The notes beneath the pieces were generated by a model. The model worked only from the letters and a program-made list of their open reading frames with translations. It made no database searches and was not told the DNA's origin. Below are positions 1-64,000 of a stretch of 64,000 nucleotides of DNA, piece after piece (position 1 is the first letter of the stretch; the number at the start of each line of letters is the position of its first letter). Position numbers and translations under genes: made by a program. The stretch lies in IMG/VR virus record IMGVR_UViG_3300027736_001324, positions 124,001-188,000 of that record. One strand, given 5' to 3'.

Positions 1-53
1 GGTAAATAAACCTCACTTAAAAGGTGAGGTTTACCACATCTGGCATAAATACA

Positions 54-82
54 TTGACAGGTTGAGAAAGTAGTGCTATACT
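54..82 (+). promoter_or_regulatory. sigma70-type promoter for the SSB gene, preceded by a late-type CATAAATA box at 44-51
   Basis: TTGACA (54-59), 17-bp spacer, TATACT (77-82). Confidence 0.7.
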
Positions 83-161
83 TACTCATCGTGTTAGTTA
101 CTTCATAGTGAAGTAGCGAATTAAAAACGAGACCATCTCAAATTTATAAGGAAATATTATT

Positions 162-1166
162 ATGGCATCATTAGCAGAAATCCGCGCACGTATCGCAGCG
201 CAAGACAATAAGTCAACAACAAAGAGTTCTAACACTCAATCAGATAATTCTATCTACCCCCACTGGAATATGGACGAAGGCACAACAGCCGCAATTCGTT
301 TCTTGCCCGATGGCGACACAAAGAACGAATTCTTCTGGGTAGAAAAACAAATCATTAAACTTCCATTCAATGGAGTTAAAGGACATCCTGAAATGAAACA
401 GGTTGTTGTTCAAGTACCTTGCGTTGAAATGTATAACGATGGTTCAACTTGTCCTATTTTGGCTGAGGTTCGCCCTTGGTACAAAGATGAGACATTGAAA
501 GAAATGGCAAACAAATATTGGAAGAAGCGTAGTTACATCTTTCAAGGCTTTGTACGTCAGAACCCACTTGGTGATGACAAGACTCCTGCGAATCCAATTC
601 GTAGATTCGTTATCAGCCCACAAATTATCCCAATCGTTAAGAGTGGATTACTTGATCCTGAAATCATGGAATTGCCTACAGATTATACACGTGGTCTTGA
701 CTTCAATATTAAGAAGTCTAGCAAAGGTGGCTATGCTGATTACAGTACAAGTAACTGGGCACGTAGAGAAACAGCATTGACTGAGGTTGAACAAACAGCA
801 ATCGAGGCACATGGATTGTTTGACCTTAGTACATTTTTACCGAAGAAGCCAGGTGAAGCTGAATTGCGTATTTTGAAAGAAATGTTTGAAGCATCAGTAG
901 ATGGTCAACCATACGACAACGAACGTTGGGGACAATACTATCGTCCATGGGGCTTAGATGCTCCAGCTGGTTCACAAACTGAAGCAGCGCCCTTGCCAAC
1001 TCGCACTGCACCAGCAGCACCCGCAGGTCTACCCGCTTGGGAAGATGATGTTGCGGCAGCAGAAGCATCTTTCACTAGTCCAGTTGTAGTTCCTACAGCG
1101 GCTCCGTCAAGTGATAAAGCACAAGACATTCTAGCAATGATTCGTGCTAGACAAAACAAGTCTTAA
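162..1166 (+). CDS. T4 gp32-like single-stranded DNA-binding protein
   Basis: AIRFLP, CxE...CPI, ANKYWKKR and KxxxGGYADYSTS motifs typical of gp32; upstream of uvsX and uvsY. Confidence 0.9.
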   Translation: MASLAEIRARIAAQDNKSTTKSSNTQSDNSIYPHWNMDEGTTAAIRFLPDGDTKNEFFWVEKQIIKLPFNGVKGHPEMKQVVVQVPCVEMYNDGSTCPILAEVRPWYKDETLKEMANKYWKKRSYIFQGFVRQNPLGDDKTPANPIRRFVISPQIIPIVKSGLLDPEIMELPTDYTRGLDFNIKKSSKGGYADYSTSNWARRETALTEVEQTAIEAHGLFDLSTFLPKKPGEAELRILKEMFEASVDGQPYDNERWGQYYRPWGLDAPAGSQTEAAPLPTRTAPAAPAGLPAWEDDVAAAEASFTSPVVVPTAAPSSDKAQDILAMIRARQNKS

Positions 1167-1171
1167 TCTAA

Positions 1172-1191
1172 ATAGGGGCTACGGCCCCTAT
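1172..1191 (+). terminator. stem-loop with cUACGg tetraloop after the SSB gene (weak terminator or stabiliser)
   Basis: ATAGGGGC-TACG-GCCCCTAT; no long U tract. Confidence 0.55.
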
Positions 1192-1205
1192 CTTAGGAGA
1201 ACACT

Positions 1206-1445
1206 ATGACATTACCAGACGAAAGATATCGTGCCTTAAAGCAAGGCAAAAAATTATTAGAGGAGTTGTGTGATCCTGGACGTACACCACGTGTACCTAG
1301 TTTAATCAGAGACCGCGCAAGAGCCGCACTACGTCACTATCCGCAAGATTGGGAAATTGATTCAATTGCAGAAAAATGTCCCGATATACTTGATAAAATA
1401 TCATATTCTGATAGAATGTATCTTAATGGTACAAATAACCGATAA
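1206..1445 (+). CDS. hypothetical phage protein
   Basis: 79-aa ORF with AGGAG RBS. Confidence 0.75.
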   Translation: MTLPDERYRALKQGKKLLEELCDPGRTPRVPSLIRDRARAALRHYPQDWEIDSIAEKCPDILDKISYSDRMYLNGTNNR

Positions 1446-1465
1446 CAAAGAAAGAGAGATTATCA

Positions 1466-2533
1466 ATGGCAAAACCATTTGACGTATCGAAATTTAGAAA
1501 AGAAATTACTAAGTCAATTGAAGGACTTAGCATAGGATATAACGATCCAACAGATTGGATCAGTACAGGAAATTATGGACTTAATTATCTCATTAGCGGG
1601 GATTTTAATAAAGGCGTTCCTCTTGGTAAAGTTACTGTCTTTGCCGGAGAGTCTGGATCAGGAAAATCATTCATCTGCTCAGGAAACCTCGTCAGACACG
1701 CACAACAACAAGGAATCTACGTTGTCTTAATTGATAGCGAAAACGCCTTAGATGAAAAATGGCTACACGCATTGGGTGTAGATACAAGCGAAACTAAATT
1801 GCTTAAACTAAACATGGCTATGATTGATGATGTGGGTAAGACTATATCAGAATTTATGAAGTCATACAAACTAATGGCAGAAGATGATAAACCAAAAGTA
1901 TTGTTTGTCATTGACAGTCTTGGTATGCTATTGACTCCAACTGACGTTAATCAGTTTGAAGCAGGTGATATGAAAGGTGATATGGGTCGTAAGCCTAAAG
2001 CACTAACAGCACTTGTTCGTAATTGTGTTAATATGTTTGGTAGTCACAATGTAGGATTGGTTGCTACTAATCACACATACGCAAGTCAAGATATGTTTGA
2101 CCCAGATGATAAAATCAGTGGTGGTCAGGGATTTGTTTACGCAAGTTCAATCGTAGTTGCTATGAAGAAACTCAAACTCAAAGAGGATGAAGATGGTAAC
2201 AAGGTTAGTGAAGTAAATGGTATTCGTGCTGCTTGTAAGATTATGAAAACTCGCTATGCGAAACCTTTTGAAAGTATTCAAGTTAAGATTCCGTATGAAA
2301 CAGGCATGAGTCCTTATAGTGGCTTAACTGATATGCTTGAGAAGTCTAATGCATTGAAAAAAGAAGGCAACAGTTTAGTTTATGTAACTGAAGATGGTGA
2401 AATTCTTAAAGCGTTTCGTAAGGGTTGGGAAGCCAACAAAGACGGAATACTTGACAAGGTGATGCTTGAATATACTGGAAAAACTAAAAGTGTGATAAGT
2501 AATGTAACATCTACGGAGGAAGTTACAGAATGA
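1466..2533 (+). CDS. uvsX: RecA-like recombinase UvsX
   Basis: Walker A GESGSGKS, IDSENALD, VIDSLG, NHTY and SGG motifs. Confidence 0.93.
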   Translation: MAKPFDVSKFRKEITKSIEGLSIGYNDPTDWISTGNYGLNYLISGDFNKGVPLGKVTVFAGESGSGKSFICSGNLVRHAQQQGIYVVLIDSENALDEKWLHALGVDTSETKLLKLNMAMIDDVGKTISEFMKSYKLMAEDDKPKVLFVIDSLGMLLTPTDVNQFEAGDMKGDMGRKPKALTALVRNCVNMFGSHNVGLVATNHTYASQDMFDPDDKISGGQGFVYASSIVVAMKKLKLKEDEDGNKVSEVNGIRAACKIMKTRYAKPFESIQVKIPYETGMSPYSGLTDMLEKSNALKKEGNSLVYVTEDGEILKAFRKGWEANKDGILDKVMLEYTGKTKSVISNVTSTEEVTE

Positions 2534-2775
2534 GTTTAGACGTTATATCAGAAGTTTGGGATGCATTACGTGAGCATATTGATTTAAGTGAACGTGATGA
2601 TGCGGCAGATACACTTGTCAATTTTTTAATTGATAATAATTATGAGATAGATGATATCAAAGATGCCTTCAAGGACAAAGATATTACTAAAGCATTAAAA
2701 GGTTACGCTGAAGAACATTTCCAAGAAGATGATTACGAAGAATTTGAAGAAGAAGATTTAGACGAATGGGATTAA
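2530..2775 (+). CDS. highly acidic hypothetical protein
   Basis: 81 aa, about 30 Asp/Glu; ATGA overlap with uvsX; GGAGG RBS. Confidence 0.75.
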   Translation: MSLDVISEVWDALREHIDLSERDDAADTLVNFLIDNNYEIDDIKDAFKDKDITKALKGYAEEHFQEDDYEEFEEEDLDEWD

Positions 2776-3237
2776 ATGTCAAATTGGTATACAAGAGTAT
2801 CAGTGAATTTAGGTGTAATCCCTGATTTCATTCAGCACTTTGAATCTGAGTTAGAACAAGCAAAACGTGAAGTAAAGGTATACGGCAATGTTGAAAAGAA
2901 CATTGCTGCTATTCCTGGTGTCACCGAACATAGATTCAATCAATTACAAGAAGTAGAAGCGGTACTTAACTTGCTCAATATTAGATTAAAGAAGATTCGC
3001 CGAACTCATTTTCAAAAATATTTAGAAGCGTATAATAGAGCATTGACAAGCCGTGATGCTGAAAAGTATGCTGAAGGCGAAGATGAAGTAATTGATATGG
3101 AAGTATTGATTAATGAAGTCGCTTATCTTAGAAATCGTTGGCTTGGTATAATGAAGGGCTTAGAGGCCAAACAGTGGCAGATGGGTCATATCGTGCGGTT
3201 ACGCACAAGTGGAATGGAAGATATTACAATTGGCTAA
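2776..3237 (+). CDS. uvsY: recombination mediator UvsY-like protein
   Basis: helical 153-aa protein with KYxEGExEV and KGLEAKQWQM, resembling UvsY; position after uvsX. Confidence 0.7.
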   Translation: MSNWYTRVSVNLGVIPDFIQHFESELEQAKREVKVYGNVEKNIAAIPGVTEHRFNQLQEVEAVLNLLNIRLKKIRRTHFQKYLEAYNRALTSRDAEKYAEGEDEVIDMEVLINEVAYLRNRWLGIMKGLEAKQWQMGHIVRLRTSGMEDITIG

Positions 3238-4087
3238 TTCAAATATATTAAATCAAATCGCAGCAAGAAACCTTAAATCATCTGGTGTTATTGCCGGTGC
3301 TAACGGTAATCACCATACAATCACAATGGGTAACATTCAACCATTAACTTCACTTACACTTAGTGGATTGAATGGTACAAGTAATGATTGGGATATATTT
3401 GGTAATAAAAATGTTAAGAAATATGAGGTGTTTGAAACCACTGAGGATATTTTAGCATTGAGTGTTACTTGGCATAGGTTGCGTCCATTAATAAGTCATG
3501 GTATTAGTAACATAATAAATCCTAGTAACAGACCAACTAAACTTACTGATGAAGTTTTATTCAAAGAAATAATTCAGGAAGATAGAGATAAGGCTAATGT
3601 TATCCGTGACTATTACAGTAAGAAACTTATGATGTTTACCTTAAAAGGTCAACAACTAACTAGTTATAGAAAAGATTTGAACACATTCATCCATGGTGAT
3701 TGTAAAGTAGTTAAAGAAGAAATGATGCCATTGGTGTATCGTTTACCTGAATTCTATGAGTATGATGTTGGGCTAGATGAAATGTTTTTAGAATTAGATA
3801 CTAGATTTGAAGGATCACAAATTGCGTCATCTACAATAAAAACACTTAATCCAGTAAAGAAATTTACAGTAAAACGCAAAAGTAGAAGATTTGTAGAGTA
3901 TTGGTTGAAGGACGAAGAAAATAAACCTTACAAAATTGAAATTGATTCAAATAATGAATTGATGCACTTGTGGGATTACTTTTATGATAGGGGCAAGTTT
4001 CACGAAATAACACTTGATACTGTAATTAGATTTAGCAATAGGGATAGTATTTCCCATTATAAATTGATTAAGTGGAAATTAGCATAA
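3230..4087 (+). CDS. hypothetical protein (start probably TTG 3230; ORF track gives 3209)
   Basis: long ORF followed by a terminator. Confidence 0.7.
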   Translation: MANSNILNQIAARNLKSSGVIAGANGNHHTITMGNIQPLTSLTLSGLNGTSNDWDIFGNKNVKKYEVFETTEDILALSVTWHRLRPLISHGISNIINPSNRPTKLTDEVLFKEIIQEDRDKANVIRDYYSKKLMMFTLKGQQLTSYRKDLNTFIHGDCKVVKEEMMPLVYRLPEFYEYDVGLDEMFLELDTRFEGSQIASSTIKTLNPVKKFTVKRKSRRFVEYWLKDEENKPYKIEIDSNNELMHLWDYFYDRGKFHEITLDTVIRFSNRDSISHYKLIKWKLA

Positions 4088-4088
4088 T

Positions 4089-4113
4089 AAAACCCCCGGA
4101 ATCGGGGGTTTTT
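4089..4113 (+). terminator. rho-independent terminator
   Basis: AAAACCCCCG-GAAT-CGGGGGTTTTT. Confidence 0.85.
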
Positions 4114-4139
4114 GCTTATGGCCATAGATAAAATTTTGG

Positions 4140-4168
4140 TTGACATTAAATGGTTTTGGGTCTATAAT
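4140..4168 (+). promoter_or_regulatory. early sigma70 promoter cassette P1
   Basis: TTGACA-ttaaatggttttgggtc-TATAAT (17-bp spacer). Confidence 0.9.
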
Positions 4169-4198
4169 AGAGGCTTAGATTGATTAAAGGAGCTAGTT

Positions 4199-4471
4199 AT
4201 GACACAAGTTTACGACCGTTTGACAGACAAAGAAAAGCGTGAAGTTCGTATGTATGGCGTGACCGTAGCAGGTATGCGTGAGTCTGTGGAATCTAGCATC
4301 ACTTTCAAACTGTCCGGTCCTGCTATGATGATTGCTAGCCTCATGAGTGACGCCCAAGAAATGGTCAATACCGAGTACGGTGATGTTGACTATATGCGGG
4401 CTGAAGATGCCCGTCAATGTCTGAATCGTGCTAAGTGGATTTTGTTTGAATATGTAATGAAAAGAGATTGA
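4199..4471 (+). CDS. early hypothetical protein
   Basis: AAGGAG RBS; own promoter. Confidence 0.8.
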   Translation: MTQVYDRLTDKEKREVRMYGVTVAGMRESVESSITFKLSGPAMMIASLMSDAQEMVNTEYGDVDYMRAEDARQCLNRAKWILFEYVMKRD

Positions 4472-4496
4472 CATTAAATGGTTTTGGGTATATAAT
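4468..4496 (+). promoter_or_regulatory. early promoter cassette P2
   Basis: TTGACA-ttaaatggttttgggta-TATAAT; upstream gene's TGA stop lies in the -35 box. Confidence 0.9.
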
Positions 4497-4528
4497 AGAG
4501 ACTTAAACAGTTAATCAACGGAGCAAAT

Positions 4529-4903
4529 ATGTCTGAATTCACTACTTGGGAACAAATGTCTGACTTGGAGCAGGCCCAATGTCAATATTGGGATATGTAC
4601 AAGGACGCTTACGGTGTTCGTCCCCGCGGTGTTGACACCTCTACGTGGACCCTTGCGGACTTTGATGCTGAGTTCCAGTTGCTCGGTGAAATCATCAAGC
4701 AAGAGGACATTGCACGTAAAGCGGCCGAAACTGAGGCTATCGATAGGTTTGAACAGCATGTAACCAACACTATTTGCATGGGTGCCCGTGATCGGGAAAC
4801 AGCATTGCGCTGGATCATGGATGCTAGCAATGCTAACGGTGACTGGGAATATTTGTGTTATGATCTGGGCCTGCCCTATCATTATTTTCGTAAGGTTGCG
4901 TAA
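4529..4903 (+). CDS. early hypothetical protein
   Basis: GGAG RBS; own promoter; YWDMYKDAYGVRPR motif of the kind seen in small early phage proteins. Confidence 0.8.
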   Translation: MSEFTTWEQMSDLEQAQCQYWDMYKDAYGVRPRGVDTSTWTLADFDAEFQLLGEIIKQEDIARKAAETEAIDRFEQHVTNTICMGARDRETALRWIMDASNANGDWEYLCYDLGLPYHYFRKVA

Positions 4904-4912
4904 TCTCAAAAC

Positions 4913-4941
4913 TTGACATTAAATGGATTTGGGTATAAAAT
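4913..4941 (+). promoter_or_regulatory. early promoter cassette P3
   Basis: TTGACA-ttaaatggatttgggta-TAAAAT. Confidence 0.85.
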
Positions 4942-4968
4942 GAACACTTATTCAGTTGAAAGGTGTTT

Positions 4969-5223
4969 ATGAAATTCAATTCTGTTGCATTGTCTGTACT
5001 GTATTTCAAAGTGTCTGTCAAAAAGAAGCCCTATAGCAATGAAGAAATTTGTTTGCTAATTGCTGCTAGTGATCACACTAAGCGAAACGCAAAAGATAAA
5101 GTAATGCTAGGCAAAACATTATACTTTAGAGAATTGCCGCTCTCTACTGAGCAATCTGTAATTGATTCTCATATTGAAAACATTACAAAATTGAACAACT
5201 TTTCAGTTGCCCAAGTGTTGTAA
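4969..5223 (+). CDS. early hypothetical protein
   Basis: ATG 4969 after AAAGGTG; own promoter. Confidence 0.7.
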   Translation: MKFNSVALSVLYFKVSVKKKPYSNEEICLLIAASDHTKRNAKDKVMLGKTLYFRELPLSTEQSVIDSHIENITKLNNFSVAQVL

Positions 5224-5242
5224 AAATACAACATACCCAAAG

Positions 5243-5271
5243 TTGACAATAATTGGCTTTGGGTATATAAT
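5243..5271 (+). promoter_or_regulatory. early promoter cassette P4 with flanking inverted repeats
   Basis: TTGACA-ataattggctttgggta-TATAAT. Confidence 0.88.
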
Positions 5272-5305
5272 ACAATCTTAGACAGTTAATTAAAGGACTT
5301 AGAAA

Positions 5306-5572
5306 ATGGCTAAAAAAATCTCTATCAAAGTGTTCGGTGACCCGGGTCATGCATGGGCCCGCTTCCCCAAAGCAAAGTTGGTCAGTCTTGGTATCGCAGA
5401 TAAAATCTCTACATACAGCTACCAAAATGGTACCAATGCTTTTTTGGAAGAAGATTGTGATTTGTCAGTACTAGTGGTCGCTTTGCGTGACCGTGGATAT
5501 GAGATCAAATTCAACGAAAGCCACGCTAATAAGCAGAGCAAAATCCGCGGATACGCTACATATAGGGCTTGA
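5306..5572 (+). CDS. early hypothetical protein
   Basis: DPGHAW and FLEEDCD motifs; AAGGA RBS. Confidence 0.8.
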   Translation: MAKKISIKVFGDPGHAWARFPKAKLVSLGIADKISTYSYQNGTNAFLEEDCDLSVLVVALRDRGYEIKFNESHANKQSKIRGYATYRA

Positions 5573-5597
5573 CATTAAATGGTTTTGGGTATATAAT
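5569..5597 (+). promoter_or_regulatory. early promoter cassette P5
   Basis: TTGACA-ttaaatggttttgggta-TATAAT, identical to P2; upstream TGA stop lies in the -35 box. Confidence 0.9.
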
Positions 5598-5630
5598 AGA
5601 GTCTTATTCAGTCAACAACAGGAGTTTTAT

Positions 5631-5849
5631 ATGGGCTACAAAGTTATCGCAGACAAACATCAGATGGATGAAATGCGTACCAAGTACGGTCCGCGTAAGG
5701 GGCTAGAAGGTCCTTTCAACTTCTCCGGACGTGTCCTGTATTACGATACTAAAGAAGGCATGTACTATGACCCGACTACGGACTTTTATGTTGAGCGGGA
5801 TGAAATGGATATCATCCATCAGCGTATTGTTAACATTTTGAAGGCATAA
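5631..5849 (+). CDS. early hypothetical protein (true start 5631)
   Basis: AGGAG RBS; GLEGPF...GRVLYYD..EG.YYDP.TD motif. Confidence 0.8.
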   Translation: MGYKVIADKHQMDEMRTKYGPRKGLEGPFNFSGRVLYYDTKEGMYYDPTTDFYVERDEMDIIHQRIVNILKA

Positions 5850-5850
5850 T

Positions 5851-6018
5851 ATGTTTTGGACTATCGTTCTAATCGGTGCAGGATTGTCATCTACCAGTGT
5901 CATGTATGTGGGCCAGTTTGAACAACAGGAAACTTGTGCTAAAGTAGCACAGGAATTTAAGCAGCAAAATATGAAAGCCGCCTGCGTACAAATGACTGGC
6001 GTTCCGGTTAAAAAATAA
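5851..6018 (+). CDS. small 55-aa protein with hydrophobic N-terminus (not in ORF track)
   Basis: MFWTIVLIGAGLSSTSVMYVGQFEQQETCAKVAQEFKQQNMKAACVQMTGVPVKK; fills the gap between stop 5849 and promoter P6. Confidence 0.7.
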   Translation: MFWTIVLIGAGLSSTSVMYVGQFEQQETCAKVAQEFKQQNMKAACVQMTGVPVKK

Positions 6019-6019
6019 T

Positions 6020-6048
6020 TTGACATTAAATGGATTTTCGTGTATCAT
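6020..6048 (+). promoter_or_regulatory. early promoter cassette P6
   Basis: TTGACA-ttaaatggattttcgtg-TATCAT. Confidence 0.8.
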
Positions 6049-6081
6049 AACGGCTTATTCACTTAATTAAAGGAATCAAAA

Positions 6082-6264
6082 ATGATTACTACTCTTGCAC
6101 AATTCATCCAGCAATGTGAAGTGTCCACAAACTATGAGATTTACAAATTGTTTGAATTCAAAACTTCCGAAGAAGTTCGGAACGATGTTTATATGTGGGC
6201 CGATCCTAAGAGCCCGGAACCATTTCGTAGTGCTATGTACAATCTAGGGTTCACCGACTATTGA
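6082..6264 (+). CDS. early hypothetical protein
   Basis: AAGGA RBS; own promoter. Confidence 0.75.
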   Translation: MITTLAQFIQQCEVSTNYEIYKLFEFKTSEEVRNDVYMWADPKSPEPFRSAMYNLGFTDY

Positions 6265-6289
6265 CAATAAATGGGTTTTAGTATATAAT
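6261..6289 (+). promoter_or_regulatory. early promoter cassette P7
   Basis: TTGACA-ataaatgggttttagta-TATAAT; upstream TGA stop lies in the -35 box. Confidence 0.88.
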
Positions 6290-6323
6290 ATAGTCTTAAT
6301 CAGTTAACTAAAGGAATTTATCT

Positions 6324-7358
6324 ATGTCAACAATTCGCATTTTCTCTGGTTCTTATCGTAATAACCCTGTTGCTAATGAAGTGTTTACACTAGTTAAGGG
6401 TTATCAAGTTGGTAAGAAGGGTGGATTTGTTACTGTTAAAAATGACGGACAGTTTGCAATGGGTGGACCTCAGGTCCGTGTCAATGTAGAAAGCATTGAG
6501 GATATTGAATTTTTGAATGGAGAGACAGTGGCAGATAATACAGTAGAGTTTAAAGTCAAGGCAGAAGTGTCCAAAGAAACTGAAGTAGAGGCAATGGACC
6601 GCATTGCACTACGTTTCGGCATTCTTGATGAAATGGCAAGTGCTTGTATCAGCGGTGACATTCGTGCTATGATTGTGTCAGGTCCTCCCGGAGTTGGTAA
6701 GTCACATGGCGTTGAAAAGCAAATGGAAAAGTCAAGCATGTTTGACAAGATTGCCGGCAAGCGTGTTCGTTTCAATGTTGTTAAAGGTGCTATGACTGCA
6801 CTAGGTTTGTACACACAGTTGTACAAATATTCTGACACAAAAAATGTGTTGATTTTTGATGACTGCGACAGTGTGTTTGCTGATGAATTGGCTTTGAACA
6901 TTCTGAAAGCAGCATTGGATAGTGGCAAGACTCGCAAGATTTGCTGGAATAGTGACAGTCGTTTGCTACGTGAAGAAGGTATCCCGAATCAATTCAACTT
7001 TAATGGTAGTGCTATCTTTATCACTAACTTGAAGTTTGAAAACGTGAAAAGCAAGAAATTGCAAGATCACTTGGAAGCACTACAAAGTCGTTGTCACTTT
7101 CTGGACCTCACTATTAATAGTGAGCGTGACAAAATGTTGCGTATCAAGCAGGTCCATCGTGATGCTGATGGTGGGTTGTTTGTTGATTACAACTTTGAAG
7201 AAACCCAATCTACTGAAATTCTAGATTTCATGTGGGAAAATCACGGCAAACTGCGTGAAATGAGTTTGCGTATGTGTTTGAAAATTGCCGATCTAGTTAA
7301 GATCAGCCCAGCAAACTGGAAAAATCTTGCACGTACTACTTGCATGAAGAATGCTTAA
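6324..7358 (+). CDS. P-loop/AAA+ ATPase
   Basis: Walker A GPPGVGKS, Walker B LIFDDCD, FITN sensor, ALQSR arginine finger. Confidence 0.85.
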   Translation: MSTIRIFSGSYRNNPVANEVFTLVKGYQVGKKGGFVTVKNDGQFAMGGPQVRVNVESIEDIEFLNGETVADNTVEFKVKAEVSKETEVEAMDRIALRFGILDEMASACISGDIRAMIVSGPPGVGKSHGVEKQMEKSSMFDKIAGKRVRFNVVKGAMTALGLYTQLYKYSDTKNVLIFDDCDSVFADELALNILKAALDSGKTRKICWNSDSRLLREEGIPNQFNFNGSAIFITNLKFENVKSKKLQDHLEALQSRCHFLDLTINSERDKMLRIKQVHRDADGGLFVDYNFEETQSTEILDFMWENHGKLREMSLRMCLKIADLVKISPANWKNLARTTCMKNA

Positions 7359-7376
7359 TTAAAATATAAGTTTTAT

Positions 7377-7402
7377 AGGGGAACAATTGTTCCCCTTTTT
7401 TT
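7377..7402 (+). terminator. rho-independent terminator
   Basis: AGGGGAACAATTGTTCCCCT palindrome followed by a T run. Confidence 0.85.
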
Positions 7403-7453
7403 GCCTTTATGTTTGCAATTGCTAATTAGTTTATGTTATACTAAGTACTAATT

Positions 7454-8941
7454 ATGAAACAATGTAAAATAATCGTCAGGGATGAAGTCAATGTAAAGAT
7501 TGAAGGTCTAGAATTGACTGAACGTAAATCCCTAGTAAAAATGTTTGAGTACGAAGTGCCCGGTGCAAGGTATCTTCCCGCGGTCCGTCTAGGTAGATGG
7601 AATGGTAAGGTTAGTTTCTTTAGTCTCGGTGGCAGTAGTTATGTCAATCTACTACCCGAAATACTACCCTTCATAGACAGCCGAGACTATGATATTGAAC
7701 TAGAGGACCTTCGTACATATAGTACAACATTCAATTTTGTTGAAGTGTCCGAGGATACGTTCAAACACAAGAATTGGCCCGAAGGTCATCCAATTGCAGG
7801 ACAACCAGTTGTATTGCGTGACTATCAAATATCAATCATTAATGAGTTTTTAAAGAATCCACAATCACTACAAGAAATTGCTACGGGAGCAGGTAAGACA
7901 TTAATCACAGCAGCATTGAGTTGGTCTATTGAAAGTTACGGACGCAGTATTGTTATCGTCCCAAACAAAAGTCTTGTAACACAAACCGAAGCAGATTACA
8001 TTAATCTAGGATTAGATGTTGGTGTGTACTTTGGTGATAGAAAAGAATACAATAAGACGCATACAATCTGTACATGGCAAAGCCTTAACAATATGCTTAA
8101 GAAAACAAAAGCAGGTGAAGCAGAAGTTGAGATTGGTGACTTCTTAGAAGGTGTAGTTTGTGTCATGGTAGATGAGGTTCACATGGCCAAAGCCGACGCA
8201 CTAAAAGAATTGCTTACTGGCGTAATGAGTAACATCCCAATTCGTTGGGGATTGACTGGAACTATACCTAAAGAAAAATTCGCAAGTCAAGCCATCTTTA
8301 TTAGTCTTGGCAATGTTATCAACAAATTATCTGCTAGCGAATTACAAGATAGAGGGGTATTGGCACAATGTCATGTAAACATTGTACAACTACAAGATGG
8401 TGTTGAGTTTAGTAATTACCAATCTGAACTAAAACATTTACTTGAAGATGATAAACGATTAAATAAAATTACTCAATTGGTCGATGTGATTAAGAATAGT
8501 GGCAACACATTGATATTAGTTGATAGAGTAGCAGCAGGTAAAGAACTACATAATAGGTTAGCCGAACTACTACGTAATTTTAAAACAGAATATGATGTTG
8601 TATTTGTATCAGGTAATACCGGTATGGATGAACGCAAAGAACAATATGATGAGGTTGCTACAGCAACTAACAAAATCATTATCGCTACATATGGTGTAGC
8701 AGCAGTTGGTATTAACATTCCCCGAATCTTTAATCTTGTTCTTATTGAACCGGGTAAGAGTTTTGTTCGGGTAATACAAAGTATCGGTCGTGGTATTCGT
8801 AAAGCTGAAGATAAGAACTTTGTTCAGATTTGGGATATCACAAGTAATTGTAAGTTTGCAAAACGGCATCTTACACAAAGAAAAGCATTTTATAAAGAAG
8901 CAAACTATCCATTTGATGTTGAAAAACTTACATATAAATGA
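7454..8941 (+). CDS. uvsW: UvsW-like SF2 DNA helicase
   Basis: LRDYQ, ATGAGKT, DEVH, GLTGT and QSIGRGIR motifs. Confidence 0.9.
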   Translation: MKQCKIIVRDEVNVKIEGLELTERKSLVKMFEYEVPGARYLPAVRLGRWNGKVSFFSLGGSSYVNLLPEILPFIDSRDYDIELEDLRTYSTTFNFVEVSEDTFKHKNWPEGHPIAGQPVVLRDYQISIINEFLKNPQSLQEIATGAGKTLITAALSWSIESYGRSIVIVPNKSLVTQTEADYINLGLDVGVYFGDRKEYNKTHTICTWQSLNNMLKKTKAGEAEVEIGDFLEGVVCVMVDEVHMAKADALKELLTGVMSNIPIRWGLTGTIPKEKFASQAIFISLGNVINKLSASELQDRGVLAQCHVNIVQLQDGVEFSNYQSELKHLLEDDKRLNKITQLVDVIKNSGNTLILVDRVAAGKELHNRLAELLRNFKTEYDVVFVSGNTGMDERKEQYDEVATATNKIIIATYGVAAVGINIPRIFNLVLIEPGKSFVRVIQSIGRGIRKAEDKNFVQIWDITSNCKFAKRHLTQRKAFYKEANYPFDVEKLTYK

Positions 8942-8947
8942 TACAAT
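8919..8947 (+). promoter_or_regulatory. sigma70-type promoter heading the 8954-14608 operon
   Basis: TTGAAA-17 bp-TACAAT, with TG just upstream of -10; ATG 6 nt downstream. Confidence 0.55.
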
Positions 8948-8953
8948 AACACT

Positions 8954-9454
8954 ATGAGAATTTTGACCCTAGATAACGAATACTATAACTTAGAGACATT
9001 GCCAGAGGAGATAGATGATTTACGATTTGCAATATTGGACAACAGTAATCCAAGCAATGTAGATTATCATTATATACCATTAATCTTTTTAGAAAGTTTT
9101 AATGCCCCGGCACTTGTATTGAAGATTGGTAAACACACAATTAAAATGCCAGTGGATTGGCAAATATTGATTGGTGAAAAAGAGCATGGCGATTTAGAAA
9201 CATTGCCACTAACAAGTATCAATGATAGAGGATTTAATGCGTTTGAGTTTAATCCGTTAACTAGTTTTAGTCCTACCTTTCTACCTATTGAGATTGTAGA
9301 TATATACCACGATGTAACATGGTATGCTCCCCGATTAAAGAACGGGCAGTTTCTGTGTGTACCGTTGAATGATGGGCCTAAACCCGAATGTGTATATTTT
9401 GTAAAAGAAATTAGTCGTAACTGTGAGATAATAGATTATAGTCAGGCATTCTAA
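8954..9454 (+). CDS. hypothetical beta-rich protein, possibly a degenerate stand-alone Hint-like fold
   Basis: 166-aa ORF; pattern VLKIGKHTIKMPVDWQILIG ... IEIVDIYHDVTWYAPRLKNGQFLCV. Confidence 0.6.
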   Translation: MRILTLDNEYYNLETLPEEIDDLRFAILDNSNPSNVDYHYIPLIFLESFNAPALVLKIGKHTIKMPVDWQILIGEKEHGDLETLPLTSINDRGFNAFEFNPLTSFSPTFLPIEIVDIYHDVTWYAPRLKNGQFLCVPLNDGPKPECVYFVKEISRNCEIIDYSQAF

Positions 9455-10047
9455 TGGCAACAAGAAAAGTAGCAGTACCCGTTGATGAAAAATTTGACAA
9501 ACAAGATTTAGACTTGTTTGAGGTCCTTGCCGCATTAGATAAGAAAGATTATGATTTCTTTGATAGACTATCACCCGAACAACAAAAAAAGTTTGTCCCG
9601 TTTACAATGATACAATGGCTAAGTGCTATTAAAGGTAGTGAGGGATTAAGTCGTTATTATGTAATGAGTACAGCAGAGTATGCGAACAAGTATCTGTTCA
9701 ATGAGAATATTCAAAAGCATCCTAAACTACAATGGTTGATGATGTGTGCTAGTAGCCCGGGCTCAGGTAAACAATTCCATCAGTGGATACCTAACATCAG
9801 CCCTAAGGTAAGTAAATTACAAGCAGCAGCTAAACTAAAAGATATTAAAGAGTATTACAAGAAGATATATCCTAGAGCAGATAGTGATGATATTGACGCA
9901 GTAAGTGAAGCGTTTGTAGTTAATCAAAAACGCAAACTTAAATTAGCAGAATTGTTTCCTAATATGAAACTAACAGACATTGAGACATTAAATGAAACTA
10001 TTACTGAAGAACAACTTAAGCAATATGAAAGAGACCTCGGCAATTAA
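9454..10047 (+). CDS. probable clamp-loader small subunit (T4 gp62-like)
   Basis: KKFVPFTMIQWLS...ANKY...QWLM...KQFHQWI resembles the gp62 pattern; TAATG coupling. Confidence 0.5.
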   Translation: MATRKVAVPVDEKFDKQDLDLFEVLAALDKKDYDFFDRLSPEQQKKFVPFTMIQWLSAIKGSEGLSRYYVMSTAEYANKYLFNENIQKHPKLQWLMMCASSPGSGKQFHQWIPNISPKVSKLQAAAKLKDIKEYYKKIYPRADSDDIDAVSEAFVVNQKRKLKLAELFPNMKLTDIETLNETITEEQLKQYERDLGN

Positions 10048-10726
10048 GGCAGCAAAGTATGGCTGTGAATTTTGTAAGAGGGAGTTCTTGCGTGAATCAA
10101 CCACGCTTAGTCATGTATGTGAGCAGAAGCGTAGATGGTTAGATAAAGACAATCACGGCAATCGTATTGGGTTTCAATGTTGGTTGGAGTTTTATAAAAA
10201 GAATACATCAAAACGAAAGAATCTTAAGCAAGAAGATTTTATTAAGAATCCATATTACATTGCGTTTGTTAAGTTTGGTAATTATTGTGTCAACATCAAT
10301 GCGATAAATATTCCAAGATTTACTGATTGGTTATTAAAGAATCAAGTTAAGATTGACAATTGGTGTAGTGATAGTACATACACTAAATATCTAATTGAGT
10401 TTTTGAGACATGAAGATCCATTTGATGCTATACATCGTAGCATTGAAAAATGTATAGAAATGGCAAGTGACGCTAACATACAGCCACATGACTTATTGAG
10501 ATATGGCAATGCAAATAAGATTTGTTATGCGATAACAACGGGTAAGATTAGTCCATGGTTGTTGTATCAAAGCGACAGCGGGGTCCATTTCTTAGATGGA
10601 TTAAATGAAGGCCATGTTAAAATGATCATTGATTATATAAATCCAGAACAGTGGGCAATAAGGTTTAAACGTGATGCAGAACTTACGAAACGAATTAAAG
10701 ACACCCTCGGTGAAGCAGGGTACTAG
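10025..10726 (+). CDS. hypothetical protein with N-terminal zinc finger
   Basis: CEFCKREF...HVC. Confidence 0.7.
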   Translation: MKETSAIKAAKYGCEFCKREFLRESTTLSHVCEQKRRWLDKDNHGNRIGFQCWLEFYKKNTSKRKNLKQEDFIKNPYYIAFVKFGNYCVNINAINIPRFTDWLLKNQVKIDNWCSDSTYTKYLIEFLRHEDPFDAIHRSIEKCIEMASDANIQPHDLLRYGNANKICYAITTGKISPWLLYQSDSGVHFLDGLNEGHVKMIIDYINPEQWAIRFKRDAELTKRIKDTLGEAGY

Positions 10727-10907
10727 GGTTCGTATCCCTTGGATGAAAGGTGATACAATTAGTGATTGGGATGAAACTTGTATTTGGGCAATGGAACAAT
10801 TTGATTTGCCGGGTGGGAAGTTTTACACACACATGACAGAAGATTATATGGATTTTGTATTTAAAGATGAGCGTGATGCGATACATTTTAGTTTAAGATG
10901 GTTATGA
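10710..10907 (+). CDS. FxLRW-family small protein 1 (GTG start inferred)
   Basis: ends FVFKDERDAIHFSLRWL. Confidence 0.75.
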   Translation: MKQGTRVRIPWMKGDTISDWDETCIWAMEQFDLPGGKFYTHMTEDYMDFVFKDERDAIHFSLRWL

Positions 10908-11119
10908 GAAGATGGGAAGATATACGACCGGGTTGGCATGAACGTGTTATTAAACTAGATGAAAACCGCCGGCAACTGCATCGTATTGAAATAATAGATT
11001 GGGTATGTAATAAAATTGAAAATTATGAAAGGCACACATTGTGCACCTGGGATGAATTTGAAGTAAGAATAAAATTTAGATATGAACGAGACTACATTTT
11101 TTGTAGTTTAAGATGGTAA
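10904..11119 (+). CDS. FxLRW-family small protein 2
   Basis: ATGA overlap; ends IKFRYERDYIFCSLRW. Confidence 0.75.
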   Translation: MRRWEDIRPGWHERVIKLDENRRQLHRIEIIDWVCNKIENYERHTLCTWDEFEVRIKFRYERDYIFCSLRW

Positions 11120-11361
11120 CAAAAACAAAACAAGTAACTTATAAATATGTGGCCAGATTATGGGGCGCAGACTATGCCGCCCTGTTAATTTGGCTACAAA
11201 AAAATATAGGCAAATTAGTTGCCGCTAAGCCTATTGTTGCCTGGGAAGGACAAGGTTGGTATATGATATTAGTACAAGGCAACCATGGAGACCCTTATTG
11301 TGATATACATTTTGTAAATAAGAAACATTTAAAACTTTTGGAAAAAGACTGGGTTGAATGA
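11113..11361 (+). CDS. FxLRW-family small protein 3 (divergent)
   Basis: central LIWLQKNIG; ends IHFVNKKHLKLLEKDWVE. Confidence 0.65.
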   Translation: MVTKTKQVTYKYVARLWGADYAALLIWLQKNIGKLVAAKPIVAWEGQGWYMILVQGNHGDPYCDIHFVNKKHLKLLEKDWVE

Positions 11362-11660
11362 TAAAGAAACGTGCCATGGCTAACAATAGATGGGTATCTG
11401 ATTTAGCAAATCAATGGATAGATGAAATCAACGTGAAACGCCTTGAAACTGGTTATGCTGACAATCAACCTAAATGGCCCTACTGGGTTCGTCCACACAA
11501 CTACGAGGAGAAAGAGTGGTATGACATGGACAAATGGCTGCTAAACATAATGGGTGATAATAATTGGCATAAAGAAAACGCACGTTGGGTAGGCAGCAAT
11601 CGTAAGTATTGGTTCCGTGATGAAGCAGATAGAACCTTTTTCATATTGAGATGGTCATGA
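11358..11660 (+). CDS. FxLRW-family small protein 4
   Basis: ATGA overlap; ends YWFRDEADRTFFILRWS. Confidence 0.78.
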   Translation: MIKKRAMANNRWVSDLANQWIDEINVKRLETGYADNQPKWPYWVRPHNYEEKEWYDMDKWLLNIMGDNNWHKENARWVGSNRKYWFRDEADRTFFILRWS

Positions 11661-11899
11661 ACAGCAAACAGCGTAGAAAAGAAAAACGTGATATTGATAA
11701 GAATTATCACAAGGTACATCTTACAGTACGCCCAGGAATGAATTGGACTGATTGGTGTGATCAAGTTGCGGAAATGGTTAGGTGGGTTAGTGAACATACT
11801 AGGCGTGATTGTTGTTTGCAAAAAAATGAGTGGGCTGGTAGTACATTCTATTTCGTAGACGCAAAAGATGCTACACATTTTATATTGAGATGGTCATGA
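11657..11899 (+). CDS. FxLRW-family small protein 5
   Basis: ATGA overlap; ends FYFVDAKDATHFILRWS. Confidence 0.78.
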   Translation: MNSKQRRKEKRDIDKNYHKVHLTVRPGMNWTDWCDQVAEMVRWVSEHTRRDCCLQKNEWAGSTFYFVDAKDATHFILRWS

Positions 11900-12156
11900 T
11901 AGATATAGAACACGAATACATTGACAAACTTGCTAAAGATATGGCTGACAGCATTGATACAGAAGTATTGTATAATGCTATGGGTTGGACTGTTGTTAAC
12001 ATACCGCATCCATGGTACATTCCTAGTGTGCGTAATAGTGTAACAGATTGGTTAGAAGAAAATAAAATTGAATATCATGAATATCATTGTTGGGACGGCA
12101 GAATTGCTTTCAAAGAAGGTAGTGATGCTACATTTTTCATATTGAGGTGGTCATGA
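11896..12156 (+). CDS. FxLRW-family small protein 6
   Basis: ATGA overlap; ends IAFKEGSDATFFILRWS. Confidence 0.78.
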   Translation: MIDIEHEYIDKLAKDMADSIDTEVLYNAMGWTVVNIPHPWYIPSVRNSVTDWLEENKIEYHEYHCWDGRIAFKEGSDATFFILRWS

Positions 12157-12398
12157 GTAAATTTACACACAAAACAGAACGCTATTTTGGTAGCAAAGTT
12201 AATATACATACTATCTCTTGGAAGAACCAAGATGATGTTGACCCTAAAGAAATCAAGAAATGGTGTAAAAAGAATTACGGCAATTCAGGGTATGATGATG
12301 AAACTGGAAGTAATCGTTGGGTAGATAATATTAAGCAATGTGAGATAATGCTTACCCGTGACGAAGATTTAACATTGTTTTTATTGCGCTGGGAATGA
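12153..12398 (+). CDS. FxLRW-family small protein 7
   Basis: ATGA overlap; ends IMLTRDEDLTLFLLRWE. Confidence 0.78.
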   Translation: MSKFTHKTERYFGSKVNIHTISWKNQDDVDPKEIKKWCKKNYGNSGYDDETGSNRWVDNIKQCEIMLTRDEDLTLFLLRWE

Positions 12399-12598
12399 AA
12401 TCTGTAACCATCTACGGCAAAAGTGCGAATGAAGTAATAGAAATATTACATCAAATGCAAGCACACGGCTGGACTGATGGAGTAGATTTTGATTGGGCAT
12501 ATCATCGTTCTTCCACATATGATACAAGAGATCGCCGAGCAGTGTTTAATTTCTACAAAGAAGAATACAGTACTTACTTTGCATTGAGATGGGTATGA
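12395..12598 (+). CDS. FxLRW-family small protein 8
   Basis: ATGA overlap; ends FNFYKEEYSTYFALRWV. Confidence 0.78.
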   Translation: MKSVTIYGKSANEVIEILHQMQAHGWTDGVDFDWAYHRSSTYDTRDRRAVFNFYKEEYSTYFALRWV

Positions 12599-12864
12599 CC
12601 AATATATCAAAATCATTTCAAGATTATGATGACGATGATCCGGCATTACATCAACGAAAGAATCGTTGGAAGTATTGGGAAGCATTGAAAAAAGTTCGTG
12701 TAGAGTACATGGAAAACAAAACTGATTTTGACGCATATGATTTTGAAGATTATCTACAAAAGAAGTACGGTGTAAGAATGAATATTACCAATGGCAATAT
12801 AACAGATGGTTATCAGATAGTAGATGAAAAACTCTATTTAATATTTTTATTAAAATGGGGATGA
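12595..12864 (+). CDS. FxLRW-family small protein 9
   Basis: ATGA overlap; ends YQIVDEKLYLIFLLKWG. Confidence 0.75.
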   Translation: MTNISKSFQDYDDDDPALHQRKNRWKYWEALKKVRVEYMENKTDFDAYDFEDYLQKKYGVRMNITNGNITDGYQIVDEKLYLIFLLKWG

Positions 12865-12865
12865 T

Positions 12866-13138
12866 ATGGCAATAAAATACACAGAATGTTTCCATCCAGC
12901 ATATCCCAATGCCTCAGGCTCTTTATGTAAGGATAACAAATATAAAGCAGGACACAAAACAGTCTATCAAAGAGATTGTAGATATCATAAAGAGGATCCA
13001 TCTATCATTGTAAAATGGATGAGAAGAAATTTTGGTGAAAGACACCAAGGTTGGGACTTCTCTTTAGCTGGAGGATGTGTTACAATAGAGTTGTGGGATG
13101 ATAGATTTATAACAATGTATGAAATGTGGCAGATGTAA
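12866..13138 (+). CDS. FxLRW-family small protein 10 (divergent)
   Basis: central VKWMRRNFG; ends IELWDDRFITMYEMWQM. Confidence 0.7.
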   Translation: MAIKYTECFHPAYPNASGSLCKDNKYKAGHKTVYQRDCRYHKEDPSIIVKWMRRNFGERHQGWDFSLAGGCVTIELWDDRFITMYEMWQM

Positions 13139-13686
13139 TGGCAAATGATATAATGATTGATTTGGAGACACTTGACACAAGTCCATATTGTGTTATATTA
13201 ACTATAGGAGCTGTGCGGTTTGATCCTAAGGGTAATGGTGTAGTAGAACGATTAGAATTGCGTCCTACGATTGAAGAACAGACAGAAAAATATGATAGGA
13301 TAATTGATGACAGTACAATTGAATGGTGGGCAAAACAAAGCCCTGCCGCACTTGAAGAAGCGATGGGAGATGAAGGACGTGTTTCATTTAGTGAATGTAT
13401 GGAAACCCTTTATAAGTTTTGTTGGAATCGCCGTGCTGTGTGGTCTAATGGGGCTGCATTTGATATCGTTGCTTGCGAGACCGCATGGAGGCAACTTGGA
13501 GTGCGAATACCGTGGCCATTCTATACCGTACGAGATACTAGAACGTTGTATGAAGTTGCAGGAGTCAAACTAAGTGATGGCGGACATTCTACTAGTCACA
13601 AAGCAGTAGAAGATGCCGAAAGACAAGCAATTGTTGTACAAAAAGCGTATACTAAACTAATTAAAGCAGGAGTAATGGCACCATGA
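13138..13686 (+). CDS. DEDDh 3'-5' exonuclease (Rv2179c/DexA-like)
   Basis: IMIDLETL, WSNGAAFD, RDTRT and HKAVEDA motifs; TAATG coupling. Confidence 0.85.
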   Translation: MANDIMIDLETLDTSPYCVILTIGAVRFDPKGNGVVERLELRPTIEEQTEKYDRIIDDSTIEWWAKQSPAALEEAMGDEGRVSFSECMETLYKFCWNRRAVWSNGAAFDIVACETAWRQLGVRIPWPFYTVRDTRTLYEVAGVKLSDGGHSTSHKAVEDAERQAIVVQKAYTKLIKAGVMAP

Positions 13687-14000
13687 TGGTATATATTGTA
13701 GCATATAAATTTGAAACGGAAAAAGAATATGATGACTATATGCAGAATGAAGATGATTTTAAGTTGATGACTTGGTTAGTTGATAACAACATAACTGTCA
13801 TTGATGCTGAAGATTGTACTGATTTAGTAGATAATAAAGAGGTAATAGAGTTTAGTTTTAAATTTAAAAAAGACGCAAAAAAGTTTGCAAAGGCGTTTGA
13901 TTTAAAAGTAGAAGGGCCTTCCGAACGTGATTTCACTAACCCGTGGTTACCCCCCGATTGGAACGGTGACTGGGATAATCTACCGGGGTTCAGAGGATGA
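13683..14000 (+). CDS. hypothetical protein, likely a divergent 11th member of the FxLRW family
   Basis: LMTWLVDN helix and FSFKFKKDAKKFAKAF; ATGA overlaps at both ends. Confidence 0.65.
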   Translation: MMVYIVAYKFETEKEYDDYMQNEDDFKLMTWLVDNNITVIDAEDCTDLVDNKEVIEFSFKFKKDAKKFAKAFDLKVEGPSERDFTNPWLPPDWNGDWDNLPGFRG

Positions 14001-14608
14001 GAATAGATAGTGATATTGACATTGACTTTGGTTCAAGAGATAAATTGCTTGAACTGATTAAACATACAAGCGCAGCAATGCGTAATGTCAATCCTATTCG
14101 TAAACATGCTACTGGTGTATATGTTACACCTATTCCCTATGATCCAATACATGATATCGCAAGTATTGACTATACAGAAGCCGAGAAGCGTGGTTACTTC
14201 AAACTAGATTTGTTGAATGTTCATGTTTATGAGAATGTCAGAGATGAACAACATCTTAATGAATTGATGGTTGAGCCTGATTGGAGTAAACTGAAGGATA
14301 AATCTTTTGTTGAAAAACTTATTCACTTGAATAATCAGTACTACAATTTAGAGAAGATGCCAGAACCTATAGATAGTATCCCAAGATTATCTATGTTTTT
14401 AGCAGTTATTCGTCCTGGTAAAAAGCATTTGATTGGGAAATCTTGGAGTGAGATTAGTAAAACTGTATGGGATAAGGGAACTGATGGGTATGTATTCAAA
14501 CGTAGTCATAGTGTAGCCTACGCACAACTAGTAGTTGTTCACATGAATTTGTTAGGGCATTCTCTTAACGAGGGTGATGCTACGGCGTTTACTACGGCGT
14601 TTACTTAA
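13997..14608 (+). CDS. DnaE (Pol III alpha)-like mini-polymerase, C-terminal half with catalytic palm and reduced fingers
   Basis: SDIDIDF, KHATGVYV, GYFKLDLL, AVIRPG and GYVFKRSHSVAYA match DnaE PDIDIDF, KHAGGVVI, GLVKFDFL, ALxRPG and YGFNKSHSAAYA. Confidence 0.85.
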   Translation: MRIDSDIDIDFGSRDKLLELIKHTSAAMRNVNPIRKHATGVYVTPIPYDPIHDIASIDYTEAEKRGYFKLDLLNVHVYENVRDEQHLNELMVEPDWSKLKDKSFVEKLIHLNNQYYNLEKMPEPIDSIPRLSMFLAVIRPGKKHLIGKSWSEISKTVWDKGTDGYVFKRSHSVAYAQLVVVHMNLLGHSLNEGDATAFTTAFT

Positions 14609-14932
14609 TTCATTCATACTGCACGTTGGACCGTGAACCACTACTAGACTTTTGTTAGTAAAGGTCCTTAAGTAGGGTTTAAAGGGTAGCCAATCATCCT
14701 TTAAAAACAGATTGATAGGGACAAGACGATTACTTTCCCACCACCAAACTTCTCCTAATTCTAAGAACTTTTCTTTGATTGTGTTATCGGTTATAGCACC
14801 GTAATCATATATAGTGGTGACCATGTCATCACGGTTTTGAACAATACCTACATAATCTTGGTTGGCATATGAACATACTGTAATGAACGGGTGATTTTCT
14901 GTCAATCGTTTAAAGAATTCGTTTTGGATCAT
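14552..14932 (-). CDS. hypothetical protein
   Basis: 126-aa ORF with a late-type GATAAATA box on the minus strand at 14950-14957. Confidence 0.7.
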   Translation of the reverse strand: MIQNEFFKRLTENHPFITVCSYANQDYVGIVQNRDDMVTTIYDYGAITDNTIKEKFLELGEVWWWESNRLVPINLFLKDDWLPFKPYLRTFTNKSLVVVHGPTCSMNELSKRRSKRRSITLVKRMP

Positions 14933-15019
14933 TATTTTAGTTAACAGTTTATTTATCGGGTAACCAAAGTTAATTAAATTAAAATATATAGACTAAATAC
15001 GTTATAGGAGCCTACATTT

Positions 15020-15784
15020 GTGTATTCAACATCAGTATTTTATTACGTTCAGCGCAACATTGTTGTGTTATTGTCAGGCTATTCACCGAGGAAATATATG
15101 CCAGTCTATGCCAAACCATTAACCCTACATAAGGGAGTGGATAATCAAATCCAGTTTCAATTCCTGAATCAAGAGCAAAAACCCGTAGATGTTACTGGAA
15201 AAAGTATCACTTGCCGTATATTAAACTACACAGGTAATGAAATCTTAATACAGAAAGCATTGACCTTGCAGTTTGCTGCCACCGGTATTTGTGCGTTATA
15301 TTTAAATGCTGCGGACCTTGAGAATATACAGGCTCAAAAATGCTATTATACCTTAGAAATACCAGTTAATGAGTTTGACTTCCCTGTGTTTGTGGATCAA
15401 AACGCCGGCGCCCGTGGCGAGATGAATATTGTTAATAGTGTATTACCTAACTTTGTCCCATCATACAATATCACAATCCCAACTGGGCAAGCCTTTCCTA
15501 ATAGTCCTAACAGTAATGGAAGTAGCATCACTTACACTACTAGTGTACTGAGTACTAATAACAATCCAATACTAACTATCCAAACTGAGTACATTGAATT
15601 CTATGGAAACACAACTATTCAAGGTAGCAGTATTGTGGATAATGATTGGTATGATATTGTAACTACTGAGGAAGTCTCTAATGTTACACAAACGGTTGGA
15701 TATGTAATTGAAGGATTTCATCCTTATGTTCGTATGCAATTCACTAGCAATGCGGGCGCAGTAACAAATATATTGACCAGATAA
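15020..15784 (+). CDS. putative virion structural protein (Ig-like, beta-rich)
   Basis: ACTAAATA late box at 14992, AGGAG RBS, GTG start; KGVDNQIQFQFLNQEQKPVDVTG pattern. Confidence 0.65.
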   Translation: MYSTSVFYYVQRNIVVLLSGYSPRKYMPVYAKPLTLHKGVDNQIQFQFLNQEQKPVDVTGKSITCRILNYTGNEILIQKALTLQFAATGICALYLNAADLENIQAQKCYYTLEIPVNEFDFPVFVDQNAGARGEMNIVNSVLPNFVPSYNITIPTGQAFPNSPNSNGSSITYTTSVLSTNNNPILTIQTEYIEFYGNTTIQGSSIVDNDWYDIVTTEEVSNVTQTVGYVIEGFHPYVRMQFTSNAGAVTNILTR

Positions 15785-15785
15785 T

Positions 15786-15814
15786 TTGCTTTAACATTAT
15801 GATTGTGTTACAAT
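15786..15814 (+). promoter_or_regulatory. sigma70-type promoter for primase-helicase
   Basis: TTGCTT-17 bp-TACAAT with extended TG; ATG 6 nt downstream. Confidence 0.55.
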
Positions 15815-15820
15815 CAATAG

Positions 15821-16795
15821 ATGTTTGATATCCTGTCAATAATACCCGGCAAAAAAAGAAAAACTAGTACTGGTTGGACTATCTTTAACGCGGTTTGTTG
15901 TCACCACTTTAATCATCGACCAGATCAAAGATTGCGCGGTGGCATCATGTTCGATGGGGGAAATTGGGTATATGCTTGTTTTAATTGTGGATTCAAAACA
16001 GGCTTCACTTTAGGGCAACCTATTTTAATAAAAACTAGAACATTATTAAAATGGTGCGGTATAGATGATATTCAAATTCAAAGGTGGAATTTACAAAGTC
16101 TACAGAATAAAGATTTGATAGATTTCACTCGTCCAGTAAAACAACGCATAAAGATTACCTTTAACGAACACCAATTGCCCGCCGGCGATATTGTGGATAT
16201 TAATAATCCATTGCACAAAGTATATGTAGACTATCTGCAATTGAGAAAGATAGATATTAATGCTTATCCTTTTTTAATCACTCCAAATGCAAAAGGCAGG
16301 ATGGGTAATAGAGTAATCATCCCTTACACCTATAATAATACTATAGTAGGTCATACAAGTAGATTTTTAGATGATAAAATACCTAAGTATATCAATGAAC
16401 AACAACACGGTTATGTATTTAATATTGATATGCAAAAACCAGACTGGAGCGTTTGTATTGTAACTGAAGGAATATTTGATGCATTGAGTATTGACGGTGT
16501 GGCAATAATGCATAATGATATCAATCCTGAACAAGCATTACTATTAAGCACATTGAACAAACAAATTATACTAGTCCCAGATAGAGATAAGACGGGATTA
16601 GAATTGTGTGATAAAGCATTGGAATTGGGTTATAGTGTTAGTTTACCAAATTGGGATAGTGATGTAAAAGATGTAAATGATGCAGTAGTTAAATATGGTA
16701 AATTACCTACCCTATTAAGTATACTACAATGTGCAACAAATAGTAAAATCAAAATAGAAATGCAAAGGAAAAAAATTGGCAAAGCAGGAATCTAA
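15821..16795 (+). CDS. DNA primase (gp61/DnaG-type)
   Basis: Zn-binding CC...CFNCG; TOPRIM VTEGIFDA, PDRDKTG and KDVND. Confidence 0.88.
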   Translation: MFDILSIIPGKKRKTSTGWTIFNAVCCHHFNHRPDQRLRGGIMFDGGNWVYACFNCGFKTGFTLGQPILIKTRTLLKWCGIDDIQIQRWNLQSLQNKDLIDFTRPVKQRIKITFNEHQLPAGDIVDINNPLHKVYVDYLQLRKIDINAYPFLITPNAKGRMGNRVIIPYTYNNTIVGHTSRFLDDKIPKYINEQQHGYVFNIDMQKPDWSVCIVTEGIFDALSIDGVAIMHNDINPEQALLLSTLNKQIILVPDRDKTGLELCDKALELGYSVSLPNWDSDVKDVNDAVVKYGKLPTLLSILQCATNSKIKIEMQRKKIGKAGI

Positions 16796-18218
16796 AAAAC
16801 AATTAGAATACACATCTGATGTTCAGAAGCTGTTTCTGAGGATGATGATTACAAACGCGGAATTGTATACCCGTGTTATGAATATTATGAATAGCGAGAA
16901 TTTTGATCGTTCGCTAAAACCAGTGGCTGAATTATTTAAAACACATACCGACAAATATAGAGTATTACCGGACTCTACACAAATTAAAGCAACAACCGGA
17001 ATAGATATTGACCCTATCCCAGAATTGAATGAAGGTCATTATGAATGGTTCTTTGACGAATTTGAATCATTTACCAAAAGACAAGAATTAGAACGTGCTA
17101 TTCTTAAGGCAGCAGACTTACTTGAGAAGGGTGATTTTGAACCAGTTGAAAAACTAATCAAAGATGCGGTACAAATTAGTTTACAAAGAGACATGGGTAC
17201 AGATTACTTTGCTGATCCTAAAGGTCGTATCAACAAATATTTTAATAGTGGTGGACAAGTATCAACAGGCTGGCCACAAATGGATCGTATTTTGTATGGT
17301 GGCATGAGTAGAGGTGAATTGAATATCTTTGCAGGTGGTTCAGGTTCAGGTAAATCACTTGTGATGATGAACATTGCATTAAGCTGGTTACAAATGGGAT
17401 TGAGTGGTGCATATATTACCCTGGAATTGAGTGAAGAATTAACATCGTTGCGTACAGATGCAATGTTAACCATGATGGGTACAAAAGCAATTCGTAAAGA
17501 TATTGATACAACAGAACTTAGAGTTAAGATAGCAGGTAAGAAGTCTGGAAAGTATCGGGTTAAAGCATTACCGGCACAAAGCAATGTAAATGATATTCGT
17601 GCTTATTTAAAAGAGGTGCAAATTCAAACTGGTATTAAAATTGACTTTGTTATGATTGATTACTTAGATTTGGTTATGCCAGTGTCTATTAATGTTAGCC
17701 CCACTGATCAGTTTATTAAAGATAAGTATGTAGCAGAAGAATTGCGTAATTTAGCAAAGGAACTTGGTGTCTTGTTAGTTACCGCAAGTCAGTTAAATCG
17801 TAGTGCTGTTGACGAACAAGAATTTGACCATAGTCATATTGCAGGCGGTATCAGTAAGATTAACACAGCAGATAACGTGTTTGGTATCTTCACAAGTCGC
17901 AGTATGCGTGAGCGTGGCAAGTATCAGATTCAATGTATGAAAAGTCGTAGTTCAACTGGCGTAGGAATGAAGATTGATTTAGAATATGATGTTGAGACTA
18001 TGCGTATCAGTGACCCCGGGGTCGATGGTGAACAGAGTTACACACCAAAGCCAAGCGCAAATGACATAATGAGTACATTAAAACCACAAGCTACAGTTAC
18101 AGATTATACTGTTGATCAAAGTACTGAAGAAATAACATTAGAACCGTTGACTAGAACAGTTCATGCTGAAATACAGGGATCAAAATTTAAGACATTGTTG
18201 AATTCCTTAAAGAAATAA
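16776..18218 (+). CDS. replicative DnaB-family helicase (gp41-like)
   Basis: GGSGSGKS, ITLELSE, IDYLDL and TASQLNR motifs; TTG start. Confidence 0.92.
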   Translation: MAKQESKKQLEYTSDVQKLFLRMMITNAELYTRVMNIMNSENFDRSLKPVAELFKTHTDKYRVLPDSTQIKATTGIDIDPIPELNEGHYEWFFDEFESFTKRQELERAILKAADLLEKGDFEPVEKLIKDAVQISLQRDMGTDYFADPKGRINKYFNSGGQVSTGWPQMDRILYGGMSRGELNIFAGGSGSGKSLVMMNIALSWLQMGLSGAYITLELSEELTSLRTDAMLTMMGTKAIRKDIDTTELRVKIAGKKSGKYRVKALPAQSNVNDIRAYLKEVQIQTGIKIDFVMIDYLDLVMPVSINVSPTDQFIKDKYVAEELRNLAKELGVLLVTASQLNRSAVDEQEFDHSHIAGGISKINTADNVFGIFTSRSMRERGKYQIQCMKSRSSTGVGMKIDLEYDVETMRISDPGVDGEQSYTPKPSANDIMSTLKPQATVTDYTVDQSTEEITLEPLTRTVHAEIQGSKFKTLLNSLKK

Positions 18219-18256
18219 TTATACCATACACGCATAAATACTAGTAGGATAATTAT

Positions 18257-18505
18257 ATGCAAAAACAAACCCGCTCCCTCTTGCAGGAATTAGAAGCACT
18301 CGGCAATAACCGCGATACAAGTCACATTATTGAAAGTAGGGCTCATAATATCATAACCAGTGCTATTAATTTACTTGAGTTGATTAATAAGCATTACCCT
18401 GAAGAACAGGCGCAAATATTAGAGCGAAAACTATTAAGTGCTATTAAGAGCAAAGACCAGCAGAGATTTTCTAAATCATTAAGGAAAAACCGTGAACCTA
18501 TCTGA
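18257..18505 (+). CDS. late hypothetical protein
   Basis: CATAAATA at 18233; AGGA RBS. Confidence 0.7.
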   Translation: MQKQTRSLLQELEALGNNRDTSHIIESRAHNIITSAINLLELINKHYPEEQAQILERKLLSAIKSKDQQRFSKSLRKNREPI

Positions 18506-19691
18506 ATCGTTAGCGATACTTAGAGACAAAGTAGATAAAATTGCCTCTTTGAAAGAAGATAAGGGACACCTAGATCATCCTGAAGATTTAATATTTTTGG
18601 GAGGAAGTCAGGGTGCAAATCGTGCATTACAAGCAAGTATAGCTACCGTAAAGAATCCCAAGACTGTTACTATTAAGTGGGACGGATATCCTGCATTGAT
18701 ATTTGGCCGTAATAGTCGTGGACAGTTTAGTATTATGGACAAGCATATGTTCAACAAGAAAGACGGGTCAGGTAGACAAGTATTCAGTCCAGAACAGTTT
18801 ATGCAATATGACCAAGCCAGGGGCGTAGACCGTTCAGGTCTACACTCATTAATGGCAGAGATTTGGCCAGGGCTAGCAAAATCATCTAGTGGCGGTAAAG
18901 GTTATTATTGGGGGGATTTGTTATTCAGTCAACCATTATCAGAAAAGAACGGTATCTACATGTTCAAAGCGAATCCCAAAGGCATTACGTATAAAGTAAA
19001 TGCCGAAAGTGATTTAGGTAAATTAATGGCTGGCAAGCAAGCTGGTATCGCTGTGCATCAATATCTAGCACCTAATGCCATGACAACAGATGATGCTAGT
19101 ACATTAGATGGAACTATAGGGCAGCTAAAGAATAATAGCAATGTTGCTATTGTCCCTAGTGCTATGCCTATTACCCCCAAGATGAAAATCAACACATCTT
19201 TAGTTAAAAGTACTCAAAATGCTATTAAAAGTTACGGAGCATTAGTGGATCAATTTATGGATAATGCCCCCCAAGCACGTAATTCATTTAATCAATTGTT
19301 TACAGTATTCATTAACAAACGAATCGTAGAGGGTAACTTAAATGATTTAGCACAAGGCTTTATGGATTTTGTAAAAGCTAGACCCATGACAGAACCTATG
19401 CGTAAGAAATTGTTAGGATACACTACATTAGATCCAAAGACAAAGAAAGAAGTACTTGTTCCTGGATACTTACAACAGAATGCCGAAGCAATTAAGGGGG
19501 CATTTACTATTTGGGTAGAGATGTACAAGTTAAAAATGTCTATCGTAGAACAGCTTAATCAAGCAGCAAAAGAATCCCCGGTCAAAGGATATTTAGATGA
19601 TGGTACTGAAACACATGAGGGTTTTGTATCTAATGGCTTAAAATTCGTTGATAGAATGGGTTTTAGTCGCCAAAATCTAGCCGGCCGCTAA
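18492..19691 (+). CDS. putative RNA-ligase/covalent nucleotidyltransferase-fold protein (DUF6267-like)
   Basis: HLDHPED, motif I TIKWDG, motif IV HEGFV, motif V KFVDR; N-terminal LSE/LKE leader. Confidence 0.6.
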   Translation: MNLSESLAILRDKVDKIASLKEDKGHLDHPEDLIFLGGSQGANRALQASIATVKNPKTVTIKWDGYPALIFGRNSRGQFSIMDKHMFNKKDGSGRQVFSPEQFMQYDQARGVDRSGLHSLMAEIWPGLAKSSSGGKGYYWGDLLFSQPLSEKNGIYMFKANPKGITYKVNAESDLGKLMAGKQAGIAVHQYLAPNAMTTDDASTLDGTIGQLKNNSNVAIVPSAMPITPKMKINTSLVKSTQNAIKSYGALVDQFMDNAPQARNSFNQLFTVFINKRIVEGNLNDLAQGFMDFVKARPMTEPMRKKLLGYTTLDPKTKKEVLVPGYLQQNAEAIKGAFTIWVEMYKLKMSIVEQLNQAAKESPVKGYLDDGTETHEGFVSNGLKFVDRMGFSRQNLAGR

Positions 19692-19772
19692 GCCAAATCC
19701 GTGTTTTTTTTAGTTCTGGCATAAATAAGTGTATGAAGCAGTAGGCTTCAACTTATTTAAAGGCATTTCAAA

Positions 19773-20162
19773 ATGGCACAATTTACAAAAACAAACGGTG
19801 ACTTTCTACCGGTAATCAACTTTGATTCATTCTCATACACCAACAGTGGTGCAAACGCAGTTAGTTCTGCTGCTACAGTACAACCTCAAGGTCCTAAACT
19901 AGACTTCTTCACAGTTACAGCAGCTAGTTCAGGTGCTTTCTCTGGTACTCAAGTTAGCTTGATCATCCAAGCTACACAACAATTAGCTACAGTTTACATC
20001 TATGAGTTTACAACTGCGGGTCCTGATACATTGGCAATGGCTGTGTATCCAACTGGCGCTTGGACAACTACTACATTGAACGCAGCTATCATTGCTGAAT
20101 TGACAGCAGGTGGTGTTGCTAACACAACTGTTACTACAGCTACAGCTACATTCACAGGTTAA
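19773..20162 (+). CDS. putative abundant virion structural protein
   Basis: late box at 19720, own terminator, Thr/Ala-rich composition. Confidence 0.65.
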   Translation: MAQFTKTNGDFLPVINFDSFSYTNSGANAVSSAATVQPQGPKLDFFTVTAASSGAFSGTQVSLIIQATQQLATVYIYEFTTAGPDTLAMAVYPTGAWTTTTLNAAIIAELTAGGVANTTVTTATATFTG

Positions 20163-20175
20163 TCAATATCTGTAT

Positions 20176-20205
20176 AAAAAACCCTAGATTTTCTAGGGTT
20201 TTTTT
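20176..20205 (+). terminator. rho-independent terminator
   Basis: AAAAAACCCTAGA-TTT-TCTAGGGTTTTTTT. Confidence 0.85.
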
Positions 20206-20224
20206 ACCTCTGTTAAATAGTAGT

Positions 20225-20671
20225 ATGAGTTACATTATCTCTTGCTATACCCTATTTGATATCACGCAAACTAATGTACCAAACCGCCATCGTCCTGATA
20301 TGGACAAAGAATGGCATCATAAACGCAATACACAAAGTAATTTTGACACGGTGCAACAAGCAATCTCATTACGTAGCCAGCCCGATGTTGTTCGTATCCC
20401 TGAAAAAATAGAAATAAGATTTGACGAATTCACTGAGTTTGGGTTCTTATTTGAGCAACAAGATAAAGAGACTTATCCATGCTGGAACTTTGATTTTGCG
20501 GTACAACATCCTAGTGTGTTTTATGATGGTGTAACTGAATTGGGAGCATTATATAGAGATTGTGACCAAGTACCAATGATTAAATGCCATACTGAATGGG
20601 ACCAACTCCCCACATTCTTAGATACTAGCGATGAGTTGAGAAATATATATTTTAAAGTGTTAACCAAATGA
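20225..20671 (+). CDS. hypothetical protein
   Basis: CYTLFDIT...RNTQSNFDTVQQAISLRSQP; late box 5 nt before the ATG. Confidence 0.75.
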   Translation: MSYIISCYTLFDITQTNVPNRHRPDMDKEWHHKRNTQSNFDTVQQAISLRSQPDVVRIPEKIEIRFDEFTEFGFLFEQQDKETYPCWNFDFAVQHPSVFYDGVTELGALYRDCDQVPMIKCHTEWDQLPTFLDTSDELRNIYFKVLTK

Positions 20672-21141
20672 TAAGCGACAAACTACTGCACAAATTTACA
20701 AAAACAATATCCAATCAAGAAATGGAAAAATTAAGCGAATTAACTATAATTCAAGGCCCGGAAGGTTCTTATTTTCTATTCAATCAATATGCAATTAAAA
20801 AAAACAATGATTGTTATATAGTGGAAAAAGATAATATAGCAGGAACCAAATCATTCAATGTGTTAAAAAACGCAGTATCTTGGTGTACATTTGATAAACG
20901 AAACAGTATATATGAATCCAATCGGATTTTAGATTTAGACAATAGATTATCTAGTGTAGATACTGAGATTCAATTGCATCAAAAATTGGTAAAAAAGTCC
21001 AAAAATTTAGAAGAAAAATTGATTTACCTAGCTAAATTGGGTGAAGAAAAGATGGAACGCAAGCAGATAGCCGACGAATTAGCAGGTTATGTGAATAGTT
21101 CCAGAATTTGGCAAGACAAACGATTTAACAAATCCGCATAA
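20668..21141 (+). CDS. hypothetical protein with coiled-coil C-terminus
   Basis: ATGA overlap; 157 aa. Confidence 0.7.
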   Translation: MISDKLLHKFTKTISNQEMEKLSELTIIQGPEGSYFLFNQYAIKKNNDCYIVEKDNIAGTKSFNVLKNAVSWCTFDKRNSIYESNRILDLDNRLSSVDTEIQLHQKLVKKSKNLEEKLIYLAKLGEEKMERKQIADELAGYVNSSRIWQDKRFNKSA

Positions 21142-21189
21142 TAACGAAAGAAAAGATAAATATATTATATATTTCTCTGGAATACAAAT

Positions 21190-21900
21190 ATGAAACTAAC
21201 TGAATTAAACCACAATCGCCGCTCTTTCTCTACTAAAGTATTGAAAGAACAGTACGAAACCTCATTTAACGTAGATGGTATGTCCATGTCATCTACCCGC
21301 ACTATGCTTCAAAAAGTACGTGGGTTACTGAGTGAGTCAAAGCAATCTCCTGACTATCATAATAGTCAATCATCAAATTCTTATATGAAATTGGTGTTCA
21401 TGGAGCAAGCACTTAGTGACCACTACAACGAACTACGTTCACTTCCACAGCCAAGAATCATGGTTGAGAATGAAGAAGTTGAGAAGTCACAAGTTGTATT
21501 AGCAGCGCAAGACATGGTAGACCAAGTACAGAAGATGCTTGAAGATGTAGGTCAGATGCAAGTTAAAGAATTGCCTGCGTTAGTATCAAGCATTGAAAGC
21601 GAAATTGGTGTTAACGAAAGTCAAACATACAATGATCAAGTTTCAGGTCAATTAGATACATTATCTGCTTCATTGAAAGAAGCATCAACTGCATTAAAAA
21701 ATGCGTTGAATGGTTTAACTGGTCAAGCAGTAGACGCAGCATTTGATGCTGGTGCTGACATGGGTGCAGAAGCAGGGGTAGATGCTGGCATGGACGCAGG
21801 CATGGATGCTGGTGCTGATATGAGTATGGGTGATGTTCCCCCTCCTGCTGAAGAACCAGATATGCCCCCATCAGGTGGTGTTGGTAGAGCAAAGAGATAA
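21190..21900 (+). CDS. putative prohead core/internal head protein
   Basis: GATAAATA at 21155; LTE, LKE, LSE and MVE motifs; coiled coil and acidic AGMD-repeat tail. Confidence 0.6.
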   Translation: MKLTELNHNRRSFSTKVLKEQYETSFNVDGMSMSSTRTMLQKVRGLLSESKQSPDYHNSQSSNSYMKLVFMEQALSDHYNELRSLPQPRIMVENEEVEKSQVVLAAQDMVDQVQKMLEDVGQMQVKELPALVSSIESEIGVNESQTYNDQVSGQLDTLSASLKEASTALKNALNGLTGQAVDAAFDAGADMGAEAGVDAGMDAGMDAGADMSMGDVPPPAEEPDMPPSGGVGRAKR

Positions 21901-21901
21901 T

Positions 21902-22234
21902 ATGTTTCTCTTTGAACTTGCTGATCCGGCGAGTGCTAAACTTATCGTTCTTGTCAATCAACTTAAAACTGATTTAGATAACGGTATAATAGATCCTAGT
22001 AGTTACACGACGGACGAGTTTTTAACTTATCTACAAGATAAAGGTGATATTGTTTTAGATGTCACCGACTTGTATGATATGATAAAGAACCCTCCTTTAA
22101 ATACTGTAATTAAAAATATTCAAGGTGATCAGATTATCTTCAAAGGACATGATGAGACTCCGGAAAATCCAGATCAATCACAAAGTCAACAAGTTGTACA
22201 ACAAATGGCACAAAGTGCTATGCCAACACAATGA
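21902..22234 (+). CDS. hypothetical protein (true start 21902)
   Basis: starts MFLFEL one base after the previous stop; ATGA overlap with iscA. Confidence 0.65.
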   Translation: MFLFELADPASAKLIVLVNQLKTDLDNGIIDPSSYTTDEFLTYLQDKGDIVLDVTDLYDMIKNPPLNTVIKNIQGDQIIFKGHDETPENPDQSQSQQVVQQMAQSAMPTQ

Positions 22235-22551
22235 TAACTGTTACAGATAAAGCAACAAACAAAGTAAAACAAACTCTTGCAAAAAGAGGCAAAGGATTAG
22301 GAATTAGAATAGGTGTCAAAACGACAGGCTGTTCTGGTTTAGCCTATGTTCTTGAATATGTTGATCAACCAATGTCAGAAGATATAAAGATTGATTGTGA
22401 TGGGTGCTCATTATATGTTGATCCAAAAAGTTGTGCTTATCTTCAAGGGATGACAATAGATTATGTCCGCAATGGACTTAATGAGGGTTTTGAATTTCGT
22501 AACCCTAACGAACGTGATAGATGCGGGTGTGGAGAAAGTTTCCGAATCTAA
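22231..22551 (+). CDS. iscA: iron-sulfur cluster assembly accessory protein IscA (HesB family)
   Basis: TTGCSGLAY and CGCGESF motifs. Confidence 0.95.
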   Translation: MITVTDKATNKVKQTLAKRGKGLGIRIGVKTTGCSGLAYVLEYVDQPMSEDIKIDCDGCSLYVDPKSCAYLQGMTIDYVRNGLNEGFEFRNPNERDRCGCGESFRI

Positions 22552-22580
22552 TTGACATTAGTATTATAATCAACTATAAT
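22552..22580 (+). promoter_or_regulatory. sigma70 promoter for the exonuclease
   Basis: TTGACA-17 bp-TATAAT; ATG 8 nt downstream. Confidence 0.75.
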
Positions 22581-22588
22581 TTACTATA

Positions 22589-23275
22589 ATGTACAATCCA
22601 AACAAATACAACTATATACTCATGAGCAGGGTAGAAATTGAAGGCAAACGTAGATATGCTACACCAGATGGTGAGAAACTTCCAAGCGTTACAACAATAC
22701 TAGACGCAACCAAGTCAGAAGAAAGTAAACAAGCATTACATAACTGGCGCAAACGAGTTGGTGTTCAAAAAGCACAAGAGATTACAACTGAGGCAGCAGG
22801 ACGTGGCACACGTATGCACAAGTTTCTTGAGGATTATATCAAGACAGGTATAGTTACTGAGCCTGGCAGCAATCCCTACAGTATTCAAAGTCACAAAATG
22901 GCAAAGCAAATTATTGAACAGGGATTAGTGAAATGTAACGAATACTGGGGAACAGAAGTTCCTTTATACTTCCCTAAAATCTATGCAGGCACAACTGACT
23001 TGTGCGGGGTGCATGATGGAAGTGATGCTATTATGGACCACAAACAATCTAACAAATTCAAAAAGCGTGAGTGGATTGACGATTACTTTATTCAACTAGC
23101 AGCGTATGCCAATGCTCACAATGAAGTACACGGGACTAAGATACGCAAAGGCGTCATTTTTATGTGTACCGCTGATGTTGTTTATCAGGAATTCATCATT
23201 GAAGGTACTGAATTTGACAAGTATAGTGACATGTGGTTTAAGCGGGTAGAGCAATACTATATGAAATTTGTATAG
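22589..23275 (+). CDS. PD-(D/E)XK exonuclease
   Basis: PSVTTIL, RGTRMH, AGTTD...IMDHKQS and QLAAYA motifs. Confidence 0.85.
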   Translation: MYNPNKYNYILMSRVEIEGKRRYATPDGEKLPSVTTILDATKSEESKQALHNWRKRVGVQKAQEITTEAAGRGTRMHKFLEDYIKTGIVTEPGSNPYSIQSHKMAKQIIEQGLVKCNEYWGTEVPLYFPKIYAGTTDLCGVHDGSDAIMDHKQSNKFKKREWIDDYFIQLAAYANAHNEVHGTKIRKGVIFMCTADVVYQEFIIEGTEFDKYSDMWFKRVEQYYMKFV

Positions 23276-23326
23276 CGGTTAAGTCAATATTATGATAAAT
23301 AAGTGTAAACGTGAAGAATTACACTT

Positions 23327-26300
23327 ATGGCCATAGTACAAATCTCAAAGATACAGCAAAGAGCAGGTAACCTAGTTGACTTACCACAGCTAGACAACGG
23401 TGAATTTGGCTGGGCAACTGATGAAAATAGACTTTTCATTGGAAGAACCGGAAACACTTATGCAGATGAGAATATTGAGGTATTAACTTCATATTCCAAT
23501 ATAAGTTTTAGTCAAATTAACGGTAGTGATGGTGGCAACTTTAACATAACCGTACCATTGAATGGACAAATATTGACATATGTATCAAGTACCGATACAT
23601 GGGAAAACTACACCGGATTAAATTCACAACTCGGTGGTGCCAAACTTAAATTAGGTAATGTATCAAATATTTCAATGACCGGTGGGGCCATTGGATATAT
23701 CTTAGAAACAGACGGGTTAGGAAATCTTTCTTGGACTCCTAAGAATACATTGTATACTACAATCAAAGGATTAACAAACAACATTACTGGTAATATTGTT
23801 ACTATGACAGTTTCTAATTTGACCCCATATACCAATGGACAGATTGTAACTATTACTAGTGCAACAATTACTAATTCCGGGGCAAATTCAAATATTAATG
23901 GTCATACATTTTATTTAAAATTAAATGGGGATTACGCTACCTCAGGCAATGTAGTATTATATACTGATTTAGGATTAACAGCAACTGCCAATGGTGCAGG
24001 ATTGTTAACGTATGTAGCGAATTCTGGAATAGCCACTGCTGCATTAGGTGGTAGTGGCAGTGGAGTAGTAGGTGGTTCAAATACTACTGTACAGTTTAAT
24101 GATCAAAATATTTCAAATGGTGTTGCTGCGTTTACCTTTGATAAAAACACAACTACATTAACCGTTTCTTCTGGCAATGTTGTTGCTGGAAACATTAATG
24201 CGGTCACCGCAGTTACTGGTCCAGTAATAGTTTCAAACGTTGCTGTTGGCACAGCCCCACTAACTGTAACAAGTACAACACTTGTTCCTAATTTGTTTGT
24301 AGCTAGGTCAAATGTTTCTGAATATGCTAATACTGCGTTAACAACCACTGGAACTTGGTATCCGTTATTTGTAAACGCAACGTCGGGAAATTTAGCACAA
24401 GGTGCAAATGCCAATCTATCATTCAATGCTTCAACCGGTAATTTAACTACTACATTATTAAATGTAACTGGTAATGCCAATACTGGTAATTTGGGTACAA
24501 CTACATTGGTTGCTACAACAGGTAATATCACTACTATCAACAGTGGATTGATGAAGAATAGTACAAGTAATATTACCATTGCATCCGCCGGCAATGTTTC
24601 TACCTTTATTGGTGGCAATGCTACTGCACAATTTGTAGTTACTTCAACTGGCGCAAATATACCAGGTACTGCTAATGTTGTTACCTTAGTTACATCAACT
24701 GCAACAATTACAACAGGTAATATTACTACTATTAATAGTGGATTAATGCAAAACGGCAATAGCAATATTACCATTACTGCTAATGCCAATATCTCTCACT
24801 TTGTCACTGGTAATACTACTAGTCAATTGACTGTAACTGCAACTGGTGCAAATATACCCGGTACTGCTAACGTTGGTGGTAACGCTAACGTTGGTAATTT
24901 AGGAACTGCACAAGTATTGGCAAGTGCTAATATTACTACCCCGCAATTCATATCTAATGTAGCTACTGGTACTGCTCCATTAAGTGTACAAAGTACAACT
25001 GTAGTTCCTAATTTATATGTGGCAAGGTCTAATGTATCAGAATATGGTAATGTTGTATCACAAACCGCAGGCACTTTCTATCCAACAATGGTCAGTGCTA
25101 GCGCAAGTGCTAATTATCAGTTAGGTAGTAATGTTAATTTATCATTTGCTGTCAATACGGGTACATTGAGTGCCACATTATTTACAGGTACATTAACAAC
25201 AGCAGCACAACCAAATATTACAAGTGTTGGTACATTAACTTCATTGACTGTTTCAGGTAATATCAATAGCACAGGTAATATAAATGCTAATTATATTGTA
25301 GGGAATGATGCTTACCAAGGTGGACTAAATATAGTAGGAAAGATAGGAGCTGCAGGTGATTCTGAACAAGGTGGATCAATTGGCATACAAGGTGGTAATG
25401 GCAATTCATCAGGAGTTACCATCGGCGGAGTAGTTACTCTTTCCGGTGGGGCTGCTTCTGCAAATGGACTTGGGGGCTATGTAGGCTTAGTAGGTGGTTT
25501 GGGCGCAGGCACCGGAGCGTTCATTCAAGCAAACGGCGGATCCTCTAATTCTTCTAGCAGCGGCGGTGACTTGATATTAAGAGGCGGTGCAGGAAGAGGC
25601 ACTAACACAAACGGCGGTATCATTACTATTACAGGTGGAATAGGAACTGGTACAGGAACACCCGGCAACGTAGCAATTCGTGTAGCTGCTGCAATTGCAT
25701 CTGGTAGTGCAAACCAAACTGCAGCCAATGTTGTAGTATTTTCTTCATCAGGTATTACATTTGCTGCCAACGGAAACATAACACAAAGTGGTGCATCATC
25801 ACAAATATCAGGTGCAAATTTAGTAAGTGCCAGTTACTTAACCGGTACATTAACAACAGCAGCACAACCAAATATTACAAGTACAGGTACATTAACAAGT
25901 TTGGCGGTAACAGGTAATATAACAAACGGCAATGTTACTGGTGGTAATCTAGTTAGTGCCAGTTACTTAACCGGTACATTAACAACAGCAGCACAACCAA
26001 ATATTACAAGTACAGGTACATTAACAAGTTTGGCGGTAACAGGTAATATAACAAACGGCAATGTTACTGGTGGTAATCTAGTTAGTGCCAGTTACTTAAC
26101 CGGTACATTAACAACAGCAGCACAGCCAAACATCACTAGTGTAAGTACATCATTCACTAACCTTACCTTTGCCAATGCACAAACAATCAGCGGCAATAAT
26201 ATGACACTTACTACTGGTGCAAATACGCTTCTTGGAACCATTACAGGCAACTGGTCATTAAGTGCCGGTAGTAAATTACAAGCAACATACGCTGACTTGG

Positions 26301-26656
26301 CAGAATACTATGAATCAGATAAATCATACGAACCTGGTACTGTAGTAGAGTTTGGCGGTGAAAAAGAAGTTACAATAGCTGAAGATGGCACAACAAGAGT
26401 TGCTGGGGTAGTATCAACTAACCCAGCCTATGTAATGAATTCACAATGCCAGGGTGAACATGTTGTTGCTGTAGCATTGCAAGGACGTGTGCCATGTAAA
26501 GTTCGTGGAACAATACATAAGGGCGATATGCTTGTAAGCGGCGGCAATGGATTTGCTAGACCATCTCAATTACCTGTAATGGGAATGGTAATCGGAAAAT
26601 CACTAGAAAACTTTGAAGGTGAAGGCGTTATTGAAGTAGCGGTTGGCAGACTTTAA
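23327..26656 (+). CDS. tail fibre/virion fibre protein with C-terminal intramolecular-chaperone-like domain
   Basis: N-terminal LPQLDNGEFGWATDENRLFIG; AQPNITS repeats; C-terminal YADLAEYY...VALQGRVPCKV; late box at 23294. Confidence 0.82.
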   Translation: MAIVQISKIQQRAGNLVDLPQLDNGEFGWATDENRLFIGRTGNTYADENIEVLTSYSNISFSQINGSDGGNFNITVPLNGQILTYVSSTDTWENYTGLNSQLGGAKLKLGNVSNISMTGGAIGYILETDGLGNLSWTPKNTLYTTIKGLTNNITGNIVTMTVSNLTPYTNGQIVTITSATITNSGANSNINGHTFYLKLNGDYATSGNVVLYTDLGLTATANGAGLLTYVANSGIATAALGGSGSGVVGGSNTTVQFNDQNISNGVAAFTFDKNTTTLTVSSGNVVAGNINAVTAVTGPVIVSNVAVGTAPLTVTSTTLVPNLFVARSNVSEYANTALTTTGTWYPLFVNATSGNLAQGANANLSFNASTGNLTTTLLNVTGNANTGNLGTTTLVATTGNITTINSGLMKNSTSNITIASAGNVSTFIGGNATAQFVVTSTGANIPGTANVVTLVTSTATITTGNITTINSGLMQNGNSNITITANANISHFVTGNTTSQLTVTATGANIPGTANVGGNANVGNLGTAQVLASANITTPQFISNVATGTAPLSVQSTTVVPNLYVARSNVSEYGNVVSQTAGTFYPTMVSASASANYQLGSNVNLSFAVNTGTLSATLFTGTLTTAAQPNITSVGTLTSLTVSGNINSTGNINANYIVGNDAYQGGLNIVGKIGAAGDSEQGGSIGIQGGNGNSSGVTIGGVVTLSGGAASANGLGGYVGLVGGLGAGTGAFIQANGGSSNSSSSGGDLILRGGAGRGTNTNGGIITITGGIGTGTGTPGNVAIRVAAAIASGSANQTAANVVVFSSSGITFAANGNITQSGASSQISGANLVSASYLTGTLTTAAQPNITSTGTLTSLAVTGNITNGNVTGGNLVSASYLTGTLTTAAQPNITSTGTLTSLAVTGNITNGNVTGGNLVSASYLTGTLTTAAQPNITSVSTSFTNLTFANAQTISGNNMTLTTGANTLLGTITGNWSLSAGSKLQATYADLAEYYESDKSYEPGTVVEFGGEKEVTIAEDGTTRVAGVVSTNPAYVMNSQCQGEHVVAVALQGRVPCKVRGTIHKGDMLVSGGNGFARPSQLPVMGMVIGKSLENFEGEGVIEVAVGRL
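25826..26123 (+). repeat. perfect 129-bp (43-aa) tandem repeat, about 2.3 copies
   Basis: units start at 25826, 25955 and 26084. Confidence 0.9.
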
Positions 26657-26683
26657 TAATAAATAAGATATAGGAATAATAAA

Positions 26684-27241
26684 ATGACAACATACGCATA
26701 TACAGCAAACATTGCAACACCGGCAGCTTCAGCAAACATTGCAACAGATAAAGTAAGAATAGCCACTTCTAATGCAGCTATTCAATATACTACTAGTTTC
26801 CCTAATGTAGCATTAACCGGTAATGTAACTTGTGCTACTAATACTAGTACAGTAACTGGAGTGGGAACATTATTTTTAACCGAATTGGGAATTGGATATT
26901 GGATAGGCAATACTGCCGGAAACTCAGCCGGCATTGTTAAAGCAATTGCTAATAATACTAGTTTAACACTAACAGCAAATGCTTCTGTGGCAATAGCAAA
27001 TACTACCGCAAGATATAGTCCATATGGTGTTCCGTATACTGTAGCAAATGCCAATAGCGAAGTTATTCCTGCAAACACTGTAGAAAATAGTATCATAGTA
27101 GGACAAGGTAATATTGTATCTTACTTAACATTAGCCGGTGCTAATTCTATATTCAGTATTACTGAATTGGGCATGCCTCATTCTAATACGGGTACATCAG
27201 GTATATTGGCAACCCCTGTTAATGGTGGTCCAAAGAAGTAA
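26684..27241 (+). CDS. putative virion structural protein
   Basis: late box at 26658; Thr/Ala/Asn-rich with TVTGVGTLF module. Confidence 0.7.
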   Translation: MTTYAYTANIATPAASANIATDKVRIATSNAAIQYTTSFPNVALTGNVTCATNTSTVTGVGTLFLTELGIGYWIGNTAGNSAGIVKAIANNTSLTLTANASVAIANTTARYSPYGVPYTVANANSEVIPANTVENSIIVGQGNIVSYLTLAGANSIFSITELGMPHSNTGTSGILATPVNGGPKK

Positions 27242-27272
27242 ATTTTACTCCTTAAGATAAATATATAATACA

Positions 27273-27326
27273 TTCGCATTCGGCGAGTTTATGCGGTCCC
27301 CGCCGCGTAGTGACTAGAACTCACTA
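27273..27326 (+). ncRNA. candidate structured 5'-UTR cis-regulatory RNA
   Basis: GC-rich island with three hairpins and an alternative pairing, between late box 27256 and ATG 27346. Confidence 0.45.
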
Positions 27327-27345
27327 ATATTTCAAGGAGAAACAA

Positions 27346-28620
27346 ATGGGACGCCCTCTAAAAATCGCAAAGGCTCAAGCAGTCTTAACAGTAACTGATA
27401 CAGCAGAAACCGGCAGTATCGTCACAATATCAGGTGGAAATTTAACTACATCACCTACTGTAGGTGTAGCTAAAGGTATGTCATTTATAGTTGCTACAAC
27501 TGTTGGTGGATTAACAGCTAACACAATTTATTATGTAAATTCAATACTAACAAATACTACATTTAATGCATCACAGACTCAGTTAAGTGTACAGCCACAA
27601 ATAATGCAACCATTAACAGACACAACTGGTCAATCAGTTAGTGCTTCATTTAATGTTGTTGATGCATACTTTAACAACCCAGTTGGTGGAACAGGTTTCC
27701 CTGCTACTAATGCTAACACATACAGTGTAGTTGGTGGTAATACAGCAATCATTGGTAAACAAGTATTAGCACAAGTTGCTATTGGTATCAGTGGTACAGG
27801 TACATTATACACACCTTTAGCAGTTAATACTAGTAATGTAGTAGTTGGTGTAGGTACTGATTTAGCTAACTTAGCTACTGGCGCAGCACTACAAATTGCA
27901 GTTGCTAATAATAACGGTAGTACTGATTATGTTAGTCTTGGGTTTGCTTCTGCTACACACGGTAATGTTTCAGTAGCTGTTGCCAATACAACAGTATCAG
28001 GTAGCGTTATTGGAACTTCGGGTAATGCACAAACTCTTATAGCAGATATGCCAATACAGTTTAGCGCAAATTTTGGCGGTTTAACTACAGGTACAACATA
28101 TTTTGTTAAAACTATCGCTAACGCAGCAGCATTCACCGTTTCTACTAGTCAAGGTGGACCGGTACAAGCTGTCACCGCTAATGCGTCAGTAACAGCTAAT
28201 GCTCTTATGAATCGTGTTGTACTAACAGCCAATGCTAACGTTGTCAGAAGTAATGCTTCATTCATCTATGCTAATGATGAAGCAGGTTATATTGTTCGTC
28301 AAAAGGGTAAACAAAAATATCTAGTAACAGGAACAGTAACTGGTTTAACAGCACAATGCTTTACAGCAAACGTTGCAAACACAGCATTGACACCAAACTC
28401 AATGCGTATCCTTGCTACATATGCTAATAGTGCTACTCAAACAGTACAAAGTCTTTCTGACCACACTGGTGAGTTGTTTACTGCTACTTCAGGACCAATT
28501 GCTACTGGTAATATAGTGTTCCAAAATGCTGCTCCAGTATTTGCAACATTCAACACAGCAGTAGCAGCAAATGCGACTGGTGGACAACCTTACGCAATCG
28601 TAACTATTGCTAGCGCATAA
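27346..28620 (+). CDS. virion structural protein
   Basis: AAGGAG RBS; N-terminal MGRPLK; GYIVRQKGKQKYLV; two YYV beta-modules. Confidence 0.75.
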   Translation: MGRPLKIAKAQAVLTVTDTAETGSIVTISGGNLTTSPTVGVAKGMSFIVATTVGGLTANTIYYVNSILTNTTFNASQTQLSVQPQIMQPLTDTTGQSVSASFNVVDAYFNNPVGGTGFPATNANTYSVVGGNTAIIGKQVLAQVAIGISGTGTLYTPLAVNTSNVVVGVGTDLANLATGAALQIAVANNNGSTDYVSLGFASATHGNVSVAVANTTVSGSVIGTSGNAQTLIADMPIQFSANFGGLTTGTTYFVKTIANAAAFTVSTSQGGPVQAVTANASVTANALMNRVVLTANANVVRSNASFIYANDEAGYIVRQKGKQKYLVTGTVTGLTAQCFTANVANTALTPNSMRILATYANSATQTVQSLSDHTGELFTATSGPIATGNIVFQNAAPVFATFNTAVAANATGGQPYAIVTIASA

Positions 28621-28621
28621 T

Positions 28622-28936
28622 ATGGCAACCGCATCAAGTAAGGCCGTTAAAATGCAACCTGAAACTGAAATTGCGGTACTTCAAGTCCAAGTTAAGAACA
28701 TCGAGGATAAAATTGGTGATCTTAAAATGGATTTGAAGTCAATTCGTGATGCCCTAGATGAGAACGCAGAAGAAACTAGACAAATGTTGAAAACTATGCG
28801 TGAACAAGATGTTAAGGAACATAGCGAATTAGCTGGAAAGATTTCAGTTTTAGAAAAATGGCGCTGGATGATGATGGGAGCAGGTGTAATAATCGGCTCT
28901 ATGGGATTCAATACAGTGTCAACATTGCTAAAATAA
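28622..28936 (+). CDS. coiled-coil protein with C-terminal transmembrane helix (possible holin-like)
   Basis: LEKWRWMMMGAGVIIGSMGF; start 28622 one base after the previous stop. Confidence 0.6.
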   Translation: MATASSKAVKMQPETEIAVLQVQVKNIEDKIGDLKMDLKSIRDALDENAEETRQMLKTMREQDVKEHSELAGKISVLEKWRWMMMGAGVIIGSMGFNTVSTLLK

Positions 28937-28962
28937 AAAAAGAGACTTAGGTCTCTTTTTTT
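28935..28962. terminator. bidirectional terminator between convergent genes
   Basis: A7-GAGAC-TTAG-GTCTC-T7. Confidence 0.85.
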
Positions 28963-29363
28963 GTAAGTGTCTTTAACTTGTCCTGGACAACATCAAAATT
29001 CACAGTACTAAACAATCCAGGATGTAATGGCTTGGGATATTGATTATCTCCTACCCATGCATATCCACAATGTTCTTCATTAAGTGCAGGAACAAACTCA
29101 TCTTCTACCTCACAAAAGAATGTATGATAGGTAAAGGTGTGATTGATGAATTTCTGTATAGGTATTAATTTAGCATTAATTGGAAACATTCCAATTTCTT
29201 CCTGACATTCTCTAGCAATACCCTCAAACAGAGTTTCATCATCTTCTATCTTGCCGCCGGGAATACCCCAATTGCCAGGGTTTTTGTTGTCTGTGCGTAA
29301 TAGATATAGGTAGCGATTTGTTTTACTACTATAAAAGAAAACTCCGGCTGATGTATTGCTCAT
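28947..29363 (-). CDS. Nudix hydrolase (start probably 29363)
   Basis: Nudix box GKIEDDETLFEGIARECQEEIG. Confidence 0.9.
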   Translation of the reverse strand: MSNTSAGVFFYSSKTNRYLYLLRTDNKNPGNWGIPGGKIEDDETLFEGIARECQEEIGMFPINAKLIPIQKFINHTFTYHTFFCEVEDEFVPALNEEHCGYAWVGDNQYPKPLHPGLFSTVNFDVVQDKLKTLTKKET

Positions 29364-29382
29364 ACTATGATTTATCACAGTA

Positions 29383-30759
29383 TTAGATGACGATAGAATA
29401 ATCCCCTTGATCATACCATCCTTCGTATGATTTCATCCAAGTATCATCTACAAAACGATATTGGACATTAGTTGTTAAGTTAGTTACATATTCTAATGTA
29501 GTTGGGGTTGCAATAGTGCTATCAAAACTTACAAACCATTCTCCAGCGCCGGCATTGTATTCAATAATGTCATTAGCAAATGCTACTACATTACCCCATG
29601 CAACAGTGCTATCACCGGGAGCACCAATGTTATCTACTAGAAGATATCTACGTCCATTAACTGGCCCGGGCAATCCTGCATTTGGACCAGTTAATTGAGG
29701 GTTTATCACACCGTCAACTGGATCCAATGTATTTTGTGGTAATGTATCAGGGTCAATGTTATAGATTAATAATCTATCATCATTGGGATTAGGTACAATA
29801 GTGCCTACAATTTCGTGATCCATAAATGGATTTTGTAGCCAAATTTGACTAATACCTGGTTTAACTGTTCCATACACATTTAACACACTAGACCAATATA
29901 TATCAGTATTGGGATTATCAGGTAATTCTGTATTAAAATTACTTGGATCAAACGCAACTGCTTGTGGCAATATTTGTAATGTATTTCCCAATAGCAATAA
30001 TTTGTATCCGTATGGTGTGATTTTTGGTCTAGTTCCTAACAGCAAATCATCATCTTGTATATCAGTTAATGCTGTGCCTTTAAAGATTGATGCAATAATT
30101 TTTTCAATAACACCCATCTTCTTAAGTTTACTTGCTGTACTAATCCAAATTGGCATATAGAATTTCCAACTCATAACATCAATTGGATTACCGGTGCCTA
30201 CTGGAATACTGCGACTACTGAAAGTTAATCCATCTTGGTATACAACACTTAATGAGGTCCAATCAATAAAGTTATCAGTACTTTGTATCTCTAATGCAGG
30301 GTTAAACAATGTGCCTAATTGTTCTATTAATTGCAGTTTTTGATTATAGTTTGTAGTCCAAAAATCTACAGTAAGTCTTAATGTATAAGGCACTGGCATT
30401 AATCTTTCTACCGTGAATGCCTGTCCTTGCACAGTTTCATATTCTTGTGTGTCGTTATTATAAGATCGTTGTCGAACTTGCACCTTATCAATAAATGTAG
30501 GATCTTGTGTTCTGCGTTGATCGTATTCCAATGCAGTAATATAATATGTTATTAGAGGTGCGCTTGGTAAGTTACTGGCACTATTATTAGCAATAATAGT
30601 TGATGCCTGTCTGCTGCTATCACCATACATAACAGGAACACGAACTAATATTTCATTACCCGCTGGATCTTTGCCTTTAGTAACTTGCCAGTTACTGAAA
30701 ATTTTTGCAAATTGAATTAAAAATCTGCGTACCTGATTGTCATAGAAAAAATCTGCCAT
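29383..30759 (-). CDS. tail terminator/sheath stabiliser (gp15-like) with C-terminal extension
   Basis: FFYDNQVRRFLIQFAKIFSN, VPVMYG, MPVPY and QLIEQL...FNP motifs. Confidence 0.8.
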   Translation of the reverse strand: MADFFYDNQVRRFLIQFAKIFSNWQVTKGKDPAGNEILVRVPVMYGDSSRQASTIIANNSASNLPSAPLITYYITALEYDQRRTQDPTFIDKVQVRQRSYNNDTQEYETVQGQAFTVERLMPVPYTLRLTVDFWTTNYNQKLQLIEQLGTLFNPALEIQSTDNFIDWTSLSVVYQDGLTFSSRSIPVGTGNPIDVMSWKFYMPIWISTASKLKKMGVIEKIIASIFKGTALTDIQDDDLLLGTRPKITPYGYKLLLLGNTLQILPQAVAFDPSNFNTELPDNPNTDIYWSSVLNVYGTVKPGISQIWLQNPFMDHEIVGTIVPNPNDDRLLIYNIDPDTLPQNTLDPVDGVINPQLTGPNAGLPGPVNGRRYLLVDNIGAPGDSTVAWGNVVAFANDIIEYNAGAGEWFVSFDSTIATPTTLEYVTNLTTNVQYRFVDDTWMKSYEGWYDQGDYSIVI

Positions 30760-30769
30760 TATATACTCT

Positions 30770-32473
30770 TTATACTACTGGGGGCAACGGGTCAGGTGTC
30801 AATCCTAAAATAGTTGACAACGCTTGACGTTGCGGAACAAATGTTCCATCTGTAAGTTTTGTTTGCGCCCTATCATTAATAAAGCTAGATTTCTGTGATT
30901 TATCTGCTTCCGTCATGCCTGTAGGCGTTCTGACATTTTTAGATATTCTAACCCATATTCTACCATCCCAGCGATATAGCAATTGCGGGAAGTAATCAAT
31001 ACGTAAAAAGTAATCTCCAACTTGTGGATTTTGTGGGAAACTTATACCAGCTCCAGTTGGGAATCCATTTGGTGCTTCTCCGGTGCCATCTAAATATCCT
31101 GTCGTATATCCAAAACTTCTTGGGCTACTACGTGCAATGAATTGGAATGCCGGATCACAATCTGCTCTCCAATCCATATCCTGATTAATTGTACCAGTAA
31201 ATCCCGGTAGTTCTGGGTTAGCATCAGCAGTTGCATATGTATTATCAGCAGTACCGTATGGTCCGGTAATTTGTCCCATTGAATATACTGTTAATATTTT
31301 GTTCCCTGTTACCTGCCCTGAATTAGTATCTGTTCTTTCAGGTGCTAAGGTAACTGTTTCTAAATTGACAGTGTTGAAAATATCTAACTTATCATATCCC
31401 ATATCAGCCGTCATGTCCCAAATACTTTTTATTGCTGCTTTAGAAATTTTAAGTACTGGGCTAGGATTTTTAAAATTAGAGTTACGAACCATCATTACTC
31501 TAACATTTATAACTGGATTACTACCATTTGTATTAACCCCAACCGGTGGTGCAGGATTATTAATGGCTCGGGATAAAACTCCATCACTTGAATATTCACC
31601 GTACGTGGGTACAATATATAGATTACTTCTATCGTAACCTGCCTTAGGTACAAGACGTTCTGCTTCAACAAGGGCAGCATTGTTAATTTCAATGTTCTTA
31701 TTGTAAGTAGCAAGAATATCTTTAAGATTATCCGCGGTATCTAATTGCCAATATGTAGGATCAGGTGGGTATGTCCCGGCCGGAACATCAATTAATGCCT
31801 TGTAATTTTTATCACCGTAAGTAATTACATATCCTGCAGGATATGTTTTATTTTTGTCCCATATACCTAAATAAGTATCTTGGTCTATTGGAGCACTTAA
31901 TATCTGACTAAATTCTTCACTATCAACCAATGGTTCACATTTGATACGCCATAGATGCGGGAACCAAGTTGGACTAAACCCCTCGCTAGCATAATTAGCG
32001 TCGGTAATTTGCATGAAACGTTTCAATGCAGTTGGGATAGTTTCCTTTAAGGGGTTGTAATCTAGTAAATGAGGTAATTCAATTACATCACCAACCATTA
32101 ACTTTCTACCAATCAAATCAATCATATCATTATAATGAACTGTAATGAATATAATATCATTGTTTAAGAATAATCCAAACTGACTTAAATCAAAATCTAA
32201 ATTCTGTACATTGTAATGTCCACGTAAACGATATACATTTGGGTCATATGTTCTGTCACGGTTTTCCAAGAATAACAAATCTTGTATATTAGTCGGGGCT
32301 AATACATCATATTCAGGTTGGGTAGCATCAATTGATGGACCTTGGTTTGTTGGACCCATATACTTATGTACATACAAATCCGTGGAACCTGCGGTGAACT
32401 GTTCTGATATTATCTTATCAAAAAAGTTATAATCATTAGTTTTATTGGGACGCCAAAGTGAAAGCCGGGGCAT
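30770..32473 (-). CDS. neck/head-closure protein (gp14-like) with inserted carbohydrate-binding module
   Basis: DLLFLENRDRTYD, LSQFGL and GDVIELPH; insert WDKNKTYPAGYVITYGDKNYKAL; late box at 32494-32501 on minus strand. Confidence 0.72.
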   Translation of the reverse strand: MPRLSLWRPNKTNDYNFFDKIISEQFTAGSTDLYVHKYMGPTNQGPSIDATQPEYDVLAPTNIQDLLFLENRDRTYDPNVYRLRGHYNVQNLDFDLSQFGLFLNNDIIFITVHYNDMIDLIGRKLMVGDVIELPHLLDYNPLKETIPTALKRFMQITDANYASEGFSPTWFPHLWRIKCEPLVDSEEFSQILSAPIDQDTYLGIWDKNKTYPAGYVITYGDKNYKALIDVPAGTYPPDPTYWQLDTADNLKDILATYNKNIEINNAALVEAERLVPKAGYDRSNLYIVPTYGEYSSDGVLSRAINNPAPPVGVNTNGSNPVINVRVMMVRNSNFKNPSPVLKISKAAIKSIWDMTADMGYDKLDIFNTVNLETVTLAPERTDTNSGQVTGNKILTVYSMGQITGPYGTADNTYATADANPELPGFTGTINQDMDWRADCDPAFQFIARSSPRSFGYTTGYLDGTGEAPNGFPTGAGISFPQNPQVGDYFLRIDYFPQLLYRWDGRIWVRISKNVRTPTGMTEADKSQKSSFINDRAQTKLTDGTFVPQRQALSTILGLTPDPLPPVV

Positions 32474-32533
32474 AATTAACCTACCTTATTACTTATTTAT
32501 CGTAAATACAGACGACGGCGTATTACCAAAAAC

Positions 32534-32562
32534 TTGACATTAAATGGTTATTGTGTTATACT
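32534..32562 (+). promoter_or_regulatory. early promoter cassette P8 (remote copy)
   Basis: TTGACA-ttaaatggttattgtgt-TATACT; shares the TTAAATGG spacer with P1-P7. Confidence 0.85.
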
Positions 32563-32592
32563 ACGTATTCAATTGAAACTTTGGAGTAATAT

Positions 32593-33759
32593 ATGGCTAC
32601 ACGTAAGCATACAGACGATCATTTTGTAAAAGCACTCAACCCCAGAGATGCTGATACAAAGTATATGGGTGAAGAACCATTCTTCCCGACCCAGCCCGAA
32701 CCCGAAACAAGATTTTCAGCACTTGCTAGAAGTTTTACGTGGTACACCCGTTTCTATACTAAAAAAGACGCAAAAGAACTATTGTGTCAATATCTGGATT
32801 ACAATAAGCGAACAGACGAGGCTAAGTTGGTTCGTAAGGTCCATGAAAGCGAATTCATTATTACATTGTGCTGGGTAGCACGTATGACAATGCGCGGGCT
32901 AGAATTAACCGAGCATGAAGAACTGACATTGCAAAATGATATTGGACGACTAGTCAAATCATTGAATTCTACAGAAACAAAAACTAGCGCAACCAGTATC
33001 GTAAAAGAAGAAGTGGTTGCAACACGCCCCAACATTCAGGAAATTCTGAAAGAAAAGGCACGAGATGCCGCCGGCGAAATGGAAGGGATGATTGACGATT
33101 TTGTTACTAAGGGCAAAGCGTTGGAAAAGACAGTTGATATTGTTGCAAAATACAATGTCATGCCTCAACATATCCCAATCATTGTTGAAATCTGGAAACG
33201 TAAGCAAGATGAATTTCAACGTCTAAGTGACGGTGACGAGTCTCTAAAAGAGGGTTATGCGTTCCTAGGCAAGATTCAGATTCGTAACATTCTGAAATTT
33301 ATTGAGGGTGTGCTAGGTGACTTGAATAGCTATATCAGCATTAAGAAAGCAAGCAAGGCTCCGCGCAAACGTAAAGCAGTCCCTGTTGAAAAGATTGTTG
33401 CTAAACTGAAATACTTGAAGTTGTTCAAGGATGTTCAATCTAAACTTGATTTAGTTAGTGTACATCCTACAAAACTTCACGGGGCAAGTGAAGCGTGGGT
33501 TTATGATACTGGTAAGCGTAAATTACATCACTACATTGCTGACGATTATAGCAAAGTGTTCAGTGTTAAGGGTAACACATTGCTAGGGTTTGATGCGAAT
33601 ACTAGTGAGATGAAAACATTACGTAAGCCCGGCGAGCAAATCAAAGAAGTGATGGGAAGCAAGCCCGCAGCACGTAAGTATTTCAAAGATATCAAAGCAG
33701 TAGGTGCAGTGCCCAATGGAAGGTTCAACGAAAATATGTTGATTTTGAAAGCGTTTTAA
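32593..33759 (+). CDS. early conserved hypothetical phage protein
   Basis: 388 aa, GGAG RBS; C-terminal SVKGNTLLGFD..SEMKTLRKP...NGRFNENMLILKAF. Confidence 0.8.
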   Translation: MATRKHTDDHFVKALNPRDADTKYMGEEPFFPTQPEPETRFSALARSFTWYTRFYTKKDAKELLCQYLDYNKRTDEAKLVRKVHESEFIITLCWVARMTMRGLELTEHEELTLQNDIGRLVKSLNSTETKTSATSIVKEEVVATRPNIQEILKEKARDAAGEMEGMIDDFVTKGKALEKTVDIVAKYNVMPQHIPIIVEIWKRKQDEFQRLSDGDESLKEGYAFLGKIQIRNILKFIEGVLGDLNSYISIKKASKAPRKRKAVPVEKIVAKLKYLKLFKDVQSKLDLVSVHPTKLHGASEAWVYDTGKRKLHHYIADDYSKVFSVKGNTLLGFDANTSEMKTLRKPGEQIKEVMGSKPAARKYFKDIKAVGAVPNGRFNENMLILKAF

Positions 33760-33760
33760 A

Positions 33761-33949
33761 ATGAACAGACAAGAGGTACAACAACGAATGACAGAGATTA
33801 TGGTTATGATTGACCAGTCAATAGCAATGACCGATGACAGAAATGAAATATTAATGTTAGCCTGTGCTATGATGCAGAGGTCTAAAGAGATATTTGAGTC
33901 TGAATTGGGTGTAGAAGGAAGAAAAGAAATGTTTAAGGATTATGTATGA
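33761..33949 (+). CDS. hypothetical protein
   Basis: 62 aa, coupled to neighbours. Confidence 0.7.
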   Translation: MNRQEVQQRMTEIMVMIDQSIAMTDDRNEILMLACAMMQRSKEIFESELGVEGRKEMFKDYV

Positions 33950-34122
33950 CAGATAAATTTTTTATATGGTTTGATCGTAACCGTAAAACGATTGGATATA
34001 CAGTTGCCGGACTCAATATTTTGAGTGGGTTAAGTTTGCTTGCTAGCGGACAAAGTGCAAATGGCTGGTTGCAGATTTTCTTGGGAGGTGTCATTGGAAT
34101 TGATACTGCAACAACACCATGA
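33946..34122 (+). CDS. small membrane protein, 58 aa (not in ORF track)
   Basis: MTDKFFIWFDRNRKTIGYTVAGLNILSGLSLLASGQSANGWLQIFLGGVIGIDTATTP; ATGA overlaps at both ends. Confidence 0.7.
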   Translation: MTDKFFIWFDRNRKTIGYTVAGLNILSGLSLLASGQSANGWLQIFLGGVIGIDTATTP

Positions 34123-34565
34123 AAATTGATTTAAACAAATACCAAGAGTTTGTAGAGGCAGTTACTAGTCAAGCAAGCAATGACCTGACTACATTCCATG
34201 ATACGATAGATCGGTTAGATGCTAACTATGAACTAGACTTAGCAGACAATCAGATGAAGCATGGACCTGATGTTAATATTCCACTACTAATCACAGCATG
34301 TTTTGGATTAGCGGCTGAAAGTGGTGAATTTATTGAAGTGCCCAAGAAGATCATTTTTCAGGGTAAAGCATTGACTGACGAGAATGTATTTCATATGAAA
34401 CGTGAACTCGGTGACATTATGTGGTACTGGGTAAATGCATGTCGTGCGTTGAATCTTGACCCCAACGAAGTGATTGCTGAGAATATACGCAAGTTAGAGT
34501 CACGCTATCCCGGTGGAAAGTTTGACGCATTTTACAGCGAAAATCGTAAAGACGGCGACTTGTAA
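34119..34565 (+). CDS. mazG: MazG-like NTP pyrophosphohydrolase
   Basis: GLAAESGEF, RELGDIMWY and NIRKLESRYP motifs. Confidence 0.88.
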   Translation: MKIDLNKYQEFVEAVTSQASNDLTTFHDTIDRLDANYELDLADNQMKHGPDVNIPLLITACFGLAAESGEFIEVPKKIIFQGKALTDENVFHMKRELGDIMWYWVNACRALNLDPNEVIAENIRKLESRYPGGKFDAFYSENRKDGDL

Positions 34566-34614
34566 TACATGAACCATAGTGTTACCTGATAAATAGTATT
34601 ATTAGGTAACACTT

Positions 34615-35412
34615 ATGTCAACATATCCAACCGCTTCTGTTCTTTCAACTCCAACCGGGTTAACTTTATCAGAATTAAAAGAGGGATTATTCAGTAATCT
34701 TAGATATCGTCTTGGTGACGGGATGATTGATATTGAATTGGATCCTCAACATTACGAGGCAGCGTACAATTACGCTATTAAGGTCTATCGTCAACGGGCA
34801 CAAGCCGCTACGGAAGAATCTTATATTCTAATGACCATTGAAAAGAATGTAGATACCTACACTCTTCCTGCTGAGTTTATCAATGTAAGAAGTATTTTCC
34901 GTAGAACAATTGGTTTAGAAACTGGGCCATCAAGCAGCAGTTTTGATCCGTTTAGTAGTGCTATTCTAAACACCTATTTGCTTAACTATAATTATGCTGG
35001 CGGTATGGCAACATATGACTTTTATGCAGGTTATGTTGAGTTAGCAGCAAGAATGTTCGGTGGTTATGTAACATACACATTCAACCCAGTGTCCAAGATA
35101 TTGCGTATTGTTCGTGATCCAAAAGGATCGGGAGAGCGTGTATTGATATGGGCCGATGTACAAAAGACAGAAGAAATATTACTACAAGACCCGGGCGCTG
35201 GTGTATGGATTGGTGATTTTATTTTAGCTAATCTTAAAGTTATGATTGGTGAAGCCCGTGAGAAATTTGGCACTATCGCCGGTCCAGGTGGCGGTACAAC
35301 ATTGAACGGTACTGCCATGAAAGCAGAAGGCAAAGCTGGAATGGAATTATTGATTGAAGAATTGAAGAAATATGTAGATTACAGTCAACCATTAACATGG
35401 GTACAGGGTTAA
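34615..35412 (+). CDS. neck/head-tail adaptor protein (gp13-like)
   Basis: RLGDGMIDIELD and KFGTIAGPGGGTTLNG; late box at 34588. Confidence 0.85.
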   Translation: MSTYPTASVLSTPTGLTLSELKEGLFSNLRYRLGDGMIDIELDPQHYEAAYNYAIKVYRQRAQAATEESYILMTIEKNVDTYTLPAEFINVRSIFRRTIGLETGPSSSSFDPFSSAILNTYLLNYNYAGGMATYDFYAGYVELAARMFGGYVTYTFNPVSKILRIVRDPKGSGERVLIWADVQKTEEILLQDPGAGVWIGDFILANLKVMIGEAREKFGTIAGPGGGTTLNGTAMKAEGKAGMELLIEELKKYVDYSQPLTWVQG

Positions 35413-35471
35413 CCTAAATGCTTTCTATTGTCTTGTTACTGTAATATAATAAGTACTTATAGGAACATTGT

Positions 35472-36131
35472 ATGATTATAGGTATCACTGGTTTAATTGG
35501 TTCAGGCAAAGACACAATTGCTGACTATCTTACTACCCATCACGGGTTTAAACGAATCAGTTTTGCATCCAGTCTTAAAGATGCAATAGCAGTAATCTTT
35601 GGATGGAACCGTGAATACTTAGAAGGCACAACAAAAGCTAGTAGAGTTTGGCGTGAACAGAAAGATGAATGGTGGAGCAATCGTTTGGGTATGGACATTA
35701 CCCCAAGATGGATACTACAATATTGGGGAACTGATGTATGTCGTAATCACTTTCACAATGATATCTGGGTAGCAAGCGTAGAACACAAGCTATTAAACTC
35801 TAATGAAGATATTGTAATTACCGATTGTAGATTTGCCAATGAGGTAAATGCTATTAGAAACATAGGCGGTATAGCAATTAGAGTAAAACGAGGCCCTGAT
35901 CCTGAATGGTATGATTCAGCAGTGGCATACAATAGAGGGCCAAACGGTAACTCAGCTTGGTCTCTAAGCAAAATGAAGTTAGACAAACTACACATTCATG
36001 CTAGTGAGTACAGTAGTGTAGGACTAGACTATGACCATATGGTAGATAACAACAGTACCATTGATGAATTACACAACACTATGTACGGAATAATTAGTAG
36101 TCAATTTGTAGATCACCTCGACGCCAAGTAA
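35472..36131 (+). CDS. deoxynucleoside monophosphate kinase (gp1-like)
   Basis: GLIGSGKDT, PRWILQYWGTD, ITDCRFANE and HASE motifs. Confidence 0.9.
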   Translation: MIIGITGLIGSGKDTIADYLTTHHGFKRISFASSLKDAIAVIFGWNREYLEGTTKASRVWREQKDEWWSNRLGMDITPRWILQYWGTDVCRNHFHNDIWVASVEHKLLNSNEDIVITDCRFANEVNAIRNIGGIAIRVKRGPDPEWYDSAVAYNRGPNGNSAWSLSKMKLDKLHIHASEYSSVGLDYDHMVDNNSTIDELHNTMYGIISSQFVDHLDAK

Positions 36132-36447
36132 CATCTTTTTTCTTAACTACTTCTATACAATTTAAACAAATACTACGTAGATTAGTATGTTCAGTATGTT
36201 CTAAGTTTCCGTCAATATGAAACACGGTTATTTGTGTAAGAAATAGACTTTTAAACCCACATAAATCACATGTGGCTTTTTTTTTATATCCACTTTTGGT
36301 CCAATTAGCCTTTCTAGGCTTTAGTTTGTTTTTCTTTCGGCCGCATTCATCACATGTACTTCTGTAATGTGTAACTCCGTCACGTTTATAATTTATAGCG
36401 GTATGATTTTTGTTACATTTAATACAAATTGGGCGTTGATTTAGCAT
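36094..36447 (-). CDS. zinc-binding degenerate HNH-family protein
   Basis: four CxxC pairs; VFHIDGN...NLRSICLNC. Confidence 0.7.
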   Translation of the reverse strand: MLNQRPICIKCNKNHTAINYKRDGVTHYRSTCDECGRKKNKLKPRKANWTKSGYKKKATCDLCGFKSLFLTQITVFHIDGNLEHTEHTNLRSICLNCIEVVKKKDVTWRRGDLQIDY

Positions 36448-36566
36448 ACAGTATTTAGTTAGAAACCTTCGAAGGTACGGTTAAACCGACTTTTTTGAAT
36501 TTATTAATAAATAATAGTATGCAATCAGGTAGTAAACCTCAAAATTTTACATAAAGGAAAAATAAA

Positions 36567-39500
36567 ATGGCATTAACATCACCCGGCGTAGAAGTAACGA
36601 TCATTGACCAGAGTCAATATTTACCAGCGGCTGCTGGTTCTGTTCCGCTAGTAGTATTAGCTACAGCGCAAAACAAAGCCAATCCAACAGGTACAGGCGT
36701 AGCACCCGCTACAACTGCTGCAAATGCAAATAAGTTGTATCAAGTTACAAGCCAAAGAGATTTAGTAAGTTTGTATGGAACACCATTCTTCTATACTACA
36801 ACAGCTGGAACACCAATTCAAGGTTACGAATTAAATGAATATGGTTTATTAGCAGCATATTCATTATTAGGCGTTACTAACCGTTGTTATGTATTACGTG
36901 CTGATATTGATTTAGCAAGTTTAGTTGGACAAACAGCACGTCCAACAGGTGCCCCTGCTGACGGCGCATATTGGTTAGATACTCTTACTTCAACTTGGGG
37001 TATAAATATATTCAATGCAACAACAGGACAATTTGTCCCAGTATCTCCTCTTGTTATTAGTGATGCAGCTTCATTAACTGGAGGTGGATATCCATTAGAT
37101 AGTATTGGTAACATTGGAAGTTATGCAGTAAATGCAACAGTGACTGGAACAGGCGCCCCTGTTACAACACACCAATTCTTTTTAAAGAATTACAATAATA
37201 CTTGGGTTCCATTGGGATCAAATGAATGGATGGCTTCTGTTCCTACAATTCAAGGTACTGTAAGTAATCCTACATTAATTGCAACTAATACATTTACTAT
37301 AAATGTAAGTGGTATATACAACATTGTAATAGAAGTTCCAGCAGATAATACTGTTGAAGGAGTTGCAAGTGCTATTAATGATGTAGGATTAGGCATTATT
37401 TCAGCAAGAGTAAGTTCAGGTAGATTGTTGATTTATTCTGTACAAACTTCAACAAGTCTTGGTTATTTCTCTATAACAAATACTACAGGAACACCGGCAA
37501 CTGCAATGGGACTTCCTTTATCAACAAACGTTTATCAACCAATATTACAGTACGGCACTTCATCTCAGATGCCATTGTGGTCTAGTAGTCAAACAACTCC
37601 TCGTCCAACTGGTTCTATTTGGATGAAAATTGGTTCTTCTGGAAACGGATTGGAACCAATTGTATCTAGATATAGTACTACAACTGCATCATGGGTTGCA
37701 AAATCTGTATCATTGGCTCAATCTGATTGGTCAGTTACCGCTACGTTAGATCCATCAGGCGGAGCATTGATTGCAGCAGGTGAAGTTTATGGTCAATATA
37801 ATTTTAATGGACAATTTAATGCAGGTCCGGTTTACTTATGGGAAAGATTAGCATCTGGCCCAACAGTAGTAACAGGAACAACAACTGATGTTGTATTTGC
37901 TGGGCTTACTAGTTCTACTAGTTGTACTGCAACAACAGCATCAAGTGATCAAATTACTGTAGCAAGTTCTGCTGCTTTTAATATTGGTGACCCGGTAGTA
38001 TTTACAGGCAGTGTTTTTGGTAATGTAGTGGTTGAAACTACATATTATATCTTAGATAAGCCAACTGCAACCGCAGTAACAATTTCTGCTACCCTAGGTG
38101 GAAGTACATTCCAATTAGCTAATGCAACTGGTACAATGACCATGACTAATCCAGATGTATCTTTGTATGTTCAAGTAAGCGCAGCTGGTTCCACTAATTT
38201 ATCAGCAGTGTATAGCTTTGTAGTTGAGGACGGAATGGATAACACAGATTTTGTAACTGCATGGCAATCATCAGGTATACCTAATACTAGTGCAAGCATT
38301 ACTACTGACGGCGCAATTCAACTACAACACACCCTAGGCGGTGTAATTGTAATGAATGATGTTATTCAAACTGCGGGCGCACTTAAAGGATATTCTGCAG
38401 GTATTTTAGATCAAGCTGGATTCATAGTAGGGGATACACTATTTACTAAATATGGAAATCAACCAACTGTTACTTTTACATCAGTTACTCCTAATTCCAC
38501 TGATAGTGCTACAGGAACTAATGCAACGGTAACTATAACAGGCAATTATGGAAAGTATGTATTAAATGGTAATGGTGTAGCAACCGCTGGAACTGGATAT
38601 GCAATAGGTGATCAATTAACGTTCTTGGGTACACAATTAGGTGGAACAAGCCCGGCAAACGATTTAGTAGTTCAAGTTACTGCTATATCAGGTGACAGCG
38701 CAACTGGTCCAGTAACCGCAACTGCATGGGTTTCAGGTACTTCTAGTATTAATTATTCAGTAGAATGTAGTAATTGGGTAGAATTAGACTTTACTGCTAA
38801 CGAAGGTGCCCCAGTAGCAACTCCAACAAATGGTACAAACTGGTTCTACAGTGTTATTGACCAAGTTGATATACTAGTGCAAGCTAATGGTCAATGGAAT
38901 GGTTATAGAAATATAAATTACGATTCTACTGGTTTCCCATCAGCAACAGGCAGTAATGCAACAGATCCAAATGGTCCTATAATTGCTGCAACTGAACCAA
39001 CAACTCAAAGTGACGGCACAACTGCATTAGCATACGGTGATTTATGGATCAACACAACTGATTTAGAAATGTATCCGGTTATTAGTCGTTGGCAAAGTGT
39101 TGAGTCTGTAGATCAGTGGGTATTGATTGACAATGCAGATCAAACTAGCAGCAAAGGTGTAGCATTCTATGATGCACGTTGGAGCAGTTCTGGTGCAATC
39201 AACCCAGTTGATGATCCGATTCCAACTATCAAGAGTTTGTTAATTAGTGATTATGTTGATTTAGATGTTCCGAATCCAGCTGCATACCCAACAGGTATGT
39301 TGTTGTTCAACACACGCCGTTCAGGATACAATGTAAAAGAATTCACAACAGGATATTTTACAAGTGCTAATTATCCAAATGCCGGATCATATGATGCAGG
39401 GGATCCTACTAACATAGATAACTTACCATTGGTTAGCTATACATGGGTAAGTCAAAGTGGATTACAAAGTAACGGCAGTCCGTATATGGGTCGCCAAGCA

Positions 39501-40430
39501 CAACGTAATATGGTTGTAAAATCATTGCGTTCAGCGATTGACACTAATACTGATATCCGCGACGAAGATAACTTCTTCAACTTAATGGCTACACCTAACT
39601 ATCCAGAATTACAACCTAACATGGTTGTATTGAATGCGGATCGCGGTGAGACAGGTTATATTATTGGTGACACTCCAATGAGATTGCCTCCAAGTGCTAC
39701 TGATATTCAAGCATGGGCAACTAACGCCGCAGGTGCAACAAGCACAGGCGAAGAAGGTTGTGTAACACGTAATACATACTTAGGGTTGTTCTATCCAAGT
39801 GGTATCACAAGTGACCTAAGTGGTAACTTAGTTGCTGTTCCTCCAAGTCACATGATGTTGCGTACATTCTTACGTAATGACACCATCAGCTATCCTTGGT
39901 TAGCAGCAGCAGGCACACGCCGCGGTATCATTGACAATGCTACAAACATTGGTTATATTGATTCAGCTACTGGTGAGTTTGTTACTACTAAGACACAAAT
40001 TGGTATTCGTGATGTATTGTACATTAACTTTATCAATCCGTTGGTATTCTTTACAGGCGTTGGGTTACTAAATTATGGTAACAAGACAAGTTATAACAGT
40101 TCTAGCGCATTAGATAGAGTTAACGTTGCACGACTAATTGCTTATGTACGTAGACAATTAACATTAGCAGCAAGACCGTTTGTATTTGAACCTAACGATG
40201 CATTGACTCGTAATCAAATCGCAGGTGTGGTTCAAACATTGATGGTTGATTTAGTTGCTAAACGCGGTATCTATGATTACTTGGTAATTTGTGACGAAAG
40301 TAACAATACCCCAGCAAGAATCGATAGAAATGAACTTTGGATTGACGTTGCACTTGAACCAGTGAAAGCCGCTGAATTCATTTACATCCCGGTTCGTGTT
40401 CTAAACACAGGTGAGATAGCATCATTATAA
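36567..40430 (+). CDS. tail sheath protein (gp18-like), enlarged to 1287 aa
   Basis: MALTSPGVEV; PWLAAAGTRRG, INP, GNKT, LDRVNVARL, FVFEPND and EFIYIP motifs. Confidence 0.93.
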   Translation: MALTSPGVEVTIIDQSQYLPAAAGSVPLVVLATAQNKANPTGTGVAPATTAANANKLYQVTSQRDLVSLYGTPFFYTTTAGTPIQGYELNEYGLLAAYSLLGVTNRCYVLRADIDLASLVGQTARPTGAPADGAYWLDTLTSTWGINIFNATTGQFVPVSPLVISDAASLTGGGYPLDSIGNIGSYAVNATVTGTGAPVTTHQFFLKNYNNTWVPLGSNEWMASVPTIQGTVSNPTLIATNTFTINVSGIYNIVIEVPADNTVEGVASAINDVGLGIISARVSSGRLLIYSVQTSTSLGYFSITNTTGTPATAMGLPLSTNVYQPILQYGTSSQMPLWSSSQTTPRPTGSIWMKIGSSGNGLEPIVSRYSTTTASWVAKSVSLAQSDWSVTATLDPSGGALIAAGEVYGQYNFNGQFNAGPVYLWERLASGPTVVTGTTTDVVFAGLTSSTSCTATTASSDQITVASSAAFNIGDPVVFTGSVFGNVVVETTYYILDKPTATAVTISATLGGSTFQLANATGTMTMTNPDVSLYVQVSAAGSTNLSAVYSFVVEDGMDNTDFVTAWQSSGIPNTSASITTDGAIQLQHTLGGVIVMNDVIQTAGALKGYSAGILDQAGFIVGDTLFTKYGNQPTVTFTSVTPNSTDSATGTNATVTITGNYGKYVLNGNGVATAGTGYAIGDQLTFLGTQLGGTSPANDLVVQVTAISGDSATGPVTATAWVSGTSSINYSVECSNWVELDFTANEGAPVATPTNGTNWFYSVIDQVDILVQANGQWNGYRNINYDSTGFPSATGSNATDPNGPIIAATEPTTQSDGTTALAYGDLWINTTDLEMYPVISRWQSVESVDQWVLIDNADQTSSKGVAFYDARWSSSGAINPVDDPIPTIKSLLISDYVDLDVPNPAAYPTGMLLFNTRRSGYNVKEFTTGYFTSANYPNAGSYDAGDPTNIDNLPLVSYTWVSQSGLQSNGSPYMGRQAQRNMVVKSLRSAIDTNTDIRDEDNFFNLMATPNYPELQPNMVVLNADRGETGYIIGDTPMRLPPSATDIQAWATNAAGATSTGEEGCVTRNTYLGLFYPSGITSDLSGNLVAVPPSHMMLRTFLRNDTISYPWLAAAGTRRGIIDNATNIGYIDSATGEFVTTKTQIGIRDVLYINFINPLVFFTGVGLLNYGNKTSYNSSSALDRVNVARLIAYVRRQLTLAARPFVFEPNDALTRNQIAGVVQTLMVDLVAKRGIYDYLVICDESNNTPARIDRNELWIDVALEPVKAAEFIYIPVRVLNTGEIASL

Positions 40431-40437
40431 TAAGCTA

Positions 40438-40461
40438 GGATAACCCCGAAAGGGGTTATCT
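40438..40461 (+). terminator. stem-loop with GAAA tetraloop between sheath and tube genes
   Basis: GGATAACCCC-GAAA-GGGGTTATCT. Confidence 0.7.
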
Positions 40462-40501
40462 GTTTATTTAAGATAAATAAGATTAACAGGAGATATATAA
40501 A

Positions 40502-41134
40502 ATGGCAACAGCCTCACAATCATTGTTCAACATGACAGTAGCATCTGATAATGCCGGTGGCAATCAGGGCTTACTAATGCCAAAACTACAATTCAGATTC
40601 AGAGTAAACTTTTTGAATTTTGGAACAGACACAAGTACAGTAGAGTTAACTAAACAAGTTATTGACTGCTCACGTCCACAAGTACAGTTCCAAGAAATTA
40701 CACTACCAGTATACAATTCAACAATGTATTTGGCAGGTAAATATGCTTGGCAAACAATGTCAGTCAACATTCGTGATGACGCAACTGGTAGCGTTTCAAA
40801 ATTAGTTGGTCAACAACTACAGAAGCAATTAGACTTTGTTGAAATGGCAAGTGCTGCATCAGGACAAGACTATAAATTCCAAACCAACATCGAAATTTTA
40901 GATGGTGGTAATGGTACAAATGCTCCTGTAGTATTAGAGACATGGGAACTATATGGATGTTTCTTGCAAACAGCTAACTACAACACATTGAACTATGGTA
41001 CAAATGAGGTTGTGACAATATCATTGACAATACGCTTTGATAATGCAATTCAATCTGCAATTGGTTCTGGTGTAGGTGCTACTATCGGTAGAACAGCAGG
41101 TTCATTATCTACAGGTATTGGCGCTGGTTCATAA
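40502..41134 (+). CDS. tail tube protein (gp19-like)
   Basis: PKLQFRFRV, AGKYAW, IRDD, WELYGCF and LTIRFDNA; directly after the sheath gene. Confidence 0.88.
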   Translation: MATASQSLFNMTVASDNAGGNQGLLMPKLQFRFRVNFLNFGTDTSTVELTKQVIDCSRPQVQFQEITLPVYNSTMYLAGKYAWQTMSVNIRDDATGSVSKLVGQQLQKQLDFVEMASAASGQDYKFQTNIEILDGGNGTNAPVVLETWELYGCFLQTANYNTLNYGTNEVVTISLTIRFDNAIQSAIGSGVGATIGRTAGSLSTGIGAGS

Positions 41135-41155
41135 TCAACGCTAAATAAATCTAGC

Positions 41156-42418
41156 ATGTCTGGATTTTTTCAAGACTTACTTAAAGGCGCCGCCGGAACA
41201 TTTTTCGGCGGCGATTACCTACGGGATTATACTCATGCTAGTAAGACATTTAGACCTAATTCATATCAAAACGCTCCTAAGTTTAAATATCTATTTCATA
41301 CATATTTTGAAATAAATCCAGCAGCATACGGCGAAGGTATTAGTACAGGATCTAATTTTGGTATTCTAGTTAAAACAGTAAAACTCCCTAGTTTTACTTT
41401 TGACGTAGCGGTAATGAATCAATATAATCGCAAAAGATTGGTTCAATCAAAAATAAAATATGATACCATAGATATTACTTTCCATGATGATCACGGCACT
41501 GCACCTAATACTCCAAATTCAGGTGGCACAATAAGAAGTTTGTGGAAAGCATATTACAATTATTATTATGCTGATGGTACTGTGCCTCAAGTTGTGTTGC
41601 CAGGTGCACCCGGTGCCCCTCCCAGAAAATTAGTTAGTGGTGCATATCCATTCTCTACTGATGCTACATATAACAATCGTAATCAATATAAACCGTCTAT
41701 AACAGGCAATGACAATTGGGGATATTCAGGAGACTCTCCTGACCCGTCTGGTTCAAAAATACCTTTCTTTAAACAAATAACTGTATTTGGTCTAAGTCAA
41801 CATAATTGGACTGCCTACACGTTGATTAACCCAGTCATAACTAGATTTACACACGATACATATGACTATGCTCAAGGTACTGGTACTATGGAACATCAAA
41901 TGTCTATCGATTATGAAACGGTAGTATACAATGATGGTGGATTAAGCGGAAAGGCACCGGGAAATATTGTTACTGGATTTGGTGATGATGCTAATTATGA
42001 TCGAACGCCTAGTCCAATAATGAGACCAGGCGCTAATAAAACTATATTAGGTCAAGGCGGATTACTAGATGCAGCAGGTGGTATTATCAATAATTTAACT
42101 CCTGATCCAGTCACCGGAGAAGTAAACCTACTAGGTGCTATTCAAAAAGCAGGGACAGCATATAACACATTTAAAAATACTAATTTAGGCAGTCTGGTTA
42201 AATCAGAACTTACTGCCGGTATAATAAATGCAGTTGGACAAACCCCTAATAGAAATTTAATTGTTAGTACCCCTATCTTTGGGGCAGCACCTCAAACTAG
42301 TGGCACCGCCGGAGCACCACCAAGTAATGCACAATCTACCCCTCAACAACTCGGCGGAGCTCCTTATGCGGGTACTAGTAATAGCGGAGTTACTAATTCC
42401 CCGCGAGGCGGCAGATAA
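41156..42418 (+). CDS. tail-tube-fold baseplate protein (gp48/gp54-like tube initiator)
   Basis: VKTVKLPSF...NQYNRK...ITFHDD...W..YY...IDYETV. Confidence 0.65.
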   Translation: MSGFFQDLLKGAAGTFFGGDYLRDYTHASKTFRPNSYQNAPKFKYLFHTYFEINPAAYGEGISTGSNFGILVKTVKLPSFTFDVAVMNQYNRKRLVQSKIKYDTIDITFHDDHGTAPNTPNSGGTIRSLWKAYYNYYYADGTVPQVVLPGAPGAPPRKLVSGAYPFSTDATYNNRNQYKPSITGNDNWGYSGDSPDPSGSKIPFFKQITVFGLSQHNWTAYTLINPVITRFTHDTYDYAQGTGTMEHQMSIDYETVVYNDGGLSGKAPGNIVTGFGDDANYDRTPSPIMRPGANKTILGQGGLLDAAGGIINNLTPDPVTGEVNLLGAIQKAGTAYNTFKNTNLGSLVKSELTAGIINAVGQTPNRNLIVSTPIFGAAPQTSGTAGAPPSNAQSTPQQLGGAPYAGTSNSGVTNSPRGGR

Positions 42419-42441
42419 ATAGTATAAACTATTAATTTATT

Positions 42442-42801
42442 ATGCCACAAATACTAGATCAACGCACTTCAATGGATCAAACGGTTAGAATATTTGACTC
42501 CTTTTATGCCATCACTTTAACTATAAACGGAAACGAATATGATATCGTTCGTGGATATTTTCTATCAATTTGTGCTACAAAAAATATTGCAAATAATTTC
42601 ACTGCGGTGTTATTCAGAATATCACAAGAAACCGGAATAGATGCACTTGATTTGTTAGACCAAATAAAAGGCAAAAAAAAGATGGAGATGAATCAAATTT
42701 TTGCTTACTATATGAATAGTTTCAAAAGCAAAACATCTCTTTATGGTATAGGTACAGTACCAAAACCTAATTTACCCGTAGCACGTAATATCGTACAATA
42801 A
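42442..42801 (+). CDS. late hypothetical protein
   Basis: late box at 42414. Confidence 0.7.
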   Translation: MPQILDQRTSMDQTVRIFDSFYAITLTINGNEYDIVRGYFLSICATKNIANNFTAVLFRISQETGIDALDLLDQIKGKKKMEMNQIFAYYMNSFKSKTSLYGIGTVPKPNLPVARNIVQ

Positions 42802-42803
42802 TC

Positions 42804-43241
42804 ATGGGTAACTGGGCACAAGGCATATATACTCCTAAAAACCCACAAAAATATGTAGGGAAACATAAACCTAAATACCGTTCAGGATGGGAATTAACAT
42901 TCATGACCTTTTGTGATACACATAATAACGTAACACATTGGGCTAGCGAATCAATGTCTATTCCTTATCGTAGTCCATTAGATGGTAAAGTGCATAACTA
43001 TATTCCAGACTTCTTTGTTGTTTATCAAAACAAGTATGGAAAAGCAATTGCTGAAGTAGTAGAGATTAAACCCAAGAAACAAAGTCTAATTGAAAGCCGT
43101 GCGGCAAGCGCAAGAGATAGAGCAGTAGTTGCTGTAAATCATGCTAAATGGGCCGCTGCTACTGCATATTGTAAAATGCAAGGGTTTGCGTTTAGAGTCA
43201 TAACTGAAGATGACCTTTTTAGAAACGGGTCACGAAAGTAA
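42804..43241 (+). CDS. head completion nuclease (gp4-like)
   Basis: PKNPQKYVG, YRSGWE, WASE, YIPDF, EIKP, NHAKWAAA and ITEDDL motifs. Confidence 0.9.
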   Translation: MGNWAQGIYTPKNPQKYVGKHKPKYRSGWELTFMTFCDTHNNVTHWASESMSIPYRSPLDGKVHNYIPDFFVVYQNKYGKAIAEVVEIKPKKQSLIESRAASARDRAVVAVNHAKWAAATAYCKMQGFAFRVITEDDLFRNGSRK

Positions 43242-43253
43242 CTAAATACTTTT

Positions 43254-43730
43254 ATGACAAAAAAGCTAGAAGAATTATTTGAACTTCCCCAAAATGAAAT
43301 AGACACTTTGGCAAAACCGACGCCAGAGAACGCACAAGAAATTACCACTGAAGCATTAGATAGTCTATCAAAAATAGAACAAGCATTACCACAAGTACGT
43401 GGATTAGAAGCTGCTGACGATGAGATGGATAGTCTTGCTACACTAGCACAAGATAGCTATAAAGACTTGATGGACTTGGGAATGCAAGTTGATAGTAGAT
43501 ATGCTAGCGAGATATTCAATGTTGCTGGAACTATGCTAGGACATGCTATCACAGCAAAGACTGCTAAACTAAATAAGAAGTTAAAGATGATTGATTTGCA
43601 ACTAAAAAAAGCGCAATTAGATCAAAAAGAAGCAAGTAGAGACAAAGAGATTGAGGCTACCCCGTTAGGTGAGGGTAGAGAACTTGACAGAAATGAGTTA
43701 CTTAAGATGTTGGCAGCGAAATCCGACTAA
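43254..43730 (+). CDS. probable terminase small subunit
   Basis: helical, size and pattern of T4-like TerS (YKDLMDLG...RYASEIF...LKMIDLQLKK...RNELLKML); late box. Confidence 0.5.
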   Translation: MTKKLEELFELPQNEIDTLAKPTPENAQEITTEALDSLSKIEQALPQVRGLEAADDEMDSLATLAQDSYKDLMDLGMQVDSRYASEIFNVAGTMLGHAITAKTAKLNKKLKMIDLQLKKAQLDQKEASRDKEIEATPLGEGRELDRNELLKMLAAKSD

Positions 43731-43760
43731 AAAGATAAATAATATATACAGGAATAAAAA

Positions 43761-44390
43761 ATGCGAAGCCTCAAACAACATATTATGGAAAGTATACATA
43801 CTTACAAGTATACTATCAAAATTGCCGGCACCATTGACAAAAACTTTTTAGATATGTTTAAATACAATCTAACCAAGTTTGACCCAGTGGAAATCAGTGA
43901 ACCAAAGTCTACCCCGATACAGAAGTCACCATATGGATTTCCTAATTTAGAGAATGAAAGCGTAACATTGATTAAAGTTGAGTTTAGATACCCAGCTACA
44001 GAGCCAATGGTACAACAACTTGCTCAACTATGTGGATACAATGTTAACATGGTGCGTATGGTATCAACAGACTTTGATGATAGCATTGACAGCGAAATGG
44101 CCGGCTATGAAAATGAAATGAAAAATAGTCCATTACTTGACAAAGAAGAAATGGGTCAACAGCCAGACGCTAAAGCAGCAAGCAAAGCGTATGGAGATTC
44201 ATATTTAACTTCAATCAAAGATCAAGCTAAAGAGTCTAAGATTGATATTCCATATGCAGGAACAAAAACAAAAGATGCGTTTGACCCGTTCAAGCCATAT
44301 TTAGATGATAAGAAGTTGGGTGATAAGAGTCCAATGACTACTATCAAAATGCCACCAAAGCCAAAGACTGGCGCAGCATATAACCGTTAA
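43761..44390 (+). CDS. putative internal virion protein
   Basis: late box at 43734; N-terminal MRSLKQHIMES leader. Confidence 0.65.
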   Translation: MRSLKQHIMESIHTYKYTIKIAGTIDKNFLDMFKYNLTKFDPVEISEPKSTPIQKSPYGFPNLENESVTLIKVEFRYPATEPMVQQLAQLCGYNVNMVRMVSTDFDDSIDSEMAGYENEMKNSPLLDKEEMGQQPDAKAASKAYGDSYLTSIKDQAKESKIDIPYAGTKTKDAFDPFKPYLDDKKLGDKSPMTTIKMPPKPKTGAAYNR

Positions 44391-44400
44391 GGAAAAGAAA

Positions 44401-47262
44401 ATGGATATCAGAGATATATTAAAATCATTCGACAATTTATCAGAAGCAACAACAGCTACTGATAAAGGTACAGTTCACAAAGCAGGCCCAGGTGGATATG
44501 GAAATAAACATGGATCAGAAGATGTTACTGATCAATATGGTAAACCAATTGCTCGTATGAGTTTAGGTAAAATGGGTCTTGCAAATGAACCAAAGCGCGG
44601 CAAAGGTCGTCCACCAAATCCTGACAAAGCAAAAGAGTACGATAGCACAGCACTAAACAAAGCAATGGGTGTCGGTAAAGCACCTAAGCCAACTGGCAAG
44701 CCTAGTGTTAAGCATAGTCTTAAAGAATACTTTGATATAATGGACGAAGCATTAAGCGAAGCAGGACTAGCAGTACAACCAATGCCAGCTACACCGCAAC
44801 AGAAGCAACAGCAGCAAATGGCAACAAAGCCATCTTTTATGATTAAAGATCCTGCTAATCCTAATATGCCAGCTATCACTACTCAAGATCCAGCAGTGGT
44901 ACAAGCAGCTAAGAATGGTACAATGTCAATGCAGAAGCCAGGCGCTGCCCCAACTGCACCTGGTGCTGCACCCGCTGCAGGTGCAGGCTCACAAGTTGCA
45001 CCAATGAAAGAAACAGGAGATGTTGGTAAGCATAACAATGCCTCTACAGGATTTGACGCATTGGTTCGTAAATTGACACCTAAGTACGGCAAAGAAGCTG
45101 CTACAAAAATTGCAGGCTCACAATTTCAAAAAATGAAAGAAAGTGAAATAGAAGAAGCAGCTAAGTATCGTGATCCTAAATACAAAGACCAATTGTACAC
45201 ACAGGAACCACTAGACCATACGTTTGGCCCTGACATGGATGATGCTTACGATAATGACTACCCCGATGACTACGCTGGCAGAAAAAGCCCAATGCACAGT
45301 GGCACCGGTGATCCATTAGAAAAATGGCATCGTAGGTCGGCTAAAAATAGTATAAACACTCAGGGCAAAAGAGCAGGCTTGCCATCAAGAGATCAAATTA
45401 CCAGTTTGAAACAAAGTATTAAAAATGTTCACGGTCAACATGCAAGACCTAATTTGCCAGAAGCAGAACAACCGCAACATTTTGCACAATCAAGCCCACT
45501 AAGCACTGCTAATCGCGGTGTGTTAGAAAGCAAAAAAGGTGTTAATCCTTTCGCTAAGAAAGATGACAAAAAAGACGATAAGAAAAAGCCAGATGCCAAC
45601 AAGAACGGTATCCCTGACTATGCTGAAGATGGTAACGGTCCAAACGATACAAAGAAAAAAGGTGCAGCACCTAAGAAAGGTGTAAATCCTTTTGCTAAGA
45701 AAACTGAGAAAAAGAAAGTGAAAGAAGGTATGGAACATCATTTACAAGCAGCAAGACTTGAAGGTAAGAGTCACGCACTAAGAAAAATGCCTTACAATTG
45801 CACACACGATAATATGGAAGAAGCACGTTGCTACCATGATGGCTTTAAAGAAGGCCTAGATGAGTGCTATGGTCAAATGCCAATACTTGGTCGTACAAGA
45901 GTTGGTGAAGTAGACGAGGCTTATGTGGCTAGTCCATCTAATCAATATGATCATTATGGTGATGAGGCTTCTCCAGAAGAACACAAAGCATACCAAGATG
46001 AAATCAATTTGTATAAGACTCCGGGTGCTCATCCTGCTCTAGCATCAATAGGCATGGGCCGCGCTCAAGATATGAATAGTCGTTTAATTCAAACATTACA
46101 AAAAAGAGGAAAGCCTGTTCAACAAGCATTTGGTGAAAACGAAGTAGGCACAATGGCTAGTTATGGTGCAGATGACATGGGTATGGATGAAGGCAATCCT
46201 TTCACTGCCGGGCTTGCTAGAACACCACAAGGTGGCAAGTTTAAAGTAGGTGGAAATACATTTACTGATAGAACACGCTATGATTCAAATTTAGAAGAAT
46301 TTGCGTTTGAATCATTGGACAAGCAATTGAATGCACTACTTGAAAGCGAAGAAAAAGTTTCAGAAGGCATGACAGTTTCTATCAGTAAAGGTCAACAAGG
46401 TTCTCCTGATTCAGTAAGTGTATCAGCACAAGATGGTGAAGCTGACCAGTTGTTAAGTATCATCAAGTCAGCAGGCATGGGTTTGTTTGGCGGTGATGAA
46501 CACAATGGTTATGGCGCACCACAAGGCTCAACACAAGCTCCTGGTGGCATTGAAGTAGTTGATGACCATGACGGTATGATGGCATTGATGAGAAAGTTAT
46601 CAGGCGCAGGCGGCGAAATGCCAAGTGGCGGTGATTACGAAAGTGAAGAAGGTCACGAAGGACACGGCGAAGAAGATCATATGCACGGTGAAGAAGAAAC
46701 TTGCAATGAATGCGGCGGCATGATGGAAGCTGGTCATTCTTGTGGTTCAAAAGAAATGGTAGATGAAGTAGAATCAGAAGATCAAATGGAATTTGAAGTA
46801 TCTGAAAATGCTCCAGACTCTGGTGCTGATAATACTAATGCTGATGTCGCAGGTAATGCAGCGGCTAATAGCGCATTAGCAACAGCGGATGCAGGTGCTG
46901 ATGAAGAAGAAGGTCAAGTATATTCAAGTCCTACTGAAGGTAAAGAAGATACTACTGGTGAAGAAGCCGGTAAAGAAGTAAAAAAAGATATTGAATACGA
47001 TGACAAGAAAGACGAAAAATACAAGAAAGACACAAAAGTAGATGAATCATACGCTAATAGCGCAGATGATACTTTTGAAGCTGACATTGACTTTATGACT
47101 AAGGTTATCAGTGGTGGATTGAATAAACAAAAATCTACTGGTCAAACAACAGTTCCAGTTATCAATGGTCAAAAGAATCGTATGGGAGTTGATGGATTAG
47201 GTAGTCCAATGAAAGAGTCTAATGATTTATTAAAAGACTACAGAAAATTAAGCGGTCTATAA
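44401..47262 (+). CDS. large low-complexity internal head protein with many putative prohead-protease sites
   Basis: 953 aa; repeated hydrophobic-x-E motifs; C-terminal RKLSGL. Confidence 0.65.
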   Translation: MDIRDILKSFDNLSEATTATDKGTVHKAGPGGYGNKHGSEDVTDQYGKPIARMSLGKMGLANEPKRGKGRPPNPDKAKEYDSTALNKAMGVGKAPKPTGKPSVKHSLKEYFDIMDEALSEAGLAVQPMPATPQQKQQQQMATKPSFMIKDPANPNMPAITTQDPAVVQAAKNGTMSMQKPGAAPTAPGAAPAAGAGSQVAPMKETGDVGKHNNASTGFDALVRKLTPKYGKEAATKIAGSQFQKMKESEIEEAAKYRDPKYKDQLYTQEPLDHTFGPDMDDAYDNDYPDDYAGRKSPMHSGTGDPLEKWHRRSAKNSINTQGKRAGLPSRDQITSLKQSIKNVHGQHARPNLPEAEQPQHFAQSSPLSTANRGVLESKKGVNPFAKKDDKKDDKKKPDANKNGIPDYAEDGNGPNDTKKKGAAPKKGVNPFAKKTEKKKVKEGMEHHLQAARLEGKSHALRKMPYNCTHDNMEEARCYHDGFKEGLDECYGQMPILGRTRVGEVDEAYVASPSNQYDHYGDEASPEEHKAYQDEINLYKTPGAHPALASIGMGRAQDMNSRLIQTLQKRGKPVQQAFGENEVGTMASYGADDMGMDEGNPFTAGLARTPQGGKFKVGGNTFTDRTRYDSNLEEFAFESLDKQLNALLESEEKVSEGMTVSISKGQQGSPDSVSVSAQDGEADQLLSIIKSAGMGLFGGDEHNGYGAPQGSTQAPGGIEVVDDHDGMMALMRKLSGAGGEMPSGGDYESEEGHEGHGEEDHMHGEEETCNECGGMMEAGHSCGSKEMVDEVESEDQMEFEVSENAPDSGADNTNADVAGNAAANSALATADAGADEEEGQVYSSPTEGKEDTTGEEAGKEVKKDIEYDDKKDEKYKKDTKVDESYANSADDTFEADIDFMTKVISGGLNKQKSTGQTTVPVINGQKNRMGVDGLGSPMKESNDLLKDYRKLSGL

Positions 47263-47276
47263 AAGAATCGTACTTT

Positions 47277-47307
47277 AAAATACCCGGCAATAGTCGGGTA
47301 TTTTTTT
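47277..47307 (+). terminator. rho-independent terminator
   Basis: AAAATACCCGGC-AATA-GTCGGGTATTTTTTT. Confidence 0.85.
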
Positions 47308-47329
47308 GGGTCACCGTTTCTCAAATAAC

Positions 47330-47348
47330 GATAAATACATTATAAATA
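47330..47348 (+). promoter_or_regulatory. tandem T4-type late promoters
   Basis: GATAAATA (47330) and the exact T4 consensus TATAAATA (47341). Confidence 0.75.
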
Positions 47349-47360
47349 GGTAACACTAAC

Positions 47361-55751
<8,391 letters not shown>

Positions 55752-55766
55752 CATTGAAAGTTGATA

Positions 55767-56855
55767 ATGGGAATATCATTTGGACCAATGCGAATATCGG
55801 GATTTACTGCGGTAATAATTTCAGTACCTAATGCACCCACAGTAGGTACTGCAACTGCTACTGGAACAACAACAGCTACATTAACTTATACTGCCCCTGC
55901 ATATAACGGTGGCTCTACTATAACTAGTTATACTGCAACCTCAAATCCCGCCGGCGGATCTGGTACATTGAGTCAAGCAGGGTCAGGCACTATTAATATT
56001 ACTGGATTATCACCGGGTACAGCATATACATTTACTGTTACTGCAACAAATTCAATTGGTACAAGTTCTCCTAGTTCTGCAAGCAATCAAATTACTACAA
56101 CCGCAGCAGCCGGGCAACAAGCATATACAACTGCTGGATACTATATATGGACAGCACCAGCTGGCGTAACATCAGTTAGTGTAGTTACAATAGGCGGCGG
56201 CGGCGGAGGATATAATAATGCAGGTGGAGGTGGTGGCCTAGGCTGGCAAAATAATATTGCAGTTGTGCCGGGAAATACATATCCGGTTTACGTTGGTCCC
56301 GGTGGCGCAGGATCTTTTTCGTCACCGGATTGTGATGGAAGTGCATCACATTTTAATAATTCAGTTTTTGGCAATGGAGGATTGGGCGGCGGCAGCGGCG
56401 GGTCAGGTGGTGGATATTCAGGCGCCACCGGTGGCGGCACGGGCGGCAACGGCGGAACCTTTTGGGGAGGCTACGGCGGCGGCGGTGGCGCCGGCGGCTA
56501 CTCAGGTAACGGCGGGAACGGATCAACTGCTAGCAACCAGAATGGTAGCGATGGCGCAGGAGGAGGTGGCGGCGGTGGCGGCGGGTCGGTTAGCGGCGGC
56601 TCACAAAGAGCCGGTAACGGCGGAGGTGTAGGAATATATGGTCAAAGTAACAATGGTGCCGGCGGGGTCTATGATATTGACGGTGGTCGCGGAGGAGGTG
56701 GAGGTTCGGGCGGCAGCTCCGGGGCATCTGCTACATATGGTGTAGCGGGTGGTGCATACGGCGGAGGAGGTTCAGGCGGTGCTTGTCCAGGCGGCGACGG
56801 AGCCGTATATATAGTCTGGCCTGGATCAACACGATCTTTCCCGTCAAGTATATAG
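55767..56855 (+). CDS. fibronectin type III plus glycine-rich domain virion protein
   Basis: PNAPTVG...NGGSTITSY...GLSPGTAYTFTVTATNSIG (Fn3); WTAPAGVTSVSVVTIGGGGGG glycine-rich domain. Confidence 0.8.
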   Translation: MGISFGPMRISGFTAVIISVPNAPTVGTATATGTTTATLTYTAPAYNGGSTITSYTATSNPAGGSGTLSQAGSGTINITGLSPGTAYTFTVTATNSIGTSSPSSASNQITTTAAAGQQAYTTAGYYIWTAPAGVTSVSVVTIGGGGGGYNNAGGGGGLGWQNNIAVVPGNTYPVYVGPGGAGSFSSPDCDGSASHFNNSVFGNGGLGGGSGGSGGGYSGATGGGTGGNGGTFWGGYGGGGGAGGYSGNGGNGSTASNQNGSDGAGGGGGGGGGSVSGGSQRAGNGGGVGIYGQSNNGAGGVYDIDGGRGGGGGSGGSSGASATYGVAGGAYGGGGSGGACPGGDGAVYIVWPGSTRSFPSSI

Positions 56856-56906
56856 GTCATCAACAACCTTCAATCAAAACGATAAATACTATAATAAGGA
56901 AGTATT

Positions 56907-57527
56907 ATGGTAACACTAGATTTATTGACACATATGTGTCCCCGAACAAAATCAAGTATTCTTGAGGGATACTTAGAACCACTAAACACAGTGGCTGAAT
57001 ACTATGACATGAATGTTAATCCAGCAAGATTGGCAGGCTTTCTAGCACAAACAGCACATGAATCCGGTGGATATACTGCTATTAAAGAAAATTTAAACTA
57101 TAGTGCTAAGGGTCTACGTGGTACATTTGGTAAATATTTTCCCAACGATGAACTAGCAAATCAATATGCTAAAAAGCCAGAACGTATTGCTAATCGTGTC
57201 TATGCTAATCGTATGAGTAATGGCCCAGAAGAATCAGGTGATGGATATCGCTTCTGTGGTCGTGGACTAATTCAATTAACAGGTCGTGCTAACTATACAA
57301 AATTTGCAGCAGATTTAGGCATGAGTTTAGAAGATACAATAGCTTACTTAGAAACGCCAAACGGTGCTGTAGCAAGTGCTGGATGGTTCTGGGATAATAA
57401 CAAACTAAATCAATACTGTGATAGTGGAGATTTTGTAACATTAACTAAACGTATCAATGGTGGTACAATTGGTTTAGAAGATAGAAAGCATCATTACGAA
57501 TTAGCGATGCATTATTTAACAAGTTAA
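56907..57527 (+). CDS. GH19 chitinase-like lysozyme (endolysin)
   Basis: FLAQTAHESGG, ENLNYS, GRGLIQLTGRANY and INGGTIGL motifs; late box at 56881. Confidence 0.92.
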   Translation: MVTLDLLTHMCPRTKSSILEGYLEPLNTVAEYYDMNVNPARLAGFLAQTAHESGGYTAIKENLNYSAKGLRGTFGKYFPNDELANQYAKKPERIANRVYANRMSNGPEESGDGYRFCGRGLIQLTGRANYTKFAADLGMSLEDTIAYLETPNGAVASAGWFWDNNKLNQYCDSGDFVTLTKRINGGTIGLEDRKHHYELAMHYLTS

Positions 57528-57528
57528 T

Positions 57529-60324
57529 ATGGCACAACCAACTTGGATTACCCCCGCAGGTTCTATAGGAACTTATCCCTATGGATATACTATGACTTTT
57601 TTGGTTTCAGCCACTCCAGTGGATCCGGCAGCTACAATAACATATACTTTATTATCCGGATCACTTCCTACTAATCTAACATTGAAAACAAGTAACGGAT
57701 TAATAAGTGGTGTACCTACACTAGTTACACAAAATACTACAACTTCATTTACTATTCGTGCAACTGATAACTTGGGTAATATACGTGACAGGACGTTTAG
57801 CATAACCGTGTCAGGGACTGCTGTACCACAATTTACCACTCCCGCTGGTTCGTTGAAAAATGTAAACGATAGCACATGGACACAAATTCAAGTACAATAC
57901 GCTAATCCTGATACGACAAATAATGTAATAGTTGATTTGCAAGAAGGACTATTACCTCCGGGGCTTGAATTATCTGAATCAGGGCTTATTCAAGGTTATG
58001 CACTCCCGCCAATAATTAATTTAACACTACCCACTGTAACAACTGTAGCATTGTCATCAAGTTCAACTACTGATTATATTTCATGTTTTGACAATTCTAT
58101 AAACAGTACTATGATAGGAAGACCGGTTGTATTTACTAATACATTCGGGGATATTGTATCTAATCAAACTTACTATATAAGAGATGTTAATACATCAAAT
58201 AATTCATTTTCAATATCTGCTACTGAATTTGGTACTGCATTACCATTGGCCGATGCGTCGGGCACAATGAATGTTACGTTACCGAGTATCTCTACCGGAC
58301 AACCCACAAAAAGAACATATTCATTTGTGTTAAGACTATTAAGCCCACTTGGCGGCAATATTGCTTCTTATTCAATTACTGTTATTAATCAAAACTTGCC
58401 CTTAAGTCAAGGGGGTACATTAGGATTACAGCCTAATACTAGACCACCAACTATATTAAATACAAGACCATTAGTTATTGCTCCAACTGATAATGATCCA
58501 TATTATGGTTATTATATTTTACCACCTATCCCACCTACACAGGCTGCACAAATAGGAACAATTCAAAGTGATAACTACTTTGCATTTAAAGTGTTAGGCT
58601 ACGATTTTGATGGAAATAATTTAGAATATATATTCTCTAACTTGCCAAGTTGGATGTCAGGTAATTCAACTACAGGATGGTTGACTGGATATCCTATATT
58701 AGATGTAAAGAGTATAATTAATTATAATTTTACAGTAAGCGTGAGAAAAGTAAATAGCCCATCTATAACATCAGGTAATTTTAATTTCTCACTTACATTA
58801 AGTTTTGATATATTAGGTAATATTATATGGATTACTACTGAAAATTTAGGGACTGTTTACAACGGTAGTATCAGTACATTAAAAGTTGAAGCAGTATCTG
58901 ACACAGAAGATTTACAATATAGATTAACTTCAGGATCATTACCTCCTGACTTAGAATTGTTATCTAACGGAGAAATAATAGGTATTATAGCGGATCAACC
59001 TACATCACAAATGTTAGATGCATCCACTACTACTAATTTTAGTTTCACAGTACAGGCATATTCAACTACATATAATTCAATATTTTCTAGTAAAACATTT
59101 GAAGTAAATGTATATCAAGAATATAATCAACCAACTGACATATTGTACATAGAAGCATCGCCTAGCATACAGGATAGACAACTTCTTAATACATTATTAG
59201 ATAATGACGCTCTAATAGACCCTCTATTATTATATAGACCAACTGACGTTCATTTTGGAAAAGCTACTAATGTTATATATGAACATGCGTATGGAATATA
59301 TGCTAGTGATATAAATCAATATATTGCAGCAATACAAAGAAAAAATCACTATTGGAGAAATATTACTTTAGGTGAATTAAAAACTGCGGTGGCAAAAAAT
59401 GATGCAGGCGAGATTATATATGAAGTGGTGTATAGTGAAGTAATAGATAACTTAGTTAATCCGTCCGGTGTAAGTGTTCCTGCTGAAATAAACTGGCCTC
59501 GCCCAATAGATTTAAATTTAGGGGCATGGTATACTAGTGTAACTAATATTTTTACAAGCTATTATTTTGGTCAACCGGGAAGTACGTTAAGTGTAACTGC
59601 TACTGCTGCCACAACCAATCAGATTACTTGCGGTTCAACTGTGGGTTTATTGTCAGGTAGACAAATAATGTTTTCTGGCACTACTTTTGGAAACATTGAA
59701 GCAGGTACTACTTATTATGTTCTTAGTGTTGATAGTACAACTGAATTCACGGTATCTACTACCCCCTACAATGGGACTGCTATGGTATTAACTACTGATA
59801 CAGGTTTGATGGATTGTATTATATATGAGCCTACCTTCTATACCAGTTTAACTCCGGGCTATGCTATAACGTTATATCCTAATAGTTTGTTCAATATGCG
59901 TAATCAAGTAGCCGATGTATTAGGACAAGTGTATAATAGTACATTATTACCGCAATGGATGACGAGTCAACAAGAAAATGGTAGTACATTGGGATATACT
60001 CAGGCTTGGGTTATATGTTATACAAAACCAAGAGAAACCGGTGGAATAAGTCCTGCGGAAGTTATAAAAACAAATATAGAAACAAATTGGGGATATACAA
60101 ACGCACAAGGTAACTTTGTACATTACTCATTGAATCAAATTAATTTTGAACTTGATAGATTTACCGTTAATAAGAGTGCTACATATGATTGGGATAATGG
60201 ATTAAACCCACCTGCTTGGACCGGACTACCAAGTGCTACCCCTACTCCCAATCCATTAAATAGCCAAGATTTTTATGTGTTATTCCCTAGACAAACTATT
60301 TTACCGGACGAATCACAATACTAA
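57529..60324 (+). CDS. baseplate wedge-like protein with Ig-like repeats
   Basis: repeated SGSLPxxLxL..GLISG Ig-like units; C-terminal LPQWMTSQQ...LGYTQAWVICYTKP. Confidence 0.7.
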   Translation: MAQPTWITPAGSIGTYPYGYTMTFLVSATPVDPAATITYTLLSGSLPTNLTLKTSNGLISGVPTLVTQNTTTSFTIRATDNLGNIRDRTFSITVSGTAVPQFTTPAGSLKNVNDSTWTQIQVQYANPDTTNNVIVDLQEGLLPPGLELSESGLIQGYALPPIINLTLPTVTTVALSSSSTTDYISCFDNSINSTMIGRPVVFTNTFGDIVSNQTYYIRDVNTSNNSFSISATEFGTALPLADASGTMNVTLPSISTGQPTKRTYSFVLRLLSPLGGNIASYSITVINQNLPLSQGGTLGLQPNTRPPTILNTRPLVIAPTDNDPYYGYYILPPIPPTQAAQIGTIQSDNYFAFKVLGYDFDGNNLEYIFSNLPSWMSGNSTTGWLTGYPILDVKSIINYNFTVSVRKVNSPSITSGNFNFSLTLSFDILGNIIWITTENLGTVYNGSISTLKVEAVSDTEDLQYRLTSGSLPPDLELLSNGEIIGIIADQPTSQMLDASTTTNFSFTVQAYSTTYNSIFSSKTFEVNVYQEYNQPTDILYIEASPSIQDRQLLNTLLDNDALIDPLLLYRPTDVHFGKATNVIYEHAYGIYASDINQYIAAIQRKNHYWRNITLGELKTAVAKNDAGEIIYEVVYSEVIDNLVNPSGVSVPAEINWPRPIDLNLGAWYTSVTNIFTSYYFGQPGSTLSVTATAATTNQITCGSTVGLLSGRQIMFSGTTFGNIEAGTTYYVLSVDSTTEFTVSTTPYNGTAMVLTTDTGLMDCIIYEPTFYTSLTPGYAITLYPNSLFNMRNQVADVLGQVYNSTLLPQWMTSQQENGSTLGYTQAWVICYTKPRETGGISPAEVIKTNIETNWGYTNAQGNFVHYSLNQINFELDRFTVNKSATYDWDNGLNPPAWTGLPSATPTPNPLNSQDFYVLFPRQTILPDESQY

Positions 60325-60346
60325 ATATATATAACGGAATAAAAAC

Positions 60347-61879
60347 ATGAGTACAATCAACACAACCGCAATAAATGTAAATTACCCTGTCCCGGGCGTT
60401 AACAATAACAGCCAGGGATTCAGAGATAATTTTGCTTCTATCGTAAACAATTTAAATGCCGCCGGCAATGAAATAACTGACCTACAAAATAAAGTTGTAG
60501 TTAAACAAGCATTACTAGGCACTACAATTAATAATGATATGGCTAATACACTTATCAGTAATGCAAGTACACGTGGCTTTAGAGCAACAACTTATAATTT
60601 AGGTAACGCATTAGCCGGTACTGTACTAGTTGATGTGTCATTAGGTGATGTACAGTATGGAACAGTTGCTGCAAATACTACAATCAATTTTGGTAGTTGG
60701 GCACCAACTGGTACTCAAAGCAATGTGCAACTAAATCTATCAGTTTCAAATGCTAATGCTGTAATCAGTTTTCCAAGTGAATTAGTAATCTCCAATGATG
60801 ATGGTGTTATGTTACTTGAAAACTTTGCTAATATTGGTACTATACCAACTGTTACAGTACCAAATGGAGTAACACAACTTAACTATTTGATAAGTTCAAC
60901 TGATTGCGGCAACACATTGTATATTCAACCAATCAATAGACCAAGACAATCAACTCAGATTCAACAAAAACTTATTTCCCCTAAAGGATTTCAAGGTGAT
61001 GTTAATGGTGATATCGCAGTTGGGCCATCGTTTAATCAATTATCTGTGTTATCGTCAAATACAGGAATGTCTCTGTCTACCGTAGTGATTTCAAATACTT
61101 CAGGTGGGTTTACTTGTAGTGCGACATCATTACCATTAGCAGTGGATCAACAATTGAGAATATCTGGAACTGCAGGTGGCACAGGTAGTATCAGTGGGTA
61201 TTCAGATCCTAGTACATATTATATTATAGCTACCAATGGAACAACTAACTTTCAATTATCAACTACTAGCGGCGGCTCAAACATTACAACAACAACCGGA
61301 ACACCTACTGGTTTAACATATAAAGTTAATAATGGATATTTAAATGTAGCAGATACTACTCAACTATATACCGATTTGCCAATTGTATTCACTGGTACTA
61401 GTTTTGAAGCTAATATCACTAGCGGTGCTACATATTATGTTAGAAATGTTTCTGCTAATACATACTTTACAGTTTCATCAACTATTGGTGGTGCCAATGT
61501 AAACTTGGCAGGCGGGTCTGGTACAATGTATGCAAACCCAGTGTCGTATGTATATGTCGCTACAGACTCATATAATTCTTCATCATACGGAACATCAGTA
61601 ACACAAACATATGCTAATGGCATGATAACCTTAAGTGGCAATACTGGAAGTTTAGCAAATAATGCCCCAATCATTTTTGCTGCTAATATGGGAGGATTAG
61701 TTTCAAACACTGTTTATTATGTTAAATCCTTCTCCGGCGCCAATATTACAGTAAGTTTAAGTAGATCAAATGGAGTAGCAGATACTACCGTTGTCCTATC
61801 TGGTAATACTACTGCAACAACTGCAACATTCTATGTTGGCAATGATATCTGGAAAAGAATCGCACTATCTTCTTGGTGA
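60347..61879 (+). CDS. baseplate/tail structural protein
   Basis: YPVPGVNNNSQGFRDNF...EITDLQ; C-terminal WKRIALSSW; late box at 60320. Confidence 0.72.
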   Translation: MSTINTTAINVNYPVPGVNNNSQGFRDNFASIVNNLNAAGNEITDLQNKVVVKQALLGTTINNDMANTLISNASTRGFRATTYNLGNALAGTVLVDVSLGDVQYGTVAANTTINFGSWAPTGTQSNVQLNLSVSNANAVISFPSELVISNDDGVMLLENFANIGTIPTVTVPNGVTQLNYLISSTDCGNTLYIQPINRPRQSTQIQQKLISPKGFQGDVNGDIAVGPSFNQLSVLSSNTGMSLSTVVISNTSGGFTCSATSLPLAVDQQLRISGTAGGTGSISGYSDPSTYYIIATNGTTNFQLSTTSGGSNITTTTGTPTGLTYKVNNGYLNVADTTQLYTDLPIVFTGTSFEANITSGATYYVRNVSANTYFTVSSTIGGANVNLAGGSGTMYANPVSYVYVATDSYNSSSYGTSVTQTYANGMITLSGNTGSLANNAPIIFAANMGGLVSNTVYYVKSFSGANITVSLSRSNGVADTTVVLSGNTTATTATFYVGNDIWKRIALSSW

Positions 61880-61890
61880 TAAATATTTGA

Positions 61891-62154
61891 ATGGAACATC
61901 CATTCTTAGATAAGAAAAAACTGGCCGAAAAGACATTAGAGGAAATCCAGACTGATTTAACCGGTCTGATGAATAAACTAACCTTTGCTTCTCGTACAGG
62001 TAATAGGCCATTAATTAATCAGCTTCATATGGTAATTGAAACGTATCGTAATGAAGCCAGCAAAAAACTTGACGATGTTATGAAAAAACAAAACATTCAA
62101 GGTCAAGTATCAATACAAAAAGAGGATCAAATTGGCAACAAAAATAGAACGTGA
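61891..62154 (+). CDS. hypothetical protein
   Basis: late box 5 nt before the ATG. Confidence 0.7.
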   Translation: MEHPFLDKKKLAEKTLEEIQTDLTGLMNKLTFASRTGNRPLINQLHMVIETYRNEASKKLDDVMKKQNIQGQVSIQKEDQIGNKNRT

Positions 62155-62737
62155 ATTCGCATTCCAAGCTGGGGTTTATTTTGAAGGTGAATTCTTAATG
62201 ACCATATATGAACTTGCATTAAAAATGGAAGTTGATACAGCATCTATTAAAGAACAGAATATAGCAATGGACAGAATACATTACTTCTTGCATGAATGTT
62301 TGGGTAATAGTATCTTTGTACAAGATTCAGAAAAAAAAGCTATAGAAAAGTATATGCAAGCTGATATCAAAGTCTGTACATTACCTGACGAACCATATGA
62401 TCAAATCATAACCATATTATTATTGCTTAAACTAAATGCAATAACAGAAGGCAAACTGCATATTACCGATATTTCACTTATGTCTGGGTTAAGTGATGAT
62501 GTTAAATTTGTATATGACATAGAAAATGTGTCTAATCACCCATTTGGTAATAAGGGCTGGTGGAGTGATAGTTCTACTAATATGTCAGATATAACCAAAT
62601 CTAACAAAAAGGATAAAATTGTTAGACTGGTAAAACAACATTCTGATTGGTGGAGCGTTGGGTTAGATTGGGAACAAAAAGAATATACCACTACTGAAAT
62701 TATTTTTAGTAATGACCATGAAAAACAACCATTATAG
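62132..62737 (+). CDS. hypothetical protein
   Basis: GAGGA RBS, TTG start, 201 aa. Confidence 0.72.
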   Translation: MATKIEREFAFQAGVYFEGEFLMTIYELALKMEVDTASIKEQNIAMDRIHYFLHECLGNSIFVQDSEKKAIEKYMQADIKVCTLPDEPYDQIITILLLLKLNAITEGKLHITDISLMSGLSDDVKFVYDIENVSNHPFGNKGWWSDSSTNMSDITKSNKKDKIVRLVKQHSDWWSVGLDWEQKEYTTTEIIFSNDHEKQPL

Positions 62738-62766
62738 TTGATTTACACAAAAGTCTATGTTATAAT
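62738..62766 (+). promoter_or_regulatory. sigma70-type promoter for the DnaE N-half
   Basis: TTGATT-17 bp-TATAAT with extended TG; ATG 6 nt downstream. Confidence 0.7.
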
Positions 62767-62772
62767 ACATAG

Positions 62773-63288
62773 ATGAAAATTGATAATTATGGACAAATAA
62801 TTCTCACAGAAGATGATCTGTGTGATTTGTATATGAGTGATCCAGCCCGCACCATTAAAGATTGTCTTGTAGATAAGCAAATAAATCTGGACAGTACGCA
62901 CATCTTTCTCTCAGAAGAAAATCTACCTACATTAGTAGAATACATAGATAAAAAATTATCAGTTGAAGAATTTGATAAAGAAAATCAATCTCAGTGGCAA
63001 ATGCCCGTAGAATACTACGAAATGGATATTGCTAAATGGGTATTAGATCAATGTAAAAACGAAGAAGAACTGCAACGTGCAGGCAACGAATTAATAAAAT
63101 TCCATGATAGGGATATGTTCCCATTATTGAAGTATTTAAAATATCTAGTTGACACAATGCGTAGAAACAATATTGTATGGGGCGTAGGTCGTGGTAGTAG
63201 TGTAGCAAGCTATGTATTGTATTTGATTGGAATTCATCGTATAAATAGTTTGTACTACCAATTATCGGTAGATGAATTTTTAAAATAA
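62773..63288 (+). CDS. DnaE (Pol III alpha)-like mini-polymerase, N-terminal half
   Basis: R...EL..F...M..LLKY...LVD..R..NIVWGVGRGSSVASYVLYLIGIHRINSLYYQLSVDEFLK matches DnaE VGPGRGSAAGSLVAYxLGITxIDPLxYDLLFERFL. Confidence 0.85.
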   Translation: MKIDNYGQIILTEDDLCDLYMSDPARTIKDCLVDKQINLDSTHIFLSEENLPTLVEYIDKKLSVEEFDKENQSQWQMPVEYYEMDIAKWVLDQCKNEEELQRAGNELIKFHDRDMFPLLKYLKYLVDTMRRNNIVWGVGRGSSVASYVLYLIGIHRINSLYYQLSVDEFLK

Positions 63289-63298
63289 GGAGATTAAA

Positions 63299-63661
63299 AT
63301 GGCTATAGTTAGATCCGCAATGGGAAAAAGTGTTGATATGTCAGCACTAGTATCCAAAAATGAAAAAACAAGAGCAGTGGGTAATGTTAAAAATCTAAAT
63401 GCACGTGGTGATACCATTGATGCATTTGGTAAAGTTATCAAACCCGTGACTGAAAAGGTAAATAATGCATACAGCAAAACAGTAGGTAATCGTTCTGCTC
63501 AACCGCTAAAAAGACCTAGACCAACAATTCAACCAGATTCTGCCCCTACCCCAACACTTGATTTGATTGAGTTAACCCCAGAAGAATTGGAATTGGAAGA
63601 ATCGTTTAATGATGATTTGGAAGTTGAACAAATCAAAGCCAAAGAAACAAAGAAGAAATAA
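63299..63661 (+). CDS. hypothetical protein
   Basis: AGGAG RBS; SAMGKSVDM..L...NE..RAVGN..NARGD motif. Confidence 0.75.
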   Translation: MAIVRSAMGKSVDMSALVSKNEKTRAVGNVKNLNARGDTIDAFGKVIKPVTEKVNNAYSKTVGNRSAQPLKRPRPTIQPDSAPTPTLDLIELTPEELELEESFNDDLEVEQIKAKETKKK

Positions 63662-63662
63662 C

Positions 63663-64000
63663 ATGGAAGAAAAGAAATTAGCATTTGACCCGCATAAATT
63701 CACTAAAGACCAATTCAGACCAATCGGCGCACATATCATTGTTTATGATATGAGTTTTGATGTTCGTATTACCACTAGTGGTATACTATTACCAAATGAT
63801 GATATGAAAAGTGCAGGTATCAGGCCTCGTTGGGGAAAGATATACAAGATTGGTGCAGAGAATAAAGACCCTGATTTGTATGAAGAATTATGGGTCATGG
63901 TAAGTCATGGTCGTTGGACACGTGGTATCGACATTGAAGATGAAACGGGTAAGAAAACATTGCGTAGAGTTGATCCTAGTGATATACTATTAGCGTCAGA
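63663..64000 (+). CDS. GroES-like co-chaperonin, truncated by the window end (not in ORF track)
   Basis: FRPIGAHIIV...TTSGILLP...PRWGKIYKIG...DILLAS matches the GroES pattern. Confidence 0.8.
   Translation, partial: MEEKKLAFDPHKFTKDQFRPIGAHIIVYDMSFDVRITTSGILLPNDDMKSAGIRPRWGKIYKIGAENKDPDLYEELWVMVSHGRWTRGIDIEDETGKKTLRRVDPSDILLAS

What the first reader, a model, noticed from the sequence alone, without database searches (positions are those of the whole stretch)
4140..6323. Seven near-identical early promoter cassettes, three with the upstream stop codon inside the -35 box
Seen: TTGACA-(T/A)TAA(A/T)TGG-N9-TA(T/A)(A/C)AT at 4140, 4468, 4913, 5243, 5569, 6020 and 6261, each followed by a similar leader (CTTA..CAGTT...AAGGA) and one or two small genes. 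P2 and P5 are identical over more than 30 bp. At P2, P5 and P7 the preceding gene ends on the TGA of tTGAca. Spacer conservation exceeds what sigma70 requires. Established: repeated early-promoter cassettes mediate modular shuffling in some T4-type phages (PeSL elements). Inference: promoter-delimited mobile gene modules, with the TTAAATGG spacer possibly being a phage regulator site.
Basis: partly seen in the sequence, partly recalled or inferred. Interest (0 to 1): 0.6.

Follow-up and report, generated by a model that had tools for sequence, protein, structure and literature searches.

The report
Promoter cassettes that shuffle phage genes
A freshwater giant phage carries a row of near-identical 60-base promoter-plus-leader cassettes, each in front of one small gene. 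Related phages show that single genes are added, lost, swapped and moved exactly at these cassettes, as already described for T4-like phages.

Summary
Seven cassettes (perfect or near-perfect TTGACA-N17-TATAAT, a conserved spacer and a conserved leader ending in a ribosome site) lie at 4140-6323. All are on the + strand. The pattern is expected 0.01 times by chance. An eighth, diverged copy is at 32534, and the 264-kb phage record holds 16.

The stop codons of three real genes are the TGA inside TTGACA.

The spacer carries more information (22 bits) than the two hexamers (19 bits). The same genome has about 15 other consensus promoters with unrelated spacers.

In close relatives from independent lake metagenomes the block is not syntenic. 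Whole promoter+gene units are present, absent, replaced or relocated, and single cassettes are chimeras of two window cassettes with different crossover points. One module gene has at least 23 different upstream and 19 downstream neighbours, while the ATPase-helicase pair next door stays together in 69 of 70 loci.

This is PeSL-type modular shuffling by homologous recombination, here in an uncultured PA5oct/Atu_ph07-like jumbo phage clade. Most cassettes lack the stem-loop that defines PeSLs.

Promoter activity, early timing and any regulator binding the spacer remain untested. I rate it a new variant of a known kind, of moderate interest.

The parts
4089..4114 (+). Intrinsic terminator (G+C hairpin plus T run) ending the upstream 292-aa gene. 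It marks the left border of the array.
   Evidence: Sequence read. The hairpin was folded (first cassette context, z -2.6).
4140..4198 (+). Cassette P1: -35, conserved spacer, -10, leader and ribosome site.
   Evidence: 12/12 hexamers.
4199..4471 (+). Module gene A (90 aa, no known family). Its stop is the TGA inside the -35 of P2.
   Evidence: Third-position bias of substitutions.
4468..4528 (+). Cassette P2.
   Evidence: Identical to P5 over 33 nt.
4529..4903 (+). Module gene B (124 aa, phrog_21968, unknown function).
4913..4968 (+). Cassette P3 (-10 is TAAAAT).
4969..5223 (+). Module gene E (84 aa). Absent from relatives L020, L021, L029, L039 and L044.
5233..5266 (+). Stem-loop enclosing the -35 of P4. 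A 10-nt arm upstream pairs with the G-rich part of the spacer. It is the only PeSL-like stem-loop inside the array.
   Evidence: z -4.3. Related junctions show arms that change together.
5243..5305 (+). Cassette P4.
5306..5572 (+). Module gene F (88 aa). Its stop is the TGA inside the -35 of P5. It is found in at least 23 upstream and 19 downstream gene contexts.
5569..5630 (+). Cassette P5.
5631..6018 (+). Two-gene module: H (72 aa, phrog_13298, 5631-5849) and I (55 aa, hydrophobic N-terminus, 5851-6018). Relatives carry extra genes between or after them.
   Evidence: coding signal for I is unclear.
6020..6081 (+). Cassette P6 (variant spacer, -10 is TATCAT).
6082..6264 (+). Module gene J (60 aa). 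Its stop is the TGA inside the -35 of P7. Absent from L027, L033, L035, L036 and L044.
6261..6323 (+). Cassette P7, in front of the conserved ATPase.
6324..7358 (+). Conserved ATPase (344 aa, phrog_1250). It is the right-hand anchor and the last gene before the next terminator.
7377..7403 (+). Intrinsic terminator after the ATPase. It marks the right border of the transcription block.
32534..32592 (+). Eighth, diverged cassette (-10 is TATACT, different leader) before the 388-aa gene 32593-33759.

Best explanation
The block 4140-6323 is a hyperplastic accessory-gene region of an uncultured freshwater jumbo phage. Each small gene, or gene pair, carries its own roughly 60-bp cassette: a consensus sigma-70-type promoter, a conserved spacer, and a short unstructured leader with a ribosome site.

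**Role in expression (inferred).** The host RNA polymerase holoenzyme starts at every cassette soon after infection. There is no terminator between 4114 and 7377, so the seven transcripts are nested and all end after the ATPase gene. Downstream genes therefore receive the summed output.

**Role in evolution (shown by comparison).** The cassettes are portable stretches of homology. Recombination between any two of them deletes, inserts, replaces or relocates one promoter+gene unit and leaves a working chimeric cassette behind. The phage's own UvsX/gp32-type machinery, encoded 2-4 kb upstream, is the presumed agent. Where the stop codon lies in the -35 box, the next cassette also supplies the stop.

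Frequent exchange also homogenises the copies within a lineage. That explains part of the excess conservation of spacer and leader.
For: **The motif is real and oriented.**
- The record holds 16 copies, all on the + strand, in five clusters.
- In 880 kb of related loci there are 199 distinct near-consensus sites on the gene strand and 1 on the other strand.

**Module content differs among close relatives.**
- The window reads A|B|E|F|HI|J. L020 lacks E, L027 and L044 lack J, L029 and L044 have an extra module P, L039 has R and Z in place of E and F, and L038 has other modules in place of A and B.
- The same architectures recur in contigs from different metagenomes: window = L017 = L018, L029 = L030, L039 = L040.
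- Independent unitigs span B-P3-E-P4, terminator-P1-A and H-I-P6-J with no differences (table 8).

**Chimeric junctions.**
- The single cassette between I and the ATPase in L033 and L044 has the odd core and early leader of window P6, joined to the late leader of P7.
- In L027 the join lies at the 5' edge of the cassette instead. That makes two J deletions with different crossover points.

**Breakpoints.** 264 of 436 homology ends lie inside cassettes against 53 expected.

**Relocation.**
- L038 carries, between the anchor gene and E, modules 89% and 86% identical to G000 108035-108418 and 262112-262663.
- In a 171-kb relative, F lies about 135 kb from the ATPase.

**Context diversity.**
- F (82-100% amino-acid identity) has at least 23 upstream and 19 downstream neighbour families, with cassettes on both sides in 63/78 and 66/76 loci. 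Af has at least 28 and 26 families.
- Control: the helicase follows the ATPase in 69 of 70 loci, while the ATPase has 13 different upstream neighbour families.

**Linkage decays inside the cassette.** Variable core positions are almost unlinked to either flank, and leader positions are only partly linked to the downstream gene.

**Concerted evolution.** Sites on one contig are more alike than sites on different contigs (0.55 against 0.46; 0 of 300 permutations reached this). Distant clades have their own spacer and leader variants.

**Recombination genes and relatives.**
- A gp32-like SSB lies at 162-1166 and a UvsX-like recombinase at 1466-2533.
- The closest cultured relative, PA5oct, depends on host RNA polymerase and has TTGAC/TATAATA promoters at its mapped transcript starts.

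**Precedent.** PeSL-mediated shuffling in T4-like phages is documented.
Against: - No transcript data exist for this phage. All 24 runs found are DNA and held only as contigs. Promoter activity, start sites and early timing are therefore inferred from sequence.
- All relatives are metagenome assemblies, which can mis-join at repeats.
- The L038 relocation rests on one 6.3-kb contig.
- Breakpoint counts use non-independent pairs of related sequences, so the enrichment is real but its p-value is not meaningful.
- Several gene differences are not bounded by cassettes: S, L, T, M, V and X, and a clean one-gene gap at 13687-13997. Cassette recombination is not the only route of change.
- Homogenisation alone does not explain why nTAAAT next to the -35 stays conserved in clades where the rest of the spacer has drifted.
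Confidence: 0.78

Rival explanations
1. The excess conservation of spacer and leader is functional. A phage-encoded factor recognises TTGACAnTAAATGG or the leader RNA and switches this promoter class on or off. The factor could be a repressor for early shut-off, a modifier of RNA polymerase, or a leader-binding or leader-cutting protein. Recombination would then be a by-product. This can be true alongside the main explanation.
For: - The genome has about 15 other near-consensus promoters, four of them 12/12, whose spacers are unrelated. The spacer therefore marks a class and is not a general need.
- nTAAAT after the -35 is kept in relatives whose ATPase is only 70-74% identical and whose remaining spacer has drifted.
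- With hexamer-only ascertainment, many spacer positions still carry more than 1.2 bits, whereas a large share of the third codon positions of the neighbouring genes differ among the same relatives.
Against: - The 14-mer never occurs apart from a full cassette, so there are no stand-alone operator-like sites.
- No candidate regulator was identified.
- Leaders show no conserved fold; their z scores are mostly positive.
- Lineage-specific variants shared by all copies fit homogenisation equally well.
Confidence: 0.3
2. The apparent shuffling is an assembly artefact. Short-read assemblers join co-occurring strains wrongly at the 60-bp repeats, and the real genomes are collinear.
For: - The cassettes are repeats at which de Bruijn contigs break. 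Depth peaks in the bins that hold cassettes.
- Most cassette-to-cassette joints in the laid contigs have only about 30 nt on the short side.
Against: - Identical variant architectures were assembled independently from different metagenomes.
- Modules such as P, Q, R, Z and Ab are new sequence absent from the window region, not re-ordered window sequence.
- A 60-bp repeat is shorter than a typical read.
- Flanking core genes stay collinear in the same contigs.
- Chimeric cassettes carry clade-typical variants on both sides.
Confidence: 0.06
3. The cassettes are recognition sites of a dedicated site-specific system, such as an integron-like recombinase or a nuclease that starts repair-driven copying. 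Exchange would not be by general homologous recombination.
For: - The PeSL authors left site-specific recombination open.
- The cassette is highly conserved, strictly oriented and confined to this phage clade. It is in at least 118 viral contig stretches and in none of 185,579 bacterial and archaeal species genomes.
Against: - Crossover points differ between events: at the 5' edge in L027 and within the leader in L033 and L044.
- Linkage decays gradually across the cassette.
- No integrase or homing nuclease was seen in or beside the array. The two larger inserted genes in relatives are a cell-wall hydrolase and an FG-GAP protein.
- The phage has its own UvsX and SSB.
Confidence: 0.07
4. The cassettes are only tandemly duplicated strong promoters kept alike by selection for maximal strength, with no part in genome rearrangement.
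For: The hexamers and 17-nt spacing are the optimum for sigma-70-type holoenzymes.
Against: - Other consensus promoters in the genome have free spacers.
- Breakpoints, chimeras and context diversity all map to the cassettes.
Confidence: 0.04

Closest known systems
PeSL (promoter-early stem-loop) cassettes of T4-like phages RB49/phi1, PST/T4 and nt-1/KVP40 (Arbiol et al. 2010, PMC2839356; Comeau et al. 2014, PMC4122927)
   Same: - Near-perfect sigma-70 promoter with the ribosome site and start codon at its 3' end.
- Repeated in one orientation in hyperplastic regions in front of small genes of unknown function.
- Differences between close relatives are bounded by the elements.
- A deletion leaves one chimeric element.
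- The phage has T4-type recombination genes.
   Different: - Six of the seven window cassettes have no stem-loop and no conserved AT-rich upstream part. The upstream gene runs up to or into the -35 box.
- The conserved unit is about 60 bp rather than about 100 bp, and it begins sharply at the -35.
- Spacer and leader are conserved more strongly than the hexamers.
- The host phage is a PA5oct/Atu_ph07-like jumbo phage from lakes, not a classified T4-like phage.
- Mini-circles were not demonstrated.
T4 early promoters (recalled from the T4 literature, not tested here)
   Same: Phage early promoters that carry much more sequence information than host promoters, including conserved spacer positions. 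They are used by unmodified or phage-modified host polymerase.
   Different: The consensus differs (my recollection of the T4 -35 region is GTTTAC, with an A-rich upstream part). No Alt, Mod, AsiA or MotA homologues were searched for here.
Morons of lambdoid phages (gene with its own promoter and terminator inserted between core genes)
   Same: Self-expressed accessory genes added as single units between conserved genes.
   Different: Morons do not share a common repeated cassette. They usually carry their own terminator and are not exchanged through mutual homology.
Integron gene cassettes
   Same: Arrays of single-gene units that are gained, lost and re-ordered at a repeated boundary element.
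   Different: Integron cassettes lack promoters, need an integrase and recombine at a fixed point in attC. Here every unit has its own promoter, no integrase is seen and crossover points vary.
Stoperators of mycobacteriophage L5 (recalled from memory)
   Same: Short oriented repeats that contain a -35-like TTGACA, lie at gene ends and can overlap stop codons.
   Different: Stoperators are stand-alone repressor sites without a -10. Here the motif never occurs without the full promoter.

Membership tests
PeSL cassette | Sigma-70 consensus promoter | tested here: met
   Five of seven sites are 12/12 and two are 11/12, all with a 17-nt spacer. This is sequence only; activity was not measured.
PeSL cassette | Stem-loop that can act as terminator or attenuator, within or next to the promoter | tested here: not met
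   - Only P4 has one (5233-5266, z -4.3). P1 is preceded by a separate true terminator. P2, P3, P5, P6 and P7 have none.
- Of 333 distinct cassettes, 6% have a complementary run of 8 bp or more, against 0.3% after shuffling. The arms of these change together.
PeSL cassette | [quoted passage not shown] | tested here: not met
   The 40 nt upstream carry only about 7.6 bits in total. Upstream genes end 0-20 nt before the -35 or inside it.
PeSL cassette | Ribosome site and start codon of the downstream gene at the 3' end | tested here: met
   An AAGGA/GGAG motif and an ATG lie 56-63 nt after the -35 start in all seven.
PeSL cassette | Clustered in hyperplastic regions in front of genes without known homologues | tested here: met
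   - The 16 copies lie in five clusters.
- The module genes have no Pfam family, and only two fall in PHROGs of unknown function.
- The neighbouring core genes are collinear.
PeSL cassette | Insertions, deletions and replacements between close relatives bounded by the elements, leaving chimeric elements | tested here: met
PeSL cassette | Circular excision products (mini-circles) | tested here: inconclusive
   Contigs show 'goes back' joints between cassettes, such as 6315 to 5569. The sides are about 30-35 nt, and only assembled contigs were available, not reads.
PeSL cassette | Host genome is a T4-like phage | tested here: inconclusive
   gp32-like SSB, UvsX, DnaB-type helicase, primase and a T4-type sheath are present. 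The best cultured matches are Atu_ph07, Phosso and PA5oct at about 45-50%.
Integron-like cassette array | Integrase plus a fixed crossover point in the boundary repeat | tested here: not met
   Crossovers lie at different places. No integrase was seen among the genes of the array or the inserted genes of relatives. The whole genome was not screened.
Operator or stoperator-type regulator sites | Copies of the motif that stand alone, without a promoter | tested here: not met
   All 16 forward matches of the 14-mer are full cassettes. There is one reverse near-match with one mismatch.

The most novel reading that the evidence does not exclude
The extra 40 bits or so in spacer and leader are kept because a phage factor reads them. 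That would make the cassette the address tag of a dedicated, clade-wide gene-exchange and expression system. In such a 'promoter integron', any gene carrying the tag is both switched on at the right time and freely exchangeable among co-infecting jumbo phages across lakes worldwide.
Probability: 0.15. Interest if true: 0.75.

Novelty: new variant of a known kind. Interest (0 to 1): 0.5.

Why it matters
Promoter-mediated modular shuffling has so far rested on three pairs of cultured T4-like phages.

Here the same process is visible at population scale, in hundreds of contigs from dozens of lake metagenomes. It occurs in a different, uncultured jumbo-phage clade and with a stripped-down cassette that has no terminator part.

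This suggests that the promoter and leader alone are enough as the exchange handle. The process would then be a general way for large lytic phages to trade small accessory genes, which are likely host-takeover or counter-defence functions.

The cassettes also give a practical handle. They mark the accessory genes and offer ready-made strong promoters. They also supply a conserved primer site for capturing the pool of exchangeable genes from environmental DNA.

Tried and rejected
- **Megablast to cultured phages.** Megablast of 3000-9000 against 50,697 phage records found nothing. Sensitive blastn found only helicase fragments at 66-72%. No cultured close relative was available for synteny.
- **Reads.** Only assembled contigs were on offer. 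Many cassette-to-cassette joints appeared: 4188 to 4520, 4497 to 5243, 4934 to 5569, 6056 to 6299, and 6315 back to 5569. The short sides of 26-35 nt are the repeat itself, so I do not count these joints as evidence for deletions or circles.
- **Leader RNA structure.** None was found. z scores are mostly positive, meaning less structure than shuffled sequence.
- **Stand-alone regulator sites.** None exist.
- **Host clue from bacterial genomes.** The cassette core is absent from all species representatives.
- **Homing endonucleases as drivers of the larger insertions in relatives.** Rejected. The two genes are a SleB-type cell-wall hydrolase and an FG-GAP repeat protein.
- **Function of module genes.** There is no Pfam family. 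The PHROG and Atlas hits are viral hypothetical proteins only.
- **Extended -10 (TGn) as the reason for the G-rich spacer end.** Rejected. The bases before the -10 are G, T, A.
- **Stop codon in the -35 as a special signal.** Three of six is near the one-in-three chance for abutting ORFs.
- **tRNA genes.** None in the window.
Full report
**Where the window lies.** The window is bases 124001-188000 of a 263,709-base linear IMG/VR virus record, judged 69% complete. GC is about 37% and almost all genes are on the + strand. Just upstream of the finding lie a gp32-like single-strand DNA-binding protein (162-1166) and a UvsX-like recombinase (1466-2533). Downstream lie an ATPase, helicases, a primase and tail genes. 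The sheath and the ATPase match Agrobacterium phage Atu_ph07, Sinorhizobium phage Phosso and Pseudomonas phage PA5oct best, at about 45-50%. No cultured phage is close at the DNA level. The sequencing runs that hold the stretch are freshwater and lake metagenomes. This is an uncultured freshwater jumbo phage with T4-type replication and recombination genes.

**The observation.** Chance expectation is 0.01. A diverged eighth copy is at 32534. The whole record has 16 copies, all forward, in five clusters. Each copy begins sharply at the first T of TTGACA. It runs through a 17-nt spacer, TATAAT plus A, and a leader with CTTAnnCAGTTAA and an AAGGA or GGAG ribosome site, to an ATG about 60 nt later.

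Information content over the 16 copies is 18.6 bits for the hexamers, 22.3 for the spacer and 21 for the first 25 nt downstream. The 40 nt upstream carry only about 7.6 bits, near noise level. P2 and P5 are identical for 33 nt.

Genes A, F and J end on the TGA inside TTGACA. Their homologues differ mainly at third codon positions, so they are real genes. The other three upstream genes end 2-20 nt before the -35. Three of six in-frame stops is what dense packing alone would give.

**Transcription layout (inferred).** A strong hairpin terminator lies just before P1 (about 4089-4114). The next one lies after the ATPase gene (7377-7403). None lies between them. If the cassettes fire, the seven transcripts are nested and co-terminal. 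The leaders show no conserved fold and are less structured than shuffled sequence, as expected for open translation starts. PA5oct, the closest cultured relative, depends on host RNA polymerase and has TTGAC/TATAATA motifs at its mapped transcript starts.

**Two classes of promoter.** The record has about 15 further sites within one mismatch of the consensus hexamers, four of them perfect, and their spacers are unrelated. In all, 31 such sites lie on the + strand and 3 on the - strand. The conserved spacer and leader are therefore not a general requirement of the host polymerase. The 14-mer made of the -35 plus the first part of the spacer never occurs without the rest of the cassette.

**Relatives: the block is not syntenic.** A scan of IMG/VR with the ATPase gave 80 loci at 69-100% identity. 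In those at 84-98%, the cassettes upstream of the ATPase differ in number and spacing. Naming each promoter-to-promoter segment by its gene gives these orders:
- window: A|B|E|F|HI|J
- L020: A|B|F|H..I..|J
- L027: A|B|E|F|HI, then the ATPase directly
- L029: A|P|B|HI..|orphan cassette|Q|J
- L039: A|B|H|R|Z|J
- L044: A|P|B|F|Ab|HI
- L036: Ab|H

The differences are whole promoter+gene units. The same variant orders were assembled from different metagenomes: window = L017 = L018, L029 = L030, L039 = L040. Unitigs from independent runs span B-P3-E-P4, terminator-P1-A and H-I-P6-J without a difference (table 8).

**Junctions are chimeric cassettes.** Window P6, which follows gene I, has an unusual spacer end, a TATCAT -10 and a CACTTA leader. 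In L033 and L044, which lack J, the single cassette between I and the ATPase has exactly this P6-type core and early leader, joined to the P7-type late leader and the ATPase start. In L027, which also lacks J, the cassette is P7-type throughout and the join is at its 5' edge. These are the products expected from P6 x P7 crossovers at two different points. Likewise, the F leader is constant whatever lies upstream, while the core in front of it follows the upstream gene E when E is present.

Over nine relatives, 264 of 436 ends of homologous segments fall within the cassettes against 53 expected. The pairs are not independent, so only the enrichment counts, not a p-value.

Across 357 cassette instances, variable core positions are almost unlinked to either flank. 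Leader positions are only partly linked to the downstream gene. This fits crossovers spread over the whole cassette. It argues against a fixed site-specific cut.

**Relocation and context diversity.** In L038 the place of A and B is taken by modules 89% and 86% identical to the record's clusters at 108 kb and 262 kb. This rests on one 6.3-kb contig. In a 171-kb relative, gene F lies about 135 kb from the ATPase, where the window has it 1 kb away.

Scans with two module genes gave 80 loci each. F stays 82-100% identical yet has at least 23 upstream and 19 downstream neighbour families, with a cassette before it in 63 of 78 loci and after it in 66 of 76. Af has at least 28 and 26 neighbour families.

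As a control, the helicase follows the ATPase in 69 of 70 loci, while the ATPase has 13 different upstream neighbour families. Core genes on both sides are collinear at 86-95%.

**Spread.** It is in none of the 185,579 bacterial and archaeal species genomes.

**Why spacer and leader are so conserved.** Part of the answer is concerted evolution. Near-consensus sites on one contig are more alike than sites on different contigs (0.55 against 0.46; 0 of 300 permutations reached this). Distant clades have their own shared variants. For example, ATAAATC replaces TTAAATGG, and other leaders begin ACTTGTATTGATT or ACATGTATCAATT.

Part of it may be function. nTAAAT next to the -35 persists even where the rest of the spacer has drifted. 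I could not test it.

**Stem-loops.** PeSLs are defined as promoter plus stem-loop. In the window only P4 has one: a 10-nt arm upstream pairs with the G-rich spacer end and encloses the -35 (5233-5266, z -4.3). Among 333 distinct cassettes, about 6% have such a run of 8 bp or more, against 0.3% after shuffling. The two arms change together in different junction types, so these stems are real. Most cassettes lack them because the upstream gene occupies that space.

**Comparison with known systems.** The mechanism and setting match PeSL-mediated modular shuffling. Membership fails on the stem-loop and the AT-rich upstream part, and the phage clade is different. Integron-like and stoperator-like readings fail their defining tests. 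I file this as a new variant of a known kind.

**Limits.**
- No RNA data exist and only contig-level read data were available.
- All relatives are metagenome assemblies.
- Functions of the module genes are unknown.
- Cassette-independent gene differences also exist.

Noticed in passing
window 32534-32592: A diverged eighth cassette (same -35 and first spacer half, TATACT -10, different leader) lies before a 388-aa gene of unknown function (phrog_11903). It sits at the divergent junction with minus-strand virion genes 28947-32473.
   Followed up: partly
window 54, 13172, 22552, 39931, 41400, 58088: Further + strand sites lie within one mismatch of TTGACA-N16/17-TATAAT but have unrelated spacers. 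They form a second class of consensus promoters in the same phage.
   Followed up: partly
window 13683-14000: This 105-aa ORF is missing as a clean gap of about 311 bp from relatives L019, L020, L029 and L044. It is a one-gene difference with no cassette at its borders.
   Followed up: no
window 47361-55751: A 2796-aa ORF has GC of about 0.49-0.51 against about 0.37 in the rest of the window.
   Followed up: no
L020:5898-6578 and L020:6737-8251: Some relatives carry a SleB-type cell-wall hydrolase and a 504-aa FG-GAP repeat protein inside the H-I module, without a cassette of their own.
   Followed up: partly
window 5306-5572: Module gene F has 35-49% identical homologues in unrelated cultured phages (Limnohabitans phage DC31, Pelagibacter phage HTVC204P, an Erythrobacter phage). 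It looks like a widely traded small gene.
   Followed up: partly
L012:1501-1760 (G000 261857-262116, outside the window): One cassette has a different leader with a short hairpin. A frame read by eye suggests a small hydrophobic protein whose stop would again be the TGA of the next TTGACA, but I found no start codon for that frame, and the ATG-started ORF called here (58 aa) ends earlier.
   Followed up: no
L045-L096 (loci of distant relatives): In 35 of 70 loci the helicase match begins about 1.1 kb after the ATPase instead of about 100 nt. This is either an inserted gene or a diverged helicase N-terminus.
   Followed up: no

What the first reader, a model, noticed from the sequence alone, without database searches (positions are those of the whole stretch)
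8919..14608. One coupled operon links a Hint-like protein, a gp62-like subunit, a Zn-finger protein, the paralogue array, an exonuclease and the DnaE catalytic half
Seen: from the promoter at 8919-8947, every gene to 14608 overlaps or abuts the next (TAATG at 9454 and 13138; ATGA at 13683 and 13997), with no terminator visible. Inference: the DEDDh exonuclease may supply the proofreading that the PHP-less mini-DnaE lacks. The variable small proteins would be co-produced with this enzyme pair, so the block may be one functional system.
Basis: inference. Interest (0 to 1): 0.62.

Follow-up and report, generated by a model that had tools for sequence, protein, structure and literature searches.

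The report
Jumbo-phage replication gene block with inserts
This is the tightly packed replication-gene block of an uncultured jumbo phage: an old conserved backbone (helicase, a dead intein-like protein, a zinc-finger protein, half of a split mini DNA polymerase III) into which this phage lineage has inserted a fast-changing family of small proteins and a DexA-type exonuclease, with no evidence yet that the exonuclease proofreads for the polymerase.

Summary
No terminator was found in the block. The promoter-like site at 8919-8947 is kept in relatives in three different sequence versions.

- p166 has a Hint (intein) fold (Z 12.8) but lacks the splicing residues.
- The Zn-finger CxxC...HxC is invariant across six divergent phages.
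- The exonuclease is a DEDDh enzyme of the Rv2179c/DexA family.
- The 203-aa protein is the catalytic C-half of the split minimal Pol III alpha described by Iyer et al. (2021). Its N-half lies at 62773-63288.
- 'gp62-like' is not supported.

The 'one functional system' idea is only partly supported. The old backbone, found in all lineages checked, is UvsW-Hint-p197-Znf-DnaE-C. The array and exonuclease are an insert specific to this metagenome-only clade, present in 68 of 68 informative loci. In 53 of these the exonuclease stop overlaps the DnaE-C start (ATGA). In five cultured lineages the exonuclease is absent or at least 43 kb away. The array has about 22 subfamilies, varies from 3 to 10 copies, and evolves fast.

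Proofreading remains possible but is unsupported. No RNA data could be obtained.

The parts
7377..7396 (+). Intrinsic-terminator-like hairpin (GGGGAAC-loop-GTTCCCC plus T run) that ends the upstream unit
   Evidence: The stem and T run are kept in relatives while the loop varies.
7413..7442 (+). Promoter-like TTGCAA-18-TATACT upstream of the helicase; likely first promoter of the unit
   Evidence: conserved down to about 72% UvsW identity where this intergenic region exists.
7454..8941 (+). UvsW-like SF2 DNA helicase (495 aa)
   Evidence: Pfam ResIII 8.4e-19, Helicase_C 1.4e-11, UvsW_N 1.6e-4. Homologues are annotated as UvsW in PAC2 and SCTP-2.
8919..8947 (+). Promoter-like TTGAAA-17-TACAAT (extended -10) ending 6 nt before the p166 ATG. 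A transcript from it would be leaderless or nearly so (inference).
   Evidence: Kept in three sequence versions in relatives and lost in G003.
8954..9454 (+). p166: stand-alone Hint (Hedgehog/intein) fold protein without splicing residues; the most conserved gene of the block
   Evidence: phrog_11279. AlphaFold2 pLDDT 93.3. All top PDB matches are inteins or Hint domains, Z 12.8, rmsd 2.7 A over 134 residues. Nonsynonymous/synonymous count ratio 0.17.
9454..10047 (+). p197: conserved protein of unknown function (phrog_11758); not detectably gp62
10025..10726 (+). C2HC zinc-finger protein (233 aa from 10025; an alternative start at 9992 gives 244 aa), phrog_11058
   Evidence: C14, C17, H30 and C32 are invariant in six divergent phages. 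The PAC2 homologue is annotated as C2H2-type.
10671..13138 (+). Array of 10 small paralogues (54-100 aa). They are Trp-rich, share a C-terminal F-x-L-R-W motif, and are mostly linked by ATGA or ATGGTCATGA overlaps.
13138..13686 (+). DEDDh 3'-5' exonuclease of the Rv2179c/DexA family (182 aa from the ATG at 13138)
   Evidence: PF16473 6.6e-33, 114 bits. PDB 8kel exodeoxyribonuclease 7e-6; 8kel is T4 DexA by my recollection, not checked in the paper. D8, E10, D109, H154 and D159 are invariant in 32 relatives.
13683..14000 (+). p105: acidic small protein; an insert found in only some relatives between the exonuclease and DnaE-C
   Evidence: Marginal match to the array profile, E 0.025.
13997..14608 (+). 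C-terminal, catalytic half of the split minimal DNA polymerase III alpha (203 aa)
   Evidence: phrog_11778 5.8e-56. D6, D8, D10 and D71 are invariant. hhalign to E. coli DnaE residues 608-642, E 6e-4, with collinear motifs DxD, D, RPG and KSH. Iyer et al. 2021.
14552..14932 (-). Convergent conserved gene (126 aa, phrog_11637) overlapping the DnaE-C tail by 57 nt; marks the end of the + strand run
   Evidence: The same convergent partner is present in all lineages examined.
62773..63288 (+). N-terminal (GRGS, NTP-binding) half of the split mini Pol III alpha, 48 kb downstream
   Evidence: PF07733 1.5e-8, phrog_11127 2.9e-40, hhalign to E. coli DnaE residues 349-392.

Best explanation
The window comes from a 264-kb uncultured jumbo phage of the T4-related 'group 2.2' (PA5oct / Rak2 / Atu_ph07 kind). 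The flagged block is the centre of its replication-recombination module.

One run of + strand genes is probably transcribed from two sigma-70-like promoters, one upstream of the UvsW-like helicase and one just before p166. The genes are translated by stop/start coupling.

The run has two layers.

Layer 1 is an ancient backbone kept in every lineage examined:
- UvsW helicase;
- p166, a stand-alone and catalytically dead Hint-fold protein;
- p197;
- a C2HC zinc-finger protein;
- the catalytic C-half of the split minimal Pol III alpha;
- then a convergent small gene, p254, primase and DnaB.

Layer 2 fills the gap between the zinc-finger gene and DnaE-C, which is a hot spot for insertion. In this metagenome-only clade the gap holds a fast-evolving family of small alpha/beta proteins, with about 22 subfamilies and 3-10 copies per complete interval in largely the same order. 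It also holds a DexA/Rv2179c-family DEDDh exonuclease that has become fixed next to DnaE-C.

Co-expression of all these genes is likely (inferred). Physical or functional coupling of the exonuclease to the mini polymerase is not shown. The exonuclease most likely does a DexA-like job (3'-5' degradation of DNA ends for nucleotide salvage, recombination or homing) timed with replication. The small paralogues are most likely accessory host-interaction proteins rather than parts of the polymerase (inferred from their variability only).
For: - Gene identities.
- Known class: Iyer et al. 2021 (PMC7824862) describe the split minimal Pol III alpha of group 2.2 phages with its halves at distant genes. 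The N-half is found here at 62773-63288, and a family B polymerase at about 212-214 kb of the genome.
- Backbone synteny in PAC2, Phosso, Atu_ph07, GAP32 and SCTP-2.
- Insert layer: the order UvsW-p166-p197-Znf-array-exo-(p105)-DnaE-C is kept in the 80 IMG/VR loci as far as each reaches, and in two more distant genomes with 67% and 72% DnaE-C identity.
- The exonuclease is upstream of DnaE-C in 68 of 68 informative loci, with an ATGA overlap in 53.
- Array subfamilies show presence/absence variation in largely collinear order. The interval is 1.1-5.8 kb long and in some relatives carries radical-SAM genes.
- Array genes are coding but fast-evolving: third-position changes dominate, with nonsynonymous/synonymous count ratios of 0.5-2.0 against 0.17-0.8 for backbone genes.
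- There are no array copies elsewhere in the genome.
- Promoter and terminator conservation.
Against: - Operon structure, promoter use and the 3' end are therefore inferred.
- The perfect retention of the exonuclease, and its 4-nt overlap with DnaE-C across the clade while neighbours come and go, fits a real functional tie better than a random passenger would.
- GAP32 carries a different DEDDh exonuclease (DnaQ/RNase_T type) in the same cluster, just upstream of UvsW. This could mean that the cluster repeatedly recruits exonucleases.
- The function of the array is a guess from its variability. Its predicted fold is a generic ferredoxin-like sandwich (best Z 7.1).
Confidence: 0.6

Rival explanations
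1. The DEDDh exonuclease is the trans-acting proofreader of the PHP-less split mini Pol III alpha, an alpha-epsilon-like pair. It is made in fixed ratio with the catalytic half through translational coupling.
For: - The exonuclease is adjacent to DnaE-C in 68 of 68 clade loci, with an ATGA overlap in 53. The adjacency holds down to 67% DnaE-C identity.
- The DEDDh residues are invariant.
- The two polymerase halves are too small to hold a full PHP or exonuclease domain. The N-half aligns only to about E. coli alpha residues 246-394.
- GAP32 has a DnaQ-type exonuclease in the same cluster.
- Iyer et al. note that group 1 jumbo phages also rely on a separately encoded exonuclease.
Against: - The exonuclease family is absent from PAC2, Atu_ph07 and SCTP-2, and lies 107 kb (Phosso) and 43 kb (GAP32) from DnaE-C. 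The mini polymerase therefore does not generally need it.
- The family occurs in 559 phage records. Only 96 records in the collection carry DnaE-C, and none of the 60 exonuclease rows listed is one of the jumbo phages found with DnaE-C; the overlap of the two full sets was not computed.
- It is not a DnaQ/RNase_T family member.
- The phage has a family B polymerase, a type that normally carries its own exonuclease domain (general knowledge).
Confidence: 0.15
2. The functional unit is the conserved backbone only. The dead Hint protein p166, p197 and the zinc-finger protein would be accessory or assembly subunits of the split mini Pol III or of UvsW. The array and exonuclease would be unrelated cargo.
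For: - UvsW-p166-p197-Znf-DnaE-C synteny survives between lineages with only 40-48% DnaE-C identity.
- p166 is under the strongest constraint in the block.
- Inteins are typically found in replication proteins, so a domesticated Hint domain here is plausible (general knowledge).
Against: - Conserved order in T4-like replication modules can persist without physical interaction.
- No interaction test was run for these proteins.
- In Phosso about 3.6 kb of other genes separates p166 from p197. In SCTP-2 several genes separate Znf from DnaE-C.
Confidence: 0.2
3. The block is not one operon. Internal promoters (for example the sigma-70-like sites at 13126-13154 and 13172-13199) and cryptic terminators would split it into separately regulated units.
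For: - Twenty + strand sigma-70-like matches lie inside the block, including an 11-of-12 match at 13172-13199.
- PA5oct, a relative, shows mixed temporal transcription across its genome (PMC7318152).
Against: - The number of promoter-like sites does not exceed shuffled controls.
- All internal sites lie in coding sequence, so their conservation cannot be told apart from protein constraint.
- There is no intergenic space and no terminator-like hairpin with a proper T run inside the block.
Confidence: 0.2

Closest known systems
Split minimal DNA polymerase III alpha of group 2.2 jumbo phages (Iyer, Anantharaman, Krishnan, Burroughs, Aravind 2021, Viruses 13:63)
   Same: - There are two stand-alone proteins at distant genes: an N-half with the GRGS motif and a C-half with the DxD, D and KSH motifs.
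- There are no other Pol III domains.
- It co-occurs with a family B polymerase, UvsW, UvsX/UvsY, a gp32-like SSB and DnaB.
   Different: In this clade a DexA-family exonuclease gene is translationally coupled to the C-half gene, and a multigene array lies just upstream. I found neither feature, nor the Hint-fold neighbour, in that paper.
T4 DexA / Mycobacterium Rv2179c family of DEDDh 3'-5' exonucleases (PF16473; PDB 8kel)
   Same: - The Pfam match is far above its cut-off.
- The DEDDh residues are invariant.
- The size is similar (182 aa).
- The N-terminal 80 residues align to the 8kel exodeoxyribonuclease at E 7e-6.
   Different: - The best phage relatives are siphovirus exonucleases at 33-35% identity, not T4 DexA at 24-28%.
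- Its position directly upstream of a polymerase gene is not the T4 arrangement.
E. coli Pol III core alpha-epsilon (DnaE-DnaQ)
   Same: A Pol III-type catalytic module without its own exonuclease sits next to a separately encoded DEDDh exonuclease.
   Different: - The exonuclease belongs to another family (PF16473, not PF00929).
- The PHP domain that binds epsilon in E. coli (general knowledge) is largely missing.
- The pairing is not conserved across related phages.
Mini-inteins and Hedgehog/BIL Hint domains (for example Ssp and Npu DnaE inteins, PDB 1zd7 and 4kl5)
   Same: p166 has the complete Hint fold: Z 12.8, rmsd 2.7 A, 134 aligned residues, model residues 1-151.
   Different: - It is a free-standing ORF with no exteins.
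- It starts Met-Arg instead of Cys/Ser.
- It has P66-x-x-W69 where block B T-x-x-H would be expected (inferred from linear position).
- It has no terminal His-Asn.
It cannot be a splicing intein.
Hyperplastic regions with small-gene families between conserved modules of T4-like phage genomes (PMC2993671 came up but was not read; this comparison is from general knowledge)
   Same: Variable numbers of small, fast-evolving, tightly overlapping ORFs lie between conserved core genes.
   Different: Here the small genes belong to one recognisable family (C-terminal F-x-L-R-W motif, about 22 subfamilies) arranged in a largely collinear order across relatives.

Membership tests
Split minimal Pol III alpha, C-terminal (catalytic) half | Mg2+-binding acidic residues (DxD plus a third Asp) of the Pol-beta-like palm | tested here: met
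   D6, D8, D10 and D71 are invariant in 7 divergent and 48 close homologues. They are collinear with E. coli D401, D403, D405 and D555. The catalytic role of those E. coli residues is from general knowledge.
Split minimal Pol III alpha, C-terminal (catalytic) half | Detectable homology to DnaE beyond the acidic motif | tested here: met
   hhalign aligns residues 108-142 with E. coli alpha 608-642, E 6e-4 but probability only 29%. The RPG and KSH motifs are collinear. phrog_11778 'DNA polymerase' 5.8e-56. HMM searches of the PDB and Pfam found nothing.
Split minimal Pol III alpha, C-terminal (catalytic) half | A separate N-terminal NTP-binding half encoded elsewhere in the same genome | tested here: met
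   Window 62773-63288: PF07733 at 35 bits against a cut-off of 23.9, a GRGS motif, ending at the equivalent of E. coli residue 392.
Split minimal Pol III alpha, C-terminal (catalytic) half | DNA polymerase activity of the reconstituted halves | not testable with these tools
   This needs biochemistry.
Rv2179c/DexA-like DEDDh exonuclease (PF16473) | Family profile match above the curated cut-off | tested here: met
   114.3 bits against a cut-off of 27, covering profile positions 1-175 of 177.
Rv2179c/DexA-like DEDDh exonuclease (PF16473) | DEDDh catalytic residues present and conserved | tested here: met
   D8, E10, D109, H154 and D159 are invariant in 32 relatives. Assignment of these residues to the motif is by pattern.
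Pol III epsilon-type proofreading subunit (DnaQ, PF00929) | Membership of the RNase_T/DnaQ family | tested here: not met
   Only PF16473 matches the protein. There is no PF00929 match anywhere in the 264-kb record, which is 69% complete.
Pol III epsilon-type proofreading subunit (DnaQ, PF00929) | Co-occurrence and linkage with the polymerase across related genomes | tested here: not met
   It is linked in 68 of 68 loci of this clade. It is absent or 43-107 kb away in five other lineages.
Pol III epsilon-type proofreading subunit (DnaQ, PF00929) | Physical binding to the polymerase and mismatch excision | not testable with these tools
   This needs pull-down and fidelity assays.
Hint (Hedgehog/intein) superfamily, for p166 | Hint fold | tested here: met
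   The model has pLDDT 93.3. 74 PDB chains score Z of 8 or more, and every row shown is an intein, Hedgehog or BIL domain, best Z 12.8.
Intein (self-splicing Hint) | N-terminal Cys/Ser nucleophile, block B TxxH, C-terminal His-Asn and flanking exteins | tested here: not met
   It is a stand-alone ORF starting Met-Arg. The conserved residues are L4, N8, D37, P66, N100, P101, W123, P126, P137 and C146. There is no TxxH and no terminal HN. Block positions were judged from linear order, not from a residue-level structural alignment.
T4 gp62 clamp-loader small subunit, for p197 | Sequence or profile similarity to gp62 | tested here: not met
   hhalign probability 0.07%. No gp62 chain appears in the PDB profile search. 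p197 is in phrog_11758 and T4 gp62 in phrog_225. There is no phrog_225 match in the genome.
T4 gp62 clamp-loader small subunit, for p197 | Gene next to the gp44-like large subunit | tested here: not met
   The gp44-like gene (phrog_168, 1.4e-69) lies at G000 188351-189277, about 55 kb from p197.
T4 gp62 clamp-loader small subunit, for p197 | gp62-like fold | not tested
Single operon | Same strand, no intergenic gaps, promoter upstream, no internal terminator | tested here: met
   This is sequence-level evidence only.
Single operon | One transcript covering all genes | not testable with these tools

The most novel reading that the evidence does not exclude
In this abundant uncultured jumbo-phage clade, the split minimal Pol III alpha has acquired a dedicated trans-proofreader from the DexA/Rv2179c family, translationally coupled to the catalytic half. 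The conserved dead Hint protein (a domesticated intein), p197 and the zinc-finger protein would then be assembly or accessory subunits of this minimal polymerase. Together they would form a previously unknown minimal replicase or repair holoenzyme.
Probability: 0.1. Interest if true: 0.75.

Novelty: new variant of a known kind. Interest (0 to 1): 0.45.

Why it matters
The split minimal Pol III alpha of jumbo phages has been proposed as a model of an ancestral replicase. Nothing is known about its partners or its role. This locus adds three testable leads.

1. A clade where a DEDDh exonuclease gene is fixed and stop/start-coupled to the catalytic half. This is the best natural candidate for testing whether the mini enzyme works with a proofreader in trans.
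2. A stand-alone, strongly conserved, catalytically dead Hint-fold protein that sits in the same cluster in all lineages. I did not find it described in the papers searched. It may be a domesticated intein.
3. A one-family array of small proteins whose copy content differs between near-identical phages. This is the pattern expected of host-interaction or counter-defence genes.

If none of these links holds, the block is an ordinary, tightly packed phage replication module with a variable insert.

Tried and rejected
- Co-fold of N-half, C-half and exonuclease. The result was 'no answer', below the mark and with controls not run. I do not use it as evidence either way.
- Sequencing-run search for RNA evidence.
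- megablast of the block against cultured phages found no match. tblastn of one array member also found no match.
- Profile and sequence searches of the PDB with the C-half, p166, p197 and the AAA+ protein upstream of UvsW gave no meaningful hits.
- Protein-atlas look-up of p166 returned only unnamed viral clusters.
- The word-indexed homologue search for p166 found 4599 hits, but the 120 listed were all 85% identical or more and too shallow for folding. The exhaustive representative search supplied the deep alignment instead.
- Array fold searches found only a generic ferredoxin-like/ACT/RRM-like sandwich (best Z 7.1), weak matches to unnamed viral proteins and three weak matches to Atu_ph07 proteins. 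No function can be drawn from these.
- The T4 late-promoter motif TATAAATA is not enriched: 4 found against about 10 expected.
- An Rfam scan of 7000-15200 found nothing.
- UvsW and p166 as one read-through protein. They are in frame, separated by TGA plus four codons. I rejected the idea because the frame relation is not kept in PAC2 or Phosso.
- The array as RiPP precursors. This was prompted by radical-SAM genes in the same interval of some relatives. It is not supported: the window has no such enzyme, the members are predicted to fold, and the conserved part is C-terminal.
- The 292-aa protein at 3209-4087 as a counterpart of the GAP32 DnaQ-like exonuclease showed no similarity.

Full report
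WHAT THE WINDOW IS. The window is bases 124001-188000 of a 263.7-kb IMG/VR virus record that is estimated to be 69% complete. It has no near-identical cultured relative. Its proteins place it among the T4-related 'group 2.2' jumbo phages. The 203-aa protein at 13997-14608 matches 96 cultured phages at 38-48% identity, including PA5oct-like Pseudomonas phages, Atu_ph07, Phosso, Rak2/GAP32-like phages and SCTP-2. IMG/VR holds 459 environmental relatives.

The genes upstream are a gp32-like SSB, UvsX, UvsY and an AAA+ protein. Downstream lie a primase and a DnaB helicase. The flagged block is therefore the middle of a replication-recombination module.

THE OBSERVATION. The + strand genes are:
- UvsW-like helicase, 7454-8941
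- p166, 8954-9454
- p197, 9454-10047
- Zn-finger protein, 10025-10726
- ten small paralogues, 10671-13138
- exonuclease, 13138-13686
- p105, 13683-14000
- DnaE-C, 13997-14608

The other junctions are overlaps of 1-23 nt or gaps of at most 16 nt. Seven of the nine junctions inside the array can be read as ATGA overlaps, five of them within the 10-nt overlap ATGGTCATGA or a close variant.

No terminator-like hairpin with a proper T run lies inside the block. The site at 8919-8947 is a 10-of-12 sigma-70 match with an extended -10. Such matches are not more frequent here than in shuffled sequence (47 against 43.9). The site is nevertheless kept in relatives in three different sequence versions, each with a 17-nt spacer and a -10 ending 6 nt before the p166 ATG. 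Examples are TTGACT-17-TATAAT in L062/L067 and TTGACA-17-TATATT in the 333-kb genome G002. One relative, G003, lacks it. I infer that such a promoter would give a leaderless or nearly leaderless p166 message.

A clearer boundary lies upstream of UvsW. It is a hairpin at 7377-7396 whose stem and T run are conserved while its loop varies, followed by TTGCAA-18-TATACT at 7413-7442. Nothing terminator-like separates UvsW from p166. The unit therefore probably has two promoters and includes the helicase.

Its 3' end is undefined. A conserved minus-strand gene (14552-14932) converges on DnaE-C and overlaps it by 57 nt. The next + strand genes (p254, primase, DnaB) follow without a terminator in the scan.

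THE GENES.

DnaE-C. It belongs to phrog_11778 'DNA polymerase'. Its invariant D6-x-D8-x-D10-F, K-x-D71, R-P-G and K/R-S-H motifs are collinear with E. coli DnaE D401-x-D403, D555, R-P-G 639-641 and K-S-H 758-760. hhalign aligns residues 108-142 with E. coli alpha 608-642 at E 6e-4, though with a probability of only 29%.

The partner N-half is at 62773-63288. It matches PF07733 above its cut-off, carries a GRGS motif, and aligns to E. coli residues 349-392. It ends at the equivalent of E. coli residue 392, just short of the acidic motif (E. coli 401) near the start of the C-half. This is the split minimal Pol III alpha that Iyer et al. described for group 2.2 phages, with halves at distant genes and with a family B polymerase alongside. 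The family B polymerase is found here at about 212-214 kb.

Exonuclease. It matches PF16473 (Rv2179c-like) at 114 bits. Its closest solved relative is the 8kel exodeoxyribonuclease, which I take from memory to be T4 DexA. Its DEDDh residues are invariant in 32 relatives. It is not a DnaQ/RNase_T protein, and the genome has no match to that family.

p166. No sequence method named it. With a deep alignment from the exhaustive search, AlphaFold2 gave pLDDT 93.3. Every top PDB match is an intein, Hedgehog or BIL Hint domain, with best Z 12.8, rmsd 2.7 A and 134 aligned residues over model residues 1-151.

It is a free-standing ORF that starts Met-Arg. It has P-x-x-W where T-x-x-H would be expected and has no terminal His-Asn. 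It therefore has the Hint fold but cannot splice (block positions were judged from linear order). It is the most constrained gene of the block, with a nonsynonymous/synonymous count ratio of 0.17.

Zn-finger protein. C14, C17, H30 and C32 are invariant in six phages that share only 27-33% identity.

p197. I found no support for 'gp62-like':
- hhalign probability to T4 gp62 is 0.07%.
- It belongs to a different PHROG from T4 gp62.
- There is no phrog_225 match in the genome.
- The gp44-like clamp loader lies about 55 kb away, about 1 kb beyond the DnaE N-half.
Its fold was not tested.

The array. The ten members share 13-30% identity and a C-terminal F-x-L-R-W motif. The genome holds no other copies. 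In 80 related loci I found 254 distinct members falling into about 22 subfamilies. Each window member belongs to a different subfamily. Relatives carry subsets of 3-10 in largely the same order, for example CEIDHJGFAB here and CEDGA, CKEA or EDB elsewhere.

Third-position changes dominate, so these are real genes. They evolve faster than the backbone, with ratios of 0.5-2.0. One member modelled with 94 sequences gives a helix followed by a beta-alpha-beta-beta-alpha sandwich (pLDDT 74.8). It has only generic ferredoxin-like matches (best Z 7.1) and weak matches to unnamed viral proteins, three of them from Atu_ph07. p105 is a marginal relative (E 0.025) and is present in only some loci.

LINKAGE ACROSS RELATIVES. 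The 80 IMG/VR loci have 78-100% DnaE-C identity. As far as each locus reaches, they keep the order UvsW-p166-p197-Znf-array-exo-(p105)-DnaE-C-(minus gene)-p254-primase-DnaB. Two more distant genomes, with 67% and 72% DnaE-C identity, keep the same order with fewer array members.

The exonuclease lies upstream of DnaE-C in 68 of 68 loci with enough flank. In 53 of these its stop overlaps the DnaE-C start by ATGA. In the other 15, including the window, a 0.2-0.9 kb insert such as p105 intervenes.

Five cultured lineages (40-48% DnaE-C identity) keep the backbone UvsW-p166-p197-Znf-DnaE-C. None has the array. Between Znf and DnaE-C they have nothing (PAC2) or unrelated genes. The PF16473 family in these lineages is as follows:

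| Phage | PF16473 exonuclease |
|---|---|
| PAC2 | absent |
| Atu_ph07 | absent |
| SCTP-2 | absent |
| Phosso | 107 kb from DnaE-C |
| GAP32 | 43 kb from DnaE-C |

The family is present in 559 phage records. Only 96 records in the collection carry DnaE-C, and none of the 60 exonuclease rows listed is one of those jumbo phages.

The Znf-exonuclease interval ranges from 1.1 to 5.8 kb. In some relatives it holds radical-SAM genes. It is a hot spot for insertion.

INTERPRETATION. Shown:
- tight packing and stop/start overlap;
- conserved promoter-like and terminator-like elements;
- the gene identities above;
- an ancient backbone plus a clade-specific insert;
- stable exonuclease-DnaE-C adjacency within the clade.

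Inferred:
- co-transcription and translational coupling;
- an accessory, host-interaction role for the array, based on its variability alone.

The proofreading hypothesis remains open at roughly 15%. The fixed, overlapping arrangement and the lack of an exonuclease in the mini polymerase speak for it. The absence or unlinked position of the family in other lineages, and its known biology, speak against it. The co-fold job gave no verdict and is not used.

NOVELTY. The split mini Pol III alpha and its genomic context class are known (Iyer et al. 2021). New here, as far as the papers I could search show:
- the stand-alone dead Hint protein conserved in the cluster;
- the one-family small-protein array;
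- the exonuclease coupled to DnaE-C in an abundant uncultured clade.
I rate this a new variant of a known kind, with interest 0.45.

LIMITS.
- The genome is 69% complete.
- There are no transcript data.
- There are no residue-level structural alignments.
- Only five distant lineages were examined for linkage.
- The functions of p197, the zinc-finger protein and the array remain unknown.

Noticed in passing
window 62773-63288 and G000 188351-189277 (L124:1267-2193): The N-half of the split mini Pol III alpha lies about 1 kb upstream of the gp44-like clamp-loader gene (phrog_168, 1.4e-69), which is just beyond the window end. The two polymerase halves thus sit in two different replication gene clusters, one with UvsW/primase/DnaB and one with the clamp loader.
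   Followed up: partly
L056:2767-3996, L060:3502-4731, L066:1808-3064, L066:3516-5057, L066:5059-6606: In some relatives the variable interval between the Zn-finger gene and the exonuclease carries one to three radical-SAM genes, two of them with a B12-binding domain, interleaved with array members. The window has none. L060 was not scanned; I take it to be the same gene as in L056 from its identical length (409 aa).
   Followed up: partly
window 7377-7396: The terminator hairpin upstream of UvsW keeps its GGGGAAC/GTTCCCC stem and T run in relatives while the loop sequence changes. This is good comparative evidence for a real terminator.
   Followed up: yes
window 14552-14608: DnaE-C and the minus-strand gene 14552-14932 (phrog_11637) converge and overlap by 57 nt. 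The same convergent pair, overlapping by 4-17 nt, is present in PAC2, Phosso, Atu_ph07, GAP32 and SCTP-2. Some clade members have a shorter DnaE-C tail (187-195 aa).
   Followed up: partly
window 8939-8956: UvsW and p166 are in the same reading frame, separated only by TGA and four codons. The relation is not kept in PAC2 or Phosso, so it is probably a coincidence.
   Followed up: yes
L085:3726-4571 (GAP32_275): Cronobacter phage GAP32 encodes a DnaQ/RNase_T-type DEDDh exonuclease (PF00929, 1.1e-21) immediately upstream of its UvsW gene, in the same cluster as its DnaE-C half. It is a different exonuclease family from the one in the window's cluster.
   Followed up: partly
window 47361-55751: A single 2796-aa ORF has a G+C content of about 0.47-0.53, against about 0.37 for the rest of the window.
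   Followed up: no
window 8954 and 7454: The -10 elements of both conserved promoter-like sites end only 6 and 11 nt before the start codons, and no Shine-Dalgarno motif precedes either gene. Only 17 of 51 long + strand ORFs in the window have an SD-like motif upstream. This suggests leaderless or short-leader messages.
   Followed up: partly
window 10671-13138: The conserved C-terminal L-R-W of the array proteins is often encoded as TTG AGA TGG, which also contains the ATG of the next gene. Protein constraint and start-codon constraint are therefore entangled at these junctions.
   Followed up: no

What the first reader, a model, noticed from the sequence alone, without database searches (positions are those of the whole stretch)
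10710..14000. Tandem array of 10-11 divergent small paralogues sharing a C-terminal F-x-x-[ED]-x-D-x-x-x-F-x-L-R-W motif
Seen: consecutive 65-105-aa ORFs end HFSLRWL, FCSLRW, LEKDWVE, FFILRWS, HFILRWS, FFILRWS, LFLLRWE, YFALRWV, IFLLKWG and MYEMWQM. Most have a central helix with Trp (CIWAMEQF, IDWVCNKI, LIWLQKNIG, DKWLLNIMG, VRWVSEH, TDWLEEN, KKWCKKNYG, VKWMRRNFG). Their N-terminal parts and loops are otherwise unrelated. An 11th-like copy lies beyond the exonuclease. Inference: a small beta-alpha-beta-beta-alpha scaffold with a constant docking helix and variable surface. It could be a diversified adaptor or specificity library that plugs into one common partner, or a bank of anti-defence or host-takeover factors. 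I do not recognise a described function for this family.
Basis: partly seen in the sequence, partly recalled or inferred. Interest (0 to 1): 0.82.

Follow-up and report, generated by a model that had tools for sequence, protein, structure and literature searches.

The report
Shuffling array of small phage paralogues
Ten back-to-back genes in an uncultured 264-kb phage encode diverged copies of one small, uncharacterised, so far virus-only protein domain whose last codons also carry the start signal of the next gene, so whole genes are gained, lost and reordered between related phages; this looks like a fast-evolving accessory gene battery, but its function is untested.

Summary
Window 10671-13138 (+) carries ten contiguous, mostly overlapping ORFs of 67-100 aa. 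Eight end in [L/I]-[R/K]-W plus 0-1 residue, against 1 of about 512 other ORFs in the window. Profile tests place all ten in one family: c1-c7 strongly, c8 and c9 moderately, c10 weakly. The '11th copy' (13683-14000) is not supported.

AlphaFold2 gives a small beta-(beta)-alpha-beta-beta-alpha domain (pLDDT 84.6 for c7). Pfam, PHROGs, NCBIfam, PADLOC, PDB sequences and Foldseek give no significant match.

The family is large: 3,469 clusters at 50% identity, nearly all 56-160 aa, with the domain at the extreme C-terminus. Where taxa are recorded they are viral. Arrays reach at least 28 copies in 12 kb.

In related phages c1 comes first in most arrays and c10 last in most; the middle is shuffled. 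Whole-gene indels break exactly at the shared junction TTGAGRTGGnnATGA. There the Leu-Arg-Trp-NNA-stop codons also encode an SD-like sequence and the next start codon.

Array genes are under purifying selection but evolve faster than their flanks (dN/dS 0.16-0.52 against 0.09-0.15).

My best reading is a translationally coupled, recombination-shuffled battery of small binding proteins for counter-defence or host take-over. That function is inferred, not shown.

The parts
10671..10907 (+). c1, 78 aa, ends HFSLRWL; first gene of the array, overlapping the 3' end of the Zn-finger gene
   Evidence: family HMM E 1e-18; leave-out hhalign 97.0%; comes first in most related arrays listed
10898..11119 (+). 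c2, 73 aa, ends FCSLRW; the ATG of c3 lies inside its AGA-TGG (Arg-Trp) codons
   Evidence: hhalign 96.7%; sits second or second-to-last in different phages
11113..11361 (+). c3, 82 aa, divergent ending LEKDWVE (keeps the Trp, lacks L-R)
   Evidence: HMM E 1.6e-9; hhalign 91.0% over 46 columns; duplicated (c3 c3) in L014, L015, L017
11358..11660 (+). c4, 100 aa, ends FFILRWS; carries the N-terminal LAxxWIDEI helix motif
   Evidence: hhalign 97.8%; belongs to the widespread 'RWYxNNxKFWFRD' subfamily (alignment A4)
11651..11899 (+). c5, 82 aa, ends HFILRWS
   Evidence: AF2 pLDDT 72.6; hhalign 98.5% over 74 columns; precisely absent in L009
11890..12156 (+). c6, 88 aa, ends FFILRWS; acidic (pI 4.6); has the N-terminal LAKDMADSIDTEVL motif
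   Evidence: hhalign 97.1%; precisely absent in L025
12147..12398 (+). c7, 83 aa (81 aa from the second ATG), ends LFLLRWE; Arg encoded by CGC
   Evidence: AF2 pLDDT 84.6, pTM 0.73; hhalign 98.4% over 75 columns; dN/dS 0.16
12395..12598 (+). c8, 67 aa, ends YFALRWV
   Evidence: HMM E 1.3e-6 to 1.6e-5; hhalign 87.9%
12589..12864 (+). c9, 91 aa, ends IFLLKWG; acidic DYDDDD N-terminal patch
   Evidence: HMM E 1.5e-10; hhalign 71.8% over 18 columns; dN/dS 0.16
12866..13138 (+). c10, 90 aa, divergent ending MYEMWQM; last gene in most related arrays; probable but weakly supported member
   Evidence: HMM E 2.4e-9 (seed member); leave-out hhalign only 28.5%, E 6e-4, with the W-helix/FG, Trp and strand elements aligned
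11851..11899 (+). Reference copy of the 49-nt direct repeat at the gene 3' ends (other copies 10859-10907, 11612-11660, 12108-12156, 12550-12598). Its core TTGAGRTGGnnATGA encodes L-R-W-x-stop plus an SD-like sequence and the next start
   Evidence: 63-78% identity; codon bias, ATGA overlaps; indel breakpoints at this junction
13683..14000 (+). 'c11', 105 aa, acidic (pI 4.3). Not a demonstrable member; at most a degenerate relative
   Evidence: HMM E 5.6, 1.5 and 0.021; hhalign 0.85%; absent from the syntenic locus L003
9992..10726 (+). Upstream anchor: 244-aa Cys/His (Zn-finger-like) protein, no Pfam family
   Evidence: used to fetch 80 of 431 syntenic IMG/VR loci; dN/dS 0.09
13126..13686 (+). 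Downstream anchor: Rv2179c-like 3'-5' exonuclease
   Evidence: Pfam PF16473, E 6.6e-33; dN/dS 0.15

Best explanation
The region is a tandem array of ten paralogues of one uncharacterised small-protein family; where taxa are recorded its members are viral. SHOWN: each copy is a ~60-residue alpha/beta domain (beta-alpha-beta-beta-alpha core, often with an extra N-terminal strand or helix). It is built around conserved aromatic and aliphatic residues: W-C-x-x-x-F-G in helix 1, R-W, F-x-F, then D-x-x-x-F-x-L-R-W in the last helix. N-terminal segments, loops and charge vary (pI 4.6-9.3). The genes are co-oriented and mostly overlap. The final codons, typically TTG-AGR-TGG-NNA-TGA, encode L-R-W-x-stop and also contain an SD-like GAGG/GAGA, an in-frame A/GTG and the ATGA start of the next gene. 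Because every copy ends in the same 15-50 nt, unequal or illegitimate homologous recombination adds, deletes, duplicates and reorders whole genes without breaking downstream translation signals. Related phages carry 4 to about 21 copies at this locus. Genomes in the wider family carry at least 28. Indel breakpoints sit exactly at the junction. INFERRED: the array is one polycistronic, translationally coupled unit. INFERRED FUNCTION: each paralogue is a non-enzymatic binder that uses its variable surface or N-terminus to bind a different host or defence protein. The array would then be a fast-turnover counter-defence or host-takeover battery.
For: Family and fold: homology beyond the motif; c1-c10 only; AF2 models of c5 and c7 share one core. 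No known family. Size and viral restriction: 854 hits; 3,469 clusters at 50% identity, with the domain at the extreme C-terminus (a basic residue, Trp/Phe and one further residue in 116 of 150). ESM Atlas neighbours are 95-100% viruses. No hit for the c4-like pattern in 185,579 species genomes. Arrays elsewhere: at least 16 copies in L085; 511 members in 79 loci, all on the query strand and none on the other; up to 28 in 12 kb. Shuffling: order and composition; c5 and c6 precisely absent in L009 and L025, junction to junction. Dual coding: (Leu TTG 62% against 22% background; Arg AGG 37% against 7%; AGR 81% against 45%; 190 of 274 junctions are ATGA; the last residue is almost always one with an NNA codon); (SD-type AAGGA(G) is enriched upstream of long ORFs in this phage). 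Protein-level constraint persists: Arg is kept with CGN codons in about 19% of cases, including c7. Selection: dN/dS 0.16-0.52 in array genes against 0.09-0.15 in flanks. Non-enzymatic: the charged loop before the last helix (RDEKD in distant members) is not conserved in the window copies, and only the Asp persists.
Against: No experiment, known homologue or known partner links the family to defence or host proteins, so the function rests on analogy with fast-evolving viral accessory gene arrays. The host is unknown. Expression timing is unknown: sigma-70-like promoter matches are not enriched (24 found, 28.8 expected). The SD reading of TTGAGRTGG is an inference; the same bias would also arise from selection for an upstream in-frame A/GTG start. 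Only 4 motif-bearing genes are followed by a real gap, too few to test whether the codon bias disappears without an overlapping gene. Both AF2 models used family alignments, so they are not independent evidence of a common fold. c10 membership is weak.
Confidence: 0.45

Rival explanations
1. Adaptor library with a constant docking helix: the invariant F-x-L-R-W C-terminus is an exposed interface that plugs every paralogue into one common partner, while the variable part selects substrates.
For: L, R/K and W are 95-99% conserved and almost always within one residue of the C-terminus. Arg is a conserved charged residue that could be exposed. c1 and c10 keep fixed positions next to the Zn-finger protein and the exonuclease in most arrays.
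Against: The conserved residues are mostly hydrophobic and fit a buried helix packed on the sheet. The fixed distance to the stop codon is explained by the ATGA/NNA overlap. c3 and c10 lack L-R yet are retained. No neighbour co-occurs across the wider family: the Zn-finger homologue is in 28 of 79 loci and the exonuclease in 22 of 79. Other arrays sit beside cytidylyltransferase, metallophosphatase, HSP20, ClpS or heme-oxygenase genes.
Confidence: 0.15
2. The shared ending is purely a nucleotide-level signal (ribosome-binding site, start codon or recombination site of the next gene) and the proteins are not truly homologous.
For: Strong codon bias at the motif, NNA last codon and ATGA overlaps. 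49-nt direct repeats at gene ends.
Against: Profile-profile similarity spans 33-75 columns for c1-c7, with controls at 0.2-0.9%. Conserved W-helix/FG and R-W elements lie 30-50 residues upstream of the junction. Arg is kept with CGN codons and Lys substitutes conservatively. The AF2 models share a core. dN/dS is below 1.
Confidence: 0.04
3. Virion-associated or capsid-targeted small proteins, analogous to the T-even internal proteins, packaged and injected with the DNA.
For: Some distant members carry an N-terminal ~50-aa segment homologous to the N-terminal region of T4-type major capsid protein: P0289 matches Pfam Gp23 positions 4-53 (E 6.6e-10) and phrog_138 (E 1.9e-9). An ESM Atlas cluster of 113 members has 13% Gp23 hits. 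Polymorphic arrays with a constant terminal element recall the T-even ip loci (my own knowledge).
Against: None of the ten window copies has this segment. The array lies in the replication/recombination gene block, not the head module. The constant element is part of a folded domain, not a short cleavable leader.
Confidence: 0.08
4. Accessory subunits or modulators of the phage replisome or recombination machinery, as suggested by the position between UvsW-like helicase, exonuclease, split DnaE, primase and DnaB.
For: Genomic context in the window and in the syntenic clade.
Against: About two thirds of the wider-family loci show other contexts within the fetched flanks. Copy number varies from 4 to more than 20 between close relatives whose replication genes are conserved, which is unusual for core replisome parts.
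Confidence: 0.06
5. SUI1/eIF1/YciH-like translation-factor mimics that act on the ribosome.
For: The only coherent group among the top Foldseek PDB hits is eIF1, aIF1, YciH, DENR and eIF2D-C (TM 0.41-0.50, probability 0.4-0.9), with matching beta-beta-alpha-beta-beta-alpha order. A mimivirus-type SUI1-like protein also appears in BFVD.
Against: All E-values are at least 0.07. The family lacks the fifth strand. hhalign of A3 against E. coli YciH gives 0.06%. There is no Pfam SUI1 hit.
Confidence: 0.04

Closest known systems
PeSL-mediated modular shuffling in hyperplastic regions of T4-type phages (PMC2839356, PMC4122927)
   Same: Clusters of small, mostly unknown ORFs in myovirus genomes are gained, lost and swapped between close relatives by recombination at short conserved sequences that also carry expression signals.
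   Different: PeSLs are intergenic promoter/stem-loop cassettes flanking unrelated ORFs. Here there is no intergenic space and no stable hairpin (z-scores -1.4 to +1.6), and promoter/terminator matches are not clearly enriched. The repeated element lies inside the coding sequence, encodes the conserved C-terminus of homologous proteins, and carries translation rather than transcription signals.
Polymorphic internal-protein (ip) loci of T-even phages (own knowledge: variable proteins sharing a short N-terminal capsid-targeting sequence; T4 IPI* blocks a host restriction system)
   Same: A tandem, strain-variable set of small proteins combining a constant terminal element with variable bodies; an anti-restriction role is known for one member.
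   Different: The constant element here is C-terminal and part of a folded domain, not an N-terminal cleavable leader. The proteins are homologous to each other throughout the domain. No capsid-targeting sequence is present in the window copies.
Multigene families and 'genomic accordions' of large eukaryotic DNA viruses, such as poxvirus and ASFV MGF families (own knowledge)
   Same: Tandem paralogue families with rapid copy-number change between strains, faster protein evolution than core genes, and roles in countering host defences.
   Different: A different virus realm and unrelated proteins. The dual-coded junction and translational coupling are prokaryote-specific features.
Tandem immunity-protein arrays of bacterial polymorphic toxin systems, such as SUKH/Imm families (own knowledge)
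   Same: Runs of small divergent paralogues, each thought to neutralise a different protein.
   Different: Those are cellular, lie next to toxin genes and belong to described Pfam families. This family is absent from the 185,579 species genomes searched with the c4-like pattern and has no Pfam match.
SUI1/eIF1/YciH fold
   Same: Similar size and beta-beta-alpha-beta-beta-alpha order; best coherent Foldseek group.
   Different: Not significant (E >= 0.07, TM <= 0.5), lacks the last strand, no sequence-profile relation.

Membership tests
The new 'LRW-end' small-protein family itself (defined here by alignment A3 / iterated HMM) | Profile match over the W-helix/FG, R-W, F-x-F and D-x-x-x-F-x-L-R-W elements | tested here: met
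   c1-c10 HMM E 1e-18 to 1.6e-5 (seed members). Leave-one-out hhalign 72-98.5% for c1-c9 and 28.5% for c10. c11 fails.
The new 'LRW-end' small-protein family itself | Domain ends within 0-2 residues of the C-terminus | tested here: met
   All ten copies; 141 of 150 library representatives.
SUI1/eIF1/YciH (Pfam SUI1) | Sequence-profile similarity to SUI1-family proteins | tested here: not met
   No Pfam hit for 110 members. hhalign of A3 against E. coli YciH 0.06%.
SUI1/eIF1/YciH (Pfam SUI1) | Five-stranded beta-beta-alpha-beta-beta-alpha-beta fold with significant structural superposition | tested here: inconclusive
   Foldseek TM 0.41-0.50, E 0.07-0.8. The model has four strands and ends after helix 2.
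PeSL cassettes of T4-type hyperplastic regions | Conserved intergenic promoter plus stem-loop motif flanking each ORF | tested here: not met
   Genes overlap and no intergenic spacers exist. Promoter-like sites 24 against 28.8 expected, terminator-like 6 against 3.3. Junction RNA folds are not more stable than shuffles.
T-even internal proteins | Shared N-terminal capsid-targeting leader with a protease cleavage site | tested here: not met
   N-termini are variable. Only M-V-M/M-G-M recurs, as a by-product of the overlap with R-W-x-stop.
Known anti-phage defence components (PADLOC) and NCBIfam-named families | HMM match above threshold | tested here: not met
   No meaningful hits for 110 members.
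Known anti-defence proteins (anti-CRISPR, anti-RM and others) | Homology to a characterised inhibitor, or adjacency to an Aca-type HTH regulator | not testable with these tools
   No anti-defence library was available. PDB sequence and fold searches, which include many solved inhibitors, gave nothing significant. No HTH-type neighbour was detected in the Pfam scan of the flanking genes.
Polymorphic-toxin immunity arrays (SUKH/Imm) | Pfam immunity domain and an adjacent toxin gene in a cellular genome | tested here: not met
   No Pfam hit; phage context only.

The most novel reading that the evidence does not exclude
The family is an integrase-free 'plug-and-play' cassette system. The last ~15 nt of every gene would serve three roles at once: the conserved end of the protein fold, the ribosome-binding site and start of the next gene, and the recombination site. 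Uncultured aquatic jumbo and T4-like phages could then assemble and reshuffle libraries of up to dozens of small inhibitors against host defences or host machinery. Some members may additionally be fused to fragments of the major capsid protein as decoys or targeting signals.
Probability: 0.2. Interest if true: 0.85.

Novelty: new variant of a known kind. Interest (0 to 1): 0.66.

Why it matters
If the reading is right, this is one of the largest uncharacterised small-protein families of tailed phages: at least 3,469 clusters at 50% identity, none found in 50,697 GenBank phage records with three tblastn queries, and none in PHROGs. It would give a concrete, testable example of how phages keep a rapidly changing gene battery expressed, because the reusable junction is written into the coding sequence. 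It also offers a rich source of candidate inhibitors of bacterial proteins or defence systems. A compact ~60-residue scaffold that tolerates extreme sequence variation could interest protein engineers. Even if the function proves mundane, the dual-coded junction explains the odd fixed C-terminus and the recurring M-V-M N-termini. It is also a useful annotation rule for such arrays.

Tried and rejected
1. Pfam, PHROGs, NCBIfam and PADLOC scans of the ten copies and of 110 family members gave only scattered sub-threshold hits.

2. A PDB sequence-profile search gave nothing below E 2.

3. Foldseek against PDB with two models gave no hit at E <= 1e-3. The SUI1-like lead was tested by hhalign against YciH and rejected at sequence level.

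4. Foldseek against BFVD returned only uncharacterised 'uncultured Caudovirales phage' proteins; the best had TM 0.73 and E 2.3e-3.

5. tblastn of c7, P0155 and P0170, and blastn of the L085 array, against 50,697 GenBank phage records gave no real match.

With A4 it found no relative.

7. ESM Atlas neighbours are all unnamed viral clusters, and no structure search was possible.

8. Promoter/terminator scans and RNA folding of nine junctions showed no PeSL-like element or hairpin.

9. c11 and ORF 62773-63288, the next-best HMM scores, were rejected as members. The latter is a DnaE fragment.

10. Two literature searches for a description of such arrays found nothing relevant.

11. L001, a 234-kb JGI contig, was not used for gene-content conclusions because many of its genes are broken by apparent assembly errors.

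12. A possible Cys/His zinc site in the c10 N-terminus was dropped because those residues are not conserved in orthologues.

13. I suspected similarity between the c4/c6 N-terminal helix and a capsid-protein helix. It has no Pfam support and is not claimed.

Full report
WHAT IS THERE. The window is part of IMG/VR contig IMGVR_UViG_3300027736_001324, which is 263,709 bp (L007 is 100% identical). It is an uncultured jumbo myovirus. It encodes a tail sheath and a gp15-like sheath stabiliser, a UvsX/RecA-like protein, a UvsW-like helicase, a primase, DnaB and a DnaE-type polymerase in pieces. Its only DNA similarity to GenBank phages is 254 nt shared with PA5oct-like Pseudomonas phages, and this lies outside the finding.

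Between a 244-aa Cys/His protein (9992-10726) and an Rv2179c-like exonuclease (13126-13686) lie ten contiguous + strand ORFs of 67-100 aa, c1-c10, spanning 10671-13138.

IS IT MORE THAN CHANCE, AND ARE THEY HOMOLOGOUS?
- The ending [LIMVFA][RK]W + 0-2 residues occurs in 8 of the 10 array ORFs and in 1 of about 512 other stop-to-stop ORFs of at least 40 aa.
- Pairwise BLAST shows mostly the last ~15 residues, with a few longer matches (c2/c6 over 46 aa, c4/c7 over 57 aa).
- I fetched 80 of the 431 syntenic IMG/VR loci. An iterated HMM converged on about 590 ORFs in 44 subfamilies, almost all ending F-x-L-R-W-x.
- In leave-one-subfamily-out profile-profile tests, each window copy's orthologue group matches the rest of the family at 97.0, 96.7, 91.0, 97.8, 98.5, 97.1, 98.4, 87.9, 71.8 and 28.5% (c1..c10) over 18-75 columns. 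c11 and four flanking genes give 0.2-0.9%.
- A six-frame scan of the 64-kb window finds exactly c1-c10.
- In a wider set of 79 loci scanned on both strands, 511 hits lie on the array strand and none on the other, which serves as an internal specificity control.

So ten copies are real paralogues. c10 is the weakest. The proposed 11th copy (13683-14000) is not supported.

FOLD. AlphaFold2 was run on c5 with the 10-sequence alignment (pLDDT 72.6) and on c7 with a 110-sequence family alignment (pLDDT 84.6, pTM 0.73). Both give the same core: strand, helix carrying the invariant Trp, a two-strand hairpin, then a terminal helix ending in L-R-W. An extra N-terminal helix (c5) or strand (c7) precedes the core. 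Both models depend on family alignments, so they are not independent proof of a common fold.

Across 150 distant representatives the conserved positions are W, C, F and G in helix 1, R-W at strand 2, F-x-F in strand 3, an Asp at the start of the last helix, and F-x-L-R-W. These are mainly core-type residues. The charged RDEKD loop seen in distant members is not kept in the window copies, which argues against a catalytic site. The proteins are hydrophilic and Trp-rich, with pI from 4.6 to 9.3.

WHAT IS IT RELATED TO? Nothing described.
- Pfam, PHROGs, NCBIfam, PADLOC and PDB sequence profiles are negative.
- Foldseek against PDB gives no hit at E <= 1e-3. The only coherent group is SUI1/eIF1/YciH-type domains (TM 0.41-0.50), but hhalign against YciH gives 0.06%.
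- Foldseek against BFVD finds only uncharacterised proteins of uncultured phages.

HOW BIG IS THE FAMILY?
- The 10-copy profile finds 854 proteins at E <= 0.01, all unnamed. The listed top hits are mostly orthologues of individual copies at 73-95% identity.
- The 110-sequence profile finds 3,469 clusters at 50% identity at E <= 1e-3. Nearly all are 56-160 aa, and the match runs to the last one or two residues.
- ESM Atlas neighbours are 95-100% viral.
- The c4-like pattern is absent from 185,579 bacterial and archaeal species genomes.
- Three tblastn queries find nothing in 50,697 GenBank phage records.
- Arrays also occur elsewhere: in a contig with heme oxygenase, bilin reductase, HSP20 and ClpS neighbours (at least 16 copies, L085), in L087 and L089, and with up to 28 copies in 12 kb of a 374-kb contig. 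These contexts differ from the window's: cytidylyltransferase, metallophosphatase, DUF3307.

ARRAY DYNAMICS. In the syntenic clade, c1 comes first in most arrays listed and c10 last in most. The middle differs between phages whose flanking proteins are 65-100% identical. There are 4 to about 21 members, duplications (c3 c3, c6 c6), relocation of c2, and 34 subfamilies absent from the window. DNA alignment shows that L009 lacks exactly c5 and L025 lacks exactly c6, with both breakpoints inside the shared TGGnCATGA junction. The gene 3' ends form a 49-nt direct-repeat family at 63-78% identity.

THE JUNCTION IS DUAL-CODED. A typical gene end reads TTG AGR TGG NNA TGA. The next gene starts at the A/GTG inside Arg-Trp and/or at the ATGA overlap. 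This explains the recurrent M-V-M and M-G-M N-termini.

In 351 non-redundant junctions, 274 carry the motif and 190 of those are ATGA overlaps. The residue after Trp is almost always one that has an NNA codon (S, L, Q, G, E, T, A, V). Codon use at the motif departs strongly from the rest of the same genes:

| Codon at the motif | At motif | Rest of the gene |
|---|---|---|
| Leu TTG | 62% | 22% |
| Arg AGG | 37% | 7% |
| Arg AGA + AGG | 81% | 45% |
| Arg CGT | 2.5% | 32% |

(All.) TTGAGGTGG contains GAGGTG, which is complementary to the 16S rRNA 3' end, five bases before the ATG. SD-type AAGGA(G) is enriched upstream of long ORFs in this phage. The junctions are not more structured than shuffled sequence.

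Protein-level constraint is nevertheless present. Arg is kept with CGN codons in about 19% of cases, including c7, and Lys is the only common substitute. Only four motif-bearing genes are followed by a true gap, too few to separate the two constraints. I infer, but have not shown, translational coupling and recombination at this junction.

SELECTION. Median pairwise dN/dS is 0.16-0.52 for the ten subfamilies. It is 0.09-0.15 for the Zn-finger protein, the 197-aa protein, the exonuclease and the DnaE fragment in the same loci. The genes are real and constrained, but evolve roughly two to five times faster at protein level than their flanks.

MECHANISM. Shown: one domain family, tandem co-oriented overlapping genes, cassette-level turnover at a shared junction, nucleotide bias consistent with embedded translation signals, purifying but relaxed selection, and viral-only taxa where recorded.

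Inferred: the proteins are non-enzymatic binders whose specificity lies in the variable N-termini and loops. The array would be an accessory battery against host defences or for host take-over (confidence about 0.45 for the whole statement).

The conserved residues look like core residues, their fixed distance from the stop has a nucleotide-level explanation, and no common partner gene co-occurs. Other rivals are: packaged proteins (0.08), replisome accessories (0.06), SUI1-like translation mimics (0.04), and a pure nucleotide-signal artefact (0.04; contradicted).

COMPARISON AND NOVELTY. The behaviour resembles PeSL-mediated shuffling in T4-type hyperplastic regions (PMC2839356, PMC4122927). 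From my own knowledge it also resembles the polymorphic internal-protein loci of T-even phages and the multigene families of large eukaryotic DNA viruses. It differs in two ways: the shuffled units are homologous to one another, and the reusable element lies inside the coding sequence, serving at once as protein C-terminus and next-gene start region. I rate it a new variant of a known kind: a hypervariable phage accessory array, here built from an undescribed and very large protein family.

LIMITS. There is no functional evidence, no host and no expression data. c10 membership is weak. The environment of the source samples was not determined here.

Noticed in passing
window 62773-63288 (+) and 13997-14608 (+): DnaE-type polymerase appears split into separately encoded pieces. 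ORF 62773-63288 matches Pfam DNA_pol3_alpha positions 16-94 (E 1.5e-8) and ends ...SVDEFLK. ORF 13997-14608 begins MRIDSDIDIDF and later has KRSHSVAYA, which from my own knowledge of DnaE is what follows. The downstream piece lies about 49 kb upstream of the N-terminal piece in the genome.
   Followed up: partly
window 8954-9454 (+): This 166-aa ORF has no Pfam family. Bases 9002-9255 are the only part of window 9000-15000 with DNA similarity to GenBank phages: 66-68% over 200-254 nt to PA5oct-like Pseudomonas jumbo phages. It is conserved in 26 of the 79 wider-family loci.
   Followed up: no
P0289, P0166 (distant family members, not in the window); L090: Some family members carry an N-terminal ~50-aa segment homologous to the N-terminal region of T4-type major capsid protein: Pfam Gp23 positions 4-53 (E 6.6e-10) and phrog_138 (E 1.9e-9). 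From my own knowledge this stretch includes the Gol peptide region of T4 gp23. An ESM Atlas cluster of 113 members shows the same in 13% of members. It could be a decoy or a targeting signal, or a fusion artefact.
   Followed up: partly
P0150, P0209, P0275, P0219 (distant family members): These longer members share an N-terminal segment with a Walker-A-like motif (YQxxLxxxLxxxxxGxxxxxxxGRxTGKS), too short to be an ATPase domain. There is no Pfam or PHROG match beyond a weak divDNAB hit (E 0.017).
   Followed up: partly
window 11358-11440 (c4 N-terminus) and 11890-12010 (c6 N-terminus): c4 and c6 share a recurrent N-terminal helix motif (LAxxM/WxxxIDxxVL), also seen in distant relatives P0153, P0176 and P0207. 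The N-terminal parts are therefore not all unrelated.
   Followed up: partly
window 47361-55751 (+): A single 2,796-aa ORF in a stretch with GC 0.49-0.51, against 0.34-0.41 over most of the window. Many long antisense ORFs lie within it, typical of GC-rich or repetitive coding sequence. It was not examined.
   Followed up: no
window 13683-14000 (+): 'c11' is a very acidic 105-aa protein (pI 4.3) with only marginal resemblance to the family. Only three distinct orthologues were found among the 84 loci, and it is absent from L003.
   Followed up: yes
L001 (JGI contig Ga0509788_06657, 233,933 bp): This related phage contig has nearly every gene broken into short ORFs, including the helicase, Zn-finger protein, exonuclease and primase. 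It looks like an error-rich assembly rather than real pseudogenes.
   Followed up: no
window 11501-11878 (-) and 12446-12736 (-): Antisense ORFs of 125 and 96 aa lie inside the array. They have no family or database support and are probably spurious.
   Followed up: partly

What the first reader, a model, noticed from the sequence alone, without database searches (positions are those of the whole stretch)
10893..12868. The array junctions form a repeated DNA element that encodes LRW, stop and next start together
Seen: ATATTGAGATGGTCATGA occurs identically at 11643-11660 and 11882-11899, and with one mismatch at 12139-12156. TAGTTTAAGATGGT is shared by the ends of copies 1 and 2, and TTGAGATGGGTATGA ends copy 8. 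Most junctions are ATGA stop/start overlaps. The Leu-Arg-Trp codons give a purine-rich GAGATGG or GAGGTGG just before the next ATG. Inference: the junction works as both a translational-coupling signal and a microhomology site. UvsX-type recombination at it could insert, delete or swap whole cassettes in register, like an integrase-free gene-cassette array.
Basis: partly seen in the sequence, partly recalled or inferred. Interest (0 to 1): 0.7.

Follow-up and report, generated by a model that had tools for sequence, protein, structure and literature searches.

The report
Hypervariable phage gene array with dual-coded junctions
A freshwater jumbo phage carries ten tandem small genes whose shared protein tail (Leu-Arg-Trp) also spells the ribosome-binding site and overlapping stop/start of the next gene, and related phages gain, lose and reorder whole genes at these junctions.

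Summary
The window holds ten tandem paralogous small ORFs (10674-13138, + strand), eight ending in F-x-L-R-W, and seven of the ten junctions are ATGA overlaps.

The proteins are genuine: dN/dS is 0.15-0.38 and AlphaFold gives a confident beta-alpha-beta-beta-alpha fold. They belong to a large virus-only family with no Pfam or PHROG model.

The junction "repeat" is mainly the conserved C-terminal helix. Synonymous sites there drift as fast as in the gene bodies. However, the Leu and Arg codons are strongly biased to TTG and AGR, giving GAGG/GAGA 5 nt before the next ATG. This bias appears only when the next start is adjacent, which supports translational coupling.

In 47 related metagenomic loci the same two flanking genes enclose 5-30 cassettes in 35 arrangements. 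Cassettes are gained, lost and reordered whole, and six of the seven mapped indel breakpoints lie within the last 26 nt of a cassette.

Of the exact direct repeats of 15 nt or more inside arrays, 84 of 101 are junction-to-junction in register. Some events use only ATGA at junctions without LRW, and one recent deletion is out of register. A specific role for UvsX is untested.

Verdict: a new variant of boundary-sequence/PeSL-type modular shuffling.

The parts
10674..10907 (+). Cassette 1, tail FSLRWL. Start taken as ATG 10674 (GTG 10671 is also in frame). It overlaps the end of the upstream anchor gene. It opens the array in 42 of 47 related loci.
   Evidence: dN/dS 0.30
10904..11119 (+). Cassette 2, tail CSLRW. 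It lies after cassette 9 in more distant relatives, so array order changes.
   Evidence: dN/dS 0.21
11113..11361 (+). Cassette 3, the same family but with a diverged tail (KDWVE). Its only start is the ATG formed by the AGA-TGG (Arg-Trp) codons of cassette 2. It is absent or replaced by cassette 'd' in relatives.
11358..11660 (+). Cassette 4, tail FFILRWS. A 59%-identical homolog sits in an unrelated phage lineage with an almost identical junction.
11657..11899 (+). Cassette 5, tail HFILRWS. It is flanked by the exact 18-nt direct repeat and is absent from L005, L007, L008, L011, L016, L043, L023 and L026.
11896..12156 (+). Cassette 6, tail FFILRWS, with a variable presence.
12153..12398 (+). 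Cassette 7, tail FLLRWE. It has 13 different upstream and 8 different downstream neighbours among relatives.
12395..12598 (+). Cassette 8, tail FALRWV, the minimal 67-aa domain. The AlphaFold model has pLDDT 92.9 with a beta-alpha-beta-beta-alpha fold.
12595..12864 (+). Cassette 9, tail FLLKWG.
12866..13138 (+). Cassette 10, the same family with a diverged tail (YEMWQM). It is the usual last member of the array.
11643..11660 (+). Junction 4>5: ATATTGAGATGGTCATGA. It encodes Ile-Leu-Arg-Trp-Ser-stop, an SD-like GAGA, and an ATGA stop/start overlap.
11882..11899 (+). Junction 5>6, an identical 18-mer.
12139..12156 (+). Junction 6>7, the same 18-mer with AGG for AGA. The 21-mer ending here is identical to a junction in the unrelated locus L084.
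12584..12598 (+). Junction 8>9: TTGAGATGGGTATGA.
9992..10726 (+). Conserved upstream anchor gene (phrog_11058, function unknown), used to find 430 related loci.
13126..13686 (+). Conserved downstream anchor: a DnaQ-like exonuclease (phrog_255).
1466..2533 (+). UvsX-like recombinase (phrog_97, E 2e-68). With the SSB at 162-1166, this is the phage's own recombination machinery. Its role at the junctions is untested.

Best explanation
The region is a hyperplastic array of translationally coupled cassettes, each encoding one member of a large, uncharacterised, virus-only family of small beta-alpha-beta-beta-alpha proteins.

The family's conserved C-terminal helix ends in F-x-L-R-W. Because each ORF's stop overlaps the next start (ATGA), the last codons of one gene serve as the ribosome-binding region of the next. 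Selection therefore picks TTG-AGR-TGG for Leu-Arg-Trp, which places GAGG/GAGA 5 nt before the next ATG. The result is a 15-25 nt near-identical direct repeat at every gene boundary.

These repeats are the longest homologies in the array. Rare short-homology events between them delete, duplicate or exchange whole cassettes in register. Candidate mechanisms are replication slippage or template switching, single-strand annealing, or relaxed recombinase-mediated exchange, within one genome or between co-infecting relatives. Selection for uninterrupted coupling then removes most out-of-register products.

Shown: the family, the fold, purifying selection, the conditional codon bias, the whole-cassette variation, and the location of breakpoints and repeats. 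Inferred: actual translational coupling, the molecular recombination mechanism, and the biological role of the proteins. The proteins are probably dispensable host-interaction or counter-defence factors, judging from their presence/absence pattern; confidence in that is low.
For: Family and reality of the genes:
- All ten ORFs align.
- dN/dS is 0.15-0.38.
- The AlphaFold model has pLDDT 92.9.
- A profile search finds 2365 clusters (50% identity) at E<=1e-3, with the domain at the extreme C-terminus.
- There is no Pfam or PHROG hit.

Coupling:
- 203 of 325 unique junctions are ATGA overlaps.
- Over 54 independent cassette clusters, Leu is TTG in 37/54 against 22% in the bodies (P 2e-13). Arg is AGR in 47/54 against 44% (P 4e-11).
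- The bias depends on an adjacent start. TTG is 39/55 against 2/12 (P 8e-4), and AGG/AAG is 30/55 against 0/12 (P 3e-4).
- AGGA, AAGG, GGAG and GAGA are 5-6.5x enriched upstream of the genome's long ORFs.

Shuffling:
- The distance between anchors ranges from 1138 to 7394 bp. Loci hold 5-30 cassettes in 35 arrangements over 47 loci, and 10 arrangements were seen in at least two loci, mostly from different metagenome assemblies.
- Junction sequences of 14 close relatives show intact tail+head joins in every new adjacency.
- Six of the seven mapped indel intervals lie at -26..0 relative to the upstream stop.
- A CGT Arg-codon marker appears in all three 4>6 junctions of close relatives and in one 5>6 junction (L010). 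This suggests a crossover upstream of the Arg codon, inside the tail repeat (inference).
- 84 of 101 exact direct repeats of 15 nt or more inside arrays are in-register junction pairs.
- Contigs from the same lake samples break and branch at junction positions.
- The same architecture and the same polymorphism occur in an unrelated lineage.
Against: - Synonymous divergence in the tail is not lower than in the bodies (0.33 against 0.30), except at the last codon, which overlaps the ATG.
- Several in-register indels occur with only ATGA, AATGA or ATGGCAA microhomology. They include junctions lacking LRW (3>d>4, 9>exonuclease) and foreign families (HFGVEE cassettes, radical SAM genes).
- A 127-bp out-of-register deletion separates two 99.7%-identical loci.
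- There is no within-genome homogenisation of tails among close relatives.
- Coupling, recombination intermediates and protein function were not observed directly.
- All comparative data come from metagenomic assemblies.
Confidence: 0.6

Rival explanations
1. The cause is selection only. The junction similarity is a passive by-product of a conserved protein tail plus the ordinary ATGA/SD arrangement. Indels arise by sequence-independent illegitimate recombination anywhere, and only in-register products survive because they keep the downstream genes translated.
For: Synonymous sites in the tail are not conserved. Events occur at non-LRW junctions with 4-7 nt of microhomology. An out-of-register deletion exists in a very recent pair. 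There is no recent concerted evolution.
Against: With zero intergenic space, an exact in-register join is about 1 in 10^4-10^5 of random endpoint pairs. Even so, nearly all of the more than 300 distinct junctions are exact. The longest repeats are junction pairs (84/101). Several breakpoints map 10-26 nt inside the tail repeat rather than at the ATGA.
Confidence: 0.28
2. The variation is an assembly artefact. De Bruijn assemblers jump between identical junction k-mers and create false cassette deletions or reorderings.
For: Junction repeats reach 18-25 nt, close to the smallest assembler k-mers. Logan unitigs do break at junctions.
Against: Repeats produce contig breaks, not unambiguous false joins. 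Ten arrangements recur, nine of them in two independent metagenome assemblies. Many indels have only 4-7 nt of shared sequence. Extra cassettes are novel sequences rather than rearranged ones.
Confidence: 0.04
3. A dedicated site-specific system (integron-like recombinase or homing endonuclease) recognises the junction and moves the cassettes.
For: Cassette-wise mobility resembles that of integrons.
Against: No integrase or endonuclease gene lies in or beside the array. There are no attC-like inverted repeats. The junction sequences are degenerate at synonymous sites. Events also occur at junctions lacking the motif.
Confidence: 0.03
4. The junctions are PeSL-like transcriptional cassettes (promoter plus terminator), and recombination between these regulatory elements shuffles the genes.
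For: The genomic setting is analogous to T4-type hyperplastic regions (PMC2839356, PMC4122927).
Against: There is no intergenic DNA. Promoter-like sites number 20 against 23.6 expected, and none of the terminator-like hits lies at a junction on the + strand.
Confidence: 0.02

Closest known systems
PeSL-mediated modular shuffling in hyperplastic regions of T4-type phages (Arbiol et al. 2010, PMC2839356; Comeau et al. 2014, PMC4122927)
   Same: Both involve clusters of small non-essential ORFs between core genes. Close relatives differ by whole-gene insertions, deletions and replacements that are bounded by a short repeated motif. No integrase is involved, and the phage has UvsX-type recombination genes.
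   Different: PeSLs are intergenic promoter-plus-stem-loop terminator cassettes. Here there is no intergenic DNA, promoter or terminator. The repeat is the coding tail of a protein family fused to the SD and the stop/start overlap. Mini-circles have not been shown here.
Short conserved boundary sequences in phage mosaicism; the Island3 gp67/gp68 case in mycobacteriophages (Pope et al. 2011, PMC3029335)
   Same: In Island3, an inserted gene shares its 18 C-terminal residues, and the corresponding DNA, with the upstream gene. The authors inferred recombination between these gene-end repeats. That is the same geometry as seen here.
   Different: That was a single event in one phage pair. Here it is systematic: a whole protein family supplies the boundary repeat at every junction, over 107 cassette types and several phage lineages. 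There is also a demonstrable codon bias tied to translation of the next gene.
Integron gene-cassette arrays
   Same: Both are ordered arrays of promoterless single-gene cassettes whose number and order vary between relatives.
   Different: There is no IntI integrase and no attC or attI sites. Expression here relies on translational coupling rather than on a Pc promoter alone.
Translationally coupled operons with ATGA/TGATG overlaps and an SD inside the upstream ORF (general bacterial and phage knowledge)
   Same: Both show a 4-nt stop/start overlap and an SD-like purine run encoded by the last codons of the upstream gene.
   Different: Here the SD is built from an invariant amino-acid motif shared by all cassettes, so the coupling signal is portable with any cassette.

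Membership tests
PeSL regulatory cassettes (T4-type HPRs) | A sigma-70-like early promoter plus a stem-loop terminator in the intergenic space between small ORFs | tested here: not met
   ORFs overlap by 4 nt. Promoter-like sites number 20 against 23.6+-4.1 expected, and there is no + strand terminator at any junction.
PeSL regulatory cassettes (T4-type HPRs) | Indels and replacements between close relatives are bounded by the repeated motif | tested here: met
PeSL regulatory cassettes (T4-type HPRs) | Excised mini-circles formed by recombination between neighbouring motifs | not testable with these tools
   Only assembled contigs of public runs were available. No back-joints were reported.
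Integron cassette array | An adjacent tyrosine-recombinase integrase (IntI) and an attI site | tested here: not met
   The flanking genes are phrog_11058 (function unknown), an exonuclease, helicases and a DNA polymerase piece. No integrase was found.
Integron cassette array | An attC imperfect inverted repeat at each cassette end | tested here: not met
   None of the inverted repeats found lies across a junction in an attC-like arrangement.
Boundary-sequence (linker) model of phage modular exchange | Homologous short sequences recur at gene boundaries | tested here: met
   There is a 49-nt repeat family of 63-78% identity and exact repeats of 14-18 nt. 84 of 101 repeats of 15 nt or more are in-register junction pairs.
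Boundary-sequence (linker) model of phage modular exchange | Mosaic breakpoints coincide with those sequences | tested here: met
   Six of the seven mapped indel intervals lie at -26..0 from the stop, and all new adjacencies keep intact tails and heads. Exceptions: a body deletion and ATGA-only joins.
Translationally coupled operon | Stop/start overlap with an SD-like element within the upstream coding sequence | tested here: met
   7/10 junctions in the window and 203/325 among relatives are ATGA overlaps. There is a conditional TTG/AGR codon bias.
Translationally coupled operon | Downstream translation depends on upstream translation | not testable with these tools
   This needs reporter fusions.
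Ferredoxin-like / RRM / ACT fold proteins | Significant structural match to a characterised member | tested here: inconclusive
   The best Foldseek PDB hit has E 0.07. The best VIA-align Z is 7.5 (ACT domain, RRM), which is within the tool's stated background. BFVD matches only uncharacterised phage proteins.

The most novel reading that the evidence does not exclude
The F-x-L-R-W tail, SD and ATGA together form a portable 'coding linker' that a very large family of phage accessory proteins has kept. It would make every family member a plug-and-play cassette. Any cassette could then be inserted next to any other, in any phage carrying such an array, and be translated at once, with the shared linker also serving as the recombination substrate. 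That would be an integrase-free, integron-like gene-exchange system operating across unrelated phage lineages. Two observations are compatible with this: identical 21-mer junctions, and a 59%-identical cassette, in phages of 37% and 45% GC.
Probability: 0.25. Interest if true: 0.8.

Novelty: new variant of a known kind. Interest (0 to 1): 0.6.

Why it matters
Most phage genes are small ORFans, and how they are gained and lost so cleanly is debated: short boundary homologies, or illegitimate recombination followed by selection. This locus offers many natural replicates of one well-defined boundary (35 arrangements, 107 cassette types, several lineages). At that boundary the protein tail, the ribosome-binding site, the stop/start overlap and the longest local homology all coincide. 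That makes the question testable by deep sequencing of lysates and by synonymous recoding. The work also flags a very large protein family (over 2,300 clusters at 50% identity) that is confidently foldable and still absent from Pfam and PHROGs. Its presence/absence dynamics suggest a host-interaction or counter-defence role.

Tried and rejected
- Pfam and PHROG scans of the ten cassettes and of ten remote family members gave nothing significant.
- blastn and tblastn against 50,697 phage records found no match for the locus or for cassette 4. There was one weak hit (E 0.4), which nevertheless led to a four-cassette mini-array in the cultured Sinorhizobium phage Phosso.
- The search for homologous proteins with the profile returned only three unnamed hits.
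- The ESM Atlas returned only viral hypothetical proteins.
- Fold searches (PDB Foldseek, VIA-align wide, AFDB clusters) showed only a generic ferredoxin-like/RRM/ACT resemblance at background level, so no function could be assigned.
- The within-window same-codon test was not significant (P 0.086).
- The concerted-evolution test was positive over all loci (0.555 against 0.478, P<0.003, with a flat body control), but the effect vanished among close relatives (P 0.83). I treat it as lineage structure, not gene conversion.
- A search for chimeric cassettes between families found none beyond the shared tails.
- The automated exact-microhomology mapping recovered only 7 events, because flanks shorter than 80 nt or below 93% identity were filtered out. 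The remaining events were read from the printed junctions.
- Runs labelled RNA turned out to be probably DNA from relatives, so there is no expression evidence.
- A first literature search for prior descriptions of such arrays in jumbo or freshwater phages returned nothing relevant.
Full report
**Setting.** The window is bases 124001-188000 of a 263.7-kb IMG/VR virus record. It belongs to a jumbo myovirus. The window carries a tail sheath gene and a 2,796-aa collagen-like fibre gene. It also carries its own replication and recombination genes: a gp32-like SSB at 162-1166, a UvsX-like recombinase at 1466-2533, helicases and an exonuclease. GC content is about 37%. Runs holding the sequence are freshwater or lake metagenomes.

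**Observation.** Between a conserved gene of unknown function (9992-10726, phrog_11058) and a DnaQ-like exonuclease (13126-13686) lie ten same-strand ORFs of 67-100 codons.
- The 18-mer ATATTGAGATGGTCATGA is exact at 11643 and 11882 and has one mismatch at 12139. Only 0.11 matches are expected by chance at up to 3 mismatches.
- The other quoted strings are present.
- Seven of the ten junctions are ATGA overlaps.
- Eight ORFs end in F-x-L-R/K-W plus 0-1 residue. No other real ORF in the 263.7-kb record has such a tail.

**What the genes are.**
- All ten ORFs align as one family with the pattern W..(F)G..W...F.F.(D/E)E.D(A)..F.LRW.
- Orthologs from related loci give dN/dS of 0.15-0.38 for every cassette, so these are real proteins.
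- With a 49-sequence alignment, AlphaFold2 models the 67-aa cassette 8 at pLDDT 92.9 as beta1-alpha1-beta2-beta3-alpha2. The LRW motif ends the last helix.
- Structure searches give only background-level resemblance to ferredoxin-like, RRM and ACT domains. They also match uncharacterised proteins of uncultured phages.
- A profile search of 1.8 billion representatives finds 2365 clusters at E<=1e-3. The domain almost always ends at the protein's C-terminus, and the consensus is WCxxxFGP..RW...F.FRDE.D..F.LRWS.
- Neither Pfam nor PHROGs covers the family.
- Function is unknown.

**Is the junction a DNA element or a protein motif?** It is mostly a protein motif.
- Among orthologs, synonymous differences are as frequent in the last eight codons (0.33) as in the bodies (0.30). 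The exception is the final codon (0.12), whose third base is the A of the next ATG.
- Among the window's paralogs, the excess of identical codons is marginal: 47 against 37.2+-6.4, P 0.086.

However, codon choice is not neutral.
- Taking one representative of each of 54 independent LRW-tailed cassette clusters, Leu is TTG in 37/54, against 22% in the bodies of the same genes (P 2e-13).
- Arg is AGA or AGG in 47/54, against 44% in the bodies (P 4e-11). AGG alone accounts for 28/54.
- TTG-AGG-TGG reads GAGGTG, which ends 3 nt before the overlapping ATG, with the GAGG core 5 nt away. The genome's long ORFs show AGGA, AAGG, GGAG and GAGA enriched 5-6.5-fold upstream of their starts.
- The bias is conditional. 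When the next start overlaps or lies within 4 nt, TTG is 39/55 and AGG/AAG is 30/55. When the next start is farther away or absent, they are 2/12 and 0/12 (Fisher P 8e-4 and 3e-4).

This is the signature expected if the tail codons double as the ribosome-binding site of the downstream cassette.

**Comparison with relatives.**
- The upstream anchor protein retrieves 430 related viral contigs. Of the 80 loci fetched, 47 contain both anchors.
- The distance between anchors ranges from 1138 to 7394 bp. It already spans 1210-4343 bp among loci whose anchors are 95% or more identical to the window.
- Clustering the 486 intervening ORFs gives 107 cassette types, 5-30 cassettes per locus, and 35 distinct arrangements. 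Ten arrangements were seen in two or more loci, nine of them from different metagenome assemblies.
- Cassettes are present or absent as whole units. Cassette 2 sits after cassette 9 in a more distant clade. Cassette 7 has 13 different upstream and 8 different downstream neighbours.

**Where the breakpoints are.**
- The printed junctions of 14 close relatives show that every novel adjacency joins an intact tail to an intact head.
- Seven indel intervals could be mapped automatically. Six lie between -26 and 0 nt from the upstream stop codon.
- Cassette 5 is flanked by the exact 18-mer in the window. It is missing from eight of the close relatives, where cassette 4 runs directly into cassette 6, 7 or another cassette.
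- A rare CGT Arg codon is found in the 5>6 junction of L010 and in the 4>6 junctions of L005, L008 and L016. This suggests that cassette 5 was deleted by a crossover upstream of the Arg codon, within the F-I-L codons of the repeat (this is an inference).
- Across all arrays, 84 of the 101 exact direct repeats of 15 nt or more are junction-to-junction and in register. Any process whose rate depends on homology length would therefore mostly yield whole-cassette changes.
- Contigs from the same lake samples end or branch at junction coordinates, and several different continuations follow position 12156.

**Limits.**
- Some in-register events involve only ATGA, AATGA or ATGGCAA. They also involve junctions without LRW (3>d>4 and 9>exonuclease).
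- A second small-gene family with HFGVEE tails and even radical SAM genes have entered the array in some relatives. The locus is thus a general hyperplastic region, and the stop/start overlap alone can serve as a boundary.
- Two loci that are 99.7% identical differ by a 127-bp out-of-register deletion inside a cassette, at an imperfect 10-nt microhomology. That deletion removes the cassette's tail and SD.

Microhomology deletions therefore occur off-junction too, and selection probably purges them. I conclude that both junction homology and selection for intact coupling shape the pattern. I rate junction-mediated recombination as the main source of in-register change at about 0.6, and the selection-only rival at about 0.28.

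A test for gene conversion among tails was positive over all loci but null among close relatives. I do not count it as support. UvsX dependence is untested. From general knowledge, repeats of 25 nt or less are short for efficient UvsX/RecA-type exchange, so slippage, single-strand annealing or relaxed recombination are equally plausible.

**Generality.**
- An unrelated phage lineage (45% GC) has an array flanked by NAD synthase, cell-wall hydrolase, WYL and SOD genes. It shares almost no genes with this genome.
- That lineage carries at least 12 LRW cassettes joined by TTGAGGTGGTCATGA. Three relatives differ by whole cassettes.
- One of its cassettes is 59% identical to window cassette 4. Its final 21 nt are identical to window 12136-12156.
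- The cultured Sinorhizobium jumbo phage Phosso has a four-cassette mini-array ending in FKLRWS. This offers an experimental handle.

**Relation to known systems.**
- The closest precedents are PeSL-mediated shuffling in T4-type hyperplastic regions (PMC2839356, PMC4122927) and the boundary-sequence model of phage mosaicism. The latter includes the single Island3 gp67/gp68 case, where a shared C-terminal coding end bounded a gene insertion (PMC3029335).
- This locus is not a PeSL array: there is no intergenic DNA, promoter or terminator.
- It is not an integron: there is no integrase and no attC.
- It is a new variant of boundary-sequence shuffling in which the repeat is a dual-coded protein tail/SD/stop-start unit supplied by a whole protein family.

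**Assembly artefact.** I consider this unlikely. Arrangements recur in independent assemblies, many joins share only 4-7 nt, and the extra cassettes are novel sequences rather than rearranged ones.

Noticed in passing
window 47361-55751: A 2,796-aa ORF matches many collagen-like tail-fibre PHROGs. Its GC content is locally 0.49-0.51, against about 0.37 for the rest of the window.
   Followed up: partly
L010:10764-11854: Four tandem cassettes of a second small-protein family, with tails ...HFGVEE/FGVK and no Pfam hit, sit as a block inside the array of a 96%-identical relative. They are joined to the LRW cassettes in register.
   Followed up: partly
L075:6043-10841: In one relative, the array holds a 418-aa radical SAM gene and two paralogous genes of about 515 aa (B12-binding radical SAM). 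The next LRW cassette (z41 type) has lost its first ~4 codons and its start codon at the right edge of this insertion.
   Followed up: partly
L069:9860-10400 vs L079:3115-3520: Two otherwise near-identical loci differ by a 127-bp, out-of-frame deletion inside one cassette, at an imperfect AnTTGATnGG microhomology. It looks like a recent, probably inactivating event.
   Followed up: yes
L082, L083, L084 (ENA/Logan contigs): An unrelated phage lineage of 45% GC carries 12 or more LRW cassettes between NAD synthase/hydrolase and WYL/eIF-1a/SOD genes. It shows the same junction and whole-cassette differences among three relatives.
   Followed up: partly
L085 (Sinorhizobium phage Phosso PV764938, 12938-14020): This cultured 469-kb phage has four ATGA-linked ORFs with tails FKLRFA, FKLVFG, FKLAHA and FKLRWS, all annotated as hypothetical. 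It is a possible experimental model for the family.
   Followed up: partly
window 9454-10047 and 9992-10726: The two conserved genes upstream of the array overlap by 56 nt in different frames as called. The true start of the second gene may lie further downstream.
   Followed up: no
window 10907 -> 13137 (run X25): One contig from a relative appears to join the stop of cassette 1 directly to the exonuclease start, which would be an array reduced to a single cassette. Only 21 nt lie on one side, so the evidence is weak.
   Followed up: no
window 11113 (and relatives): Cassette 3 has no start other than the ATG created by the Arg-Trp codons (AGA TGG) of cassette 2. The same in-frame ATG/GTG precedes the ATGA start at several other junctions (reading MVM...), so the true start codon of those cassettes is ambiguous.
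   Followed up: partly
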